Source: Perkinsus chesapeaki ATCC PRA-425
Taxonomy: Eukaryota; Protista; Perkinsozoa
DNA length: 64,000 nt
Assembly: GCA_013115145.1 (NCBI GenBank)
Contig: JAAPAO010000121.1
Location: forward strand, 1 to 64,000
Direction: 5' to 3'
Shown: positions 1 to 64,000 of the stretch, piece by piece
Layout of the letters: each line of letters begins with the position of its first letter
Numbering within the stretch: position 1 is the stretch's first letter
The notes under the pieces: model-generated
Databases searched by the model: none
What the model saw: the letters and a program-made list of their open reading frames with translations, nothing else
Told to the model about the DNA's origin: nothing
Program-made: the position numbers and the translations under genes

Positions 1-71
<71 letters not shown>
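1..71. repeat. (AGT)n microsatellite at the window start
   Basis: 23 perfect AGT units at 1-69 followed by AG. Confidence 0.97.
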
Positions 72-286
72 CAGCTGCCTGAGATATAAATACGAAAAAG
101 GCGTATTGACAGCCTCGAGGGGCCCTCTATCATCATTATATTCGACACGTTCACCATCGTCATGACGATGCTGTTACCCTCACAAGGCACCCAGTAGCTT
201 ACACAATTACATCAGGCAAGAACCGTTACGATTCGGATCGACCGTAAGATTATTACCAGGTACACCCCATTCGATGATGATCATCA

Positions 287-794
287 TCAGCAGCATCGAC
301 GGCAGAGGCAGCAGCATAGGTTCCCCGCCCAGCGACCTACGTGTTTAGTGTACTCCCTCAGTAGAATGGTTCCAGGCGTAAGAGGCTCGCTGGCACCACT
401 ACTCGATGGTGACTTCCGTGGGGTGCACTCCTCGGTTGGGGGGGCTGCAGTAGGAGGACTGGCCTCAATATCTAGTACCAAACCTTCGACCAGGGCAAGA
501 TAACACACCGACACACCCACCGTTCGAGCTTGTACGATCGGAAGGTTTATGGCTACTTCCGCCGTCATCGACAGGCAGAATATTTCGGGCCTCGTTTTGA
601 TCGATCGGAGGCCTCTCTTGCAAGACTCTCGATGCCAGCGGGCAGCTCGCCCTTTCCTTTTCTCGGAGTGCCGCCGCCCTCGATCCTCCCGTCGATCGCC
701 TCCTCACTGGAGCCTTCACAGGCGCCACCCCACTAGGGACAGGCTCAACATCATCCCCTGGAGCGTAAGAGCGACGACGAGTCACCACCGGCAT
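287..794 (-). CDS. Small low-complexity hypothetical protein with a Cys-rich C-terminus, probably two exons
   Basis: ATG at 794 (MPVVTRRRSY). A short candidate intron (gtgggt...cgaag) joins ORF 465..986 to ORF 287..568, which ends NLCCCLCRRCC*. Confidence 0.45.
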
Positions 795-882
795 ACTTGA
801 ACGGTTGACAATCTTTCTAATTGACTTCCAGCTCAACAATAGAGGATTCGAAACACATATTGTGAAACAGATCTCCAGCAGA

Positions 883-3800
883 TCACCAGGGCTCATCAGA
901 CTCCTCAGTCTCCGAGGAGGCAGCATCGCTGGAGTCATCACTGCTATTGGCCTGCTCATCGTACTGTGCCATCTTGTCCCCCACAAATCCTGTCGGAAGG
1001 CCCATCGACCTCATCAACGCAAGTGTTGGGTCCTCCTCTTCGACCGCCTCAGCGACAACGACCTTCTTGCGCTTCGGTGAATCCTGCTCAGTCCTTTTGG
1101 ACTTCGTCACTCCCTTCTCCGCAGGATTTCGTATACAAGTGAGGAGCGTCCGCATGCCCATCTGGTCCGAAATTTGGATGGAAAAGTCCGCCACGGTTTC
1201 AGCGTCGCTTCCATCAGCACCACAACCCTCCAAATAAGCACTGAGTATCCTAACCTCCGCAGTGCAATCATAGCATCGGCAAAGCCCTGCGTCGAGTAAC
1301 GGTTGATCCGGGCCCTTCAAATGCGGGGGCCGGTCGTAGACGGCCGTTCGAAGGACCTGAGGAGCACACAGTGCCAATCTAAGGAAGTAGTAGTAGTACC
1401 GTATTGAAGTAGGCCATAGCCTCACCGAACTCTTGATTATCGTATCTGAGCAACCCCCGCTGATGAAGCTACTTTAACAAACACGTTTTCCACGATATCA
1501 TTTTACACCCTCTCGGTAAGGTCCGACTCACCAATCTGACCGCTACTCCACACTAAATTTACCATGCAAAAGTTAGTAGTTTGCAGTATGGTAATCGATT
1601 ACCATTAGTTATTAGCCTTATAATTAGGGAACAACAGCAGCCCATAATAGACCCATCTATCACCGATACTAATAACAACAAGCGTCGTCGATACGACGGC
1701 ATACACCACTGCGGCGAGGGCCTATTATTGCCTATCTCCCCAGTGGCATGCCGACCAAGCACCCTTATTATTACTCTATTATAGGGGCATCTGGTGTCTC
1801 TATAGTGAGGCGGGCTTCGGTAGTAGTCTGAGCCCCCCATATTGGATAATTTACACTACCCGAAGCATATCTTACTTTACCTTCAGTATATGGTAACCTA
1901 TACGATAGGTCAGTCAGGACTCACTCAGGAGGAGGACCACTCAGACTTACCTGAATTTCATCAAGGCTTTCTGAGGCCTCATTGCCTTCCACCAGTCGAG
2001 CTGTGATGACATGTCGGCCATCACCACTAATTGACTCATATCATCATTAAGAGATGACCACCCTACTTTTTTCATTTTGTTGGAAAGTCTGCCCCTGCCA
2101 ATTGCCGCTCCTAATATCACTCATCAGCAACACTGGTGTAGTACTGTCCTTGTATCGATGACTATTAGCTGACATAGGTAGTTATAATAATAAGCCGCTG
2201 CTCCTCCAAGCCGTGGCACTCAGTCCGATGAAACCGGTGTAATCTACTACATAGCTTGCGACTTCCAAAGCTCCAATTGTAGATCCAAGATTTTTCACAA
2301 GTACACAACTGGGAGGATTTTGTTGCAACTCTTTCGGAGGGACTCTACTATTTCGAACAAGTCTGCGTGTGCCCCTCTCCTTTGGGACTTAGTCCTAATA
2401 CCGAGTATTCCGAATAGCCTAAGATGCCAATGACTTCACGCTGGACAATAACACAGGGTAACAAGGGTAAAAGACACCCTTTCAACCTCTCCTCACAACT
2501 CGCTTCTTCCCGATAATAGTGCAATCACTCGTACGTCCTCCTTTAGTATTAAAACAGTATTCAATTCACGTAATTGAGCGAAGCCCTGCTCCACGGCCGC
2601 CCTAAACCAAAGTGCTGTGTGCTGACCTCGGTCCAAATTGAACTTCTCCTGGAAAAGCCTGAGTGTGCCAGGATCCTCCTCTGCCATCTTCCGTAGTGTC
2701 TCCACGAAAGGAGTGGTATCGTACAGCTCGAACGAGAGAGGACTCATATCGTTATGATGCCGATATGCCTGATAGGGATATAGGGACACCGCACCACACA
2801 AATACGATCGTCGCTCCTTTAAATGTACTAATCGCGGAAGTTCAATAGTTAATAAGTTTGGAAAGTCGAGAGTTAGTGACAAAGGTGAGGTGGAAGGAGG
2901 ACCTTGTAGAGAAAATGACGACCAGGAAAATGTCAATAAAGTTGGAAAAGGTTCAGTGTTGATATATACGACGATAACTCCTTTCTGCCAATGTGATGAT
3001 GATGTACAGAGCAAACTGATATGACCGTTGGTACTAGGAATTGAGTCATCTTGGAGGATGTGAGTTGAATGAAACAAATGTCGGTGCTTGAGGAGAGCGC
3101 ACAAAAACACTGTAAATGAGGGGGTGGCGAACGGGAAAGGCTTTAAGAGGCTTTCCAGAGGCCATACACACGAGGAACGCTCATTGAGTATCCTCATGCT
3201 GGCTTGTTCGATTGCTCGAGTACCTCTACCTACATTGATGAGCCTAATAAGCAAAGGTATATGGTCTCCTGGTCCAGCACCAACATACACCACTACAGCT
3301 GCTGCTTTGTTGGACGCATAGGTCATCAAGAACTCTAGCTCCGCTAGAAGCAATTTACCTGATAAGGATACATCACCCATCGCCCCCATCTATAGGAGAC
3401 ATTATCAACATAGCAACGACAGACATATCGCACTTTTGAGCGGGGAGCATTGGGGTTCTAGAGATGACACAAATCATTTCTGAGTTCAACCAGTTCGATC
3501 GTTTTCCATTCCATAACACTTGCAGTAATAACTGCTACCTCACTTCCATAATTTCCTGCCCCGCTTTCACACCACAACGACAACGCCCGAAAGTCCAGAC
3601 AAAAACGCTCTTACGTTGTCCCCAATGAAGTGTTGACTTCTCCTCATGCTCTCTACGGTGATACACTCTTCGCTTTGATAAATCTATTCCCCTTCTGAAC
3701 TCGGTATGAAGTTGCTTCCCACCGGCTGGGCTATCCAGATACCGGCAAAGCGGGTCCTTCAGCCGCTGCAGGCAATGGGGGTTACCTGAGAGTTATCTCA

Positions 3801-4349
3801 ATAGGTTTAATGCTACTCTGCCACTATCAACCAGTTTTCCGCAGACCACAAGAGCTTTCAATACATGACTCTCAGTAGGAGATCGTAACTGAATTTCGTA
3901 ACAGTCGAGAGACGTTTGTCAACCTAGACTGGTATCGGCATTCCCCCAATAACAGCAAGTACAAGTTGCTCATTACTCTCCCACTGTACTAGACTTTTAT
4001 GCTACTTCCACACTCTTAACCATATTGTAGACACTAGAGGTAAAGTAAACCTTCTGAGACGGTCTGGACTAGACTGATGTGCAAGTGAAGTTACTTCTAT
4101 CCTGCACTTTCCCCTCTACTCACCTTGCACACAGTCCCTAGTGTGCTGAGCTGCCTCAACAAAGTCTTCCTCCCAACTGCTTCGAGATGCAGACTTGAAC
4201 ATAAGATTGGTAGAGGATGATGAAGATGAGGAGGAGGACTGCTGGGTATCTAGCTCAAAAGATACTTTTCGAGGTCGCTTTCAGCCTCCCCTACCTCCTC
4301 CGCTCGCCATCGGCCGTTTCGTAGCGCCCTCTGACGACCTTCTGCCCAT
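883..4349 (-). CDS. Multi-exon cap-specific mRNA (nucleoside-2'-O)-methyltransferase, VP39/PF01358-like (kinetoplastid MTr2/MTr3-like)
   Basis: Splicing by eye recovers the family motifs in order: YHRREHEEKSTLHWGQ|RKLLLAELEFL (intron 3614-3359), VVYVGAGPGDHI, FELYDTTPF, LLMSDIRSG (~2101-2135), DMSSQLDWWKAMRPQKALMKFR|LPY, PIWGAQTTTEARL (~1810-1850) and GLCRCYDCTAEVRILSAYL (in ORF 883..1425). The 5' start (ATG 4349) is uncertain. Confidence 0.88.
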
Positions 4350-4481
4350 GATTACCCTACAAGGGAGGATCCTTCCTTCACAATAGCATAACTAACTCAA
4401 CACACGCATCCAATAATAGTGCAAATGCTATACTGTTAACGGTTATGCTCTCACTGTACTATAGGCTACTACCAAAAATCA

Positions 4482-6756
4482 TTACTGTTTCAGAGCCCGA
4501 CCTTCGCTCCGCTCAAAAGGCTCCACAATGAAGGGATGAGCCAGAGCCTCTTCAGGAGTGATCCTGTGCTTCGGGTTGAGATTGGTCATTTGATCCACCA
4601 AATCGATAAACTGCTTAGTTTTGTTTTCGAACCATCGCTTGTTGGGATCCGAATCCGACAGCTTCCGTGTGCTGTGCAGTATTCTGGCCTTCAGAGAGTC
4701 CGACCCCGGCGTGAACGTAGTGATGACCTTTACACCGCCGCCCTTCTGCTGCCACAGGAAATCACATTGCTCGTTGAAATGATGCCGCATTTCCACGAAC
4801 TTCGACGCCCTAATTTGTTTATGTGGGAACTTGCCCTTGGCATCCTGGATCTGCTTGAGCATATCATTGTTGTTTCGACCTTGGAAGAGTATCTTTCCAG
4901 TCCAGAGCTCGAACAGTGTGCACCCAATTGCCCACATATCAATTGCATAATCGTACTTGTGGTAGCCCAGCATAATTTCTGGCGCGCGGTAAAACCTGGA
5001 GACGAGGTACTCCACCACTTCTTGGGCCTCGTGGATCTCACAAGCGCTGCCCAGATCGCATATCTTAAGATGACCGTGGTTTTTTGAAATTAAAATATTA
5101 TCAGGTTTTATATCGGCGTGAATAATCTTGCAGCTCTTCATGTGTTTCAAAGCCAACAACAGCTGCCTTGAATAGGACCACACCGCCTTCGGATTCAGAC
5201 CACGCTCGCCGGGACGCGCATACTTCTTCATAGCCTCTCTCAGGTTGCTCCAGAGGGACTCGAAGACCAGGCAAAGATGACCTTGATAGGTGAAGGTACG
5301 GAGCAACCGGACGATATGGCTGCGGTCACGGCCGGACTTGTCCTTGGTCATCATTTCATCGGCGGAATCGTTCAACTTGGTGAGAATGCGGACCTCCTTC
5401 TCCGCAGCCTTCCTCATCATATCATTACGACGAATAACTTTGATAGCAACATCTTGCAACCTGATTAAAAAATCGTATTCCTTAGCGGAGCGAAGCACCT
5501 ACGTTTGAGTATCTTTGCACTTCACCACATTAGAAAAGACCCCCTTGCCCACATCAGAGTCGCTCGACGTCAGCACAACATAACGACCGTCCATTGTCTC
5601 CAGATGCCCCGGAACAAAGTACCTAAACAAACAAGGATCGACGCTGCACTGAGCATACCAACGAGAACCACACCTACCCTTCCTTGTCATCATTTTGACC
5701 ATCTTCCTCCTGCACACCCAGATCCCTTTGCTTAACTCTTTCATCGTAGATCTCCTTGGCACGTTTCAGCATGATATTGATCTCAGCATCGGTCACTTGA
5801 GCCTTCTCATCAGACACCAATGCATTGGCAGTCTCAGCCGCCTTCCGCCTCATAGTCTCATCAGCAGCCTCCTTAAGTCTCCTTATCTCCGCCAGTGCCT
5901 TCGCCTGCGTGGCCGCCATCTTGGCCTTCAGTGCCTCCAGTCCCGATGGCAGCGCCGCATTGGCCGTCGATGGCTTCTCTTCTCGCTGGGGAGTCTCGTC
6001 TGACGATGAAGGGGATTCATGTTCAGGTGGATGGGCCGCCGCCGAGGGCGAGCTGAGATCGCTGACGGACATCATGCCCTTGTCGCTCTCATCATCATCC
6101 GGGCTGGGCGCCGCGCACAGCATTATGCTCTCTTTTCCACTCGCCACGCTCACGCTTCCACCTAAGATACCAACTAAAATACAATAACCCTACATTAGCC
6201 TACCGATTGACGGTTTCACGCTGGCGTCCCTTTCCCTCTTCCTGGCCATTTCCTGCTCTGTCAGCTTCCTCTGTAATTTCCGACGTTCCTCGCGACGCTT
6301 TTGTATGGCGGCGTCCGAGTTGGCGTCCATCGCCTCCATAGATGACTCCAAGGCGTCCACGAGCTTATCATCCATCTCAATATCCTCATCAGAGTGATGA
6401 TGGCTTCTGGATCTCCTCGTACTTCTACTTCGGCTCCTATGACGCCTATGCGAGCGCATCGAACTTTCATGGTCTCCACGTCGGCGAGTGTCGTCATAGT
6501 CTCGTGAGCCACGACGATGATAATCATTGCCACGAGAAGATGATCTAATATGGTCTCCATGGTGATGTCGGTGGTCATGATGACTTGAGGCTAGTCTGGA
6601 GTCGTCGGGGGGAGAGGGGCGACGGGAGGAGGAGGAGGACTCAGGACCCTTACGATCATAACTGCTGCCTCGGTAACTGCCGCTTGGTCTTGATCGATGA
6701 TTGCTGCTGTCGTAGTTGTTGTAGGAATCACTGCGTTGTGCTCTGCTGCTAGACAT
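4482..6756 (-). CDS. PRP4: PRP4-family pre-mRNA splicing Ser/Thr kinase, multi-exon, with RS/His-rich N-terminus
   Basis: Kinase motifs VAIKVIRRNDMMRKAAEKE, HLCLVFESL, IIHADIKPDNIL, LKICDLGSA, EYLVSRFYRAPE and GKGVFSNVVKC. The N-terminal ORFs 6190..6822 and 5674..6153 are RS-rich and charged. Confidence 0.93.
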
Positions 6757-7535
6757 AACGTAGCGAAGAATGAAGGCCAGCACGGACACTGAAAGCTCAA
6801 AGTGAGAACAAATGCACAGCAATACACGAGCTTGATCTATTTTGTATCAAAAGCGAATCAACCTAAGATACGCGGCTAACCCGAGCCATTTTCAACACTA
6901 CCAATGAACTCAAATCCGGATAGGAAGTGGCATCCGGTTCTTCACTCAGGCACCCTTCGGCGCATCATGCTGCTCTCGTGGTTCAAGATGATGATCAATA
7001 ATAACCTATCATTAGTACAACGACAATAACAGTATAGCCGATAAGGCCAGCTTTAAGCCAGGATGCACCTTTTAGGATGTCTTCTCCGCCGCTGGTATTA
7101 GCAGGGGCAATCTCCGAGGCTGCTCTTATCTAAGGGAAGGTATCCCAGGTGTCAATCCTCCACTGAAAGATTCAAAATAGGTTAGTTGAGCAACCTTAGA
7201 GGAGCCCACAAGGGAGATATGAGACCCGAAGGATGGAACTATTGGACCACTTCCCGCCCTACAGCGGTCGTACAGTACAAGATTACCAGAAAATCTTCAG
7301 AGTGCGATTAAGATACAAGATACGGAATAGATCAGTAGGGAGACCACTTCTCGACCATTGCTTACGATTAAGGTTCCTTTCCAATCCCTCAAGGGAACAT
7401 TACCCTCAAATTTCATTTTTACATAGCAATAACATGCAGCACGTGAAACCACCGATACATTAAGGAAACGCAAGATCTTACAAGATTGCAAGATTTAATG
7501 AGCGCGCCCTCCCAGTGGCTTCGTTGAGCTCCACG

Positions 7536-8921
7536 ATGCTGTTTTACTTTTCATTGGCGATACCCTTCTTTGGGTTCTTCGCCTTTGTCCTCTATGCTGG
7601 GCTCCTCCTTACCTTCTATGCTCTCACCTACTCTCATCCTCTCCCAGCTAGCTGTGCCGATTGCCTAGAGTGCGGCAACTACATCCTTCAAGCCGGTGTC
7701 TTGAAGTGGCTCTGGAACCTATTCCTTCTGTTGGTTGCTCTATGGGCCACCTATTACATCCGTACGGGCCATTCCACCCCGAGGCTCCAGTTCTCCGATA
7801 ACATCGCATGGATAGTTCGCAGGTGCCACACCCTCCGCCGAGGCTTCTGGCCAAGTTTCGCTGCCTTCGATGGCCACAGTCAATCAGCCATGTTCGCGGT
7901 CTGGCCAGGCATGAGTTTGGCCTTAAAGAAGGTCTCTGTAGAGTTCGCCCGAGAAGATATCATTATGGAGGACGGCGGCACCATTGCGCTGGACTGGGCT
8001 GTCGAGACCGAGGCCGTCCCGGAGGACGCTCCGATCCTCGTCATGCTGCCCGGAGTGGTCGGCGAATCCCACAATCCTTACATGAAGTCTCTCATCCACT
8101 ATTGCCGTTCTAGACGCCAGTGGAGATTTGTTTGCAAGAATTGGCGGGGTTTCGGTGGCTCCGAGCTGACCGACGAGCGTCAGGTTCCCGAGGCATGGGA
8201 CGCCCGCAGCGTTAAAGACCTGTACGAGTGCATTCAACACATCCATCGAAGGTATCCCGAAGCCAAAGTCCTTGGCTGCGGCTTCTCCTTGGGAGCCAGT
8301 ATGATGTCATCGCTGGTCGGCCACTACAAGGACCAATTGAACGGTCTCGTGGCCGGAGTGGTGTGCCTGTCGGGACCGTGCTCTTATGAGACGGCAATGA
8401 ACAGGATGTATCATCTGAAACCCTTACCGTACGATTGGATCAACATGGGTGTGCTGTGGAAGAATCTTCGCAAGTACGTGGAGAGCCCAGAGTCCCGGTG
8501 GAGGGAGACACTCGGCGATAAGCAGCTGATGCTCGTCGATGAGGTGATGTGCCAACGGCAAAGTCCCAAGGAGTTCTACAACATGCTCATGCCGGCCAAC
8601 GCATGGGTGTGGCATAATTTGGTCACTATTAAATTTCTGGGGTACAAAACGGTCGAAGAGTACGCAAGGGAGATGAGCCTCTACGGTCTGAAGGCGCTCT
8701 CTATGATCGAAACTCCGACGCTGTTATTGTACGCCGATGATGATCCTGTAGTGCCACCGTACTCTACATGGGAATATGAGGCTGAAGCTAAGGACAGCCC
8801 TGGGTGCGTGGTGGCTAGATGCCCTAGAGGAGGCCATTGCGGGTTCTTCAGCGGTAGTAGTAGGGGGGTCAATGGGGCTTTGGTGTGCATCCGAGGCCTG
8901 TTGGCCAAGGTGAATGTCTGA
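7536..8921 (+). CDS. Alpha/beta hydrolase, ABHD1-3/YheT/EMB8-like, with N-terminal hydrophobic segments
   Basis: Motifs DGGTIALDW, ILVMLPGVVG, NWRGFGG, GFSLGA (nucleophile Ser), DDPVVP and GGHCGF. The last few codons may be spliced. Confidence 0.9.
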   Translation: MLFYFSLAIPFFGFFAFVLYAGLLLTFYALTYSHPLPASCADCLECGNYILQAGVLKWLWNLFLLLVALWATYYIRTGHSTPRLQFSDNIAWIVRRCHTLRRGFWPSFAAFDGHSQSAMFAVWPGMSLALKKVSVEFAREDIIMEDGGTIALDWAVETEAVPEDAPILVMLPGVVGESHNPYMKSLIHYCRSRRQWRFVCKNWRGFGGSELTDERQVPEAWDARSVKDLYECIQHIHRRYPEAKVLGCGFSLGASMMSSLVGHYKDQLNGLVAGVVCLSGPCSYETAMNRMYHLKPLPYDWINMGVLWKNLRKYVESPESRWRETLGDKQLMLVDEVMCQRQSPKEFYNMLMPANAWVWHNLVTIKFLGYKTVEEYAREMSLYGLKALSMIETPTLLLYADDDPVVPPYSTWEYEAEAKDSPGCVVARCPRGGHCGFFSGSSRGVNGALVCIRGLLAKVNV

Positions 8922-9884
8922 ACTTGTCAATGGTATTTAGTGTTTCGTAATAATAACTCAACATTGTGGATATATTTAATCTTTACGTAGTCGCTGGTAG
9001 TCGAGATTTGATCACTCATCGAAGGGGTCAACTTCAAAGGGTTTCCAAAAATTGGTCTTCTTTCCAGAATGGTTAATCCACTCCACTGGCAGTGTCTTGC
9101 TTACTTATCGACTAGTAAGAGAACAGATATCTAAAATGATGATACGACACACTTACGCAGCTGGCCCATGCTGTGTGGTCTCTACTAGTTTCCTTCTTCT
9201 CCCACTTCTACGTGGATCCCAGGGCATACTGGACTTTGGTCTCGGTGTTGCGTATGTTGGTCTATAATATCGATAAGGCTACTATCCTCATTATAACCCA
9301 GCAGCCCGCCGTCCATATCTCCCTTCGTTCAGGTCCCTTGTGTCGTAGTTGGAAGAACCGTGTTACGTTTGAGTTCCTTGCCAATGCATTAGATGGCCCA
9401 GGAGCAGCCGCCAAGGCCTCCAAGGACAAGTCCCCATCCTCCGACTCCACGGCCGCCGCCCCCGAGAGTCCAGAGTGAAATCTGGTTATATTGCAATATT
9501 TGTATAGTCGGAGGGACGGGCGGTGGCGGCGGCGGCGCTCCTCCCTCCTCTGACAGTTGCCTCGATTTGTAACCGTTACTAGTGTTATTGGTTCATTGCG
9601 TACTGTATTGTGTTGGGTGAAATATAGTGCTTGATATTTCTTATCGTCGTGGGGGATAGCTTGAAGATATTAACGCTCGTCCTTCGAGAAGCTGTCTGAA
9701 AAAGACGCTTTTTGTATCATCATCATCGTCATCATATATACATATCTTATATTCAATTAACTATTATTGGTTGGTGATCTCTACCCTGCTCGCCAGAAAG
9801 GCATGATGCCTGCCAGTCGTTCAACACATATGTTAATCACCTCATCGTCATTGTCCTTGTAGTGTTAGAGCCTTTTCTCTTTTC

Positions 9885-12590
9885 ATGTCCAGCAGTAGAC
9901 CAGGTCAGCAGCAACAACAACACTACACCGACATTAACGTCACAATGCGAAGAGGTTCATCGAGCTATCGAGCTGCTGCCAGATCGACAAAAGCCTTACA
10001 GCCTCCCGACGACAGTCAGCAGTTGATCGACCCTATCACCGTTGAAAAACGCGGCACTGCCAGCACTATCGAGGATACGCCTAGTGCCAGGCTCGACCCT
10101 GTGCCGGGTGATACAGGAGGACCGGCCTCGACGGCAGCAGCAGCAAGCACCATCCCGCAGAAGCCTCCGGTGAAGGCCGAGAAGCTCCTGAACGTCCTGC
10201 TGCAGCAACTGAGTTGCGCGGAGCATGTGGCCTTCAACCTGCTCGATGGTGTCCGATGTGATGCCAATCATGTATCCTTCTTCTGCCGGGAATACTTCAA
10301 CACCGCTGCGATCGACTCTGGCATGACCATGTCGAAGTACTCTACTGTGGCTGCCGTGGAGCCGAAGCTGAAAAAACAAATTAAAACAGCGATGGTTATC
10401 GAGATGTCCGCAGTCGCCCTGTGTAGTGTCATTTGCGGTCTGTCCTCCCAGTCGTCCGAGTGGGCTCAGGTGGTGCCCTTGGTGGTGAAGGCGAGGCTCA
10501 GGGCCCTCCTCCAGCACGTCCATGAGAACGTACTGCTTCTCATCGACTATGTCTGCCAGAAGGCTGTAGAGTTCCCCGGTGACTTCGAATCCAACCCCTA
10601 CAGCATCGCCAACTTCGATCTCAATATTCTCTATCTAGCCAAGCGCTACCGCGCCATGGGCAAGGTCGGCCATGTGAACGCGTTGACCCAGAACAACGAG
10701 GAGGCGGAAGGTCTCATCGGGCAACTTTGCAAGTCCCTCTCGGCTACCACTACCAGTAGGATCCGCGGGAGCACTCTCGGCGATCAGATCAGTGGCCTGG
10801 TCACTGAGGTCCTCGGCAATGCTCACAAGACGTCTCTTGGTGTCATTCGTGGGAGGTATCTGCAAGGCCTCAGATTTAGACCGGTTGAAGGGCAGGTCTA
10901 CGAAAGATACGAAAAGGTTGCGAGTGACCAGAGTGCTGCCTCGCCACTACCGCCCCCGCCAATCACAGTGTGCTTCGAGCCTCTACCGCCAATGCTGCCC
11001 CATTTGATAAGGATGAAACCGCTCCTGCCAGCTCACCACAGCGGAGCTTCGGGCTACACAGCTGTCATTGACTTGGACGAGACCTTGGTACACTACTCAG
11101 AGGTTGAGGGTGTCGGCGGGAGGTTCGAGATGCGCCCTGGATGCGTGGAGTTCCTGGCGAGGCTAGCTTTTATCGGATGCGAGGTTGTCATCTTCACTGC
11201 GGCCACACAGGACTATGCCGACTGGGTGGTGGATCAACTGGAGTCCCTCAGAGGAGTCCGAATTCACCACCGACTGTATCGCCAGCACGCTCTTCCTTGG
11301 GGGCCTATCTTCGTCAAAGATCTCACCAGGCTTGGAAGGCGGCTCGACCGCACCATCATTGTTGATAATGTAAAGGAGAATTTCATGCTCCAACCAGACA
11401 ACGGCATTTTCATTTTCCCGTGGTACAGCGAGCGAGATGACACAGCTTTATTTGACCTCTTGCCGGTCTTCGAGGAGCTGGTTGCCACCAGAGTGTCGGT
11501 GCCAGTAATCCTGAACAAATACAAGGATGAAATCCCCTCCTGGGCTGGCTTTGATGGCATCGATGTTGAAGAGTGCGGCGTGGCCAATCAGTTGGCCCTG
11601 GCAGCAGCGACCATTCCCGAAGACGGTGGTGTCCTGGCCGCTGGCAACAAGATCACCGGTGCGTTCCAGGCTCCCCCGCCTCCACCAGCGGCCCACCATG
11701 ACCACCCTAAGGCGGCGGTGCCTGAGTCTCAGAGGTTCCCTGGTACTCCTATGCGGGTATACGAGAAGTCTGCTGCCAACAACGGTGGTACAGGGGCTCG
11801 AGTGCAGGCGGTGGGCATGGAGAGTGCTGCCACTAGCCATCGTGTTGTCGTGATGAACATTGGTGAGCAGTCGGCAAAGTTGGATTATAATACAGTAGAG
11901 AGTACACCGGTGGCGAGGCCGTATAGTGGGAGGATAATATATAGTGGAGCAGGTGAGCCTGCAGACATGATGCATTGTGTGATGCTGTCTTGTTCTGACT
12001 CTCTTTCAGCTCAAATGACACCGTCAGTGATGAGCACTGGTCACGCCCCGCACAGTGCTGCAGTTTATGGTAGCACCTCGGTCCCCCAGACACCGATGGT
12101 TGCTCACCGTCAAGTGTTCCAAGTTGGTCTACCCCCTCTTCAACAGAGTCTATTCTCGCCCTATTACCAGCCTTATCAATACCAGCAACCGTCGCAGCTC
12201 TCCACAGCCGGCGTCACGGCGTCACAGCCCTTCACAGTGAGGGTCCAGGCTGCTACCAGAGCGATCGGGGCGATGCCGGCCAGTCCAGTGATGGGCACTC
12301 GAATGATAATGAGCGCAACTAACAGGGCGGCGAACGCAGCAGCGCCGCCACCACCACAGCACCACTTTGCCCATTATGCTCCGAGCCCTCGCCAGGTTAG
12401 TGTGCTGCTATGCCGACTGTTTATTTATCTTTGTTGTTAGGTTGCATCGTGGCCTTCGCCATCTCAAGTTATACCTCCATCGCCTTTGGTGAGCAGTAGG
12501 ATTATAACCACCCACCAGCCCAACGTGATGACCTCACCATCATTCTGGCACCAATCGGAGCAGCAAACCGCAGCGGTGATTCGTCTCTAA
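9885..12590 (+). CDS. NIF/FCP1-like HAD phosphatase (CTD small phosphatase/Dullard-like) with long N- and C-terminal extensions
   Basis: Motifs VIDLDETLVH, RPGCVEFL, VIFTAATQDYAD, RLYRQH, VKDLTRLGRRLDRTIIVDN and QPDNGI. The final exon 12441-12590 follows a GT-AG intron. Confidence 0.9.
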
Positions 12591-13054
12591 TAGATCCCTC
12601 GCTGAAGTTGTTTATTAGTATCGCAGCTGAAGTACGAACTTGCCGTCTCTGCACTCCACGTTTAATGTCCGTGTCAGGTCATCACTGTAGTCGCCGTATC
12701 GATACAAGGCCTATTAGTCTTAACAAATGGGTGACTAGCAGCAGCCCTCGATGACGCCGCTGCTACTGCCTCCTTGCCGTATTCCCCATCACCACTGTTA
12801 TGATGTGGGGTACTATCAGTACAGTATCGTCACCGTCATCCTGCATCATTATTATTAAGTGCATGTCTATCTGGTGCGTGCTGATCGTTAGACGACGACG
12901 TCCCCTAGTAATCTCCTTCTTCTGAGGAAGGAGCGGTATGTTAATCGTACACAAGTACAGCAAAGCATGAAACATGTTTAAGCATATTCCCTCTGACTTG
13001 TGTTCGAGTCAATTCCCGTCAATCCTACCGCCCGCAGTACCTGCTTGCCTCACC

Positions 13055-14434
13055 ATGCATCGCGGAGCCTTCCACGACCGTTTCGGTGACACCAGCTGCA
13101 TCGTCCTTGTGGTCATCCACTGCAGGAGCACCGAGCAAGCTGCTGAGCAGGCAAAGATAGCCCTGGCCTCCGGTGTGCACGGTATCCTGCTCATCAACCA
13201 AATTGAAGGCCCTGAAGGGTCCGTGTCGACCCTGCCACTTGAGTCTGATTTTATCCCAATCATACTGGCCGTTCGCAAGGCCGTTGGTGACAAGCCCTTC
13301 CTTGGTATCAACTGCCTCGCCGTTACCGCTGATAAAGCCCTTCCCATCCTGGCTGAGCTACTGCCCGACTGCAAGATCGATGCCTACTGGGCTGATGACG
13401 CCAGAATCGACGAGAGACAGCCTTCCCATGCCCAACGTGAAGCTTATAATATCTCTGAAGTCTGGTCACGGTTCCCACAGTTCGGTCTCTACTTCGGTGG
13501 TGTTGCCTTTAAAAAGCAGCGTGAAGTGGCCGCGGATGACTGGGCTCGAGCAGCCTGGTTGGCGGCCCCCTTCATGGACGTCATCACTACCTCTGGCGTG
13601 GCTACTGGTGTTGCTGCAGAGGTGGAAAAACTTATAAGGTTTCGTCGATCGGCCGGAAACAGCGCCATTGCTGTCGGGTCCGGTGTCACTCCAGACAACG
13701 TCGACAGTTATCTGCCATTTGTGGACTGTCTCATTGTGGCTACAGGAGTGTCAAAGTCATTCCACCAGCTCGACGTGGAGAAGCTTAATAGTCTCATGGT
13801 GAAGTGCCGACGCTATCCTTGGTATGCTAGTCTAATGCAACCCCGTACGCGACGGCCACCCTCCGAGTTCGCCTGGCTGGACCCCTCGGCAATATACGGC
13901 GACAAGCACGGTTGGTCGGCCCTGCTGGGTGATCTGCGCAGCAGGATACAAAATGAGGTCGGTGAGCACCGCGTGGCTGCCATCGCGGGAATTGATGCAA
14001 CTGGCTTCGTCACTGGCGGGGCCCTCAGTGCCCTCCTGGGCGTCCCCTTCATAATAATGCGGAAGGCGGACAAGCTTTGTGTTGAAACTGTTGGCATTGA
14101 TTACACTGACTACTCCGGCAAGCAGAAGACCTTGGAAATCCGTACGCCTTTGATGGTCGCTACTGATGACGACAGGGACGGTGTCGTTGTGGTGGACCAG
14201 TGGATAGAGACAGGTCACACAATGCGCGCTGCTGTCGAACTACTCAAGACCGTCGGTCTTCGGGTTATATCTACCGTCACTGTGGCGGCCGAATCACAGG
14301 GTCGGCCGCTGGTGGAAGTAGCTCTGCTCGAGGGCAAGGTCATCACAGCGCTGAATGGTCCTGTTATCCAGAAGGAGATCGATGCTCACTTCGTGGAAAG
14401 TTTCAAAGGCCATGCCGGCTTTAAAGATCGATAA
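13055..14434 (+). CDS. Fusion of a BtpA/SgcQ-like TIM-barrel domain to an APRT-like type I phosphoribosyltransferase
   Basis: N-half motifs FGGVAFKKQR, DVITTSGVATG and GSGVTPDNV...VDCLIVATGVS. C-half motifs FAWLDPSAIY, IAGIDATGF, PFIIMRK and a variant PRPP loop VVVVDQWIETGHT. One continuous ORF. Confidence 0.8.
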   Translation: MHRGAFHDRFGDTSCIVLVVIHCRSTEQAAEQAKIALASGVHGILLINQIEGPEGSVSTLPLESDFIPIILAVRKAVGDKPFLGINCLAVTADKALPILAELLPDCKIDAYWADDARIDERQPSHAQREAYNISEVWSRFPQFGLYFGGVAFKKQREVAADDWARAAWLAAPFMDVITTSGVATGVAAEVEKLIRFRRSAGNSAIAVGSGVTPDNVDSYLPFVDCLIVATGVSKSFHQLDVEKLNSLMVKCRRYPWYASLMQPRTRRPPSEFAWLDPSAIYGDKHGWSALLGDLRSRIQNEVGEHRVAAIAGIDATGFVTGGALSALLGVPFIIMRKADKLCVETVGIDYTDYSGKQKTLEIRTPLMVATDDDRDGVVVVDQWIETGHTMRAAVELLKTVGLRVISTVTVAAESQGRPLVEVALLEGKVITALNGPVIQKEIDAHFVESFKGHAGFKDR

Positions 14435-14579
14435 CGGCGGTGTTTGCTTGACGTTCGAGGAGCGGCATCAAATCTTAGTAGCGTGATTCTTACTTGTTAC
14501 CTTCTGAACTTTACATAATTTTTTTCTTTGCTGACGCTGTCTAGTATGAGTGCAAAAATAAAACCTGTTGGCAGTCAAC

Positions 14580-15250
14580 ATGCCGTCAACAGCGACTGCT
14601 GCTGCGAAAGAGAAAGTTGTCGAAGGGGAACTGCCACCTTCGGGAGCTCTGTCGGCCAGGTACTGGTCAAAGTACAGGCATTCTAGAAACTCTCGGAAGC
14701 CTTGCAAGATCAACGTAATTCCGCCACTGCACAATCGGGCTCGGTTTTGGCACCTTTCGACAGATCAAGACTGACGATCCCCCGGCTGACCATAAAGGTC
14801 TGAAGGCTTTTGCGTACCGGGAAAATGAAGCAAGGTAGCCCTTGTAGGTCGCGTGTGCCGTGAAGCTTGTTGTGACATAGGAACCTTGGCAAGCCCGAGT
14901 ACACCGTAGTAGAGGGTGTTACGTCGGTACAAGTATTCTCAAAGATACCCAACTTCACGGACTTCACCGCGGAGCTGGTGCAAATCCAACCGGTGCGTCA
15001 TCATTGACTGCATCAGACTCCAGGTCCTCTGCTCATTTACTCTTAGGGATTCTCGGTGCCGACAGAGCGGTACGCTTTGGGCGACATTTTCGTGATTGTC
15101 CTCGACTGTGCGGATGGAGAGCTCGAGTGTCTGATGGGGAAGGACACCAAGTCGGTGGATGGGGAGCTGGATGATGGAGCTACCGTTCTCTGGCAGAATC
15201 CCCTGCAGTCGGCATGCAATGTTGGTCATTCCGCAAGGCATCCGATATAG
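14580..15250 (+). CDS. Hypothetical multi-exon protein
   Basis: ATG 14580 (MPSTATAAAKEK). Coding-like segments (NLGKPEYTVVEGVTSVQVFSKIPNF; ERYALGDIFVIVLDCADGELEC) are separated by GT-AG introns. No family recognised. Confidence 0.4.
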
Positions 15251-15795
15251 CTTCTATAATGGATCAAGAGAAGTAGATGCCATGCTGAAAGTGAGGCGGT
15301 ATTGAGGGCGCACTAATATCGCTCTGTGCTCCTGCTGGATCGAAGTGGCCAGAATACCGACTGGGGAAGTTGCAGTCTGATAGAACTCTGACTGCCTTTG
15401 GATTCTCCGTCGCTGAGAGATGTCAAGGTTTGGTTTGAGGACTAGCACGCGCATTATCACTCTTAAGAGTTTCTGTGCGAGGCCGTAGGTGTGGTGAAAA
15501 TATTCGCCTTGCTGAAAAGGTTACTCAAAAACACCTTTTCCCTGTGACAGCCTGCAGTCGGTAACGTATTGTTCATACTCGACTCTTGTTGATCAGATAC
15601 TAAAGGCAACCCCTTGTCAAGCATGATAGCTCAACTTAATATCTGTACTCTGTATCCTACTACTACTGCTGGCTCTCCTCATAATAATATTATAATTGCA
15701 TGGACCGTCTCAAGCCGACAGAGTTTAGTTATATATCGAACTCCAAGCCAACTCGGAACCTACCAAGTGTGTCGCAGCCCTAGCTGTTCACCAAA

Positions 15796-17541
15796 ATGGT
15801 GCGGTCTTCTTCGGACCCAATAGAGCAGCAAGCCAATCGCGAAGGCGCTGTAACGACTGAGAGTCCGCCGTTCGACTATATCGTACCGGCATTGATGGTG
15901 TCTGTGGTCGTGCTTGGAGCGTTCAATAATCTCCTAGGTCGAATGAGAGCTGTAAGCGTCGACATCCGGCCACTGTATCAACCTTTCAACCTTACGCAGG
16001 TGCCGTTGGGCCAGTATGATTTCTTCACAGCTGTGCTCAATGCAATTATCTACGTCATAGTCTGGAGCAGTGTAAGTCTTCCAGCCGCCCATCTCATATG
16101 CAGGTCGGCATTGCCGTTATCTATTCGGCTCCGCGAGTTCATAGGTTTACGATCCACTTGCAACTAATGTCTACAGCACGTTTAGCGGAGCCTAGTGGGG
16201 ATGGCTTCTCCTTGGGCAGGTCTTCCTCTCCCGCCGATATGCTCTAAAAGTTGTCCCTAAGGAGCAAGCAGCCTTCGTATGGTCGGCCAGAGGGAAGTGG
16301 CTCATCCTCATGTTTGGTGGCCTTGGCGACGGTGACCTTCCAGTTCCTCTATGATAATATCATGTTCGTATTTCAGCCATCGGCGGCCTTCTCGGCTTCA
16401 TAGGCCAGCCCTACGTCAGTGGTGTGATGTACTCTTTAATGAACCAAGCTATCGTAACCGCCTCACTCCGCAGTGCTGCTGCTGCGTAGCATCTCCTCTC
16501 AGGTCCCATTCACCGTTATCTTCTCCCTGGTTATTCTTGGCACCCGATACATCAGCCTCGAACTTATAGGCGTTGTTGTTGTAGCCACGTATGCTTGTCT
16601 GACACAGGCCGAGTTTTCCTGTTGAGGTTCTTTTGGCGGTCTGCATATCGATGCATAACTTTTCGGCGTCTCATTCGGATCCTTTCATGGCAGCTCTGAT
16701 CGCCCTCAGCACCTCGGGAAATGCCCTATCCTTTGTAACTTCCTTGTCAAAGTCTTTCCCACGCTATAAGCCAGGTTCTCAAGGAGAAGGTCTTTCGGGA
16801 CTTCATCGCCAAACAGACCACAGCGATCGAGGAGCCGCTACTTGTAGAGCAAAGGTAAGCAACATATGCTATGTTGAGTTTATCTTACTTATCTCTCATC
16901 AGGCCAGGAGCTATTCCCCGTAAGCTTGACATCTTCGTTGTCAACTGCTGTGTATCAGTCTTCCAAGTTGTCTGGCTGTTGCCTGTAAGGAGTGTTTGTA
17001 TCCCGCCATACCGCACTTTCGAATTTCAGTTGCTCGCGATCGGTCCCGCCATCGGCAAGACCCACGGCTTGGGTCTGTTCGAGTATCTACAGGAGGCAGG
17101 TAGCTGCTTTATCGAGGGATGCCCAAATGCCTGGCAATTGTGAGAACTACTTGGCGATTCTTACTGACCATCAATTCGTCAGATACACGGCGTACATCTC
17201 GCTAAATCTCCTCTACAACGTGGCTCTCCTGTTTCTTGTCCAGAGGGGCTCTGCGCTGCTGGCCTTTGTTAGTCTCAAAGCAGTCACCCCTGCCTCGGCC
17301 GTTTTGTTCTCTATCAAGTACGTACACAACCCCGATTTAAGTGGGATTTCCACGAAGAGAACTCAGTCCGGTTTTTATGACTTCCGCTTTCAGTTGGCCT
17401 ATACTCGGTCCATCAACTGTGAGCTGGTTGGACTGGGCAGAAGTCGGCCTCGTAACCATCGGCATAGTAGCATTTCGAGCCGGCAACATCAGAAAGGAGC
17501 AGTACATTAAATCTGGCCAGAGGAAGATCTGTCTTGCTTAA
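15796..17541 (+). CDS. CRT-like (chloroquine resistance transporter-like, DMT superfamily) membrane transporter, multi-exon
   Basis: Hydrophobic exons VVVLGAFNNLLGR, LGQYDFFTAVLNAIIYVIVW, FVVNCCVSVFQVVWLLP, GSCFIEG and YISLNLLYNVALLFLVQRGSALLAFVSLKAVTPASAVLF match the CRT/CLT pattern as I recall it. Confidence 0.75.
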
Positions 17542-18086
17542 GTTGTTCAACTCCGATTCTCATCATACTTATTCAATTCTGTCAGAAACCATCATCGATT
17601 TTTTCAAGTACTCACAATTAGTTCCTGTTGCGTGCATATAAATGAGACCATCATCTCCCTGCACCACAGTCTACTCTCGGAGGTCACAACCACACAGTGG
17701 TTGATGTCAATCAATAAGCATGACATCTGTTTTCGAATCGTGGATGAGAGCTCGGCGATTCCAGCTCTTTAATTAAAAGAGTGAACCAGCACCCGGGTGA
17801 ATATTCACCAAGTTCGGGTATCTCTTCGGTGACATGATACTCCGCTCGATGGATGATCATAAGAGCGCGATGTTAGACTAACTAGCAATAACGCAACACA
17901 TGCAAAGTATAAGGCCAAGAGGAAAAGTGGCCACCAGCAAAAGCATACCGTACTGTTTCATGAAAAGTTTTCCTATAAAGGTTATACTCTGATTACAAAT
18001 AAATGCAACAGCACTTTGTGTGAGCAAAGGTGTGGTTCCGTCGAGTATCGGATGGGCACCGCTCCGCGCATCAAGTGCTATCAATA

Positions 18087-19118
18087 CTACTCGAGCACCG
18101 TAGTTCTCCTTGATAATATTTTCTTCACGGCCTCTTCAGCATTGATGCGTCCGAAAGGGAAATGTTTCTGTCCACTCTTGTCGGTAATTCCCATCGTGGC
18201 GGTTCCCTTGAGTATGTTCTTGGCATCACCAGGAGTTAGACCAGGATTAAGACTGTAGAGCATCGCAGCCACACCAGCAGTTATGGCGGCAGCTGAGGAA
18301 GTGCAGGCCACATGATCAAATTCTCCTCCATTCAACGTAGTTACAATATTCTCCCCGGATGCGGCAACGTCCACGTAGTCTGCATAGTTAGACTCGTAAT
18401 CGAGCTGCATGTTTGACGTGCCTGTCGCAGCGACGCAGAGCAGGCCGTGAATATTGTCACTGAGGGCACATGGGTAACGCTTGTCGACGCTGATGTCCTT
18501 GCCCTGATTCCCAGAGCTGGCGATAACCAGCAAACCGGCTGCGTCCGCCTCCTTGAGTCTATCAATGAGATGCACAGGACATGAGTCGGCTGAACCTGCC
18601 ATCAATATGATCTTTATGTTATCCTTCTCGTGATTTTTAACAACATAGTCAACAGCATCGATCAATGCCATGAAGGTGGGCGATTTACCCCTGGAGATGG
18701 GCATGATATTGACAAGATCCATCACACCTGCTAGGCCAAATCTATTATTGATAGTAGCGCCCAAGATGCCAGCCATTTGCGTCCCGTGCCCGGTTTGGTC
18801 ATGAGTGTCAGTGCTACGGTCGACTACATTATAGCCTTTCACAACATTAGAGACCAGGTCAGGGTGCTTGGAGTCGACTCCACTGTCGATGAGAGCCACA
18901 GTAACTCTTTCCCGCTTATTTTCAGTGGACCATAGAAGACTCCATGCATTTGGTACTCTGATAGCCTGTAAGTATCCTAGCTGGTACTTATACAGTGGGT
19001 CATTAACGATGGGGTTGCCAGCGAAGACGATGGGTTCTGATGTATTCTTGAGGCCCCCTACCAATAATAGTAAGCTGCCGAGTGAGAGGGAGTGATGTAA
19101 CATGTTCCACTGAGACAT
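18087..19118 (-). CDS. Subtilisin (S8) serine protease, signal peptide followed directly by the catalytic domain
   Basis: Asp motif VALIDSG, His motif GHGTQMAG, oxyanion SSGN, Ser motif ACTSSAAA and C-terminal FGRINAEEAV. Confidence 0.92.
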   Translation of the reverse strand: MSQWNMLHHSLSLGSLLLLVGGLKNTSEPIVFAGNPIVNDPLYKYQLGYLQAIRVPNAWSLLWSTENKRERVTVALIDSGVDSKHPDLVSNVVKGYNVVDRSTDTHDQTGHGTQMAGILGATINNRFGLAGVMDLVNIMPISRGKSPTFMALIDAVDYVVKNHEKDNIKIILMAGSADSCPVHLIDRLKEADAAGLLVIASSGNQGKDISVDKRYPCALSDNIHGLLCVAATGTSNMQLDYESNYADYVDVAASGENIVTTLNGGEFDHVACTSSAAAITAGVAAMLYSLNPGLTPGDAKNILKGTATMGITDKSGQKHFPFGRINAEEAVKKILSRRTTVLE

Positions 19119-19353
19119 GCTCCTAGTGCGAACTAGGATCGTGAGCCCCCGGTGCTCTCTCGGTCACGCACGCCTACACAAGGTGCCGGTCACGCTTTTG
19201 TCGACGAAAGAAGTCCCGGCAATAGATGGGTATGAAACGGTTGATCGATTTAGTGTCATGTTTTCGATTCTCGTTCTAGTACTCGTGTTTTGAATTTCGT
19301 TCGATAATACTCCATGTTGAGTGAGAAATCGAAAGAATAGGAAATATTCTATT

Positions 19354-20600
19354 TCATTGCGTCGGGCCGTATTCATAACACGGAGAGCTGTAAGCTTCTC
19401 TCCGCCACTCTTGATCTTGACCTGGCTGCAGTGGCCGTGAATATGATGGATTTGTCACAAAAACCCTCCAGGACTGTAACTCAGCAACAGTTACTTTAAA
19501 GATTGATAAATTGCTTAGCCGGGGCTTCCGACTCACGTGACATGATATAACAACGAGTGCGTAAAGCAGTGCGATGATTTCGCATAAATGTTTTGCCGAA
19601 AACGGTCTCGGCTGTCTGCCCAGGGACGAACCTGACGAACGTCTACACATAAGTCGGCTCTCAGCATACCCCATGTATCTCGGAATCGCTCTGCCGTAAA
19701 TGCTTTGTGCAACTGCCGAGTTCCGGAGAGCCCTGAGAAAGTTACTCCATGGCAGGCTATGCTTCATTGACTCACTCTCGTCTATCTCCCATACATTCTG
19801 CAGCGTCCCGTGAACGAGCCACATGAGATTCGGCTTTGAACTGAGGAACGAGCTTTAACTGACATTGTTTGGTTAATAACCCACTCCGGGCACAGCGCCG
19901 GTATACCCCGGCACGCCAGGGACAGAGAAGGACCGCTGTAAAGCTGGTGGGACCTGATAGGAAATACTCTTTTGAGTGTAGATATTCCTCACGGCGTGGT
20001 CCTTATGCAAATTCGTGCCACTGTGTAACCCGAGTTGCTGAGCTGTGAGACGAGCATTCCCATAATTGGTGCTATGTCTCAAATCGGTACCTGAAATGAC
20101 TGCCTTTGGATGTAGTCTACCTGTCGGTTACCTCTGACAATTTCGCAGAGGCCTTTCTTTCCCTGTACAGCCTCGTGCACAGAGCTGGCGCTTTCTGAGA
20201 GCACAAAGCCCTTTTGCATGCAAATAATTCCAGCGACATTTGTCATGGTGGCAGTGTACTTGCCAGAACTGTTAGAGATGGTTAGACTGGGTCGTTGTGT
20301 AGACGGAAATCGAGTCAGGACTATGCGTTGTCTGTTCCTCGTGGAGTTCTACCGCATGATCACCTGCGTAGGCTGGCTTTCCCGCCTTCGCCGTCACTTC
20401 ATAGTAATCCCGCTGGTCTGATGCAGTGTTATTAGCTTCGGCAAATCGGGCGCCAAACACCTTGTTAATAATAACCAATACGGGATATCATGGATTCGGT
20501 ACAGTCTCTGATGTCTTGGCCGGTATATACCCCCGATATCCAGGGAGCGCCGTCCGTGTGTACTGCCCGACCGGAGCCGCCTCATCCCGAGGCACCTGTT
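19354..20600 (-). CDS. Multi-exon protein with three PGYxGYxP-like repeats (FAM166/CIMIP2-like)
   Basis: LPGYRGYIPAKTSET|VFGARFAEAN (~20440-20550), VPGYTGAVPG (~19885-19915) and IPRYMGY (~19665-19690), with GT-AG junctions. Gene ends are uncertain. Confidence 0.5.
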
Positions 20601-20829
20601 GGAGGCTGGCACACCTATCTTGACGTTTGGTAATACAGCTTTTATGTGACGACAATCTTCGACACGCCAGAGAGATGGATGAGAGGCTTCACCGCTGGAT
20701 GGGGAGCCTATCACGAGGAGCTGTTAATCATGTTGATGGGGGGTGGCATACAGTTCGCGTTGGCTATAAAGGAAGAGGGTTTCCAAGTACCATCGAAGCA
20801 ATAACTGTGAGTGTAGCCTGAAAGTGACA

Positions 20830-21100
20830 TAAAGTATCCCAAAAAATGAGCTTTTTTGAAAAACTTTTTCAGAAAGGCGAATATTTTGGCGACACGTGCG
20901 GCACTCGAAAGCTCTTACGAGTGTCTTTCTAATGGTGTGAGACCCAGGATGTTATTCAAAAAACCACATTATGGGGGCACCCTATAGTTGGACATCAATA
21001 GATGTACAACAGCAAAAATGTGCTTTTTTGAATAACTTTTCCAGCAAGATGAGTATTCCCCTCTATCAAGAGCTTCCAGAAAATTCGGAAAACGCCTTTT
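20830..21100. mobile_element. Short dispersed MITE-like repeat, copy A
   Basis: Core ggcgaatattttggcgacacgtgcggc...ctttctaatgg is homologous to 54958-55020 and is flanked by imperfect inverted arms (tttttgaaaaac / gttattcaaaaaa...ggggcaccct). Confidence 0.5.
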
Positions 21101-22437
21101 GTCGATCACCATGTAGCTTATGTTTCGTGGGATGCATCTTGTATATATTAAGGTACTTGAAATATGTTAGCACTATCAATTTAATACTGTCAATAACAGT
21201 TATTTAATATTGTTAAATTCTTGTCATTATCACTTAGTGCCGTCCAGTAAGCTGGAACGTACTGTATATAACGTGGCAACGTTGAAGGTCTGATGTATCG
21301 CTATGCATGAATGTTACCTGATCTTCTGACCTTACAGTCAACCTCGTCGCGGTATCCAGCTGCTGAGACAGTAGCCGACATAATTCCGGGAGCGGGTCCG
21401 ATTTCAACTATTATTCAACTACGGGCTCGCAAGGCGTGCCTTCCTTGTTGCCGTATCGACTTTCTGGGCGAGCGCCTCATATGACAACTTGCGCGCACGC
21501 CTTTGTGATCGACTATCGGCTCCGTTTGCTAACGTGAGTCAAGACCCTTCCGATATGTTAACTTGACTCTTCCACCTCCAGGCGCTTACCCAAAAAGAAT
21601 CATGATTGAGGTGTGTTTTCTGAATTAGTTTGGCAACTTTTCCATGCCGGCTTCGCAGTTCTCATTGAGAACTTCTCAGTGCCCAGTAAGTGTTATACGC
21701 TGGAGCTGAGGTGGCATATTGAGGAGTACATAATAACAAAAAACGCTGAGTCACCAATTGGCCAGACAGGAACGTGATATTATCAATTTGGAGGACTGCA
21801 CACTGTAAAAGGCAGCTCACAGTAAATGGAAAACATTCAGCCACGTATCTCGATTACATAGCGAGAGCAATATTCAGAACAATGATTACTCACTAAGGAC
21901 GTGTCACGCACACGACACATCGTGCGTTACGAAAGCGCCGCTCACTTACCGTCGGAACATGTTGCAAGCTTTATTATAAAGTGATACGGCTTTGAAAAGG
22001 CCTCACTTAGTGAATGGTTGTTGAAGACGTCACCTGCCGCTGCCAATCTGCGGGTTGCCCTTCTGAGTCGTTGATAAGCGAAGGCTCTTTTGTTGAGCTG
22101 CTCAATCTTGGCCAAGTGAAACTGCCAGCTTCACTGACTCTGAATACTCTACTAGCATCGAGACTTTGGTTCTATACTGCATTAAATTGATACCAGTGTG
22201 TCACTGAATTTCTGAACCGCCATTCAGCAATCCTGATAGTACTTATCTCCATGAATGATGCATTTGAGTGCCAGGATAACAGCCTAATCATTGCATTTGG
22301 TGGCGTAGAGAAAGCTGTTACGTTGAGTAGCCTGTGCCACTCAAAATAGGCAGAGATTGTCTGTTTCTTTCTGTATTAGTGGCTAGGAGATTTCGGGAAC
22401 AAACCGCCAAGTAGAGTGGTGTACATCCTTCCTCGTG

Positions 22438-24969
22438 ATGGCCCCTCCCGACAGCACCCGACGAGGCTCATCTTCCTTCAAGCAAGCGGCAAAGAAGGAA
22501 GTTGATGGAGGTAGGTGAAGATGGTCTATCACTGAGGTGTGAGGGCACTATCTAGTAGGCAAGGGACCTAAAGCGAGAATGATGGGAGCACCACCGCCTC
22601 AGCGGAGACGGAGCTCGTCCGGCGCTACTTATACCGGTAGTAGAGGAGATTCATGGGCTTGGCTCATTGCCTACCCAATGCTATATAGCGGCTTGAACGA
22701 TAGAGAGCTGAAGGTCATAAGGACTAAATAGTAGTTTAACACATTATCAATTATTATCATATCAATTTATCAACATTAACAATCATCGAACATCGTGCCA
22801 TTTGAAAGATCTTGTAATCTTCGTTGTAAAAGGTAATACTTTTCCAGGCGGGGCAAAGGAGTATGATACTAATAACAGAGAGCGCATGGTTGAGATGGTG
22901 GAGCAGCGAAAGAGGATCGATATGCTCAATGATGAGATTAGATTACTAAGACAGGCAATTGATGAGAAAGATAGGATGCTGCGGGAGATTAGTAGGTAAG
23001 GAGCTTGGGGATACAAAAGGTCACGGTAGGTAGTTATTCAACTTTGCCGTATAAGGTCACGGTAGATAGTTATTCAACTTTGCCGTATAAGTTNNNNNNN
23101 NNNNNNNNNNNNNNNNNNNNNNNNNNNNNNNNNNNNNNNNNNNNNNNNNNNNNNNNNNNNNNNNNNNNNNNNNNNNNNNNNNNNNNNNATGGTCACGGTA
23201 GGTAGTTATTCAACTTTGCCGTATAAGGTCACGGTAGGTAGTTATTCAACTTTGCCGTATAAGGTCACGGTAGGTAGTTATTCAACTTTGCCGTATAAGG
23301 CTTTGAGTGCATGCCGGCTGTCATAGCATAGGATTCTGGAACCGATTCACTTCGCATTGGAGTTCGATAGGCATTTCTATATCGCTACTGTGGAAGTGTG
23401 AAGGGCCATTCATCTCCCTTTCAGTCACTACGACAAGGAGCTAGCAATACAGGCGGAAAAACATAGCGCTGAGCTTGGCCGGTTTGAGCTTGTTGTGGAG
23501 GTTGCCAGGCAAGATGCTCTTATTGAGGCTGAACGGGCCACTAGGATATCCTGTGAAAGAGTACACGTGTACCTTGACCGCAGCTGAGTAGGCTGTGTCA
23601 GTTGCGGATGACCTTGAGCGAACGGGAGAGTCGATCAAGAGAGCAGCTGCTTGAAGTGTGGAGGAGAGCAATTGAGCAAGAGTAAGCCCTTGCCGCATGT
23701 GCGGAGGTAGTGGCCCTTATGAGAGGTGCGCTATCAAGATGTATAGAGAGGAGGTGGCGTCGTTGAGGAGCTTACTGGCACACACGGCAACGAGGCAGGT
23801 AAGCCTTTAAGTACTGCAATACCGTGGTTGCTCGGGGCTCTTAGCGTGAGCAGCTGGAGAGCTTTAAAGAGGCTACGAAGCTAGAACAGAAGGCTGAGAT
23901 GAAACGATTTAAGGAGGGCTATTTCCGTCGGGTTACCACCGAACTGAGGGAGGAGCTTGAGCTGACCAGGAATAGAGCAGAAGAGTAAGGCGCAGGGAGC
24001 TGTTACGCCGAGGAGGCTGGGAAAGGTACTGTAAAGAGATTGAGAGGCTAAAGGCGGGCTGGAGGGAGTCGGAGACGGATAAATATAGGGCACGTGATGA
24101 GTTGAGGAAAGCAAAGGAAATGAGGATAGCAGCCATGAACAAGGCTGGAAGTGCTCGACGGGAATTAGCTATTGTGGGGAAGTGGGCATGTCAACGGAGT
24201 GAACTTGAAGCTTTGGAATAATAGGAAAGTCATTTACACTTTGACTCACTCGGTCTGATATTACAACTTGGCGCTTTCTTTTTCCCCTACGTACATACAT
24301 TACAACCATCGGCCGAGGGGCTAACATGTCACGCTTTTGAGCTTGGTGGCATTTCGGTAGTCAGTTTATAGGAGGTTTTATCAGGTTAACGAGAAGAATG
24401 AAGAACTCTTTAAATGCTGCCAAGTCCTTTATAAGCAACTGGGCGACTCTAGCACGATGCTCCCTGCAATAACTGATGGAAATACCGATAATTCAGATCA
24501 GCAAGCTCTTCCGGTGCCGAGCTCGCGGGGAGGAAATACGGCTAGAAGTGTCAGAATGTGAAACCATGGACCGGAGTACATGGAAGATTGGACGTCAGAT
24601 GGTCGTCTAGGAAAGCGAGCGCAAGAGGATCGGAGGCCTCGACGAGCTGCCCACCGACTTCGAGGGAAGTCTTGCTGGAGTCTCAGTTGAAGCGGGCCAA
24701 AGAGAAGTTGGATGAGATGAGACGTACTGCAGTGATAATATTAAAGTCGAGGTAGTGGCAAAGGAATGGAGGAGGGGTGTACATTGGGCAGGTCGAAGGT
24801 TGAAGAATATCTTCACGAGGCAATAGCATCTTGTAAAGCGGAGCAGATCGGCGCTGTAGGGTCTGCTTCAGCAGCGGCCCGAGCATTGAAGGTACGTGAA
24901 AAGATGTTAAAGGTGGGATTAGTAGCGAACAACTATGTGGAATGCACTCGCTTCAATGTGGAGGAGTAG
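22438..24969 (+). CDS. Multi-exon coiled-coil hypothetical protein
   Basis: ATG 22438 (MAPPDSTRRG), GT donors after several coding-like segments, and heptad-like pieces RKRIDMLNDEIRLLRQAIDEKDRMLREI and LLESQLKRAKEKLDEMRR. The exon map is incomplete. Confidence 0.4.
23019..23298. repeat. 36-bp tandem minisatellite spanning an assembly gap
   Basis: Unit GGTCACGGTAGGTAGTTATTCAACTTTGCCGTATAA at 23019, 23055, 23191, 23227 and 23263. Ns at 23094-23188. Confidence 0.95.
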
Positions 24970-25755
24970 AGGCAGCAAACGGGACATTGTGACCGTAGCT
25001 ATCTGTGACGTGTAGATGAATTTTCGTGACAGATGAGTATGAAAAAGGCACGTTGAGGGAGTGTTGAAGAAACGGTTGATCGATATCCTGTTCACTTTTC
25101 CTAGTAAGAAGCATACCGTCAAGTTGTTCAAGCTGCTGGATGATTCTGGGAGATAACTGGGTTTTGACACTCGGCGTAACGCACAGTATTGGGAGGCTCA
25201 TGCTGAAATAAATAGAGGCATTTGAGAGCTTGCAAATCTACAGGGTGATGCGAAAAAAAGGGCCCATGCCTCATATTCTTTTGGCGCGTGAGAGTTACGA
25301 GTGAAGTTAGGTACCAACTTGAAGCTCTTGGTGAGCTCTTTTGCCTCATGAACCATTGTGATACTCGAACTAGGCTCTGAGTAGTGGTTGAACAAAAAAA
25401 TCATTACATAGAGAAATGTGCTGGCAGGCTTTGATTTTGGTGTCATCCATTCAAAAACTAGACTAGTGGAGGACGGATTTCTGTTAGCTTACTGCAAGAG
25501 GGCAGAGAGAGGAGCACGACAGCGGCGGCATGGCAGCAGCAGCAGGGAAGGGTGTGCCTGATAAAAAGGGTAATGGTAGCCGCTGCTGCTCTGCTTTGGA
25601 TTCGGACATCTCCGGGAAACCATTCGTAAAGCGGGAGGGTGGATCCGTGCAGGAACGCTCAACTACTGAAGGTTCGCATGGTCGTGTGGATTGGTAACTG
25701 GTAACTGTATTTTTCGTATGCTTCTAGGGGGAATTTTCGGAGGAGGGAAAGTTTG

Positions 25756-28700
25756 ATGGGGTTGGTTAATAGTGGAGTATCTTGTCCAGTTTCAGCTTCA
25801 CCAGTCTTTCAGCTGGCTGACAACCTGTACAACAAGATGGACGAAACTTTCCTCACTGGAGAAGTTGATGAGAGTGAGGATGATAGCAGTGGGCCTTATC
25901 AAGTCCCACTGCAGCAGCAACAGCAGCAGAACGAGGTAATGGCCAAAGTCGTTGGGAAATTAAGGCTCCTCGGAGGAACTTACTCCGGTATATCTGCACG
26001 ATTACGCTGCCACCCAGAAGCACATACGCACTCTAAATCAAGTTGCCCGTTACAGTTGGTTGTAGTTTGTAGGCATCATTTATTTCGGTGAACAGATCGT
26101 CAGTGGTGTTGGTTGTTGATTTGTTATGAGGCTTCCTTTCTGTAGAAGCTACCTCATCCCGAAGTGCCTCCCTTACCATTGCTCGACGGTCAAAGTGAGG
26201 AGACTGGCTTGGACGACTTGGCTGCGGCGGTCAAGAGAGCTCAGATGGGTGAGGAGATCGATATTGATGTTGCTAAGTTGACCTGGGAGTCAAAGCAGCA
26301 TATCTTACGACTGGTGAGAATCTTTCCGCACGCGGAAGATTTTCCTGGCCTCAGCTATTCCGTCGAATGAACAGTGATCCCCTAGCCGCCATCAACAACC
26401 GTGAGCGTGGCCGCCTCCGAGCCCAGTTGGCATCTCTGGGCGCTACATCCGTCTGATTGGGCATGTCGTGTGAAGCTGGGTCTCCTTGGGACGATAATTG
26501 TGTTGTGTTTGTAGTTAGTGAGGTTTCGGGTACCAAGTGGCTGGTGAGCAAACAAGTTCTATGATGGGAGTCACAGAGGTGTATCATATCTTCAGCCTTG
26601 AGAGCCCATACTGAACAGCTTGACTAGTCCCTAATGTATTTATATGGGAGATCGGTATCAAAAGCGAGAGTCAGGCCGTCGAGTATCTCTCAAGAGTCTT
26701 GACAACCGTTGTTGTTGTCTTCGAGAATAACTTCTCTAGTGTGTGCATCTCTATTACGATATATATATATTAAATCAGTATTGCTGCTGTATAATATTCC
26801 TGTACTATAGTGTATTGTATATACTTAACTAGTCAGGAGTAAAGTACATAAGCGGTGCACTTGCAGCTTTCAAGTGTGTTGTCATTGTAATGGCCCAGCA
26901 TTCTACCGGTTCAGTCTCCTTTGCCTATTAATGAAGGGTTTTGAGCTTCTTACTTCTGTTACACAGTCCTTCCTATCGCCTATTCCCTCAAAGCTTCTCA
27001 CTGTTCTTGCCCATGATGTTACTGTTGTTTTTACTATCGGTTATGTACACCCAAATGCATCTTGTTTGCCCTAGTATTCTCCCATAACAAGGTTGCTAGC
27101 AAACTGACCGACTGACATCTGTTCTATTTCACTAGCAGGGATGTTACGAGGTCTTATTACTATTTGATAGCAGTATTAGGAATACTCTTCTAAATGGTCG
27201 TTCATACGGCAGCGCTCAGAGGCCGAGTCCTCTCTGGTGCCTCGTCACAGAGCTCATCTTCATCCTATAATGCAGACGATTACCTCCCCACGCTAAGTGT
27301 CTATCACCGTTTAACTCGGCAGCCGGCTTTTGTACAGTGTGGTCGTCGAGGTGTGCTGGGGTGCAAGGATTGGATAGAGAGATATGGATTGGGATATAAA
27401 CTGGAGGGACACCGTGGTTGTGTTAACACGGTACTCTGGTCTGAAGATGGTAGGTCGGGACAAGGGGACGGGGTGAGGGACGTATCTTGGGATTCCCCCT
27501 TTACACCTCACTAACTTATCTATGCTTTATACCCCTAACTTCGTGTGCCAACACAATGACATAAGGTATAAAGTAAGAGACAAATAATATAAACAATAAA
27601 ATATAAAGTGACGCTCATCGTCTCTTTACTACTGTAACGCAAGGGGAGGTCGGATGTTGAGAGTAGGGATAAGTAGACGACAGCAGCAGCTACCTCTCAC
27701 ACCAATGTCTGGAGACTAACGATGGGTTACTACCCTCTTACACACATGAACAAAGGGCGCGCGTACAGAAGTGTGACAGCAGCATAACCTTTTTATACAG
27801 GCGATGGCAGCCCACACTACCGTGTCCTGGAGAGTATGTCCGGACCCTCATTTGCCTGTCCTTGAAATGCTATAACAAAACCCATCAGCGGTCCTTCTGT
27901 AATCGTTCATAGAATAAAGAAAAGAGATCATGTTCTGAAAAAGAGGTGGATTATCTGGAGGAAATGATTTGCCTGATTGCTACTACCCAGCGAATACTTA
28001 TGAAGAACTTCAACGAAGCCTGACCGTTTATATAATTTAATAGCCCCTGCGTTTCCATCATCAACTTGAAGAGCCAATGCCAGGATGTCACTTGTTTTAC
28101 GGCCCTAGGAGATAAACCAGCATGTTGCTGCAGTCTTCAGAAGCCAGTCACGGTTGGTAGCTTGAGGCTACTTACTTGTTCGATGCTGTATTGGAGAAGT
28201 CGCGTTCCGATACCCTTTCCGCGGACTGTCTCTGATACTTCTACCTGAGACGTAGTTCCCTTTAAACGCTCGGGGTTGCTCCATGTGGCATCGGAAGCGA
28301 TACCGTCTAATTACTTACCAGCTTTATCATACCGAAACGGCCCTTCTTCGCAGGATCCGACCTGAGACCAAAGATGACCATGTCACACCGTCCATGCATT
28401 ATATAACAACACGCAGTGTAAATAGATCTTTCTTCCCTACAGCGTTGCTCTAATAGCATTTTCTTCCTCCTTGGCTAATTCCTCAAGGATGCCCATTGAG
28501 ATGAATCCAACGACATTCTGAAGCAAATAACCTTGTTCATACACTGCAGGGAGACTGCGGGATGAACAGCTGAACTGTTCATTTGATGAGTCGGAATCGT
28601 TAAGTAATGGTTACGTCATGTCTTACATTTGGGGAAACGTCCAAGTCGACGGCTCCATAGCAGGGGATCCCCTTCTTCTTCGGGCATTGGAGCTTGAATA

Positions 28701-31700
28701 TACGGTCAGTGAAATAGGCGCCCTTTTGGTAACTCCGGTAAACTAAATTCAGTCCGGCTGCGAGCACCAAGGATATGATGACAAGAAATAGCCTCATGAA
28801 TGGCAATAGATCGCCGTAACTTGACAGACAATATTGGATATTCTCAACACAGGGAATAATGGCTTCTCATTTGCTAAGTCATGCTAAGCGGCTTTCATAT
28901 CGAGCAGGCTGAGGACAATTGGGCCTCAGTTGGATCGAGCTTTTGTGGGCAAAATCGACGGTGGCGACGCGGCTTTGTGCGCCGACCAACTCTTGCGACA
29001 ACGCATAATTCTCGGTGATGCTTTCACAACGACTGATTGGACGGCCCAACTGAAAAGCGCCCCGGCAAAGGGAATTGGAGATACGAACTTTACCTTGTTC
29101 AGCAACAGTCGGAGTATTAGTGTTTATAGAGTAATGCACTGGAAAGCCTCTTCGGATACTTCTGTGTTCATGGAGTTTTGGATGGTGCAAACTTCAACTG
29201 CATACAAGCACCCTTCCTCTAGGGTGAGTAGAAACTCTCACTGCTGGGAGCTTGGATGGTGGCTGCCATCCACGGCAGCGTAATCCTAAGTTCGAGGTTC
29301 TCCTCGGCCCAGATCTGCCTCGTGCAACGTCAGAGCATGACGTCGAGAGCCTTGGCTCGAAAGTCTGCGCTTGGCGCGCTGCGCGGCGAATTTGGTCGAT
29401 TGGAATCTAGACAGCCAGATTGGAGGCCCAGTGTGCTGAGTGCAGGAGGGCTTCGGTCGAAGCCGAAGCGTTAGAATGTAGACAAGCCAAACCTCACGTT
29501 TCACGTCTTAACAAGTCCTCCTGGATCGATTCATTGCGCTGGTGTTTAACCCTTTTACTCTCTGCACGTAGAATGGCCTGGTCTGCCTAACTAATCCATT
29601 TACGGAGTTGGAATGTAGCCCGATGTTTTTTAACACCGGTGGCTCACTTATCCATGCTGTATAGCCCCAACTTCTGTACGTTCCGAACGAAGGCGCGGTT
29701 ATTGCTCTGCTCTATTATCCATCGCTTTCGACCCTCCAGATTTATCCGTTTTATAAATTCTCGATCAGGCTCGATGATAGTGAGCGGTAGTGACGACAAG
29801 GACGTGAGGATCTGGCGACAGTCTCGAACAGTTTTGAAAGGGTCTCCACCGTGGCAATGTAGGCGAGTTGTAACTTGTCCCGCTCCAGCAACCCTTGCAG
29901 GTGTGCGTACCCTGGACACCGGCCATTCACATAATATATTCTGCGCCACATTCGTACCGGGAACCAACAGCAGAGAGGTGCGAAGCCCCGAGAGTTCAGC
30001 AGCAGTAGCAGCATGCTTCTGCATCTGCCTGTTTATTAGGTGGTCACTTGTGCTGGGGACGGGGAGCTTAGACACATCGATGTCGAGTCAGGTGCAACCA
30101 AGGTGAGGAGGGGTGGATGCCTTGTCCTTTGTCGTGTTGGTTACTGTGTAATAATCGTGAGCTCGATGCTTTCCCTCGACTTGGTGTTGTTCGCATTGCA
30201 CTGTACTTCTCTGATGCATAGTGAAGTGCAGAAAAGGCGTTGAGTGATTCGTTTAGTCGAGAAGCTTGGCTAAGATTCATTAGGCTAAGGGAGAGACTGA
30301 GAACAACCCTAGACAGCTTCCGAACTATCTTATCTCTGCTAGTTCCGAGCTGGCATATACTCCTAATGCCGTTTGTCATACTGAATGGCATGAATTCTTT
30401 AGGTCCTCCATAGCTGCCCCGGGATCTGTTTCAAACACTGTCACGCGCCATTCTGTCCATCACTGGTATTACTAACCAAACAAGATGGGGCAGTTCGGCA
30501 GGTAGGATCACACTCTCGTGGCTACCCTCTAGCGATTAGTTTTAGATCGACCTTCGCGAGGCACCCCCTCCGTCACTGGAGAATCGAGGGCGCGGCGGAG
30601 GAGTGGTGAGTTGCAGAGTCGATTTGTTCTTCGTAACACAATTTCTCACAGCTGTAGATCTTAACGCAATTTCAAGTTCAGACCACTCATTGGCGATCAT
30701 TAACCGTACTTGGAGGAATGAGTTCGATATTTTTTTGACCATAAGAGCGAGCTTGCCCAAACAGTTTCTAGAATGTTTCATACTGGGAACACGTTCAGCG
30801 AAGCGGTCGATTGTATCTCGTGCCATCTTGTCCTCAGTCACTGAGGCTCAGTGGGAAGTTGCATAGCCACTTCGCTATTCATAAAGGGAAGAAATGTTAG
30901 TGATTCCTACGATTCGATTATCTCAAGTTCGGACCGTATCTCTGATACCATTCCACCTTGGTGGAAGTTACCATCGCCTTCACGTAGCATTCGATCATAG
31001 CGAATGGGTGTGCCGAGTCTGTGAGAGTGGGAACCTGGAAGTGATATGGTCCTCACTGAACGACAGAGAACTGCGGATATCTTATATCTATTCGGGTGAA
31101 CTACATTTAACGCATTTCTTCATTTTCAGCGTCTCTTCAATGTTAATAACTTCCAAGAACCATCATCGCGAGCTGTCAACATGTCCACGGTAGGATCGAC
31201 GCATCACCACGGTGTTATCACTATGGTTATGGTCTCATCTTCGAATCCTTCGCCCCGTCTGTTGTCCCGCGGTCAGTTGCATACGACAGGTTGCTCTACT
31301 AGATTTATTCATTTGTCTTCATAGCATCCACAAATTCATATAACACTACTTTACGGTGAGATTGTAGTACTAGAATAGGTACAAGTGCGCATGCGCTGCA
31401 CATACCTTCACCAACTGTGTGTTCGTGATTCAAGCGCCTGTCATTCCTTTCTCATGTCTATCAGCTGCTATTAAGATGCTGTCTTCCAGGCTATCGGATT
31501 CAATCCCGTCCAGCCTTACATCTTCGCACTTGGAGAGTGTTCCAAAGTTGTCCGCACCTTTGACATGCGAATGATAAGATCGGCCCTAGATTCTGACATG
31601 TCACCAGATGTCAGTCAGATGGCAGTGCGGCAATTCTATCCGGAAACTGTGATGGAAGGTAGGAGCCATCAGTTGGGTCTTCCTGCACTTCTTGCAACAG

Positions 31701-34083
31701 ATGCTACGGACCCGGAGGATTTGGCTTTGTCCGGTCTTTGGTGGTCTCAGAATGGCAGCAGTCTCCTCCTCAACTACAGAGGCTCGGAGATGTACGAAAT
31801 AAAGAATATCGACAAGGTGGGAAATGACGGTTCACAGGGCTTGCTGTATTTGTTTGGAACTTGAATTAATACAAGGTGCATTAATTCAAGTATTGTATAC
31901 CTATTGAGCTGTCAACCTGGCATGTTCATTAACTGAGAAACATACAAAGGAGATGGTGAACTATCAGCTATATGGTGGCCAGAAAACATTTATTTCTTCC
32001 AGGGGGCTGGCAACCAAGTGCCCTGTTATAGCTATATGATACCGTATGCGCCATCTAGGACGAGGTTTCCTCGACAATCGATTTATACGATTTATAGTAC
32101 AATGAGTTTTCCTTATATTCCGAAATTCCTCTGTTATTTACCTTTGGGATATTCCCTGTCATATAATCCAAGTCCGCGAGTCCAAACTCACAAAAATTCC
32201 TATCTGCATTTTCGAGCCACGTAACATTTCGTGGAGACTCTTATTGAACCTATCCTGACGATGATGTGTGATAATTGAACTTCGCCTAGGTTGCGCTATG
32301 TCGGCCTCGAATTTTCAATCGCAGGTGGAAGCAAGTTCATCAGCACTGTCTGGCAGCTCTGGTAGCGGTATCGTAGCCGTCGACTCGTCGAACATTCGTG
32401 TTTATACTGGTAGACGTAACGAGGAGACCTTTGCCAAGGAGTGCTGCATGTTTAATGGAGACAGGTGAGATGGGCACCCGACCAATCAGCTGTAATGGCA
32501 ACGCAGCCACGAACAGATACGTTGCGACTGGGGGAGACTGTGGCCACTTGTACATTTGGGATCGGAGGACTCGGAAACTACAGCGAAAAATGATGGCCGA
32601 CAATTTCGTCGTCAACTGTGTCGGTAAGGTTGAGCATGTGAGTTTGGTGCCCAGGCGGGCTCGATATTCCCAGAATGCTTCAACCTAAATGGAAGATTTC
32701 CCGATAACGCCACAACTCTGCGCCTGCTCGATTTTGCGCCCAAATTTGTTTCGCAAATTCAATGGTTTTGCGATGATTTTCAAAGTCCTCAGTTGATGGA
32801 AAGATTCGAAGAATTTATCTTCGGGGAACTTTTTCCCTCCGCATATTGTGCATCCAAGCAAATTCGGAAAACACTTAAACGACTCCGAGTTGATGACGTT
32901 GTGTAGTGAATGACGTACACATATGCCATACATGTTTTTGTTTCATTCGTTCTCCTCGCACTTCAGCCCCTCATCCACTCGGCGAACCCTTCCTGCTCAC
33001 TGGCGGCATTGACAACGATATCAAACTGTGGCACGCTGGGGCAGTCCGACGTATACAACCTTCCATCATTTCTTCCTCAGCGGAACATGAGTAGATACCC
33101 TTGCTCGCGACTGTGGCTCTGGCCGGCTGGATGGTACACGGCCAGGCGGCCCCTTGAGAATTCGGATGTTCGGTTCGCACTCGGAGCCACAAGTGAGCAT
33201 CTCCTTATTATGGATAAGAGTCTCTAGCATTGACGGTGGCCTTCATATCCTTTCCCTAGTAGCAACTACTAGTGCCAGGCTAGAACTCGAACGCTAGAAC
33301 AGCAGCCAATTAGAACATTGTTTCTCAAGGTAGAGTCTTTTGTAGCTAGGCGTTCTTTCGCTCAGGGTCCACCGACAATAGTCACTGCAGAGGAGGTAGA
33401 AGGCCGCATAGATCGAGCTAATGCCAAGCGACAAGATGCCAACGAGGCCTTCCGAGAATCACGGTGGTTGGCGTACTAGCTGAAACTTTGAATACTTGCC
33501 CTGTTTAAGATACGAAACAGCATTGGTGTTATACAGCGAAGTGCTCGACCTTTTGAGGTACAGTTCGACAGAGGAGAGTGAAGATCTTGAACGGCAAAGG
33601 TACGTCATCATTCCTCTTCCTTTTTATATTTTAAGGGAAGAATAACTTAAGTTACAATTCAGACGCGAGTGCGCCTCCATCACCTACAGTAATATGGGTG
33701 CATGTCACATAAAGCTGTCCAGTTGGTCAGATGGTTTAGCTGCTTGTAAGTGGTAGAGCATCAATGCAGCATTTCTCCTCGTCTAGGTAATTCTGCACTG
33801 GAGCTGGAACCGTATCTGCTGAAGGCTATCCTTCGGCGGGCCCGGTGCAAATTTGAGCTGAACGATTATAATGGATGTCGAGATGACTTGAGCATCGCAG
33901 AGCATCATAGAGATATCGGCCCCTCGGGTACCTGCGTTTTGAGGGCTTTCTTAATTCCAGTAGATCGGTTATTGTGTTTTAGGCTTGCATGAGATTAGGA
34001 AACTACGACGCGAGATTAGCAACAAAGAACGGGAGAGTCGCCGAAGAGAACAAGCCTTTTACGCGCGCATCTTAAGAGGATGA
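25756..34083 (+). CDS. DCAF8/WDR42-like WD40 protein with a C-terminal TPR domain, many exons and some large introns
   Basis: LEGHRGCVNTVLWSEDG (~27400), IVSGSDDKDVRIW (~29775), TGHSHNIFCATFVPG, VVTCAGDGELR, YTGRRNEETFAKEC, YVATGGDCGHLYIWD, LLTGGIDNDIKLW, then TPR-like YSNMGACHIKL and LKAILRRARCKFEL. Stop TGA at 34081-34083. Confidence 0.85.
27928..28806 (-). CDS. Signal-peptide GNAT acetyltransferase nested antisense in an intron of the WD40 gene
   Basis: N-terminus MRLFLVIISLVLAAG. Spliced exons give motif A QVEVSETVRGKGIGTRLLQ (~28190-28250) and motif B LALQVDDGNAGAIKLYKRSGF (~28015-28080). Donors are gtaag/gtagg. Confidence 0.78.
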
Positions 34084-34782
34084 GCATTTTAAACAATATT
34101 GCTTGATTTTCTAATATCATTGATCCTCGTTTCTCGTTATTTGGTTTTTGCTTGTCAATCTTGCCGTATTGTCACTCCCCGGTGACACAGCCGCTGTACT
34201 ACCGAGCCTGGGAAATGGAGACCTTACTGACCTAAGCGAAAATGATCTCGTCACTTAGGATCCCTCAAAGTATTCTCTTAGACAGTTTTACTTAGGATTC
34301 ATCGATTGGAACAAACTCGAGATTGTCATCGCCCGTTGTTCATTGCCTATTGCCTATTTCATCTCATTTACACTAATCTACTTACGACGACTCAAGAGGG
34401 TGACGAGATATGCGCAGCGCCATATCAGCCGAGGCGCGGCCGTCTAACATAATGATCTGCCATGCCAAAGCATGCCATGCTATCGGCGGCTTCATAGAGG
34501 TTGCAGCTACTCCGTCGAAAAGTCGCTGACGAGCGGACTCTCCAGAACGTACAATCTTACAAAGAGCCCGATTATCAACTGCTAATGACATAATAGCTCA
34601 TTGCAGTAAGCGCCGCGGTCTCCTCACGGAGCATGGCGCCGCGCGACGTCACGTCCAAGCCGATGTCGCGTCTAAGTGGATGTCACCATTCGAGTCATCG
34701 CTCCGGACCCCTATGGGTGGTTGCAGTTAACGGAATTGTTATCTCTCTCAGCATTATCCTCTCATATTGCTCTCCATTTTCC

Positions 34783-36237
34783 ATGCAATCACTTCTCCCT
34801 ACCCTCCTCATCTGGTTCGCCATTGGTCAGACTACCCGTGGTCAACGGACTATCCTTTCGGTCCTTTCTAATGACTCTATGATAGATGTCCGCCATATTC
34901 CACAGCGCCTTTCTCTGGCTGGCATCCCAACATCTCCGAAGTCAGACAAGGTCGTAGCGTTTCTCTCTGCTGCCTCTATCGAGACCCTAAGGTTCGCCGG
35001 ATGCCAGATTGCTCCGACGTCGGTTTCTACTGTGAGGAGTGACGAGCTTTGCGATTACCTGCATCTAGCTAGCCATCACATGCCGCATCTCTCGGTCGCT
35101 TGCGGCGAGGATGCTGAAGTAGTTGAGTTGGTGAACCGCGAGCGGCAACATTCCAACCAACCAACCACTACAAGTACCGCGCAGCCCACCACCCCACGAT
35201 CGACGACAACAACCACATCACAGCCTCCTCGGCCAGCGCTCGATGGTGAGCTGCATGTCAATGACGCACATGTACGGTTCCAGAAACACCTTGCACGCAT
35301 GAAAATGGGAGATGTTTGGGATCTTGTGAAGCAGTATCCACGACGTAATGTGACCGTTGCGGTGATCGACGAAGGAGTTGACTTCACCGACCCTGACCTG
35401 GCTCATTTGCGAAGTACCTTCACGAGGAGCGATGGCAGAGTTATCGATGGTGGTTGGAACTTCGTTGACAACAGCTCCTCTCTCGCACTTGACGATTATC
35501 ATGGTCAGTATATTAGTCGTATAATTGGGGCTCAAGCGAATAACTCATACGGAATAGTCGGAGTTGCACCCGACCATGTCCGCCTTGTATCTTTACAGGC
35601 CTCTGGCATTAATAATACCGGCACCGTAATCGATGTCATAGAAGCTCTCGACACGGCGATGGACATTGGAGTCGATGTTGTGTCACTATCTATGGGCTTC
35701 CAATTCACGAATGACTCTGTCATCTCGACAGTATTTCTCACTTTTGCCTTGAGAAGGGCCGAGGATCGAGGAATAATTGTAGTATCTGCTGCTGGTAACG
35801 ACAATACGGATGCGGAGCGGTACTATCCTTGTGCATACAGCACCCCAAGCTCCATTTGTGTAGCCTCCCTCAGTGATGAAGCAGCTTACAATCTTTCCGA
35901 TTATTCTAATTACGGTAACCGTGTCGATCTGGCTGCGTTTGGCGATAACATCTACGCTGGTCCTAATGCCGTCGGTAAACATTACTTGGTCTCTGGTACA
36001 TCCTTCGCTGCTCCAATGGTAACCGGCGCAGCTGCCATCCTACTGTCTATGGGAGCTGAGCGATCCGTGGTTAAACGTTTACTACTTGAGGGAGCTGATC
36101 ACTTCGATTCTCCTGGTCGACCACTAAACCAAGCTGGTGGCGCTCTCAATATTTTAGAATCGGTTAAGCGAGTGATCGGCATGTATAGTCTCCGTCCTAT
36201 AAATGAGCAGGCGCTCAATCTTCGCGGCCGGGTCTAG
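34783..36237 (+). CDS. Subtilisin (S8) with signal peptide, prodomain and Thr/Pro linker, tandem copy 1
   Basis: MQSLLPTLLIWFAIG, VAVIDEG, YHGQYIS, AAGND, SGTSFAAPMVTGAAA. Confidence 0.92.
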   Translation: MQSLLPTLLIWFAIGQTTRGQRTILSVLSNDSMIDVRHIPQRLSLAGIPTSPKSDKVVAFLSAASIETLRFAGCQIAPTSVSTVRSDELCDYLHLASHHMPHLSVACGEDAEVVELVNRERQHSNQPTTTSTAQPTTPRSTTTTTSQPPRPALDGELHVNDAHVRFQKHLARMKMGDVWDLVKQYPRRNVTVAVIDEGVDFTDPDLAHLRSTFTRSDGRVIDGGWNFVDNSSSLALDDYHGQYISRIIGAQANNSYGIVGVAPDHVRLVSLQASGINNTGTVIDVIEALDTAMDIGVDVVSLSMGFQFTNDSVISTVFLTFALRRAEDRGIIVVSAAGNDNTDAERYYPCAYSTPSSICVASLSDEAAYNLSDYSNYGNRVDLAAFGDNIYAGPNAVGKHYLVSGTSFAAPMVTGAAAILLSMGAERSVVKRLLLEGADHFDSPGRPLNQAGGALNILESVKRVIGMYSLRPINEQALNLRGRV

Positions 36238-38450
36238 TACTCGTATTTACTACAACATGCCATCTTAGGATGTTAAGCAGACTGGCGTTTTGGCAGGAGA
36301 TGCCGCAAGGCCTCTAGATCCCGATGAAGGGTAACTTACCCTACTTATTTTTCTAGTATAGTATTTCCCGTCCATTTAGGTCGGATAGTACGACGAATCC
36401 TCGATATTTTTTACTGCCATTCTGTCTTCATCGAATGAGCTTTTCGTGTTGTTGGTAAATACCGGCCGTGATTGATGAACAGTTCTAATCTCGAGTTGAT
36501 ACCCTCGTTGAGTACTTTTTTAGTATTAGTAAAGTAAAAGCACTCATACGATGTACGCCTTCACGTGGCGGCTCTTTCAAGGGTTTTTGCCATTTCTAAT
36601 CCCGATTCAAGCTTCCCAGCCCACCAAACTCGCCTCTTACGGCTCCGAGACTCTGGTATTAGAACTACTTACTGTATTTTCTGTAAAGGATACCATATCT
36701 TCCAGCCTTTTCCAAAGTGCGCAAGTCACATACCACCAGCTGCAAGTATCTACTTCCCAAGTTGAGAGATATGAATTCCGTATTATGAAACAGCAGTGCC
36801 AGCATGTCCGAGCTCGTAATTTTTTCTCCACGCCGCCTCCTCGGAGATTGTACATCTCACCCGATGCCAAATGGTGGCGATCGCGGCGATCTGATCGCCC
36901 CAGCGTCGGCTATCATTTCTAACAGTGCTGTGCCTTGCGATCGCTTATTTTCTCCTTCCCATCACATACGCGCTCTCTCAGTCTCTTCAAGAGACTCTCT
37001 TGCAGTGAAGACACTGAAGTAGTTAAATGGGAAAACCGTCAATGACACTACCACCAAGCCACTTTCGACTACTACGACGGTAAGATAGCCAGAGAAGTCA
37101 CGGTCGGCATCTACAAAAGCAACTACAATCCTTTACTAAGAGGAAACGCTACTACACCACCGTGCTGTCACCACGCATAACGACTACCGATGATAAGCTG
37201 TATTTCGGTGATGCACGTGACGTGTAGCACATTCACAGCTCATCACTTACTCCATTCGACTGGCTTTGCCGATCCATGATGAATCATCCATCCAGTCAGG
37301 CGGCCGGACTCCGGCCCTAGGAGACACATCGGGAAGGCTGCGCAGGACTGAGATAACGCTGGTGTTCGAGTCTGGAACCATTGTTATGTGGGTATCGAGG
37401 ATGATAAATTCCGGAACACCCGGGAGTATTGCAGCTTCATTGTGAACTTCACAATGTGACGCCTTTCACTCACCCAGATTGGGTGCCAACTACTAGCCAT
37501 CTGCTCCGCCGCGTTAACCCGTCAGTGAGAGCCTCGGTAGACGGCTCCTCGGTCAGTAGCCAATTAGACTCTCTCTGTCTCGGACGGTCCGAGTCAGACC
37601 TCTGGTGTGTGTAGTATACGAAGGATACTGACCAGAAGTTCGAGACTTGAAACTTCGAGTTGCTGAATTACTATGGTCTGCTCCACAAAGACCCGCGTCG
37701 CTGCTCCGGCGACTGGCGGACCGGGATGCCCGCTTGTCGCGGTATTAGTTGATGAACTCTGAAGAGTAACACAACAAAGGAGCTTGAGCCAGAATACCAA
37801 TACTACGACCCTGGGACAATAGTTATAAGCGCACTGACTACACATAAGTTCTGTACCAAACAATGTGTGCGCAAACACAATTACTCCGCGCAATTAATCG
37901 ATATTGGGCTCGACAGCTATAAAGGGAATGGCGAAGGTTTAATCCATCGGACAACTCTCCAGTATATAGTAATACCCTTCGGGACATAAAAAATTGTGGG
38001 AGGATCAGCACTATAGCAAGAGGGGATCAATCTGGACCCACAACACGCTCCAGCTTCAGCATAGTGGCGCGTCTCAGTGACGCCATCGGGGATTTCGAAA
38101 CGCTGCAGCGTTATTGTAGTAAGCCTGCAGTATTGCCTTGCCTTTATCATCGGTAAGGCTCTCACCGTAAGGGCATCGAAAGGGTCCATAGCTGCACATC
38201 CGGTAGCGAGTGATGGTGTGCCCAACACACTGCGCAGAACCCCCTTAGATTCCTTGCAGAGAGAAGCGGCTGTTTGTGATGCGCTGGCTCGCTCTAGAAG
38301 ATGCCAGTAAGGTGCATCTTGTGCTTTTTAAATGTTCTTTTTTATTTTCCCCACATCATAAGCATGATATCTGTGTGTAAGGCTTCTCCCTTAACCTCTT
38401 CTTCTTGGCAGGGCTGTTTTATCCCCTTTTTCCCGCTCACGCGAGCCTTA

Positions 38451-39977
38451 ATGCAAGCCTTTCTCCCTATACTCCTCATCTGGTTCGCCGTTGGTCAGAC
38501 TACCCGTGGTCAACGGACTATCCTTTCGGTCCTTTCTAATGACTCTATGATAGATGTCCGCCATATTCCACAGCGCCTTTCTCTGGCTGGCATCCCAACA
38601 TCTCCGAAGTCAGACAAGGTCGTAGCGTTTCTCTCTGCTGCCTCTATCGAGACCCTGAAGTTCGCTCGATGCCAGATTGTTCCGACTTCGGTTTCCACTG
38701 TTGAAAGTGACGAGCTTTGCGAATACTTGCATCTGGCTGGCCATCGCATGCCGGGTCTCTCGGTCGCTTGCGGCGAGGATGCTGAAGTTGTTAAACTAGG
38801 GAACCGTGAAAGACGTGATCCCCCTACGTCTCGATCGACCACTACGACTACACCTTGGCCAATGAAGCAGCGATCGACCACTACAACGACCCCTCAACCT
38901 ACCACACTACAAGCAACCATTACAACACCAACACAATCGATCACGTCACCCGCAAGGGTTGCACCGGCAACGCAGCCTCCTCGACCACAGGGCGACGATA
39001 AGCTGGATGATCCACGTATACATTTCCAGACCCTAATGAGACGCATGAAGATGAGTGATGTCAGGCAACTCATCAAGCAGTATCCACGGCGTAATGTTAC
39101 AATTGCGGTGATAGACGACGGGGTTGACTTCAGTGACCCAGGCCTGGCTCCTCTGCGGAGCTCCTTCACCATGAGCGACGGCAGAGTGATTGATGGTGGT
39201 TGGAACTACGTAAATGACAGCTCGACTCTCTCGTTCGATAGCTATCATGGGCAGTTCATTAGCCGTATAATTGCAGCAAAAATGACCAACCCATATGGAA
39301 TGGCCGGAATTGCGTCAGATAATGTTCGCCTTTTATCCTTACAAATTTTCGAAGGCAAAAAAACAGGTTCCGTTGGCAACCTGCTGAAGGCTCTCGATAT
39401 GGCTATAGATATCGGAGTCGATATAATCTCGCTATCAATGGGTTACCGGTTCACAGCCGATTCTTTGGGGCATTCAAGGCAGCTTATGTTTACTATGAGG
39501 AGGGCCGAGGAGCGTGGCATTATTCTTGTTTCAGGAGCTGGTAATGATCATCAAAATGCAGGTCGGGTCTATCCTTGCTGGTTCGAAGGTTCGAACTCTA
39601 TCTGTGTAGCTTCACTTAGTAACGACGAAGTTTACAATCTTTCGGATTTTTCTAACTACGGTAACCGTGTCGACCTTGCTGCCTTTGGCGAGAAGATGTA
39701 CGCTGGTCCCGATGGCGATGGTAGCCTCCCACTGGTCTCTGGTACGTCGTTCGCAGCTCCAATGGTAACCGGCGCAGCTGCCATCCTACTGTCTATGGGG
39801 GCTGAACCATCCGTGGTTAAACGTTTACTACTTGAGGGAGCTGACCATTTTGATTCTCCTGGTCGACCACTAAACCCGGATGGTGGCGTTTTGAATATTT
39901 TTGAGTCAGTTAAGGATGTAATTGGCACGTATAGTCTCCGTCCTATTGATAAGCACACACGCTCTCTCCGTAGCTGA
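38451..39977 (+). CDS. Subtilisin (S8) with signal peptide, prodomain and a longer Thr/Pro linker, tandem copy 2
   Basis: MQAFLPILLIWFAVG, IAVIDDG, YHGQFIS, GAGND, SGTSFAAPMVTGAAA. Paralog of 34783..36237. Confidence 0.92.
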   Translation: MQAFLPILLIWFAVGQTTRGQRTILSVLSNDSMIDVRHIPQRLSLAGIPTSPKSDKVVAFLSAASIETLKFARCQIVPTSVSTVESDELCEYLHLAGHRMPGLSVACGEDAEVVKLGNRERRDPPTSRSTTTTTPWPMKQRSTTTTTPQPTTLQATITTPTQSITSPARVAPATQPPRPQGDDKLDDPRIHFQTLMRRMKMSDVRQLIKQYPRRNVTIAVIDDGVDFSDPGLAPLRSSFTMSDGRVIDGGWNYVNDSSTLSFDSYHGQFISRIIAAKMTNPYGMAGIASDNVRLLSLQIFEGKKTGSVGNLLKALDMAIDIGVDIISLSMGYRFTADSLGHSRQLMFTMRRAEERGIILVSGAGNDHQNAGRVYPCWFEGSNSICVASLSNDEVYNLSDFSNYGNRVDLAAFGEKMYAGPDGDGSLPLVSGTSFAAPMVTGAAAILLSMGAEPSVVKRLLLEGADHFDSPGRPLNPDGGVLNIFESVKDVIGTYSLRPIDKHTRSLRS

Positions 39978-42282
39978 GTCTATTGCACTCATTAGACAAC
40001 TGCAGTCTTGCTTGATAAAGCGTTTTTATATTTTTCCGAGCCTGAGTGGGACTCTGGCATTCTTATATCCTCGGGTGCGATGACGATCGTCCGCTTGTTA
40101 AAACTGGTAGCTTCGGTGGAGTTGCTCCGCAGTTCTCGAGTATCATGGTAATACTTCTCCATCCATTTGAGTCGGAGTATGTGGAGAATTATTTCTCTGG
40201 AATACTGTTGCCTATTATCGTTATCGCCGCTTCGTAACTTAAACTGTTGTCATTGTTTGTTAATATTATGCCCCCTACTCGAGCTGGAATTCTCAGTAAA
40301 CCTTCTAACGCGGCGCGCGGCGCTCCGCCCGCCCTGTGCTGTCTTTCTCCTTTGGAGTAGCCCGAATGGTATACGTCCTTTGTTGAGGGTCAGTTTGCGA
40401 GGGATAGAGCTTGTCTCGCTCTATTCAACATCCAAACATCGACAACTTGCCGATGTCTGTGGCCCGCCGATGAAAGACCACCGATGAAACCTGCCCAGAA
40501 AGAGAAAATCGTCATAACAGTGGGACTGACGCACTAAGCCAAGATGAAGTAGAACTACCGTTGACCACACTGACAGAGAGGCACTGTCGTGCCGCACGTC
40601 GTGTGCCTCCACTGACAGCATAGAGGCTAGCATATCAGCATGGCTGATACTCACAATGGGAGTCAGTGTGAATCTCACAGGCCTGCAGCTCAGGATGCTG
40701 CGAGTCACAGATTGTGACATCCTACACAGTTCCCGGCCCCCTAAATTTCGGGGCTTGTTATGTCACATAGCTTAGGTGGGGTAAACGAGAAGAAGTGATA
40801 GTACGAGGATTTATCACTCACGAAAGCGTTGCTGCTAGGATCATCCATGATGGACAATCGTAGAATCAAGGATGATCGTGGATGATCCATGGCCCATAAG
40901 TATACAACATCGGCCATGAGATGATAATCTCACGCCCCACGGTGGCCAATTAGCCCCTGCCATAATGTCAGAAGCCATGCTTTGGCGGACTATCTGGAGC
41001 ATCTGGCGATGTTGGTGCCTTAGAGGCTGCTGTAAGAATTGCTAGAACCAAACTGCAGTTTGGTTCTAGGGATTGTTCGAATTGCTTGCCCGCACTCTGG
41101 TGTTTCGGTTTTCCTGCTGCTTTGTTAGTCTGAACGCAACAAGATCGATTGAGCGAGACTCGCTAGTGAGAAATAGCGCGGAGATATTTCTACAATAGAC
41201 GCTACATACACTCGAGAATGCCATAACTTATGGCCCATGAGGCTACAACAAAAGGCTACCACAAAGGGTATACATTACAACAACAGAAATTTGTAAGGTG
41301 GATAAAGCCTTATTATGGCTTGGGACTCAAGAGGCCTCAAATAAGCCAACACCGAGTATCAGACTGGATACTAAGCAAGTTCACTGAAATTGAAAGACTA
41401 GACCCTCTCGAACAGAGGTACTATAATAGTACTACTATTCTTCAGGGCAGTAGCAGGCCAGGTAGAACGGGGTCGTAGTGCATTTGCACGTGTCTCTACA
41501 CGGGAAGCATACAGAAGTAGACCCCTGCATCCCTCTCAGAGCACGGTTAGCTTCCAGTTGTAGACTCTGGCCAGGGTTAGGGAAGAATAATGCTGCGCAG
41601 ATGTAGAGGAGACGCATGTGTGTGCAACAGTTCAACAGCTATAAAGGCCTTGGTATACAAGCCTTAGTGAGCGAGGTATGTGATAAATCATGTGCCTCGA
41701 GGGGTTTGGAGTTCAAGACGCGAGCAAGATGCCTAAGCTATTTCTATCATCGGTCACGACTCGTGACATTTCATGTCACAGTTTGCAACCCAGCAAGGCG
41801 GTAACATGTTCCAAGCTGCTAGGTGGTGGGCTTCTTAGGCGACATAGGGAGAGAATTCGCTGTGGTGCGGCTTATGCCACAGGCTTCCTGAGGCATGGTA
41901 ATCTTAGAATGCTCGAAATTGTTAAATCCAAGACTTGCATTGCAAGTTCAAATGAGACAACAGCAGCAACAATGACAAGGTTGCCGAGTCTGGCACGGTG
42001 ATGTGGGCTTGGTGACATAGTTCGGAAAGTACATCTGCATTCACATTTACGTCGGTTATTCAAGTACAGCTGTTAGGGCCGTAATCAGCTACCTAACGTA
42101 CCATACCTCCCTACTACAGAGTTCGTATTTATGGAGGTACGTGATAGCCAGGTGAGTTGTCCCACCAGCTGGTGGATTTTCTCGACGTGCCACTGGCGTG
42201 AGTAGGGGTGTGACACCATCGGTGTTAATGTGTTATACGCTTGCTCTACGAACGAATCATGAATCAGTGATTCTTTGATGGC

Positions 42283-42392
42283 GTACGATATGACACTAAC
42301 ATGAATTATGCTGTACGAAATAAGCTTGTACCAGTTTGACCGCGTACGAGTTTAACTCTGTACCAGCTTGCACTGTACGATGTATTACTCAC
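42283..42392. repeat. Degenerate 15-16 bp tandem repeat with a GTAC[G/C]A core
   Basis: Cores at 42283, 42313, 42328, 42344, 42360 and 42375. Confidence 0.55.
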
Positions 42393-44487
42393 CCTCGATT
42401 CGTGCCTTGTGTGTGACAAGTTGTCAGCGACAAACTGTCTGTGCTGGTATCGTGCACGATATGGTGATGGCTCACGCGATAATGTCGTTGTACGAATTGT
42501 CTGTTTCGGTTGTTGCTACTTTGTGTTTGGGTACTGCACCGGCTTTATTGCGGTATGCTTGTGCGTCACCGTGACACTGTCACGTGTCTCACTTGCTGTG
42601 TGATTTTACCCTTGTCGATTACCTCCTGACAGCAGGCTGCTGTGAAATCACTGCCATGATGTGTTCATTTTTGTCATAGTCATCTTGGTGTACATCTAAC
42701 GGGAACACACCTCCAACTCTGTACATCGATGATAAGATGAGAGACTTTGAAAAGAAACGTGAAATACTTGCGTCATCGTTTGCCCGTATCATGCTTGCGG
42801 TGAGAGTCTCACGGTGAGAGCCACGCAGAACCCAGCGGCCGGGAAAATTTAAACGCTTGATAATCAAGCCATGATTGTCTGTTCTTTGCAGGCATTAATA
42901 GTTAAGGCTTAATTTGGCGTGAGTTCCGTAATTCGAAGCTGTACTAAATGGTTTTATGCCAAGGAAATGTTGCGCTTTAAGCGAAGCGATGCAAATGACG
43001 TTCCCATTCCCGGGAACACAAGAGCGTTGAGTGCGAAATTGTTCTGGAGCTACGATCCAATGTTCTGGAAGCCTTCCAGAAAAATATCGGGAAGCCATTA
43101 TTTGAGCACGACTGAAGGTATGGTTTTGGAAAGCGATCTTCAATAGCGGTCCTGGGGGTCCTGTTCAACATAATCGGGTCGTTCAATAGACTAGTTTTGA
43201 AACTCACAACCGGTTCTGGAACTGGTTTTGGGTAAACCGTGGTCACAGAGCCAGTTCCGTCAAAGTTTGATGAACGAGCCGAATGCATCCAATCACTGGA
43301 ATCGGCACAAGCGTGCTAGATCGATTAGAATGGCGCGCGCGCCGAGAAGAGTCGCCACGGTCACCAGAAAGTACCGGACGTTGACCTGTTGGTAACGATT
43401 GCATTGAGCTGCGGTACGGCTACTCGCCTCCCGAGGTTATAGGCTAACGCCAGTTGCTTCCAGAAAGTGTACGCCACTAACTCGCACATCTTTTCAAATA
43501 TCTTCGAAGTTTCAAGGATGAAGGCTATTCTGAAGTTGATTAATATTTTTAATTTTATGGGCTCCTCGGAGATGGCAGCTGAAAATTCAAGGAGAGAAGC
43601 CAATCCAGTTGCGGCTCGCTACATTACTTCTTACCAAGAGTACTTTCCATTCTGGCGCTCTCTCGGCAACAGCCACACTGTGGAAGGCCACAACGTCCCG
43701 ACAGTCAGCCAGGTGGCAGCAAAATCTATTTTACACTGGAAATTTCCTCTCGATAGGTTCTCGAGAAGAATTCGGGGTCGCGGCTAGTGCAGCCACCGAT
43801 GAAGCTGAAAATTGATATGAGGCAGTTCAAGATTTTGGACGACTTCAGACGAGTAACACGGCCGGTGATCTCGTGGTGGCAAGGGTTGCTTTAGGCTACA
43901 CGGGAGAGGCAGGCGGAGAGGATACTGTCGGCCCATACCATTCCCAGTAGTAGTCATGCTGATTTACGTGACTCACTGTAACGTATTCAGAGAAGTTCCC
44001 GGTTACCGAAAATGACGTGTCGGGGCATGTTGACAGTAGGATTAAGCAACATCCATTGTAGTAGGCGGAGCGGGTTTAGAGGGTCACGTGTGGGACAGGT
44101 ACGCTACAACTAGTGCTCTTGTAGGGAAGGATCGACCAATGCAGCATCAGCTAGCGGAGCGGTAATACGGGGAGGGGGCTTGGAGATATGGAGGGATATT
44201 ATACAGATACTTCCCGATGAACAATGATTTTACTAATAAATTCACGGACCTCCGGCCGAGGTAGCGCTGCGATTGGGAAGCATAATTTTTAGCATTTTTC
44301 AAGGTACTGTGGGCTAAATACCAAACCACGGCCGAGTAGGATCCATAAGGACTTGGATGAGTTCTATTAACGGTTCTAGCGGCCATGTGCGCAGTAATGG
44401 TGTTATAAATATAACAGCTTTTAGTTAACTAATTCGGGAAATGATTTCCTTCAGGGGGCATTACTGTGTTAATATTTTTCCTTCCTA

Positions 44488-47081
44488 ATGAAGCCCTCAG
44501 CTGGGCTAATGTCCCCCTTCCATCTTACTGTACTGTATCTATACGTAGCATATTATCTTACTACTGTACTGGTTTCTGCTGCAGCAGCGGCGTCCTTTGC
44601 TCCAGCGCGTGGTGCTGCTGGTGTGAACGGAAGGTCCGCCAAATTAAGTACAAGATCGTTGGAAGGGCGTAGAAGGAGCTTGCATATTATTGTTGAGAGG
44701 GTCGTCGATGCCGGCGATGAAGTTTCGCTGAATTTCGATCTCACGGTCGAGGCGACTGCTAACGTTGCAAACGAGTATCTTTGCCAGCTGCCCAACTCGA
44801 CCGAGTTGTTCGCCCAAGCTGGTTATCGGTTCCTTGCTATTGATGAGACTCAGTCCATGGAGAAGGTGCAGGTTACAGCTTGTGAGCGATCGGATGCGGA
44901 TGGTTCTGGAACGGTCCCGCCGCTTCCCGAGCAACCAGAAGCGTTGGCATTCGGTAATAGGGAAAATGGGACAGGTTCTAGCATATTAGTCGCAAGTATG
45001 ATATAACAGATAGGGTAGCTAGTGTATAATATAACAGATAGGGTAGCTAGTGTATAATATAAAAGATAGGGTAGCTAGGGTATAATATAAAAGATAGGGT
45101 AGCTAGGGTATAATATAACAGATAGGGTAGCTAGGGTATAATATAAAAGATAGGGTAGCTAGGNNNNNNNNNNNNNNNNNNNNNNNNNNNNNNNNNNNNN
45201 NNNNNNNNNNNNNNNNNNNNNNNNNNNNNNNNNNNNNNNNNNNNNNNNNNNNNNNNNNNNNNGTATAATATAAAAGATAGGGTAGCTAGGGTATAATATA
45301 ACAGATAGGGTAGCTAGGGTATAATATAACAGATAGGGTAGCTAGGGTATAATATAACAGATAGGGCAGATATGTTGAATACCGCAAAACAACACCCAGT
45401 AGGGTTGCGAGGAGCGGCGTCACGAAGGCGTCACGGAGGCGTCATGTCACCGCCTGCCACTGTGGGGTATAATATAACATATAGCGTACAAAAGATATTG
45501 TAGAGAGTAAACTGTATAATGTTAAACCGGACAAGCCGAGAGTATTAAATTCACAACTGCAGATATTGTCTGCCGGCTCCTTGCCTTTAGGGTTGTTGTC
45601 AGTACTGGTTTCATTTCTGCCCCTTCCCTCACAAGTGTTATATAAAGGGCAGATGTGACTGGGGACTGTATTTAGGTTGCAGCGCTTTCCAGGCTAACTC
45701 TGCAATGGGCCCCAATGAGCTGTGTATGGCCGAGGGGAGGGAAGCTTATGACTACTTCAAGTCACCGGTGCCGGCAGGCTTCGATAGCCAATGCAACTGC
45801 GCTCAGGCGACCAGGTGATAAGAAGCGGATCTTAGGTTGAAGAGCGCTTTTGCTTAGATGCAAGGACGGCGTATCGTGGCCTGTAAATAAGGAGGGTAAC
45901 ACCTACCCCGGCACGACTGCTGAAACGGCATGGTGGGAAGCTACTAGGGATAATGAGTGGAAGTATGAGGTACGTGTGTAGTTTTGGGGCGCAGTGAGAA
46001 AAAGCTTATCACCATCATCAGACGGCGGTTTGTACTATTACTGGGTGTTCTTGTTGGCTGGCGTGCACCAGTCAGGAGTACGATCCGTGCAAGAAGGAGT
46101 TCCTTGGAGATGGCGAGCTGACGGTTAACCAGATGAACCAGTACCTTTATGAAGGCTACCCACTGCCGCCGACCCATGAAGACACTGGCTCATCGAAGGA
46201 CGTCAGTGTTAAGCCGGATTATAGGGTTCGGTACAAGGTGACAGGGTATGCTGACATGAAGGCAGCGGTAGCAGACGCCGCACGCATCCGAAAGCTGGCC
46301 CCGGATTTGGGTGCCTCGGTGCAGATGGCTTTTGATACGGCGGCCAACGTGAGCTTGACAGAGGAGAACTCCATCGAGATGCTGCAGGTGGACAGCCCGA
46401 TATCCAGCGGAGATTCACAGGCCATGCTGGGGACCTTCAGCTATGTGGGGATACTACCATCGACCTTCCAAGCCTGCGCTTCGAACGTCGCTATTAGTGC
46501 CTTTGCGAGGGAAAACCGGAACACACAAGTGGCAGTGGAGAGCGATACGAGCGAGGTTAAGGTGTATACGGAAGTGCCGGCTGATGGGGATGGGCAAGGG
46601 TCGGAAGAAGCCATGGAAGGATTGATAACGGGTAAATTACTGAGGAGCTGCGCCAGCCCGGCTAGCATTAACAAGAACGATATACCTGTCATCGAGATGG
46701 AGAAGGCGCCGGAGCCAACGAATCCACCGAGCAAAGATAGTTCGAGTTTGCCATGGTAGCTCGCAGCTGAGGGATCATCGATGAACGTCCTGCTGTGATA
46801 GGTACGCGTGGTTCTTGATAGCCATTGGCATCGTACTGGTGATAGCTGCCGCGGTGTATATTTGGTGGGTTCTTTCATCAAGACGGAAGCATAGGGAGAG
46901 CCGCATTAAACTGGCAGAGGCCGATGAAAGTGGCAGCGGAGAGGGCGGTCTCATCGCACCCGCTACGGGATATATTGATGACGATGCTGACATGGCCACG
47001 GTTACTGGCATTGGGGTAGGTGGGAGGCCCTTGCTTCAAATAGAACCTTCCCATTTCGTTAGTAGCAGCGAGAAGCAATGA
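44488..47081 (+). CDS. Cys-rich type I single-pass membrane protein, multi-exon, paralog A
   Basis: Hydrophobic N-terminus; exons LCMAEGREAYDYFKSPVPAGFDSQCNCAQ, ORF 46133..46759, and TM helix YAWFLIAIGIVLVIAAAVYIWWV followed by RRKHR and an acidic tail. Confidence 0.7.
45001..45366. repeat. 28-bp tandem minisatellite spanning an assembly gap
   Basis: Unit GTATAATATAA[C/A]AGATAGGGTAGCTAG[G/T]. Ns at 45164-45262. A partial solo unit lies near 45466. Confidence 0.95.
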
Positions 47082-48052
47082 CGGAGATGATCTCTTTGGC
47101 CTTTTCTGTCTCTTTTTTATGATTTTCTTCCGCGCCACGTCACGGCTCCGATATGCGCCTATTCCACGCTACGCCGCCGGCTGCATCTTCCCTTTCAGAG
47201 TATTTCCACCCATGCTCGCCTGCCGTCATCAAACACTCAACGAACTTCCCCGGCAGTGGAAGTCCCGACGGCGGTGGTTTCCGTTAATGCTGACGGTTCA
47301 CTGTAAGAAATGGAGACGTTGACGTGTCACCGCTGCCCTTAGGACGCCTCGACTGCCGCTAGCCCCGAAGAACCCCCAAATGAAGTCCCCTAGCTCTCTG
47401 ATAATGATGACGCCGGACTCGCACTGCGGTCAATGGGATCGGCTACGGTCGCATGAGGCGCCTTACTAATTACTACCGCCTTAGCCTTGTTATTATATAA
47501 TAGATGTCTAGAGCTTTAGAAGCTCTAGGTTATTTAGATGCTGCCAAGTGTGATTATCCTCCTCATGCTTCGCCCTCCGCGCGGCGTCTCATCTGTCTAG
47601 TATCTCTGTTACTTACTGCTGCTGCTGCTGCTGTTGCTGCAAATCTTCCATGGTTTGTCCAGCGGTAGCCAGTATCCCTAACTCTCCCTCCTCCGTTCAC
47701 TAAAGTGTGTATTAACCGCAACTCTCCTGTGGATGTAAATTTTTGACTGTCGTTGTCAAGCTATTTCCTCTTATCAGTTGATGATGATCTTCATGTATCT
47801 GATTCTTCGTGTCACATAATCTCCAACTCTGACCCTCTCCCCAAGGCCGGGCGAAGAGGCTCCTCAGTAAGGCTTAGACGACGTTAGGCTTCTTTGAGTG
47901 CGGCTCTTGTCTTCAATACTTCTGCTGTGCTGCTGCTCAGTCAACGGATCTATTGTTCACGCCCCTTATCTGTTCCGTTTCACAACCCTAGCCGCCGTGA
48001 GAGGGCTTTGACGAACACTTAGGCGGGTGGCAGCAGTGCTCTGTCTCTTTCA

Positions 48053-49610
48053 TTGTACTTTTCTCGGCGTACCTCTTTTATTGTGTTACGCCGCGACAAA
48101 ATGCTACTTCCTGTGCAGTTGTTTATGTCCCTTTTGCGGTCATCATCGTCATGCTTGGCGATGGTGGTGCCACTTTTTATGGTGATTAATAGTAGCCTGT
48201 CGATAATAGTGCGCAACGAGGAGAGTAGCGGAAGTTTAGCCAGCCTTCAGATCGAGTTGAGCATTGGCTTTGTTGACACGGGCCCGGAGGCCTTCTGTGG
48301 CTGGGCGCCTCAATTGATTGGTTCACTCTTGAATGAGAGCAACGCCTATGATATGAGCGTCTGCAGCCGGACGGGATCGGTCCTGCCCAGTTCGGCCAAA
48401 GCTCTCTTCGATGCCTGTCAAACACAGTGGGTGCCAGGGAGACTTTTAACGAAGGAGGGGTACTGCGCCGCGCAATGCACTGCCGCATACGACGCACTTC
48501 ATATCAAACCGCTGGGGTTCTATTCTCTCGGGGAGTGCCAATGTGGGAAGGCTGCCCAGTGAGTAGAAAAATAGCTTTGCTCTTGCATGCTGTTGTTAGG
48601 TGTGTCGATGGTGAGTTGATTCCAAAAATCCCCAAGTTGAGCACGGACACCGGCTCCTTGGACATGTGGGCGAGAGCTATAGCCTCGCCAGACTGGCGCT
48701 TCAGGGTAAGGGATCATTGCTGCTGCTGCTGCCATGGCAACCTGTCTCTTCTCAGACCGCCACTTGTGAGACATGCGGATGCTCTTGTTGGATAGCATGC
48801 ACTCCCGCGAAGCTTATGTGCGACACAAATGGCAAGATGGTTCCGTCAGAGAACTTAACCTACAATGACGTATCAAAGTACATGTATGCCGACCAGCTCG
48901 CTATCAACGAAGTCCCTTCTAACACCAGATCTGGCATTTACACTATAAGGGCGCAGAAGCCCGTTTCCGACTTCTCTGTCGGCACGCAAGATGGCACCTT
49001 CATTATTGACTGGGCGTCGACTAATTTATCAGATAAGGTCCTCGATTCTTTGGCATCACCCGGTAGACCGCCGAGTGTTCTATTTCGAGATGACAGTGCT
49101 AGATTGACAAGCGTGATACTGCAAGAGCAGAATCTTCCCGACGATCAGCTAGTCAGAATCATCTCTGCAGTAGGGTACATTGGCATCGCTCCCGAGTCAT
49201 TCGTCACATGTGCTCAAGATTTTATTACGTCGGTGGTGCCTTACTGCGATGAAATATCTGTATTAATAGACTCGAATTCAAGCATTAGAGCCGGTATCAC
49301 TTGCAGTTCTATTCGGAGCGTTTATCTTCTAATAAAAGCGGTCAGCATCAGTGACGGAGGAACTATTTTCACGCAGTGCGGAGGCAGCAGTGGTATCTTT
49401 TGGAATTCGCATGCTCCTTTAGCTACAATAAGATCCAGAGGGAAACGTAAGGACGTACCGGCAACCTCTGGTTTGGGGTGGTGGGCGTGGATGCTCATAG
49501 GCCTATGTATATTGTTATTTATTGGCTTGATCCTATCGGTCTTCATAGGAAGGTATTGGCGCACCCACAATAAAGGTTCCACGGTGCCACTTTTCAATCC
49601 CGTAAGATAA
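48053..49610 (+). CDS. Cys-rich type I single-pass membrane protein, multi-exon, paralog B
   Basis: ORFs 48053..48562, 48427..48795 and 48666..49610 join at GT-AG sites. TM helix WWAWMLIGLCILLFIGLILSVFI. The start codon is uncertain. Confidence 0.7.
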
Positions 49611-50949
49611 CCCTTCCTACAGCTCTGGCTAATGAATCTTTGTCAGGAGGACACATCCTCGGGAGATGGGGTCCACCGCAGTAGCAGTAATCTGGTAACA
49701 CCGACTGCGGCCGTTGATCCAGAAACGGGGTAAGGCTTCCTTATTGGAGATAATGCAGCTTCTTCCTATCTCAGAGTTCCGGTGTTGCCCTTTACTAAGA
49801 AGAATCCTACAACGCCGAACACTATAAGGTCTCTCAGCCAACTCTCCAGCGGTACATCATCGATAAACCCTCGCCCACTTCGCGTGGCTCAGGAGTCCCC
49901 GTTCTAAATCTGCTCTCGATAGTGTCGTATGAAGATCGTCTTCAGACGTTTACTTGCAAAATATAATAGCTTTCGATTATAACTTTATTTGGAGTGCTCA
50001 GGCTCGCTTAGTAGGGCTCCGAGCAGGTCAGCTTGCAGAGGGCTTTTACTGTAACAACAATGGTGGCTCTGAGGTATTACCTTTATTGCAAATCATTATC
50101 CTTCTTATAGTCATAGGACTTGGGTTTGCCGCAGTAAATTTGGAGGCTAATAAAAGTTGCCCGTTCACCATTCACGTGCTCCTATGCAAACAGACTTTGA
50201 TTGCTACGAGACTCTCGGAATAGCTTGGTCCAATCGACTGCATGAGATTGTCGTGGTAGACCCTGCCAAGGTAACCATCGAACGACATAAACTTTGACAA
50301 TTGAACACGCGAATCACAGGTCCGTCAGTTGTACTCGCACAGTACACTGTCGACTGCCCTGCAACAACGGAGGAAACTTGTAGGCAATCCTCTCCCATCT
50401 GTAGCCATACACATTCGACAGGGAAATATTCAGCAGCAGTTTGAGGAACTCATAGAAGCACTTGGAATGGGGAGCGCAAAAGCACAAGTACCACACGGTA
50501 TAAAATAATGATATACATCACACACCTGCCTGCAGGGCCTGCGCGCACCGATAACAACAGCGATGCATCTACGGACGTCAGAGTGTCGCGTGTACCTGTA
50601 TGTGGAGAAGCGTCGTGCGCTAGGCCTCCTTAAGGCACCGCGTGGTCTCGAAGCGCGAGTCCATAACTTAGACCTTATCAGGTTGGCTGCAAAAGGCTGT
50701 TCGTCGCCCATGAAGACTCTCCGCTCATTGAGATCCTCCCGCTTTGTGTAAGAGAGGCAACGATCGAACGCGAGCTCGACACTCAGGTTTTGGATTTTTA
50801 CGTTCATGAGAGCTGTCAAAGATGTGGTGTTGGCCTCGCATTATTTCAAGCTATGCTAGATCGGGAAGGAGTCCATCCGGCAAGCATCGGTAACTCCATC
50901 GGCGAGTAGATGCCAATCACCGTATGGTCTGGCCAGCGTATGACAGGCC

Positions 50950-51600
50950 CTCACCAAAACTGCTCAGCTTCCTTTCTAAACACTATCGTCTGGATAAGTA
51001 TTCCCCACAAGCTAATAAGTTCGTCATTTTCTCTGAGTACGTCGCCCGTCGTATCGCAACCTACAAATGGCTGATTGAGGTACTTTAAGAAAGAGCGCAA
51101 GTTATACTTGAAGCAAGAAGTCAGAGCATGCGTTGATGCCTTCTCGAAGCCCTCACAGTCGGACTTTGCGAAGAAGCGCGTAGACGCTCCTACATACCAA
51201 AGCACTCATAACGAACTGCTAAACTTCGAACCTACGACAATGGCTTTAAAGAAAGGGGACGGGAGTGAAAACGAAGAAGAACTGAACACGCAAGATGCTC
51301 TCAGCAGCGTCGCACAGGTGGGGCTCACATTCGCGAAGCTTGTATTGTCGCCGGCAACAGGTGATAGCTGATGTACCGAGCTTAGGCAGGGCTGCTCTCT
51401 CTGGTTGCGAAAGGCAACACCAACTGGAGATGATAGCCCTGCAGAGAAGCCTCAACGAGTCTCAGAAGAAGCTGGATTCGATGAAAGCGGAGAGTCAGCA
51501 AAATTCGGCTCAGGTGAGGGAGACGTCTCATCACACCGGAGGTCTCTTTGTTCTAGGTTACAACCTATACGCTACGACGGCCATTCTGAAGGAGTGAGCA
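50950..51600 (+). CDS. Hypothetical multi-exon, partly coiled-coil protein
   Basis: Coding-like pieces [15 protein letters not shown]...DALSSVAQ| and |VIADVPSLG...[25 protein letters not shown]| with gtgg/gtgag donors. Confidence 0.35.
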
Positions 51601-52998
51601 ACACGCCGATTGAATTTCAGCAATAACGGAGTCACTCAGCGTGTTCAGTGTTGAGTGATGAGGAATGCCAAGAGTGTAGCTTTCATTGGTATTTTGGGGC
51701 ACAATGAGTGGCGCTAAAGATTATCCTTCGACTACCGTCAGCTTGCTCTCAATAGGACTTCAGTTACATGGAGATGGGATTTTAAATAAGTAGGCCTCTT
51801 GTCTATAGAGCCATAGTTATTAGAGCTATATAGACGGCAGATGAGACGTTTCGTGGGAGCTTCTGCCAAAGCAAGTGGTCCACAGGAGTCGTTAATCGTG
51901 AGAACCCCGCATTAACCGCTCTCCCATTTGGAACCCTCCATCTCATCAGCTCTGGGAGAATACCATTCTTGCTATAATTATGGTACATAGCAGCCAAATG
52001 CAAATTCCTCTAGATTGGGGAGGTAGTGCACGCACAGCCCGGTCCACCGGTTATCGGTGACAGATATTCAAGGCAACCATCCAGGAATCGAGGAACACAT
52101 CGTAAGCTTTCTGCATTTCATCACAGGTTTGAAACCTGGGGTTCCGTATCGTTTTCCAGACATCTGCATTTCCATTGGAGGGGATACCGTCTGAGCCTCG
52201 AAGTCCTGAGACTCTGAGGTTGTCCGAAAGACTTGAAGCTCGATCTTAGCCTGAGCTTCTCAGGCACGCTGCGAGATTCCCGCGTTGAGAACCTTAGCTT
52301 CTTTATTGCTAGACATTAAACCACACTTGTGACAGTTGCATAACGAAATCGCACCCTGGGGCGCTAAGGTCCTCGCGCCAAGTATTTACAATGAAACGAC
52401 CCGTAAAATAGCTGATCTACATATCATTGAGTCTCGCCATTTGAAAATGCATCTACCGCTCAATTCTAGTCTCGAGGGGCACCCCAAAGCAAGAGATGAT
52501 GAGGAGTTTGTAATTTGCGTAACAATTTTGCACACACTGTGTGATTGATCCCAAAAATAAGTCTTTGTCATTATATTATGACTCTCGGTCACAGCGTCAT
52601 GGCACAGCGTTTGCTGATAGCTTATCAGTGATAGGCCTGAACAGGATTAGCTGGGCCGCCCAGCCTGGGCGTACATACCGATCTCACAAGGAATTTCGAG
52701 CCTCTCAATCGTAAGTCTCGTCAATGTCACGTGGAGATGTTAACCATTGCACGTTAAATACTCCTTTTAAATTGACCACAACAACATTGTAATCGTTTTG
52801 TAACACTGGCGTTAGAATACTCGAACTAACTATCGCCGGAGAACCGTAAAGGGCCATGACGTGCCAATCTATCCCATTGCTGAGACAAGACCTGGCTGAT
52901 CTGAGACAATATGACATTTCCGACATGCGACAGCTTGCTATATGAGACCAAATAGCTGTGGTACCGAGGCTTATGACGGGACACGCTTAAAAATAGCG

Positions 52999-53988
52999 CT
53001 ATCTTGGTATTAGCGTCGCAACGGCCTTGTCGGCATCAACTCGTCCGAATGGGAGAATGACCTTCCCTTTTGAGTCTTTGAGGCTCTTCCGGGAAGTACT
53101 CTAGAGGATCTTTCTAACATCGGCAGGGGTTAGACCCGGAGCCAGACTGTAGAGCATAGAAGCCACTCCAGCGACGATCGCGGCTGCTGGTGAAGTACCG
53201 GTAAACTTTGTATAGGGGTAACGAATGGCCGTAGTTATAATACTATTGCCTGGAGCGGCGATATCCACATAGTTTGCAAAGTTAGAGAATGTTCCTAACC
53301 TCATCTTTGATTGCTCTGTTCCAGCAACACACAGCATACCCGTAAGTTGCTGGGTTAAGACGCATGGGTATCTTTTGTCGACAGTCACATTTATGCCATA
53401 GTTCCCAGCAGTGACGATAACAAGCATTCCGGCCTGCACAGCTTGTCTTATCTTCTGGGCAACCTTCGGTCTGAGGATATTTCCGGAGAATGCCATTAAG
53501 ATGATTTTGATTCTTCTTGTGTCTTTGGTTTCAATGGCGTATTGTAAGGAAGCGGCCTCGGGCTCATCCACAAAATTTTCTTCCAAAGAAATAGGCATGA
53601 TGTTAACAAGGTCCATCACCCCAGCTATACCGATAGAGTTATTAATAGTAGCACCAAGGACACCAGCCATCATCGTACCGTGCCCAGCCTTGTCATCAGT
53701 ATCAGTGCTATTCCGAATCACATTGTAGCCGGTGACGAGGTTACCGACTAGGTCAGGATGGTTGTACTTAACTCCGGTATCGATAAGAGCTACGGTAACC
53801 TTCTGTCTCAACACCCTCGTCGAAGTCAGGCGTCTCCATGCTTTAGGGATGTTGATAGCATCAAAGTAGGGTGCTTGGTGCTTGTAGTCCGGATCGTTCA
53901 CGGGAGGAACACCTGTCTTGCCCACGGAGCTTCTAGTGGCTGTTGAAGAAGCGATGAGGTAGCCGAGGGTGAAGAAGAGGCCCAACAT
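52999..53988 (-). pseudogene. Subtilisin (S8) tandem copy with a premature TAG, truncated or pseudogenised
   Basis: The triad is intact (LIDTG, GHGTMMAG, GTSPAAA), but TAG at 53101-53103 replaces the Lys codon of the paralog. The frame continues 34 codons to the homologous stop at 52999. Confidence 0.75.
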
Positions 53989-54909
53989 TTGGGAAGAGGG
54001 AGGTGCTTGAATGAACACTTCGCAGACAAATTACTCAATTGCTAATCACTAATCCAGGATCGCTCACTTTGTTGATACTGTCTCCTGCGCTCCATCAACG
54101 ACATTTAACGTGGTGGAGCATTGGTGGCGACATCTGGCCAGTCGTGGTGACACAGTGCATAATATTAGGCTTACCGATGTTGCCCCTTACACATATATGG
54201 GGTAGAAGTGCCCGCCATACCTCGTGTGACATGACTACATGTACGGGATAAAGTGCTATGACCTGTGTAATTGCGAGGGAGATCAATTTGCAAGGGCAAG
54301 GAGTTTGTGCTGGTGGGATAAGTCTTATGAGTTGCACGGCGCAGGCGCACAAGCCCGTCCAGTGTTACCCAAACGAGTGTCATAGTATCTGTTACTGGGG
54401 GTATGTGTTGTATACTTCGAGTAACATACTGTGTAACTCGTCTGCGAAGCCGCTCCGCACCTGATGTCATAAGCATTGGGGCGGTGGTACTTGTGGAAGG
54501 ATATCTGCACGTCATTGACCGCTATATTGGGCTCACGGATACGTGGATGCTGGGCTGGCAGACCAGGCGTGCTTATACCTAGTTGACACTGATAACTCGT
54601 TCGGGATTCTACATTCTTGGTAAAATTCGGTGTAAAAGAACCGTGTGTTATCTTATGTTTTGATCGCTGCGCACCGGTCCTTAAAGGACAGTCCTTTCAT
54701 GCTCCAATGACTTCTTGGAGCTGGATACCTTGACACCTATCTTTTCCTCATTATATGAACCATGCAGCATTCGCTAGTGAGCATGACAGATAGTTCGATT
54801 ATCTGTAAGCCTGCAGGAAGAATCGTTCCGGTAAGTATCACACTCGCGAGAACTATCGGGTTTAGAGTAGAGCAGGTGGATGACACAGGGATCCTCAGGG
54901 TTCGACCCT

Positions 54910-55085
54910 GCTAGAGGGTGCCCCGAAAAATCTGCTTTTCTGAATAACTTCTGAGGAGGGCGAATATCTTGGCGATACGTGCGGCCTTGGTTAGCTCTCG
55001 ATAGTGGCTCTCTAATGGCATATGGTGCTAGTAAGATACTCGCTGGGGTTGGCGAAACGCAAACTCTGAAATTCCGAAAATGGTG
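54910..55085. mobile_element. Short dispersed MITE-like repeat, copy B
   Basis: ggcgaatatcttggcgatacgtgcggcc...ctctctaatgg matches 20876-20935. The start agagggtgccccgaaaaatctgcttttctgaataac resembles the reverse complement of the right arm of copy A. Confidence 0.5.
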
Positions 55086-56490
55086 CGGTTATGATGGAAG
55101 AGGTCAGACTCTGCCGTTCAATTAGAGTAACACTGGTGCTGCGTGCTAAGTAGGATACAATTTCAGAGACAACTCCAGTCGTCTATCCTGCACGGGAAGC
55201 CGAAAAAGTTCTCTAAATGATTGCGATCCGCTTGAGCCATTCTTCACCACTTGCCACCGATATTCGGAGCTCGAGCTGCCGCGTAGATGAAAAACAACTT
55301 GTCGAGAGCCGAATGAGACGCTCTTTGAGGAAGCGAATAATACCTTAGTGTGGATGTGAAAGTCCGTTGACAGGGTAAAATAGTTCGTCGTGCCGGACAG
55401 GAACTTGTACGGTAGGATCATCCTATCGTAAAAGCATCCTATTGGGATGCGAAAACGAGTAGGATAATGTGAGGGCCAGTATCATAGACTATGATTCATA
55501 GTCGTCAGAACGATAAGGCGAGCATGTAGAAGAAACTACTACATAACAGCCCTTCAATTTGATGGGAGAATGGAACTTTAGAATGAGTAGGCCGCTAACA
55601 ATATTTATGCCAATCTTCGTAGCTGATAGAGCTTTGTACAGTGCTGCATAATATGTTTCATGAGACTCTAATGATGAGAGCTTCTGCTAAACCAGTCATT
55701 AATTGTGGTAACCTCGCTGTATGTCCTCGCTCATTAGGAGCCCTCCCTCTCATCGGCTTTGAGGGTGTGCCATTCTTGCTATAATTACGGTAGACAGAAG
55801 GCGAATGCAGTAGCAAGCAGTGTCTCAAGATTGAGGGGGTAGCGCATGCACGCGCAATCCACATAGTTGGCCCACCGATACTACAGGCATGCATCCAAGA
55901 AGCGGAGCATTTCTTGATGTCCTCATAGTTCTTGATGGTCCTACACGAGACCAGCACCTATATTCCCATGTCTGAGACCATCAGCCAGACGCTGGCATAC
56001 AGAGAGTACCACTGTGGTACTACTACCACTCGAGGTTCAAAGGTGTACAAGCTTCACTCGCAGGCATGCCGCGGTATTCTCGCGATGAGATCCGTAGCTT
56101 GGTAATTGCTAGACACTTCACTATAGTTGATTCGAAATATCAGCTTTTGTTATTATACATGACATCGTTATATTTGTTTATAGGCAGACCTTTTTTAAGA
56201 CCCCACGAAAAATGCCAAGCCTCTCAATCATAAGTCTTGTCAATGCAACGTAAAAATAATTACAATTGCCCGTTAAATACTTCTCGTGTATTGAAACACA
56301 ATAATAATAGCGTTAGTTGGTAACACTGCCGTTAAGATACTCAGCAAAATCACAGCCCAAGCGCCGTAAAAACCGGTGAGGTAGCAATGCAAACCCAGCA
56401 ATGATTATAGAAATCGCTGAGGGAAGAAGGTATTTTTCGGCAAGTGGATTCTTGTTATCTGTGCTCAATCCAACATGCCTAGTTATAGCG

Positions 56491-57480
56491 CTATCTTGGT
56501 ATTAGCATCGCCACTGACTTGTCGGCATCAACTCGCCCGAATGGAAGAGTGACCTTCCCTGTGGAATCTTTAAGGCCCTTCCGGGAAGTACTCTTGGGAA
56601 TCTTTTTAACATCAGCAGGGGTTAGACCAGGAGCAAGACTGTAGAGCATAGCAGCCACTCCAGCGACGATCGCGGCTGCTGGTGAAGTTCCGGTAAATTG
56701 ATCATAGGAGACAAGTGTGCTGGTAGTTTCGATTTTATCACCGGGAGCGGCGATATCCACATAGTTTGCAAAGTTTGAGAATGTTCCTAACCTCATCTTT
56801 GATTGCTCTGTTCCAGCAACACACAACATACTCGTAAGTTGCTGGGTTAAGGCGCATGGGTATCTTTTGTCGACAGTCACATTTATGCCATAGTTCCCAG
56901 CAGTGACGATAACAAGCATTCCGGCCTGCACAGCTTGTCTTATCTTCTGGGCAACCTTCGGTCTGAGGATATTTCCGGAGAATGCCATTAAGATGATTTT
57001 GATTCTTCTTGTGTCTTTGGTTTCAATGGCGTATTGTAAGGAAGCGGCCTCGGGCTCATCCACAAAATTTTCTTCCAAAGAAATAGGCATGATGTTAACA
57101 AGGTCCATCACCCCAGCTATACCGATAGAGTTATTAATAGTAGCACCAAGGACACCAGCCATCATCGTACCGTGCCCAGCCTTGTCATCAGTATCAGTGC
57201 TATTCCGAATCACATTGTAGCCGGTGACGAGGTTACCGACTAGGTCAGGATGGTTGTACTTAACTCCGGTATCGATAAGAGCTACGGTAACCTTCTGTCT
57301 CAACACCCTCGTCGAAGTCAGGCGTCTCCATGCTTTAGGGATGTTGATAGCATCAAAGTAGGGTGCTTGGTGCTTGTAGTCCGGATCGTTCACGGGAGGA
57401 ACACCTGTCTTGCCCACGGAGCTTCTAGTGGCTGTTGAAGAAGCGATGAGGTAGCCGAGGGTGAAGAAGAGGCCCAACAT
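56491..57480 (-). CDS. Subtilisin (S8) serine protease, intact tandem copy
   Basis: MLGLFFTLGYLIASSTA, VALIDTG, GHGTMMAG, TAGN, GTSPAAAIVAGVAAML, FGRVDADKSV. Confidence 0.92.
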   Translation of the reverse strand: MLGLFFTLGYLIASSTATRSSVGKTGVPPVNDPDYKHQAPYFDAINIPKAWRRLTSTRVLRQKVTVALIDTGVKYNHPDLVGNLVTGYNVIRNSTDTDDKAGHGTMMAGVLGATINNSIGIAGVMDLVNIMPISLEENFVDEPEAASLQYAIETKDTRRIKIILMAFSGNILRPKVAQKIRQAVQAGMLVIVTAGNYGINVTVDKRYPCALTQQLTSMLCVAGTEQSKMRLGTFSNFANYVDIAAPGDKIETTSTLVSYDQFTGTSPAAAIVAGVAAMLYSLAPGLTPADVKKIPKSTSRKGLKDSTGKVTLPFGRVDADKSVAMLIPR

Positions 57481-59407
57481 TTGGGAAGAGGGAGGTGCTT
57501 GAATGAACACTTCGCAGACAAATTACTCAATTGCTAATCACTAATCCAGGATCGCTCACTTTGTTGATACTGTCTCCTGCGCTCCATCAACGACATTTAA
57601 CGTGGTGGAGCATTGGTGGCGACATCTGGCCAGTCGTGGTGACACAGTGCATAATATTAGGCTTACCGATGTTGCCCCTCACACATACATGGGGTAGAAT
57701 TACCCGCCTTACCTCGTGACAGGACTACGTATACGAAATAAAACGCTATGATTTGTGTAATTGCGAGGCAGATCAATCCGCAAGGGTGAGACGTTTGTGC
57801 TGATGGAGTAAGCCTTATAAGTTGCACGGCGCAGGCGCACAAACTCATCCAGTGTTACCTAGACGAGGGTCACAGTATCTGTTACTGGGGAGTCCCCAGT
57901 ACCTCCAGTGAGGGTATCATACGCGATGCTCACTCCTTTTCAATCACACAAGTGTCGTCTTTCATGTCTGATGGTCAAGTCCATCTCCGCCAGGGAGATG
58001 GGTTCGGCCTCTTTATAACTATCAGCAACACAAACATCGCATTTTTTCAGTGGACAAGATGCGCATCAACATTCTGTCAAGCCAATGGTCGTGAACGAAT
58101 GACTTGCTGGTTGAAGCACCAACCACCCACGCTTGGTCTCCGTGCATCACAGTGTTGCATACATGATAGAGCCTATCACTGGCCAGTCTATCTGATAGTC
58201 CAGTCGCACACCATGCCATCATAACCACGTAACGAATACGACACTTGTCTGAAAACAACACACAACATGTTGTTTCGGCCTTTATGTACGAGAAAGTACC
58301 ATCAAGTGGTTGGACTAATCGGAAATTGCTGGAAAGCCAGCTGAAACGCGGGGCAGATACGCAGCACATCCCATAGCACGCCGAACATGGCTCTCGATCT
58401 ATTGCACGCGTCCATAGGTTTTTGAAATCAGGCAAGAAATAGCCGATCATGAGAACAAACCTCAAGCATGCAAGATGCTTGCTGCTCAACGAACAAATGT
58501 CTCACAGCAGCTGCCAGGGTGCCAGTCGGCGGGTACTATAGCTTCACTCCATTGAACAGGTTTCTGCATCAGGTTGTTCGCGACCGTCGTGCCCTGTGTA
58601 GCCATATCGACGATCCATGCCGGCTGATTGCCTGCCTTGTGAGTCGCTAATAGCCGGCCTCCAAATAGCATAGGCATATTCAGGGACTCCCATTCGTATG
58701 CCTGATTCGGGCGAACTCCCACGGTCCCCTTCCTAAAGGCTATGTTTCGGCTCAAAGGTACCCTTCTCAAACTGGCGTCTCCCGGCAACTACTTCGAAGC
58801 GTGCTATGAGTTCCTGCACGGAATATCAGTAGCACGAGTAGAATTCCATTGTTGCTTCGAGTTGAAGCCTGCAGAGCTTGTGCGCTAGTATGGCTCGTGC
58901 TATATGGAACTCCAATACCCAAACGAGTCGAGACATTACAACAGCCTGAATATGCGAATGAATCCGAGGGCACTATACTTAAAATATTGAAATCTGTAAC
59001 GGGAGCATTATTTCATAACAGAAGTCGCACGCAAAGACTTAGCCTTCGACGACGCGAGAATCTATCTCAAACGAGTACACATTGTGTACAACACAAGCAA
59101 AACCCAAGACGAAAAATACCATCAATTAAGACTCTCGTTGAAGGGCAACATGTTATTACAGAGACGCGACAGTGCTCTGACAACTCGAACTCTTCAGGTA
59201 TATGGCTTGGAGTCTGTGGAACCTAAGGCTCCGAGCCCTAGATTAATGTTACAGTAGTAGCCTTAGGCTACGTAGTTAGCTAAGCTAAGGCAATTCCAGT
59301 TCATCAGCTAAGCATGTTTGATGCATCCAGGTACATAAGATGATGAGTTTGACAAGGGTTTTAATCAATAGCCTCCTTAGCTTACAACTTTTCTGTTAAC
59401 CTATTAT

Positions 59408-60154
59408 ATGTCTTCGTATCTGACTATACTCTACGGACTTCTGTTGTCATGTGTTTATACGCAGACGATCAGGAAGCCACTTGGAAAATACACCCCGAGA
59501 GACTGGCATACAAGCACAGTCAATCTCGAGCTTGAATTTTTCGACGACGGTTCTGCTAAATACAAGATCTATTCTCCTCAGCATGACATTTGGAGTATTG
59601 AATCCTTCCCTGTTGTGATGCGCGGCCCTGCTGTTGTTGCCGTCAAGATCCCCCAATTTCGAGTGAACTATTGGTTGGACGAGCTCCCAGATAGGTTCGA
59701 AGAATTGGGGCTGCGGGTCTTCTTTTATGACCCTTTGCTCGACATGATTACCGTAAACGCGGCTGGACGTACCTTCCAGATCGCACATGCTTCGGACCCA
59801 GTGGAAAAGATCGCAGTCATTGACCCCAAGCAACCGGATGGTATCTATCAAAGTATCGAAGCCGGGTTGGAAGTGACTATGAAATTCGATTCGACGAGGA
59901 GCCGTGCCACGTACCACTTGGTATTACGAGATAGGGAGTACGACTTCCCCTTCGACGTTGACTTTAGCATGCTGAGCACCAGTTTGATTCGGGTGTGGGT
60001 GCCACAACATCAGCTTCATGCCCTCCATGGAAGATTTCCCGGCTTATCACACGATTACTTCTATCTCAATCTCGGCTACGACCCTGTGAATAACGAGATA
60101 ACATTCTTGCTCGATGAACTCCGCCAGGTAACGCTAAAAAAGGTTCAACCTACA

Positions 60155-60209
<55 letters not shown>

Positions 60210-60769
60210 GCACTAATGCTCCTACTACTACTGCTTTTGATACGACTACTGTCACAACCACCACCACTACCACTACCACTGTATCTACCTCTCGCAGTCG
60301 TTGTGGGGAACATTGCTGGCCGTTCGGTCAATTCTGTGTAGATTCGAACACTGCCAAAATGTCAGTGCGATTCGAGAATCATCACACTATGACTTTTACT
60401 GCTCATCACCAGAACATGCATTTGTTAGCTCGTGATGCGAGGTACGAGGTCCACGAAGAGGTTAACAACATTATCGTATCAATAGATGTTGTCAACTCTG
60501 ACCTCAACGCCGAATTGCGAAGGATAAACTGGCTCGGTTTCACCCGTCTGAATCTTACTTTTGACCCTTACGATAATATTGTGATGCTTGAAGAACGTGG
60601 GCTTATCGCTCGCATGCACCTTCAACTGGGTTGTGCTGGTGCTATTGAAACCCCTCCGGAGCAGCCTCAAGTTGAGCAGAGTGTGGCGGAGAGTCACTGG
60701 GCTACTGACGATGAAGATGGCGGGGATTTCCATAATCTACTCCTCAGTATTCTTCGTTCTCTCCGTTAG
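59408..60769 (+). CDS. Secreted protein with three diverged ~100-aa repeats and a poly-Thr linker
   Basis: Signal peptide MSSYLTILYGLLLSCVYT. Recurring motif FYDPLLDMITV / GYDPVNNEITF / TFDPYDNIVML. No introns needed. Confidence 0.8.
60155..60208 (+). repeat. (ACT)n microsatellite encoding poly-Thr
   Basis: About 18 perfect ACT units in frame within ORF 59408..60769. Confidence 0.95.
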
Positions 60770-61903
60770 TCACCAACGACCTCCATCAGCAGCTGATGAT
60801 CAGCTTTTTTGTAAGGAAATACTACGTTGATGATCTGAGGATATATCCTACTATTATCCGAGTATTTATGTCTTGATGTACTCTTGGGAGATCGAGTGAC
60901 TTGAAGTTTTGTGAAAGCCAGAACGAGTAGCTAGCATGTTACGTGTCTTAGGATGAATGTGGTGTTGCCTATCCAGCTCTCGTTGTTTCATTTCTGTAAC
61001 TGTGATGCCCTGCGTATCCACAAATCCCGCTTCAGTTCGCATCAATGTCTTTCGTTCGAACTTAATAAACATAACAACACTAGTGTCAAGTGAGAGGAAG
61101 CAGTAGCGAGAACTGCAAATCTCGACCGGAGAGATAATCCGGCGAACTGTGCCATACGATCTCTGATAACCTCTGCCTCCAATGATAGAAGTTATGTCCT
61201 ATAGTCTATAATACAAAGTCTCTGATAGAGACTCTCTATATCTGTTTGTATTCAAACTGTATTTAAGTCCATAATGACGACCCCCAACGTCGTTGGGCCA
61301 ACGACACCTACGCTGCTCTCGCGGAATTCCGAAACGCTCCGGGCTTCGGTTCTTGTGATTGCTGAAGGGTAGGAAGAACCTCCGAGCTGGAAGCTCCAAG
61401 CCCATGCGAGCGTAGAATAGCTAACGTATGAGTGCAGCTGTGAATCACAACTATAATCATAGCGGCGCTGATCGAGAATAAAAAAGTCCCTAACAAATTT
61501 CCCAGAAGCTTTGTGGGTAGAGCTACCCTCCAGTTGCGAGCCGTTGGCAAGAGGGCTTTATTCCTCAAGGGTCTTCGTGATGGGCCAGTTACTTACATAG
61601 GCATCTCTCATGCTGACTCTCGGACATGTGTGTTTCTAGGTCATTACGTCCCAGTTCTAGCCGAGCAAGTCCACGGGTCGGGTTTGAACCAGGGTTTCAC
61701 TAATGGGTTGGTAAATATTATGGTGTGAATATTTCTTGTCGGAAAGTTTGCAAGAAATAATTGAACCAGAAATAGATAACAATCTAAAAAAACTCCTGGC
61801 TCCGCTTGGGGCGGAACCTCCGCCGCGGGAGACCGTCAATGAGTTACAAGACTCGGACGCACAAGCCTAACCAGTGTTCCCGAAGCTAGAGTCATAGTAC
61901 CTG

Positions 61904-61944
61904 TCGCTGAGGGTACCTAATTCAGAATTAGATACCCTCAGCGA
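61904..61944. other. Near-perfect 41-bp palindrome
   Basis: tcgctgagggtacctaattc-a-gaattagataccctcagcga: 20-bp arms, one mismatch, 1-nt loop. Confidence 0.9.
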
Positions 61945-62499
61945 ATTATTAATTCTGCCCCCTGTCAGAGACCATCATAAGAGCTGCGCTTCTGGTGAAC
62001 ATATTCGTATGGTTTATTTGTATGGCCTCTCTAGCGCGGAACTGCAGAGCTCCGCTGTGGCAGCCTATTCCAAAGCTGCATTATAAATGCTTTGCGTAAC
62101 CAGTGCTTACTAACCACTTTCACCTTTGACTTTCCGTTGCTGGCTCTCTTTTTTATATACTCGAGTCCCCCCAAAATGAGGGCCTCATTTCACACATAAT
62201 GGGATTGTTTCACGTGTGAGGACGAGCACTACAGGGAAAATCACATGTTTAAACTTATCACTGGTTTACTTTGCTTCTAATATTCTTATTCAATACTGTC
62301 TTTCGTCCATAGTAGTTGCTTCGAACAGTTGTGGTTATTTCTGCAACTATTACGTATGGAGACACTTGCAGGCCGTAGTTCCTTGGTCAAGTGTGGTTTG
62401 AGATACCGTGTAGTGTTGCATCGTCGTTATACTTTATGCTCGGCAATGAAGCCACTCTCTCCTGTTCGCACTTTAAACTCAACATGATTGCCGGTTTGC

Positions 62500-63910
62500 T
62501 AAAGCTCGCTTACGCCACTTGTGGGCAATGAAAAAAACCGTGAAGCGGCGGGGATCGAACAAGTTTAAGCGTCGCCGCTGTTCCTAACCAACTACATAGA
62601 GAAAGGTGAGCACTACGAAGCTGAACAGCAAGCCAGGAATACTGACCTGAGATCAAATGGTTAGCATTCCTCCGTTTATTCCACCAACTCTGCGCCGAGC
62701 CCTCGCTCGACTTTCTCTAGGATAAAGCCTACCTGAGCGTCTTGAGTGACACTAGAGATCCCTAACGCTGTTGATAAGCCAAATATGAGAAGGCTGTGGG
62801 CCGATGCCTGGTCAACGAACTTGAAGTTCTCATCAGTCTCGGGGGTGAAGCATACAAGGTTACTGAGGCATGATATGAGATTCGAAAACGCGTGATAACA
62901 GAATTACAACAACTAGTGATGACAAACAAGCATGAAACGCTATTTTCATTCATATCTCTACTTACATCAGCCATAACGATCTTGGTAAAGCGGCCAAGGT
63001 GAGCAAGAAGCCATAACAGCTGTAGTGGATAGCTACCCATACAGATATGAGATGTGCTCCAATTATAAGCCCGCCAAAGTATCTAGTCAAAACTGATATT
63101 CGAAGAGTAAGACTGAGATCGTCTAATATACGAAATCAATCCGTTATCACAGTAACGAATTCTGCGATGTTAGTAGTAGGGCCGGACCCTCGGTACATTC
63201 GACTTCCTTTCGTGCCAAGCATTCCTTCTAATGTATAACAGCCAGCCTTCCAGTCACATTTCATATCCCTGATATTATTGGCGCTCAGTATCTGAAGAAG
63301 TTTATCAATATCTTTCTTGCAGAATTGTCTATTCCTTACCACTGTAACCATCATGGCCACTGGTAAGGTAAAGAGGAGTAATTCGGGTATTTTACCGGAG
63401 GATTGGGCCGAGTCGGTCAGACTTAGCACGAAGTGCATAACGTTGAGGGGCCCGAAGCAGAGGAACCTATTGAGTAGGAATGCCACAGACTTGAGCACTT
63501 GTATTTGAACTTACACTACTGCATTCCCAAGACCGATATACTTCAATGGTATCGGAGCTGCTGTGTAGGTGATCTATGAAGAAGCTCCTCAGGCTTTGCC
63601 CAAACACGCATTAATTACGGCGAGAATGGCCCCAATTATGATTATCATCTGTCGGCATTGTAGAAAGCTGCGTCGATGCCACGGATGTAGTGAGCCGACA
63701 GAGATAAGAATATGGTCAGCAAAGCCACCGAAGATACCATCTGGTGTAAAAGTAATCAGGAATAGTGAAAGCTAGAAGGACCTTACAATAGCTTTTATAG
63801 AAAGGCGGCCGTTCAGGACTGTCATATCCGAGTTGGCGAAATCTGCCTTGTCTACGCCATTTCGCCAGTCAGCTAGTGAGTTCACTTGGTTCGCTAAGGA
63901 TTGCATTACG
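62500..63910 (-). CDS. Multi-exon, multi-pass membrane protein of unrecognised family, probably extending beyond the window end
   Basis: Exon-like hydrophobic segments ILSMVVMQSLANQ...LSIKAI|gtaagg, FLLNRFLCFGPLNVMHFVL, LLLFTLPVAMMV, SLLIFGLSTALGISS and VSIPGLLFSFVVLTFLY, bounded by GT-AG. Confidence 0.45.
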
Positions 63911-64000
63911 ACCATCGATAGAATCTGAGGAGTTGGTTGAAGGGAGTTTACTTCACCAAACGGGACTCGAACTCACCAGTTCACTAGCACGCTGAGCCGA

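What the first reader, a model, noticed from the sequence alone, without database searches (positions are those of the whole stretch)
883..4349. Intron-containing VP39-like cap 2'-O-methyltransferase, a candidate spliced-leader cap-modifying enzyme
Seen: the ORF track shows only fragments, but splicing reconstructs a full VP39-family domain with all four catalytic positions (K in GQRKLL, D in SDIR, K in MKFR, E in TTEAR) plus the SAM loop VYVGAGPG. Established: this fold is the poxvirus cap MTase VP39, and kinetoplastids use VP39-like MTr2/MTr3 enzymes to build cap-4 on their spliced leader; Perkinsus also trans-splices a leader. Inference: this organism may hypermethylate its SL cap with a parallel enzyme, a pathway I do not know to be described here. 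The gene lies 133 bp downstream of the splicing kinase PRP4 on the same strand.
Basis: partly seen in the sequence, partly recalled or inferred. Interest (0 to 1): 0.72.

Follow-up and report, generated by a model that had tools for sequence, protein, structure and literature searches.

The report
Spliced Perkinsus VP39-type cap methyltransferase gene
This is a real, expressed, ten-exon gene of a Perkinsus-type parasite that encodes an RNA cap ribose methyltransferase of the poxvirus VP39 / trypanosome MTr2 family. It probably methylates the spliced-leader cap, but the family's presence in Perkinsus was already reported in 2011 and its target is still untested.

Summary
On the minus strand of 883-4356 lies a 10-exon gene of 479 codons.

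- **Splicing:** seven GT..AG introns are shown directly by spliced RNA contigs from two studies. The last two introns are inferred from an orthologous locus in a second, divergent Perkinsus-like contig.
- **Trans-splicing:** the mRNA carries a spliced leader joined 7 nt before the ATG.
- **Family:** the exons map one after another, in order, onto a profile built from 22 PF01358 proteins. That profile matches only VP39 among solved structures (E 2.7e-40).
- **Selection:** the ortholog shows strong purifying selection (pN 0.16 against pS 0.81).
- **Organism:** the genome encodes the Perkinsus-type leader (…CATCTTGG…).

It is a VP39/TbMTr2-family cap 2'-O-methyltransferase, and in this organism the capped substrate is most likely the SL RNA. 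Which position it methylates, and whether Perkinsus hypermethylates its SL cap, remain untested.

The idea is not new. Werner et al. 2011 listed a P. marinus member of the TbMTr2 branch, and heavy 2'-O-methylation of a dinoflagellate SL has been reported. The family also occurs in organisms not reported to trans-splice.

Verdict: a sound annotation, a new member of a known kind, of modest interest.

The parts
4357..4358 (-). AG acceptor for spliced-leader trans-splicing. The first mRNA nucleotide of the gene is 4356, giving a 7-nt 5' UTR before the ATG.
   Evidence: contigs of X2 and X5 continue beyond 4358 with the reverse complement CCGTAGCCATTTTGGCTCA. The AG that follows is shared with the genome. 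One search shows a pyrimidine-rich tract (TCCTCCCTTGT) before the AG. Caveat: the libraries are labelled RT-PCR, and the TTTT version is the dinoflagellate leader, probably a primer. The genome itself encodes TCTT.
4295..4356 (-). Exon 1, with the ATG at 4349-4347 and 18 whole codons.
   Evidence: RNA contigs; frame; ortholog 53% identical.
4124..4249 (-). Exon 2: a Ser-rich, poorly conserved N-terminal region.
   Evidence: The junctions 4295|4249 and 4124|3785 are in RNA contigs; ortholog 70% identical.
3615..3785 (-). Exon 3: the start of the methyltransferase domain. It ends in ...RRVYHRREHEEKSTLHWGQ(R). The Y aligns with VP39 Y22, a cap-stacking residue.
   Evidence: In one search it maps to profile positions 36-58. 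In one search VP39 Y22 lies in the same profile column. Ortholog 86% identical.
3234..3358 (-). Exon 4: catalytic K119 (3356-3354, equivalent to VP39 K41) and the SAM-binding loop VYVGAGPG (3290-3267).
   Evidence: Pfam PF01358 E 3.9e-4. All 12 matches among solved structures are VP39, with K aligned to K41. 43.5 bits against the family profile at positions 60-99.
2627..2768 (-). Exon 5: a variable part of the domain. It contains ...FELYDTTPF, the candidate for the acidic motif that binds the SAM ribose.
   Evidence: RNA junctions. The profile match is only weak (positions 103-119, -1.5 bits). Ortholog 68% identical.
2067..2168 (-). Exon 6: LLMSDIRSG with catalytic D224 (2118-2116, equivalent to VP39 D138).
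   Evidence: Profile positions 136-164. The motif is identical in the ortholog.
1951..2026 (-). Exon 7: ...WWKAMRPQKALMKF(R) with catalytic K264 (1958-1956, equivalent to VP39 K175).
   Evidence: Profile positions 167-190. Ortholog 83% identical.
1775..1897 (-). Exon 8: LPY (the Y aligns with VP39 F180, a cap-stacking residue) and TTTEARL with catalytic E293 (1818-1816, equivalent to VP39 E207).
   Evidence: The 5' junction 1951|1897 comes from loose ends of RNA contigs. The 3' end at 1775 is inferred from the donor GTAATA and the conserved ortholog junction. Profile positions 207-237.
1400..1445 (-). Exon 9 (inferred): (E)YDNQEFGEAMAYFNT.
   Evidence: Splice sites. 93% identical in the ortholog, with introns at the same positions and phases. 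Profile positions 245-259. No RNA contig was shown over it.
883..1356 (-). Exon 10 (5' end inferred) with stop TGA at 885-883. It holds the end of the domain (GLCRCYDCTAEVRILSAY, 1275-1264 for CYDC), then an acidic/basic tail with KRKK, a conserved EEDPTLALMRSMGLPTGFVGDK (1038-973) and a C-terminal ESDEPW.
   Evidence: Profile positions 262-366 at 30.4 bits. Ortholog 69% identical, with the tail motifs identical.
4482..5498 (-). Upstream neighbour: the last exon of a PRP4-type protein kinase. Context only, not part of the gene.
   Evidence: Pkinase E 2e-47. The best named solved relatives are PRP4 homologs at E about 1e-76, against DYRK at 1e-39. The same neighbour lies upstream in the ortholog locus L009.

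Best explanation
This is a nuclear, single-copy, 10-exon gene of a Perkinsus-type alveolate. Its mRNA is itself SL trans-spliced. It encodes a 479-residue cap-specific mRNA (nucleoside-2'-O-)-methyltransferase of the VP39/TbMTr2 family (Pfam PF01358).

**Shown:**
- the exon structure and expression;
- family membership at the sequence level;
- an intact K119-D224-K264-E293 tetrad and the SAM loop;
- aromatic residues at the two cap-stacking positions;
- strong purifying selection.

**Inferred mechanism:** the enzyme binds the m7G cap between the two aromatic residues and transfers a methyl group from SAM to the 2'-OH of a cap-adjacent ribose. Because mRNAs here receive their cap with the spliced leader, the substrate is most probably the SL RNA 5' end (m7GpppACCG...). 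The likeliest site is a position after the first nucleotide, position 2. This rests on the published placement of the P. marinus protein in the TbMTr2 (cap2) branch. It would contribute to a multiply methylated SL cap like the one reported for dinoflagellates.
For: **Splicing and expression**
- Spliced RNA contigs from two studies confirm seven GT..AG introns and an SL at the 5' end (coordinates refined).
- The full model gives one open 479-codon frame.

**Family**
- Exon 4 hits PF01358.
- Among solved structures, exon 4 matches only VP39, with K aligned to K41.
- A profile of 22 PF01358 proteins matches only VP39 chains in the PDB, at E 2.7e-40.
- That profile matches exons 3, 4 and 6-10 collinearly, summing to about 146 bits; exon 5 aligns in register but scores below zero. 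K, D, K and E fall in the catalytic columns.
- A six-frame control over the whole window finds nothing else.

**Conservation**
- The ortholog locus L009 keeps all ten exons, the intron positions and phases, and the motifs.
- pN is 0.16 against a saturated pS of 0.81.

**Organism**
- The genome encodes at least 16 exact Perkinsus-type SL exons and a canonical SL RNA gene.

**Literature**
- A P. marinus member sits in the TbMTr2 branch (PMC3113572).
- The dinoflagellate SL is heavily 2'-O-methylated, and trypanosome-type 2'-O-methyltransferases are in the transcriptome (10.1101/2024.02.20.581179).
- A cap m7GpppA(U)CmCmG has been proposed for dinoflagellates (PMC3388326).
Against: - There is no biochemical or cap-structure data for Perkinsus, and I found no paper that determined its SL cap.
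- Werner et al. 2011 list Paramecium, Naegleria and Monosiga in the same family branch. These are not known to use SL trans-splicing (my own knowledge), so presence does not imply SL-specific hypermethylation.
- Positional specificity cannot be read from homology. VP39 itself can methylate up to three cap-adjacent nucleotides of a trypanosome SL substrate in vitro (PMC9479742).
- The residue aligned with the cap-contacting E233 of VP39 is Gly in both Perkinsus sequences, with Glu one position later.
- The motif II match in exon 5 is weak.
- The TbMTr2-branch placement was not re-tested here, because no named trypanosome sequences could be obtained.
- The 3' exons lack direct RNA support in the contigs shown.
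- The SL evidence comes from RT-PCR libraries that probably used an SL primer.
Confidence: 0.6

Rival explanations
1. It is a housekeeping cap1 or cap2 methyltransferase. It acts on any m7G-capped Pol II transcript, including snRNA precursors and mRNAs that are not trans-spliced. It has no special role in a hypermethylated SL cap, and it works redundantly with the FtsJ-type CMTr1 and CMTr2 homologs of the genome.
For: The TbMTr2-like family includes Paramecium, Naegleria and Monosiga (PMC3113572), which are not known to trans-splice (my own knowledge). P. marinus is reported to have one hMTr1 and two hMTr2 orthologs as well. This genome has at least seven loci with FtsJ-domain matches. Cap methyltransferases show overlapping positional activity (PMC9479742).
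Against: In an organism where mRNAs obtain their cap from the SL RNA, a cap-dependent enzyme will meet mostly SL 5' ends, so the distinction is partly semantic. The sister lineage shows multiple 2'-O-methyl riboses in the SL.
Confidence: 0.27
2. It is a giant-virus-derived gene: a recent insertion or a contaminating viral contig, rather than a functional host gene.
For: The closest full-length database relatives lie on dense, intron-less contigs. For P0029 the contig is also AT-rich (L010, 27.5% GC, with ribonucleotide reductase, TFIIS and photolyase). For P0036 only the gene table was available, not the DNA. The family is described as horizontally mobile (PMC3113572).
Against: The gene has nine spliceosomal introns and SL trans-splicing. 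Its GC content is that of the host. It sits between host genes. The same PRP4 kinase neighbour and the same intron positions are kept in a species so divergent that synonymous sites are saturated. Any transfer would be ancient, and the gene is now a host gene.
Confidence: 0.04
3. The protein has lost or changed cap recognition. It would then serve another function, for example as a poly(A) polymerase processivity factor like VP39's second role, or as a methyltransferase for internal riboses.
For: The position aligned with VP39 E233 is Gly. There are long lineage-specific N- and C-terminal extensions with conserved short motifs of unknown function.
Against: The catalytic tetrad, the SAM loop and both aromatic cap-stacking positions are conserved under strong purifying selection. 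VP39's poly(A) role depends on the poxviral VP55 partner (my own knowledge); I did not look for a homolog here.
Confidence: 0.05

Closest known systems
Vaccinia virus VP39, cap-specific mRNA (nucleoside-2'-O-)-methyltransferase (Pfam PF01358; PDB 1AV6, 1VP3 and others)
   Same: It is the only solved relative found. The K41-D138-K175-E207 tetrad, the SAM loop and the aromatic residues at the Y22 and F180 positions are all matched.
   Different: VP39 is a 333-residue viral protein with no introns. It makes cap1 and doubles as a poly(A) polymerase subunit. The Perkinsus protein has 479 residues, with about 95 extra N-terminal and about 95 extra C-terminal residues. It has Gly at the E233-aligned position and is a spliced host gene.
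Trypanosoma brucei TbMTr2 (TbCom1/TbMT48, cap2) and TbMTr3 (TbMT57, cap3/4)
   Same: These are VP39-like enzymes of an SL trans-splicing protist that methylate SL cap-adjacent riboses. Werner et al. 2011 place the P. marinus protein in the TbMTr2 branch.
   Different: The lineage is different (Euglenozoa), with a 39-nt SL and a biochemically defined cap 4. Only one PF01358 gene is detectable in this genome, against two in trypanosomes. Orthology was not re-tested here.
The P. marinus 'TbMTr2 ortholog' listed by Werner et al. 2011 (NAR 39:4756, PMC3113572)
   Same: It is almost certainly the same gene family member in the same genus. It was already interpreted there as a cap 2'-O-ribose methyltransferase.
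   Different: That paper gives no gene structure, expression data or SL context. I could not retrieve its accession: the supplement is not held and the word searches found no annotated protein. Identity with that entry is therefore inferred.
Acanthamoeba castellanii medusavirus Cap3MTase and other giant-virus PF01358 proteins
   Same: They share the fold family, the K-D-K-E tetrad and a Y-Y-E-type cap-binding motif (PMC13393146). Giant-virus-like proteins are the nearest full-length database relatives, with 41-53% identity in exons 4 and 8.
   Different: They are viral and intron-less. The medusavirus enzyme has demonstrated cap3 activity in vitro, whereas the position used by the Perkinsus enzyme is unknown.

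Membership tests
VP39-type cap 2'-O-methyltransferases (Pfam PF01358, PARP_regulatory) | Significant, collinear sequence match to the family profile over the whole domain | tested here: met
   The test was done exon by exon. Seven exons hit a profile of 22 PF01358 proteins in order, at positions 36-58, 60-99, 136-164, 167-190, 207-237, 245-259 and 262-366. The scores sum to about 146 bits. The control over the whole window is clean. The same profile hits VP39 at E 2.7e-40.
VP39-type cap 2'-O-methyltransferases (Pfam PF01358, PARP_regulatory) | Full-length protein scores above Pfam's gathering threshold (25.4 bits) | not tested
Only single exons could be scanned by reference. Exon 4 alone gives 19.9 bits, E 3.9e-4.
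VP39-type cap 2'-O-methyltransferases (Pfam PF01358, PARP_regulatory) | K-D-K-E catalytic tetrad | tested here: met
   K119, D224, K264 and E293 lie in the columns of VP39 K41, D138, K175 and E207. All four are identical in the ortholog.
VP39-type cap 2'-O-methyltransferases (Pfam PF01358, PARP_regulatory) | SAM-binding motif I (VVYxGxxPG) and the acidic motif II residue | tested here: inconclusive
   Motif I, VVVYVGAGPG, is clearly present. The motif II candidate is the D in FELYDTTPF, against the family's invariant LVDPAPF. Its exon aligns only weakly, at -1.5 bits.
VP39-type cap 2'-O-methyltransferases (Pfam PF01358, PARP_regulatory) | m7G cap pocket: two stacking aromatic residues (VP39 Y22, F180) and acidic contacts (D182, E233) | tested here: inconclusive
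   A Y lies at the Y22 column (RRVY, 11 residues before HWGQRK, as in the family consensus). A Y lies at the F180 column (KFRLPY), and an E at the D182 column. The E233 column holds G, with E at +1, in both Perkinsus sequences. Which VP39 residues contact the cap is taken from my own knowledge and from PMC13393146.
VP39-type cap 2'-O-methyltransferases (Pfam PF01358, PARP_regulatory) | VP39-like Rossmann-type fold | not tested
   Folding needs the joined protein, which has no reference.
VP39-type cap 2'-O-methyltransferases (Pfam PF01358, PARP_regulatory) | Cap-dependent 2'-O-methyl transfer from SAM | not testable with these tools
   This needs a recombinant enzyme assay.
TbMTr2 (cap2) orthologous group | Phylogenetic placement with T. 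brucei TbMTr2 rather than with TbMTr3 or viral VP39 | not tested
   No named trypanosome sequences could be obtained, and the database relatives carry no organism names. The only support is the statement of Werner et al. 2011 for P. marinus.
CMTr1/CMTr2 (FtsJ, PF01728) cap methyltransferases | FtsJ-type domain match | tested here: not met
   The Pfam scan of the exons returned only PF01358. The genome's FtsJ matches lie at other loci.

The most novel reading that the evidence does not exclude
Perkinsozoa, and by extension Dinozoa, build a multiply ribose-methylated spliced-leader cap using this single VP39/TbMTr2-type enzyme for positions beyond +1. Two unrelated trans-splicing lineages, kinetoplastids and dinozoans, would then have independently recruited the same virus-related enzyme family for SL cap hypermethylation. 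The conserved C-terminal motif (…ALMRSMGLPTGF… ESDEPW) might dock the enzyme to the SL RNP.
Probability: 0.35. Interest if true: 0.5.

Novelty: new member of a known kind. Interest (0 to 1): 0.3.

Why it matters
The report gives a correct, evidence-backed model for a gene that ORF-based callers break up. The public protein collection holds only a 154-residue ORF fragment of the ortholog (P0002).

It identifies a single, testable candidate writer of ribose methylation on the Perkinsus spliced-leader cap. Perkinsus is a culturable oyster parasite related to dinoflagellates, whose SL is reported to be heavily methylated by enzymes that have not been identified.

If the enzyme proved to act on SL positions 2-4, that would show convergent use of VP39-type enzymes in two independent trans-splicing lineages. 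It would also help explain the many eIF4E forms found in these organisms.

As it stands, this is an annotation-level result in a family already catalogued for P. marinus in 2011.

Tried and rejected
- **Word-index protein searches.** Searches with exon 4 alone and with the whole 298-aa ORF (exon 4, the in-frame intron 4 and exon 5) found nothing. No annotated Perkinsus protein could be retrieved.
- **Exhaustive representative search.** It gave three hits. P0001 is a repetitive protein that matches only intron-encoded residues, so I rejected it as spurious. P0002 is an ORF fragment of the ortholog. P0003 is an 838-aa tandem double-domain relative.
- **Solved-structure searches with single exons.** Exons 6, 8 and 10 gave only chance hits to designed repeat proteins, or nothing.
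- **ESM Atlas look-up of exon 4.** It gave only generic methyltransferase clusters below 0.9, which is not evidence.
- **Paralog search in the genome.** A family search and a DNA search both found a single copy. The roughly 90% identical second transcript seen in X1 and X4 is therefore not in this assembly.
- **Large introns 4 and 5 as repeats or mobile elements.** Both are unique in the genome.
- **Naming the relatives for a labelled tree.** Cluster look-ups returned almost no names, so I built no phylogeny.
- **Looking for DinoSL on relatives' contigs.** None was found.
- **The supplement of Werner et al. 2011.** It is not held.
- **The motif MGLPTGF in the literature.** No paper was found.
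- **The joined protein.** It was assembled only inside a local script, to check frame and residue numbers. It was not sent to any search or fold tool.
Full report
**Observation.** The gene lies on the minus strand.
- HWGQRK at about 3620;
- KLLLAELEFL…VVVYVGAGPGDH in the 298-aa ORF 3389-2496;
- LLMSDIRSG at about 2120;
- KALMKFR at about 1955;
- GAQTTTEARL at about 1820.

The ATG at 4349-4347 and the stop at 885-883 match the coordinates given.

**RNA evidence.** Six small RNA runs hold parts of the stretch, and I laid four of them on it. Contigs from two studies (X1/X4 of 'organism A'; X2/X5, marine metatranscriptome 454 RT-PCR libraries) are spliced. After resolving the alignment ambiguities, the introns on the + strand are:
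- 4250-4294 (45 nt)
- 3786-4123 (338 nt)
- 3359-3614 (256 nt)
- 2769-3233 (465 nt)
- 2169-2626 (458 nt)
- 2027-2066 (40 nt)
- 1898-1950 (53 nt)

All are GT..AG on the minus strand, and all leave the frame open.

X2 and X5 contigs continue upstream of 4358 with the reverse complement CCGTAGCCATTTTGGCTCA, which is a spliced leader. It is joined at the AG 4358-4357, which follows a pyrimidine tract, 7 nt before the ATG. The TTTT form is the dinoflagellate leader. Because the libraries are RT-PCR, it is probably the primer's sequence. The join still shows that an SL-bearing cDNA existed.

A second transcript about 90% identical is present in X1 and X4, but it has no locus in this assembly.

**The 3' exons.** No contig shown covered positions below 1792. 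From splice signals and frame I inferred two more introns, 1446-1774 (329 nt) and 1357-1399 (43 nt). These give exon 8 at 1897-1775, exon 9 at 1445-1400 and exon 10 at 1356-886. The ten exons form one open frame of 479 codons plus TGA.

**Independent support from an ortholog.** The exhaustive protein search found P0002, a 154-aa ORF 80% identical to exon 4. Its 27.6-kb contig (L009) carries the orthologous locus, with a protein kinase gene directly upstream.
- DNA similarity is confined to the exons.
- All ten exons are found in order, with 53-93% amino-acid identity and identical catalytic motifs.
- Every intron sits at the same position and phase with GT..AG, including the two I inferred. 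The introns there are only 47-112 nt.
- Synonymous sites are saturated (pS 0.81) while pN is 0.16, or 0.11 in exons 3-9. This is strong purifying selection.

**Family.**
- Pfam matches exon 4 to PF01358 (19.9 bits, E 3.9e-4, profile 36-77). A six-frame scan of the whole 41.7-Mb genome finds this as the only PF01358 match.
- Exon 4 alone matches only VP39 chains among solved structures (12 of 12). Its first residue aligns on K41.
- Using the distant relative P0003 as a bridge, I retrieved 42 proteins, 41 of which carry a precomputed PF01358 domain.
- A profile of 22 of them (A1) hits only VP39 in the PDB, at E 2.7e-40.
- Run exon by exon, that profile matches exons 3, 4 and 6-10 in perfect order. 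Exon 5 aligns in register between them but scores below zero. The scores sum to about 146 bits. K119, D224, K264 and E293 fall in the columns of VP39 K41, D138, K175 and E207.
- As a control, the profile hits no other segment among 2,971 six-frame segments of the window.
- Aromatic residues occupy the columns of the cap-stacking Y22 and F180.
- The column of E233 holds Gly, with Glu one residue later, in both Perkinsus sequences.
- The motif II match in exon 5 is weak.

The Pfam threshold on the full protein and the fold therefore remain untested.

**Organism.** The genome contains at least 16 exact copies of CCGTAGCCATCTTGGCTCAAG, the TCTT form that distinguishes Perkinsus from dinoflagellates (PMC9399869). 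One copy is followed by GTAA as in an SL RNA gene. This is a Perkinsus-type genome.

**Function.** What is shown is an intact, conserved, expressed VP39-family enzyme. What is inferred is its substrate. In an organism whose mRNAs receive their cap with the SL, a cap-dependent ribose methyltransferase will act mainly on the SL RNA 5' end (ACCG…). The relevant literature is as follows:
- Werner et al. 2011 placed a P. marinus protein in the TbMTr2 (cap2) branch, alongside one hMTr1 and two hMTr2 orthologs.
- A review reported a proposed dinoflagellate cap m7GpppA(U)CmCmG (PMC3388326).
- A 2024 preprint found m7G plus many 2'-O-methyl A and G in the Amphidinium SL, with trypanosome-type 2'-O-methyltransferase transcripts.
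- I found no determination of the Perkinsus SL cap.

Against a specific SL role, the same family branch includes Paramecium, Naegleria and Monosiga, which are not known to trans-splice (my own knowledge). VP39-type enzymes also show loose positional specificity in vitro.

**Viral affinity.** The nearest full-length database relatives sit on dense, intron-less contigs. For L010 the contig is also AT-rich (27.5% GC) and carries ribonucleotide reductase, TFIIS and photolyase. This fits the 'horizontally mobile family' of Werner et al. The Perkinsus gene itself has nine introns, an SL, host GC content and conserved synteny, so it is a long-resident host gene.

**The PRP4 neighbour.** The upstream ORF is a PRP4-type kinase. 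About 132 nt separate its stop from the ATG, and 123 nt separate it from the SL acceptor. The adjacency is conserved in L009. It says nothing by itself about function. It does imply a very short intergenic spacer, which SL addition resolves.

**Verdict.** The family assignment is sound. The SL-cap role is plausible but untested, and it was largely anticipated in the literature. This is a new member of a known kind, of modest interest.

Noticed in passing
window 2769-3233 (intron 4, minus strand): Intron 4 is 465 nt, a multiple of three, and has no stop codon. Together with exons 4 and 5 it forms a 298-aa ORF (3389-2496) that ORF callers would take for a protein. RNA contigs show it spliced out. 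If retained, it would insert 155 residues between the SAM loop and motif II.
   Followed up: partly
window introns 2, 3, 4, 5 and 8, compared with L009:4880-6120: Five introns of this gene are 256-465 nt here, but only 47-112 nt at the same positions in the orthologous locus. Introns 4 and 5 are unique in the genome, so they are not copies of a repeat.
   Followed up: partly
G000:C8:829-849 and 7019-7039 (L002, L003); C476:59540-59560 (L006); C553:61306-61326 (L007): Several genomic copies of the 21-nt SL exon are not followed by the GTAA intron start. Instead they are followed by other sequence, which is nearly identical between L002 and L003 and between L006 and L007. They look like relic leaders in front of retroposed or duplicated genes, as described for dinoflagellates. 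Only L005 looks like a canonical SL RNA gene.
   Followed up: no
RNA runs X1 and X4 over window 2627-2765, 3233-3287 and 3610-3722: A second spliced transcript, about 88-92% identical and with the same exon junctions, co-occurs with the 100% identical one. The assembly has no second locus. It may be an uncollapsed haplotype, a missing paralog or a second strain.
   Followed up: partly
window 1038-973 and 903-886 (minus strand, C-terminal tail): The low-complexity tail holds two short stretches that are identical in the divergent ortholog: EEDPTLALMRSMGLPTGFVGDK and the C-terminal ESDEPW. A KRKK cluster lies before them. They have no Pfam match and no literature hit. They may be docking or localisation motifs.
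   Followed up: partly
P0003 / P0071 (838 aa); L010: P0003 carries two tandem VP39-like domains. Its twin P0071 is filed in NCBI as a 'candidate division WOR-3 bacterium' MAG protein on a 335-kb contig, which is probably a misbinned giant-virus contig. P0029, the relative most similar to the Perkinsus exons, sits on a 27.5% GC contig with ribonucleotide reductase, TFIIS, photolyase and RNase T2.
   Followed up: partly
window 1-71: The window starts with a perfect (AGT)n microsatellite of about 70 nt.
   Followed up: no
window 4359-4481: Only about 123 nt separate the PRP4-kinase stop codon from the SL acceptor of the methyltransferase gene. The same gene order is kept in L009. This is consistent with tightly packed genes whose transcripts are resolved by SL addition.
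   Followed up: no
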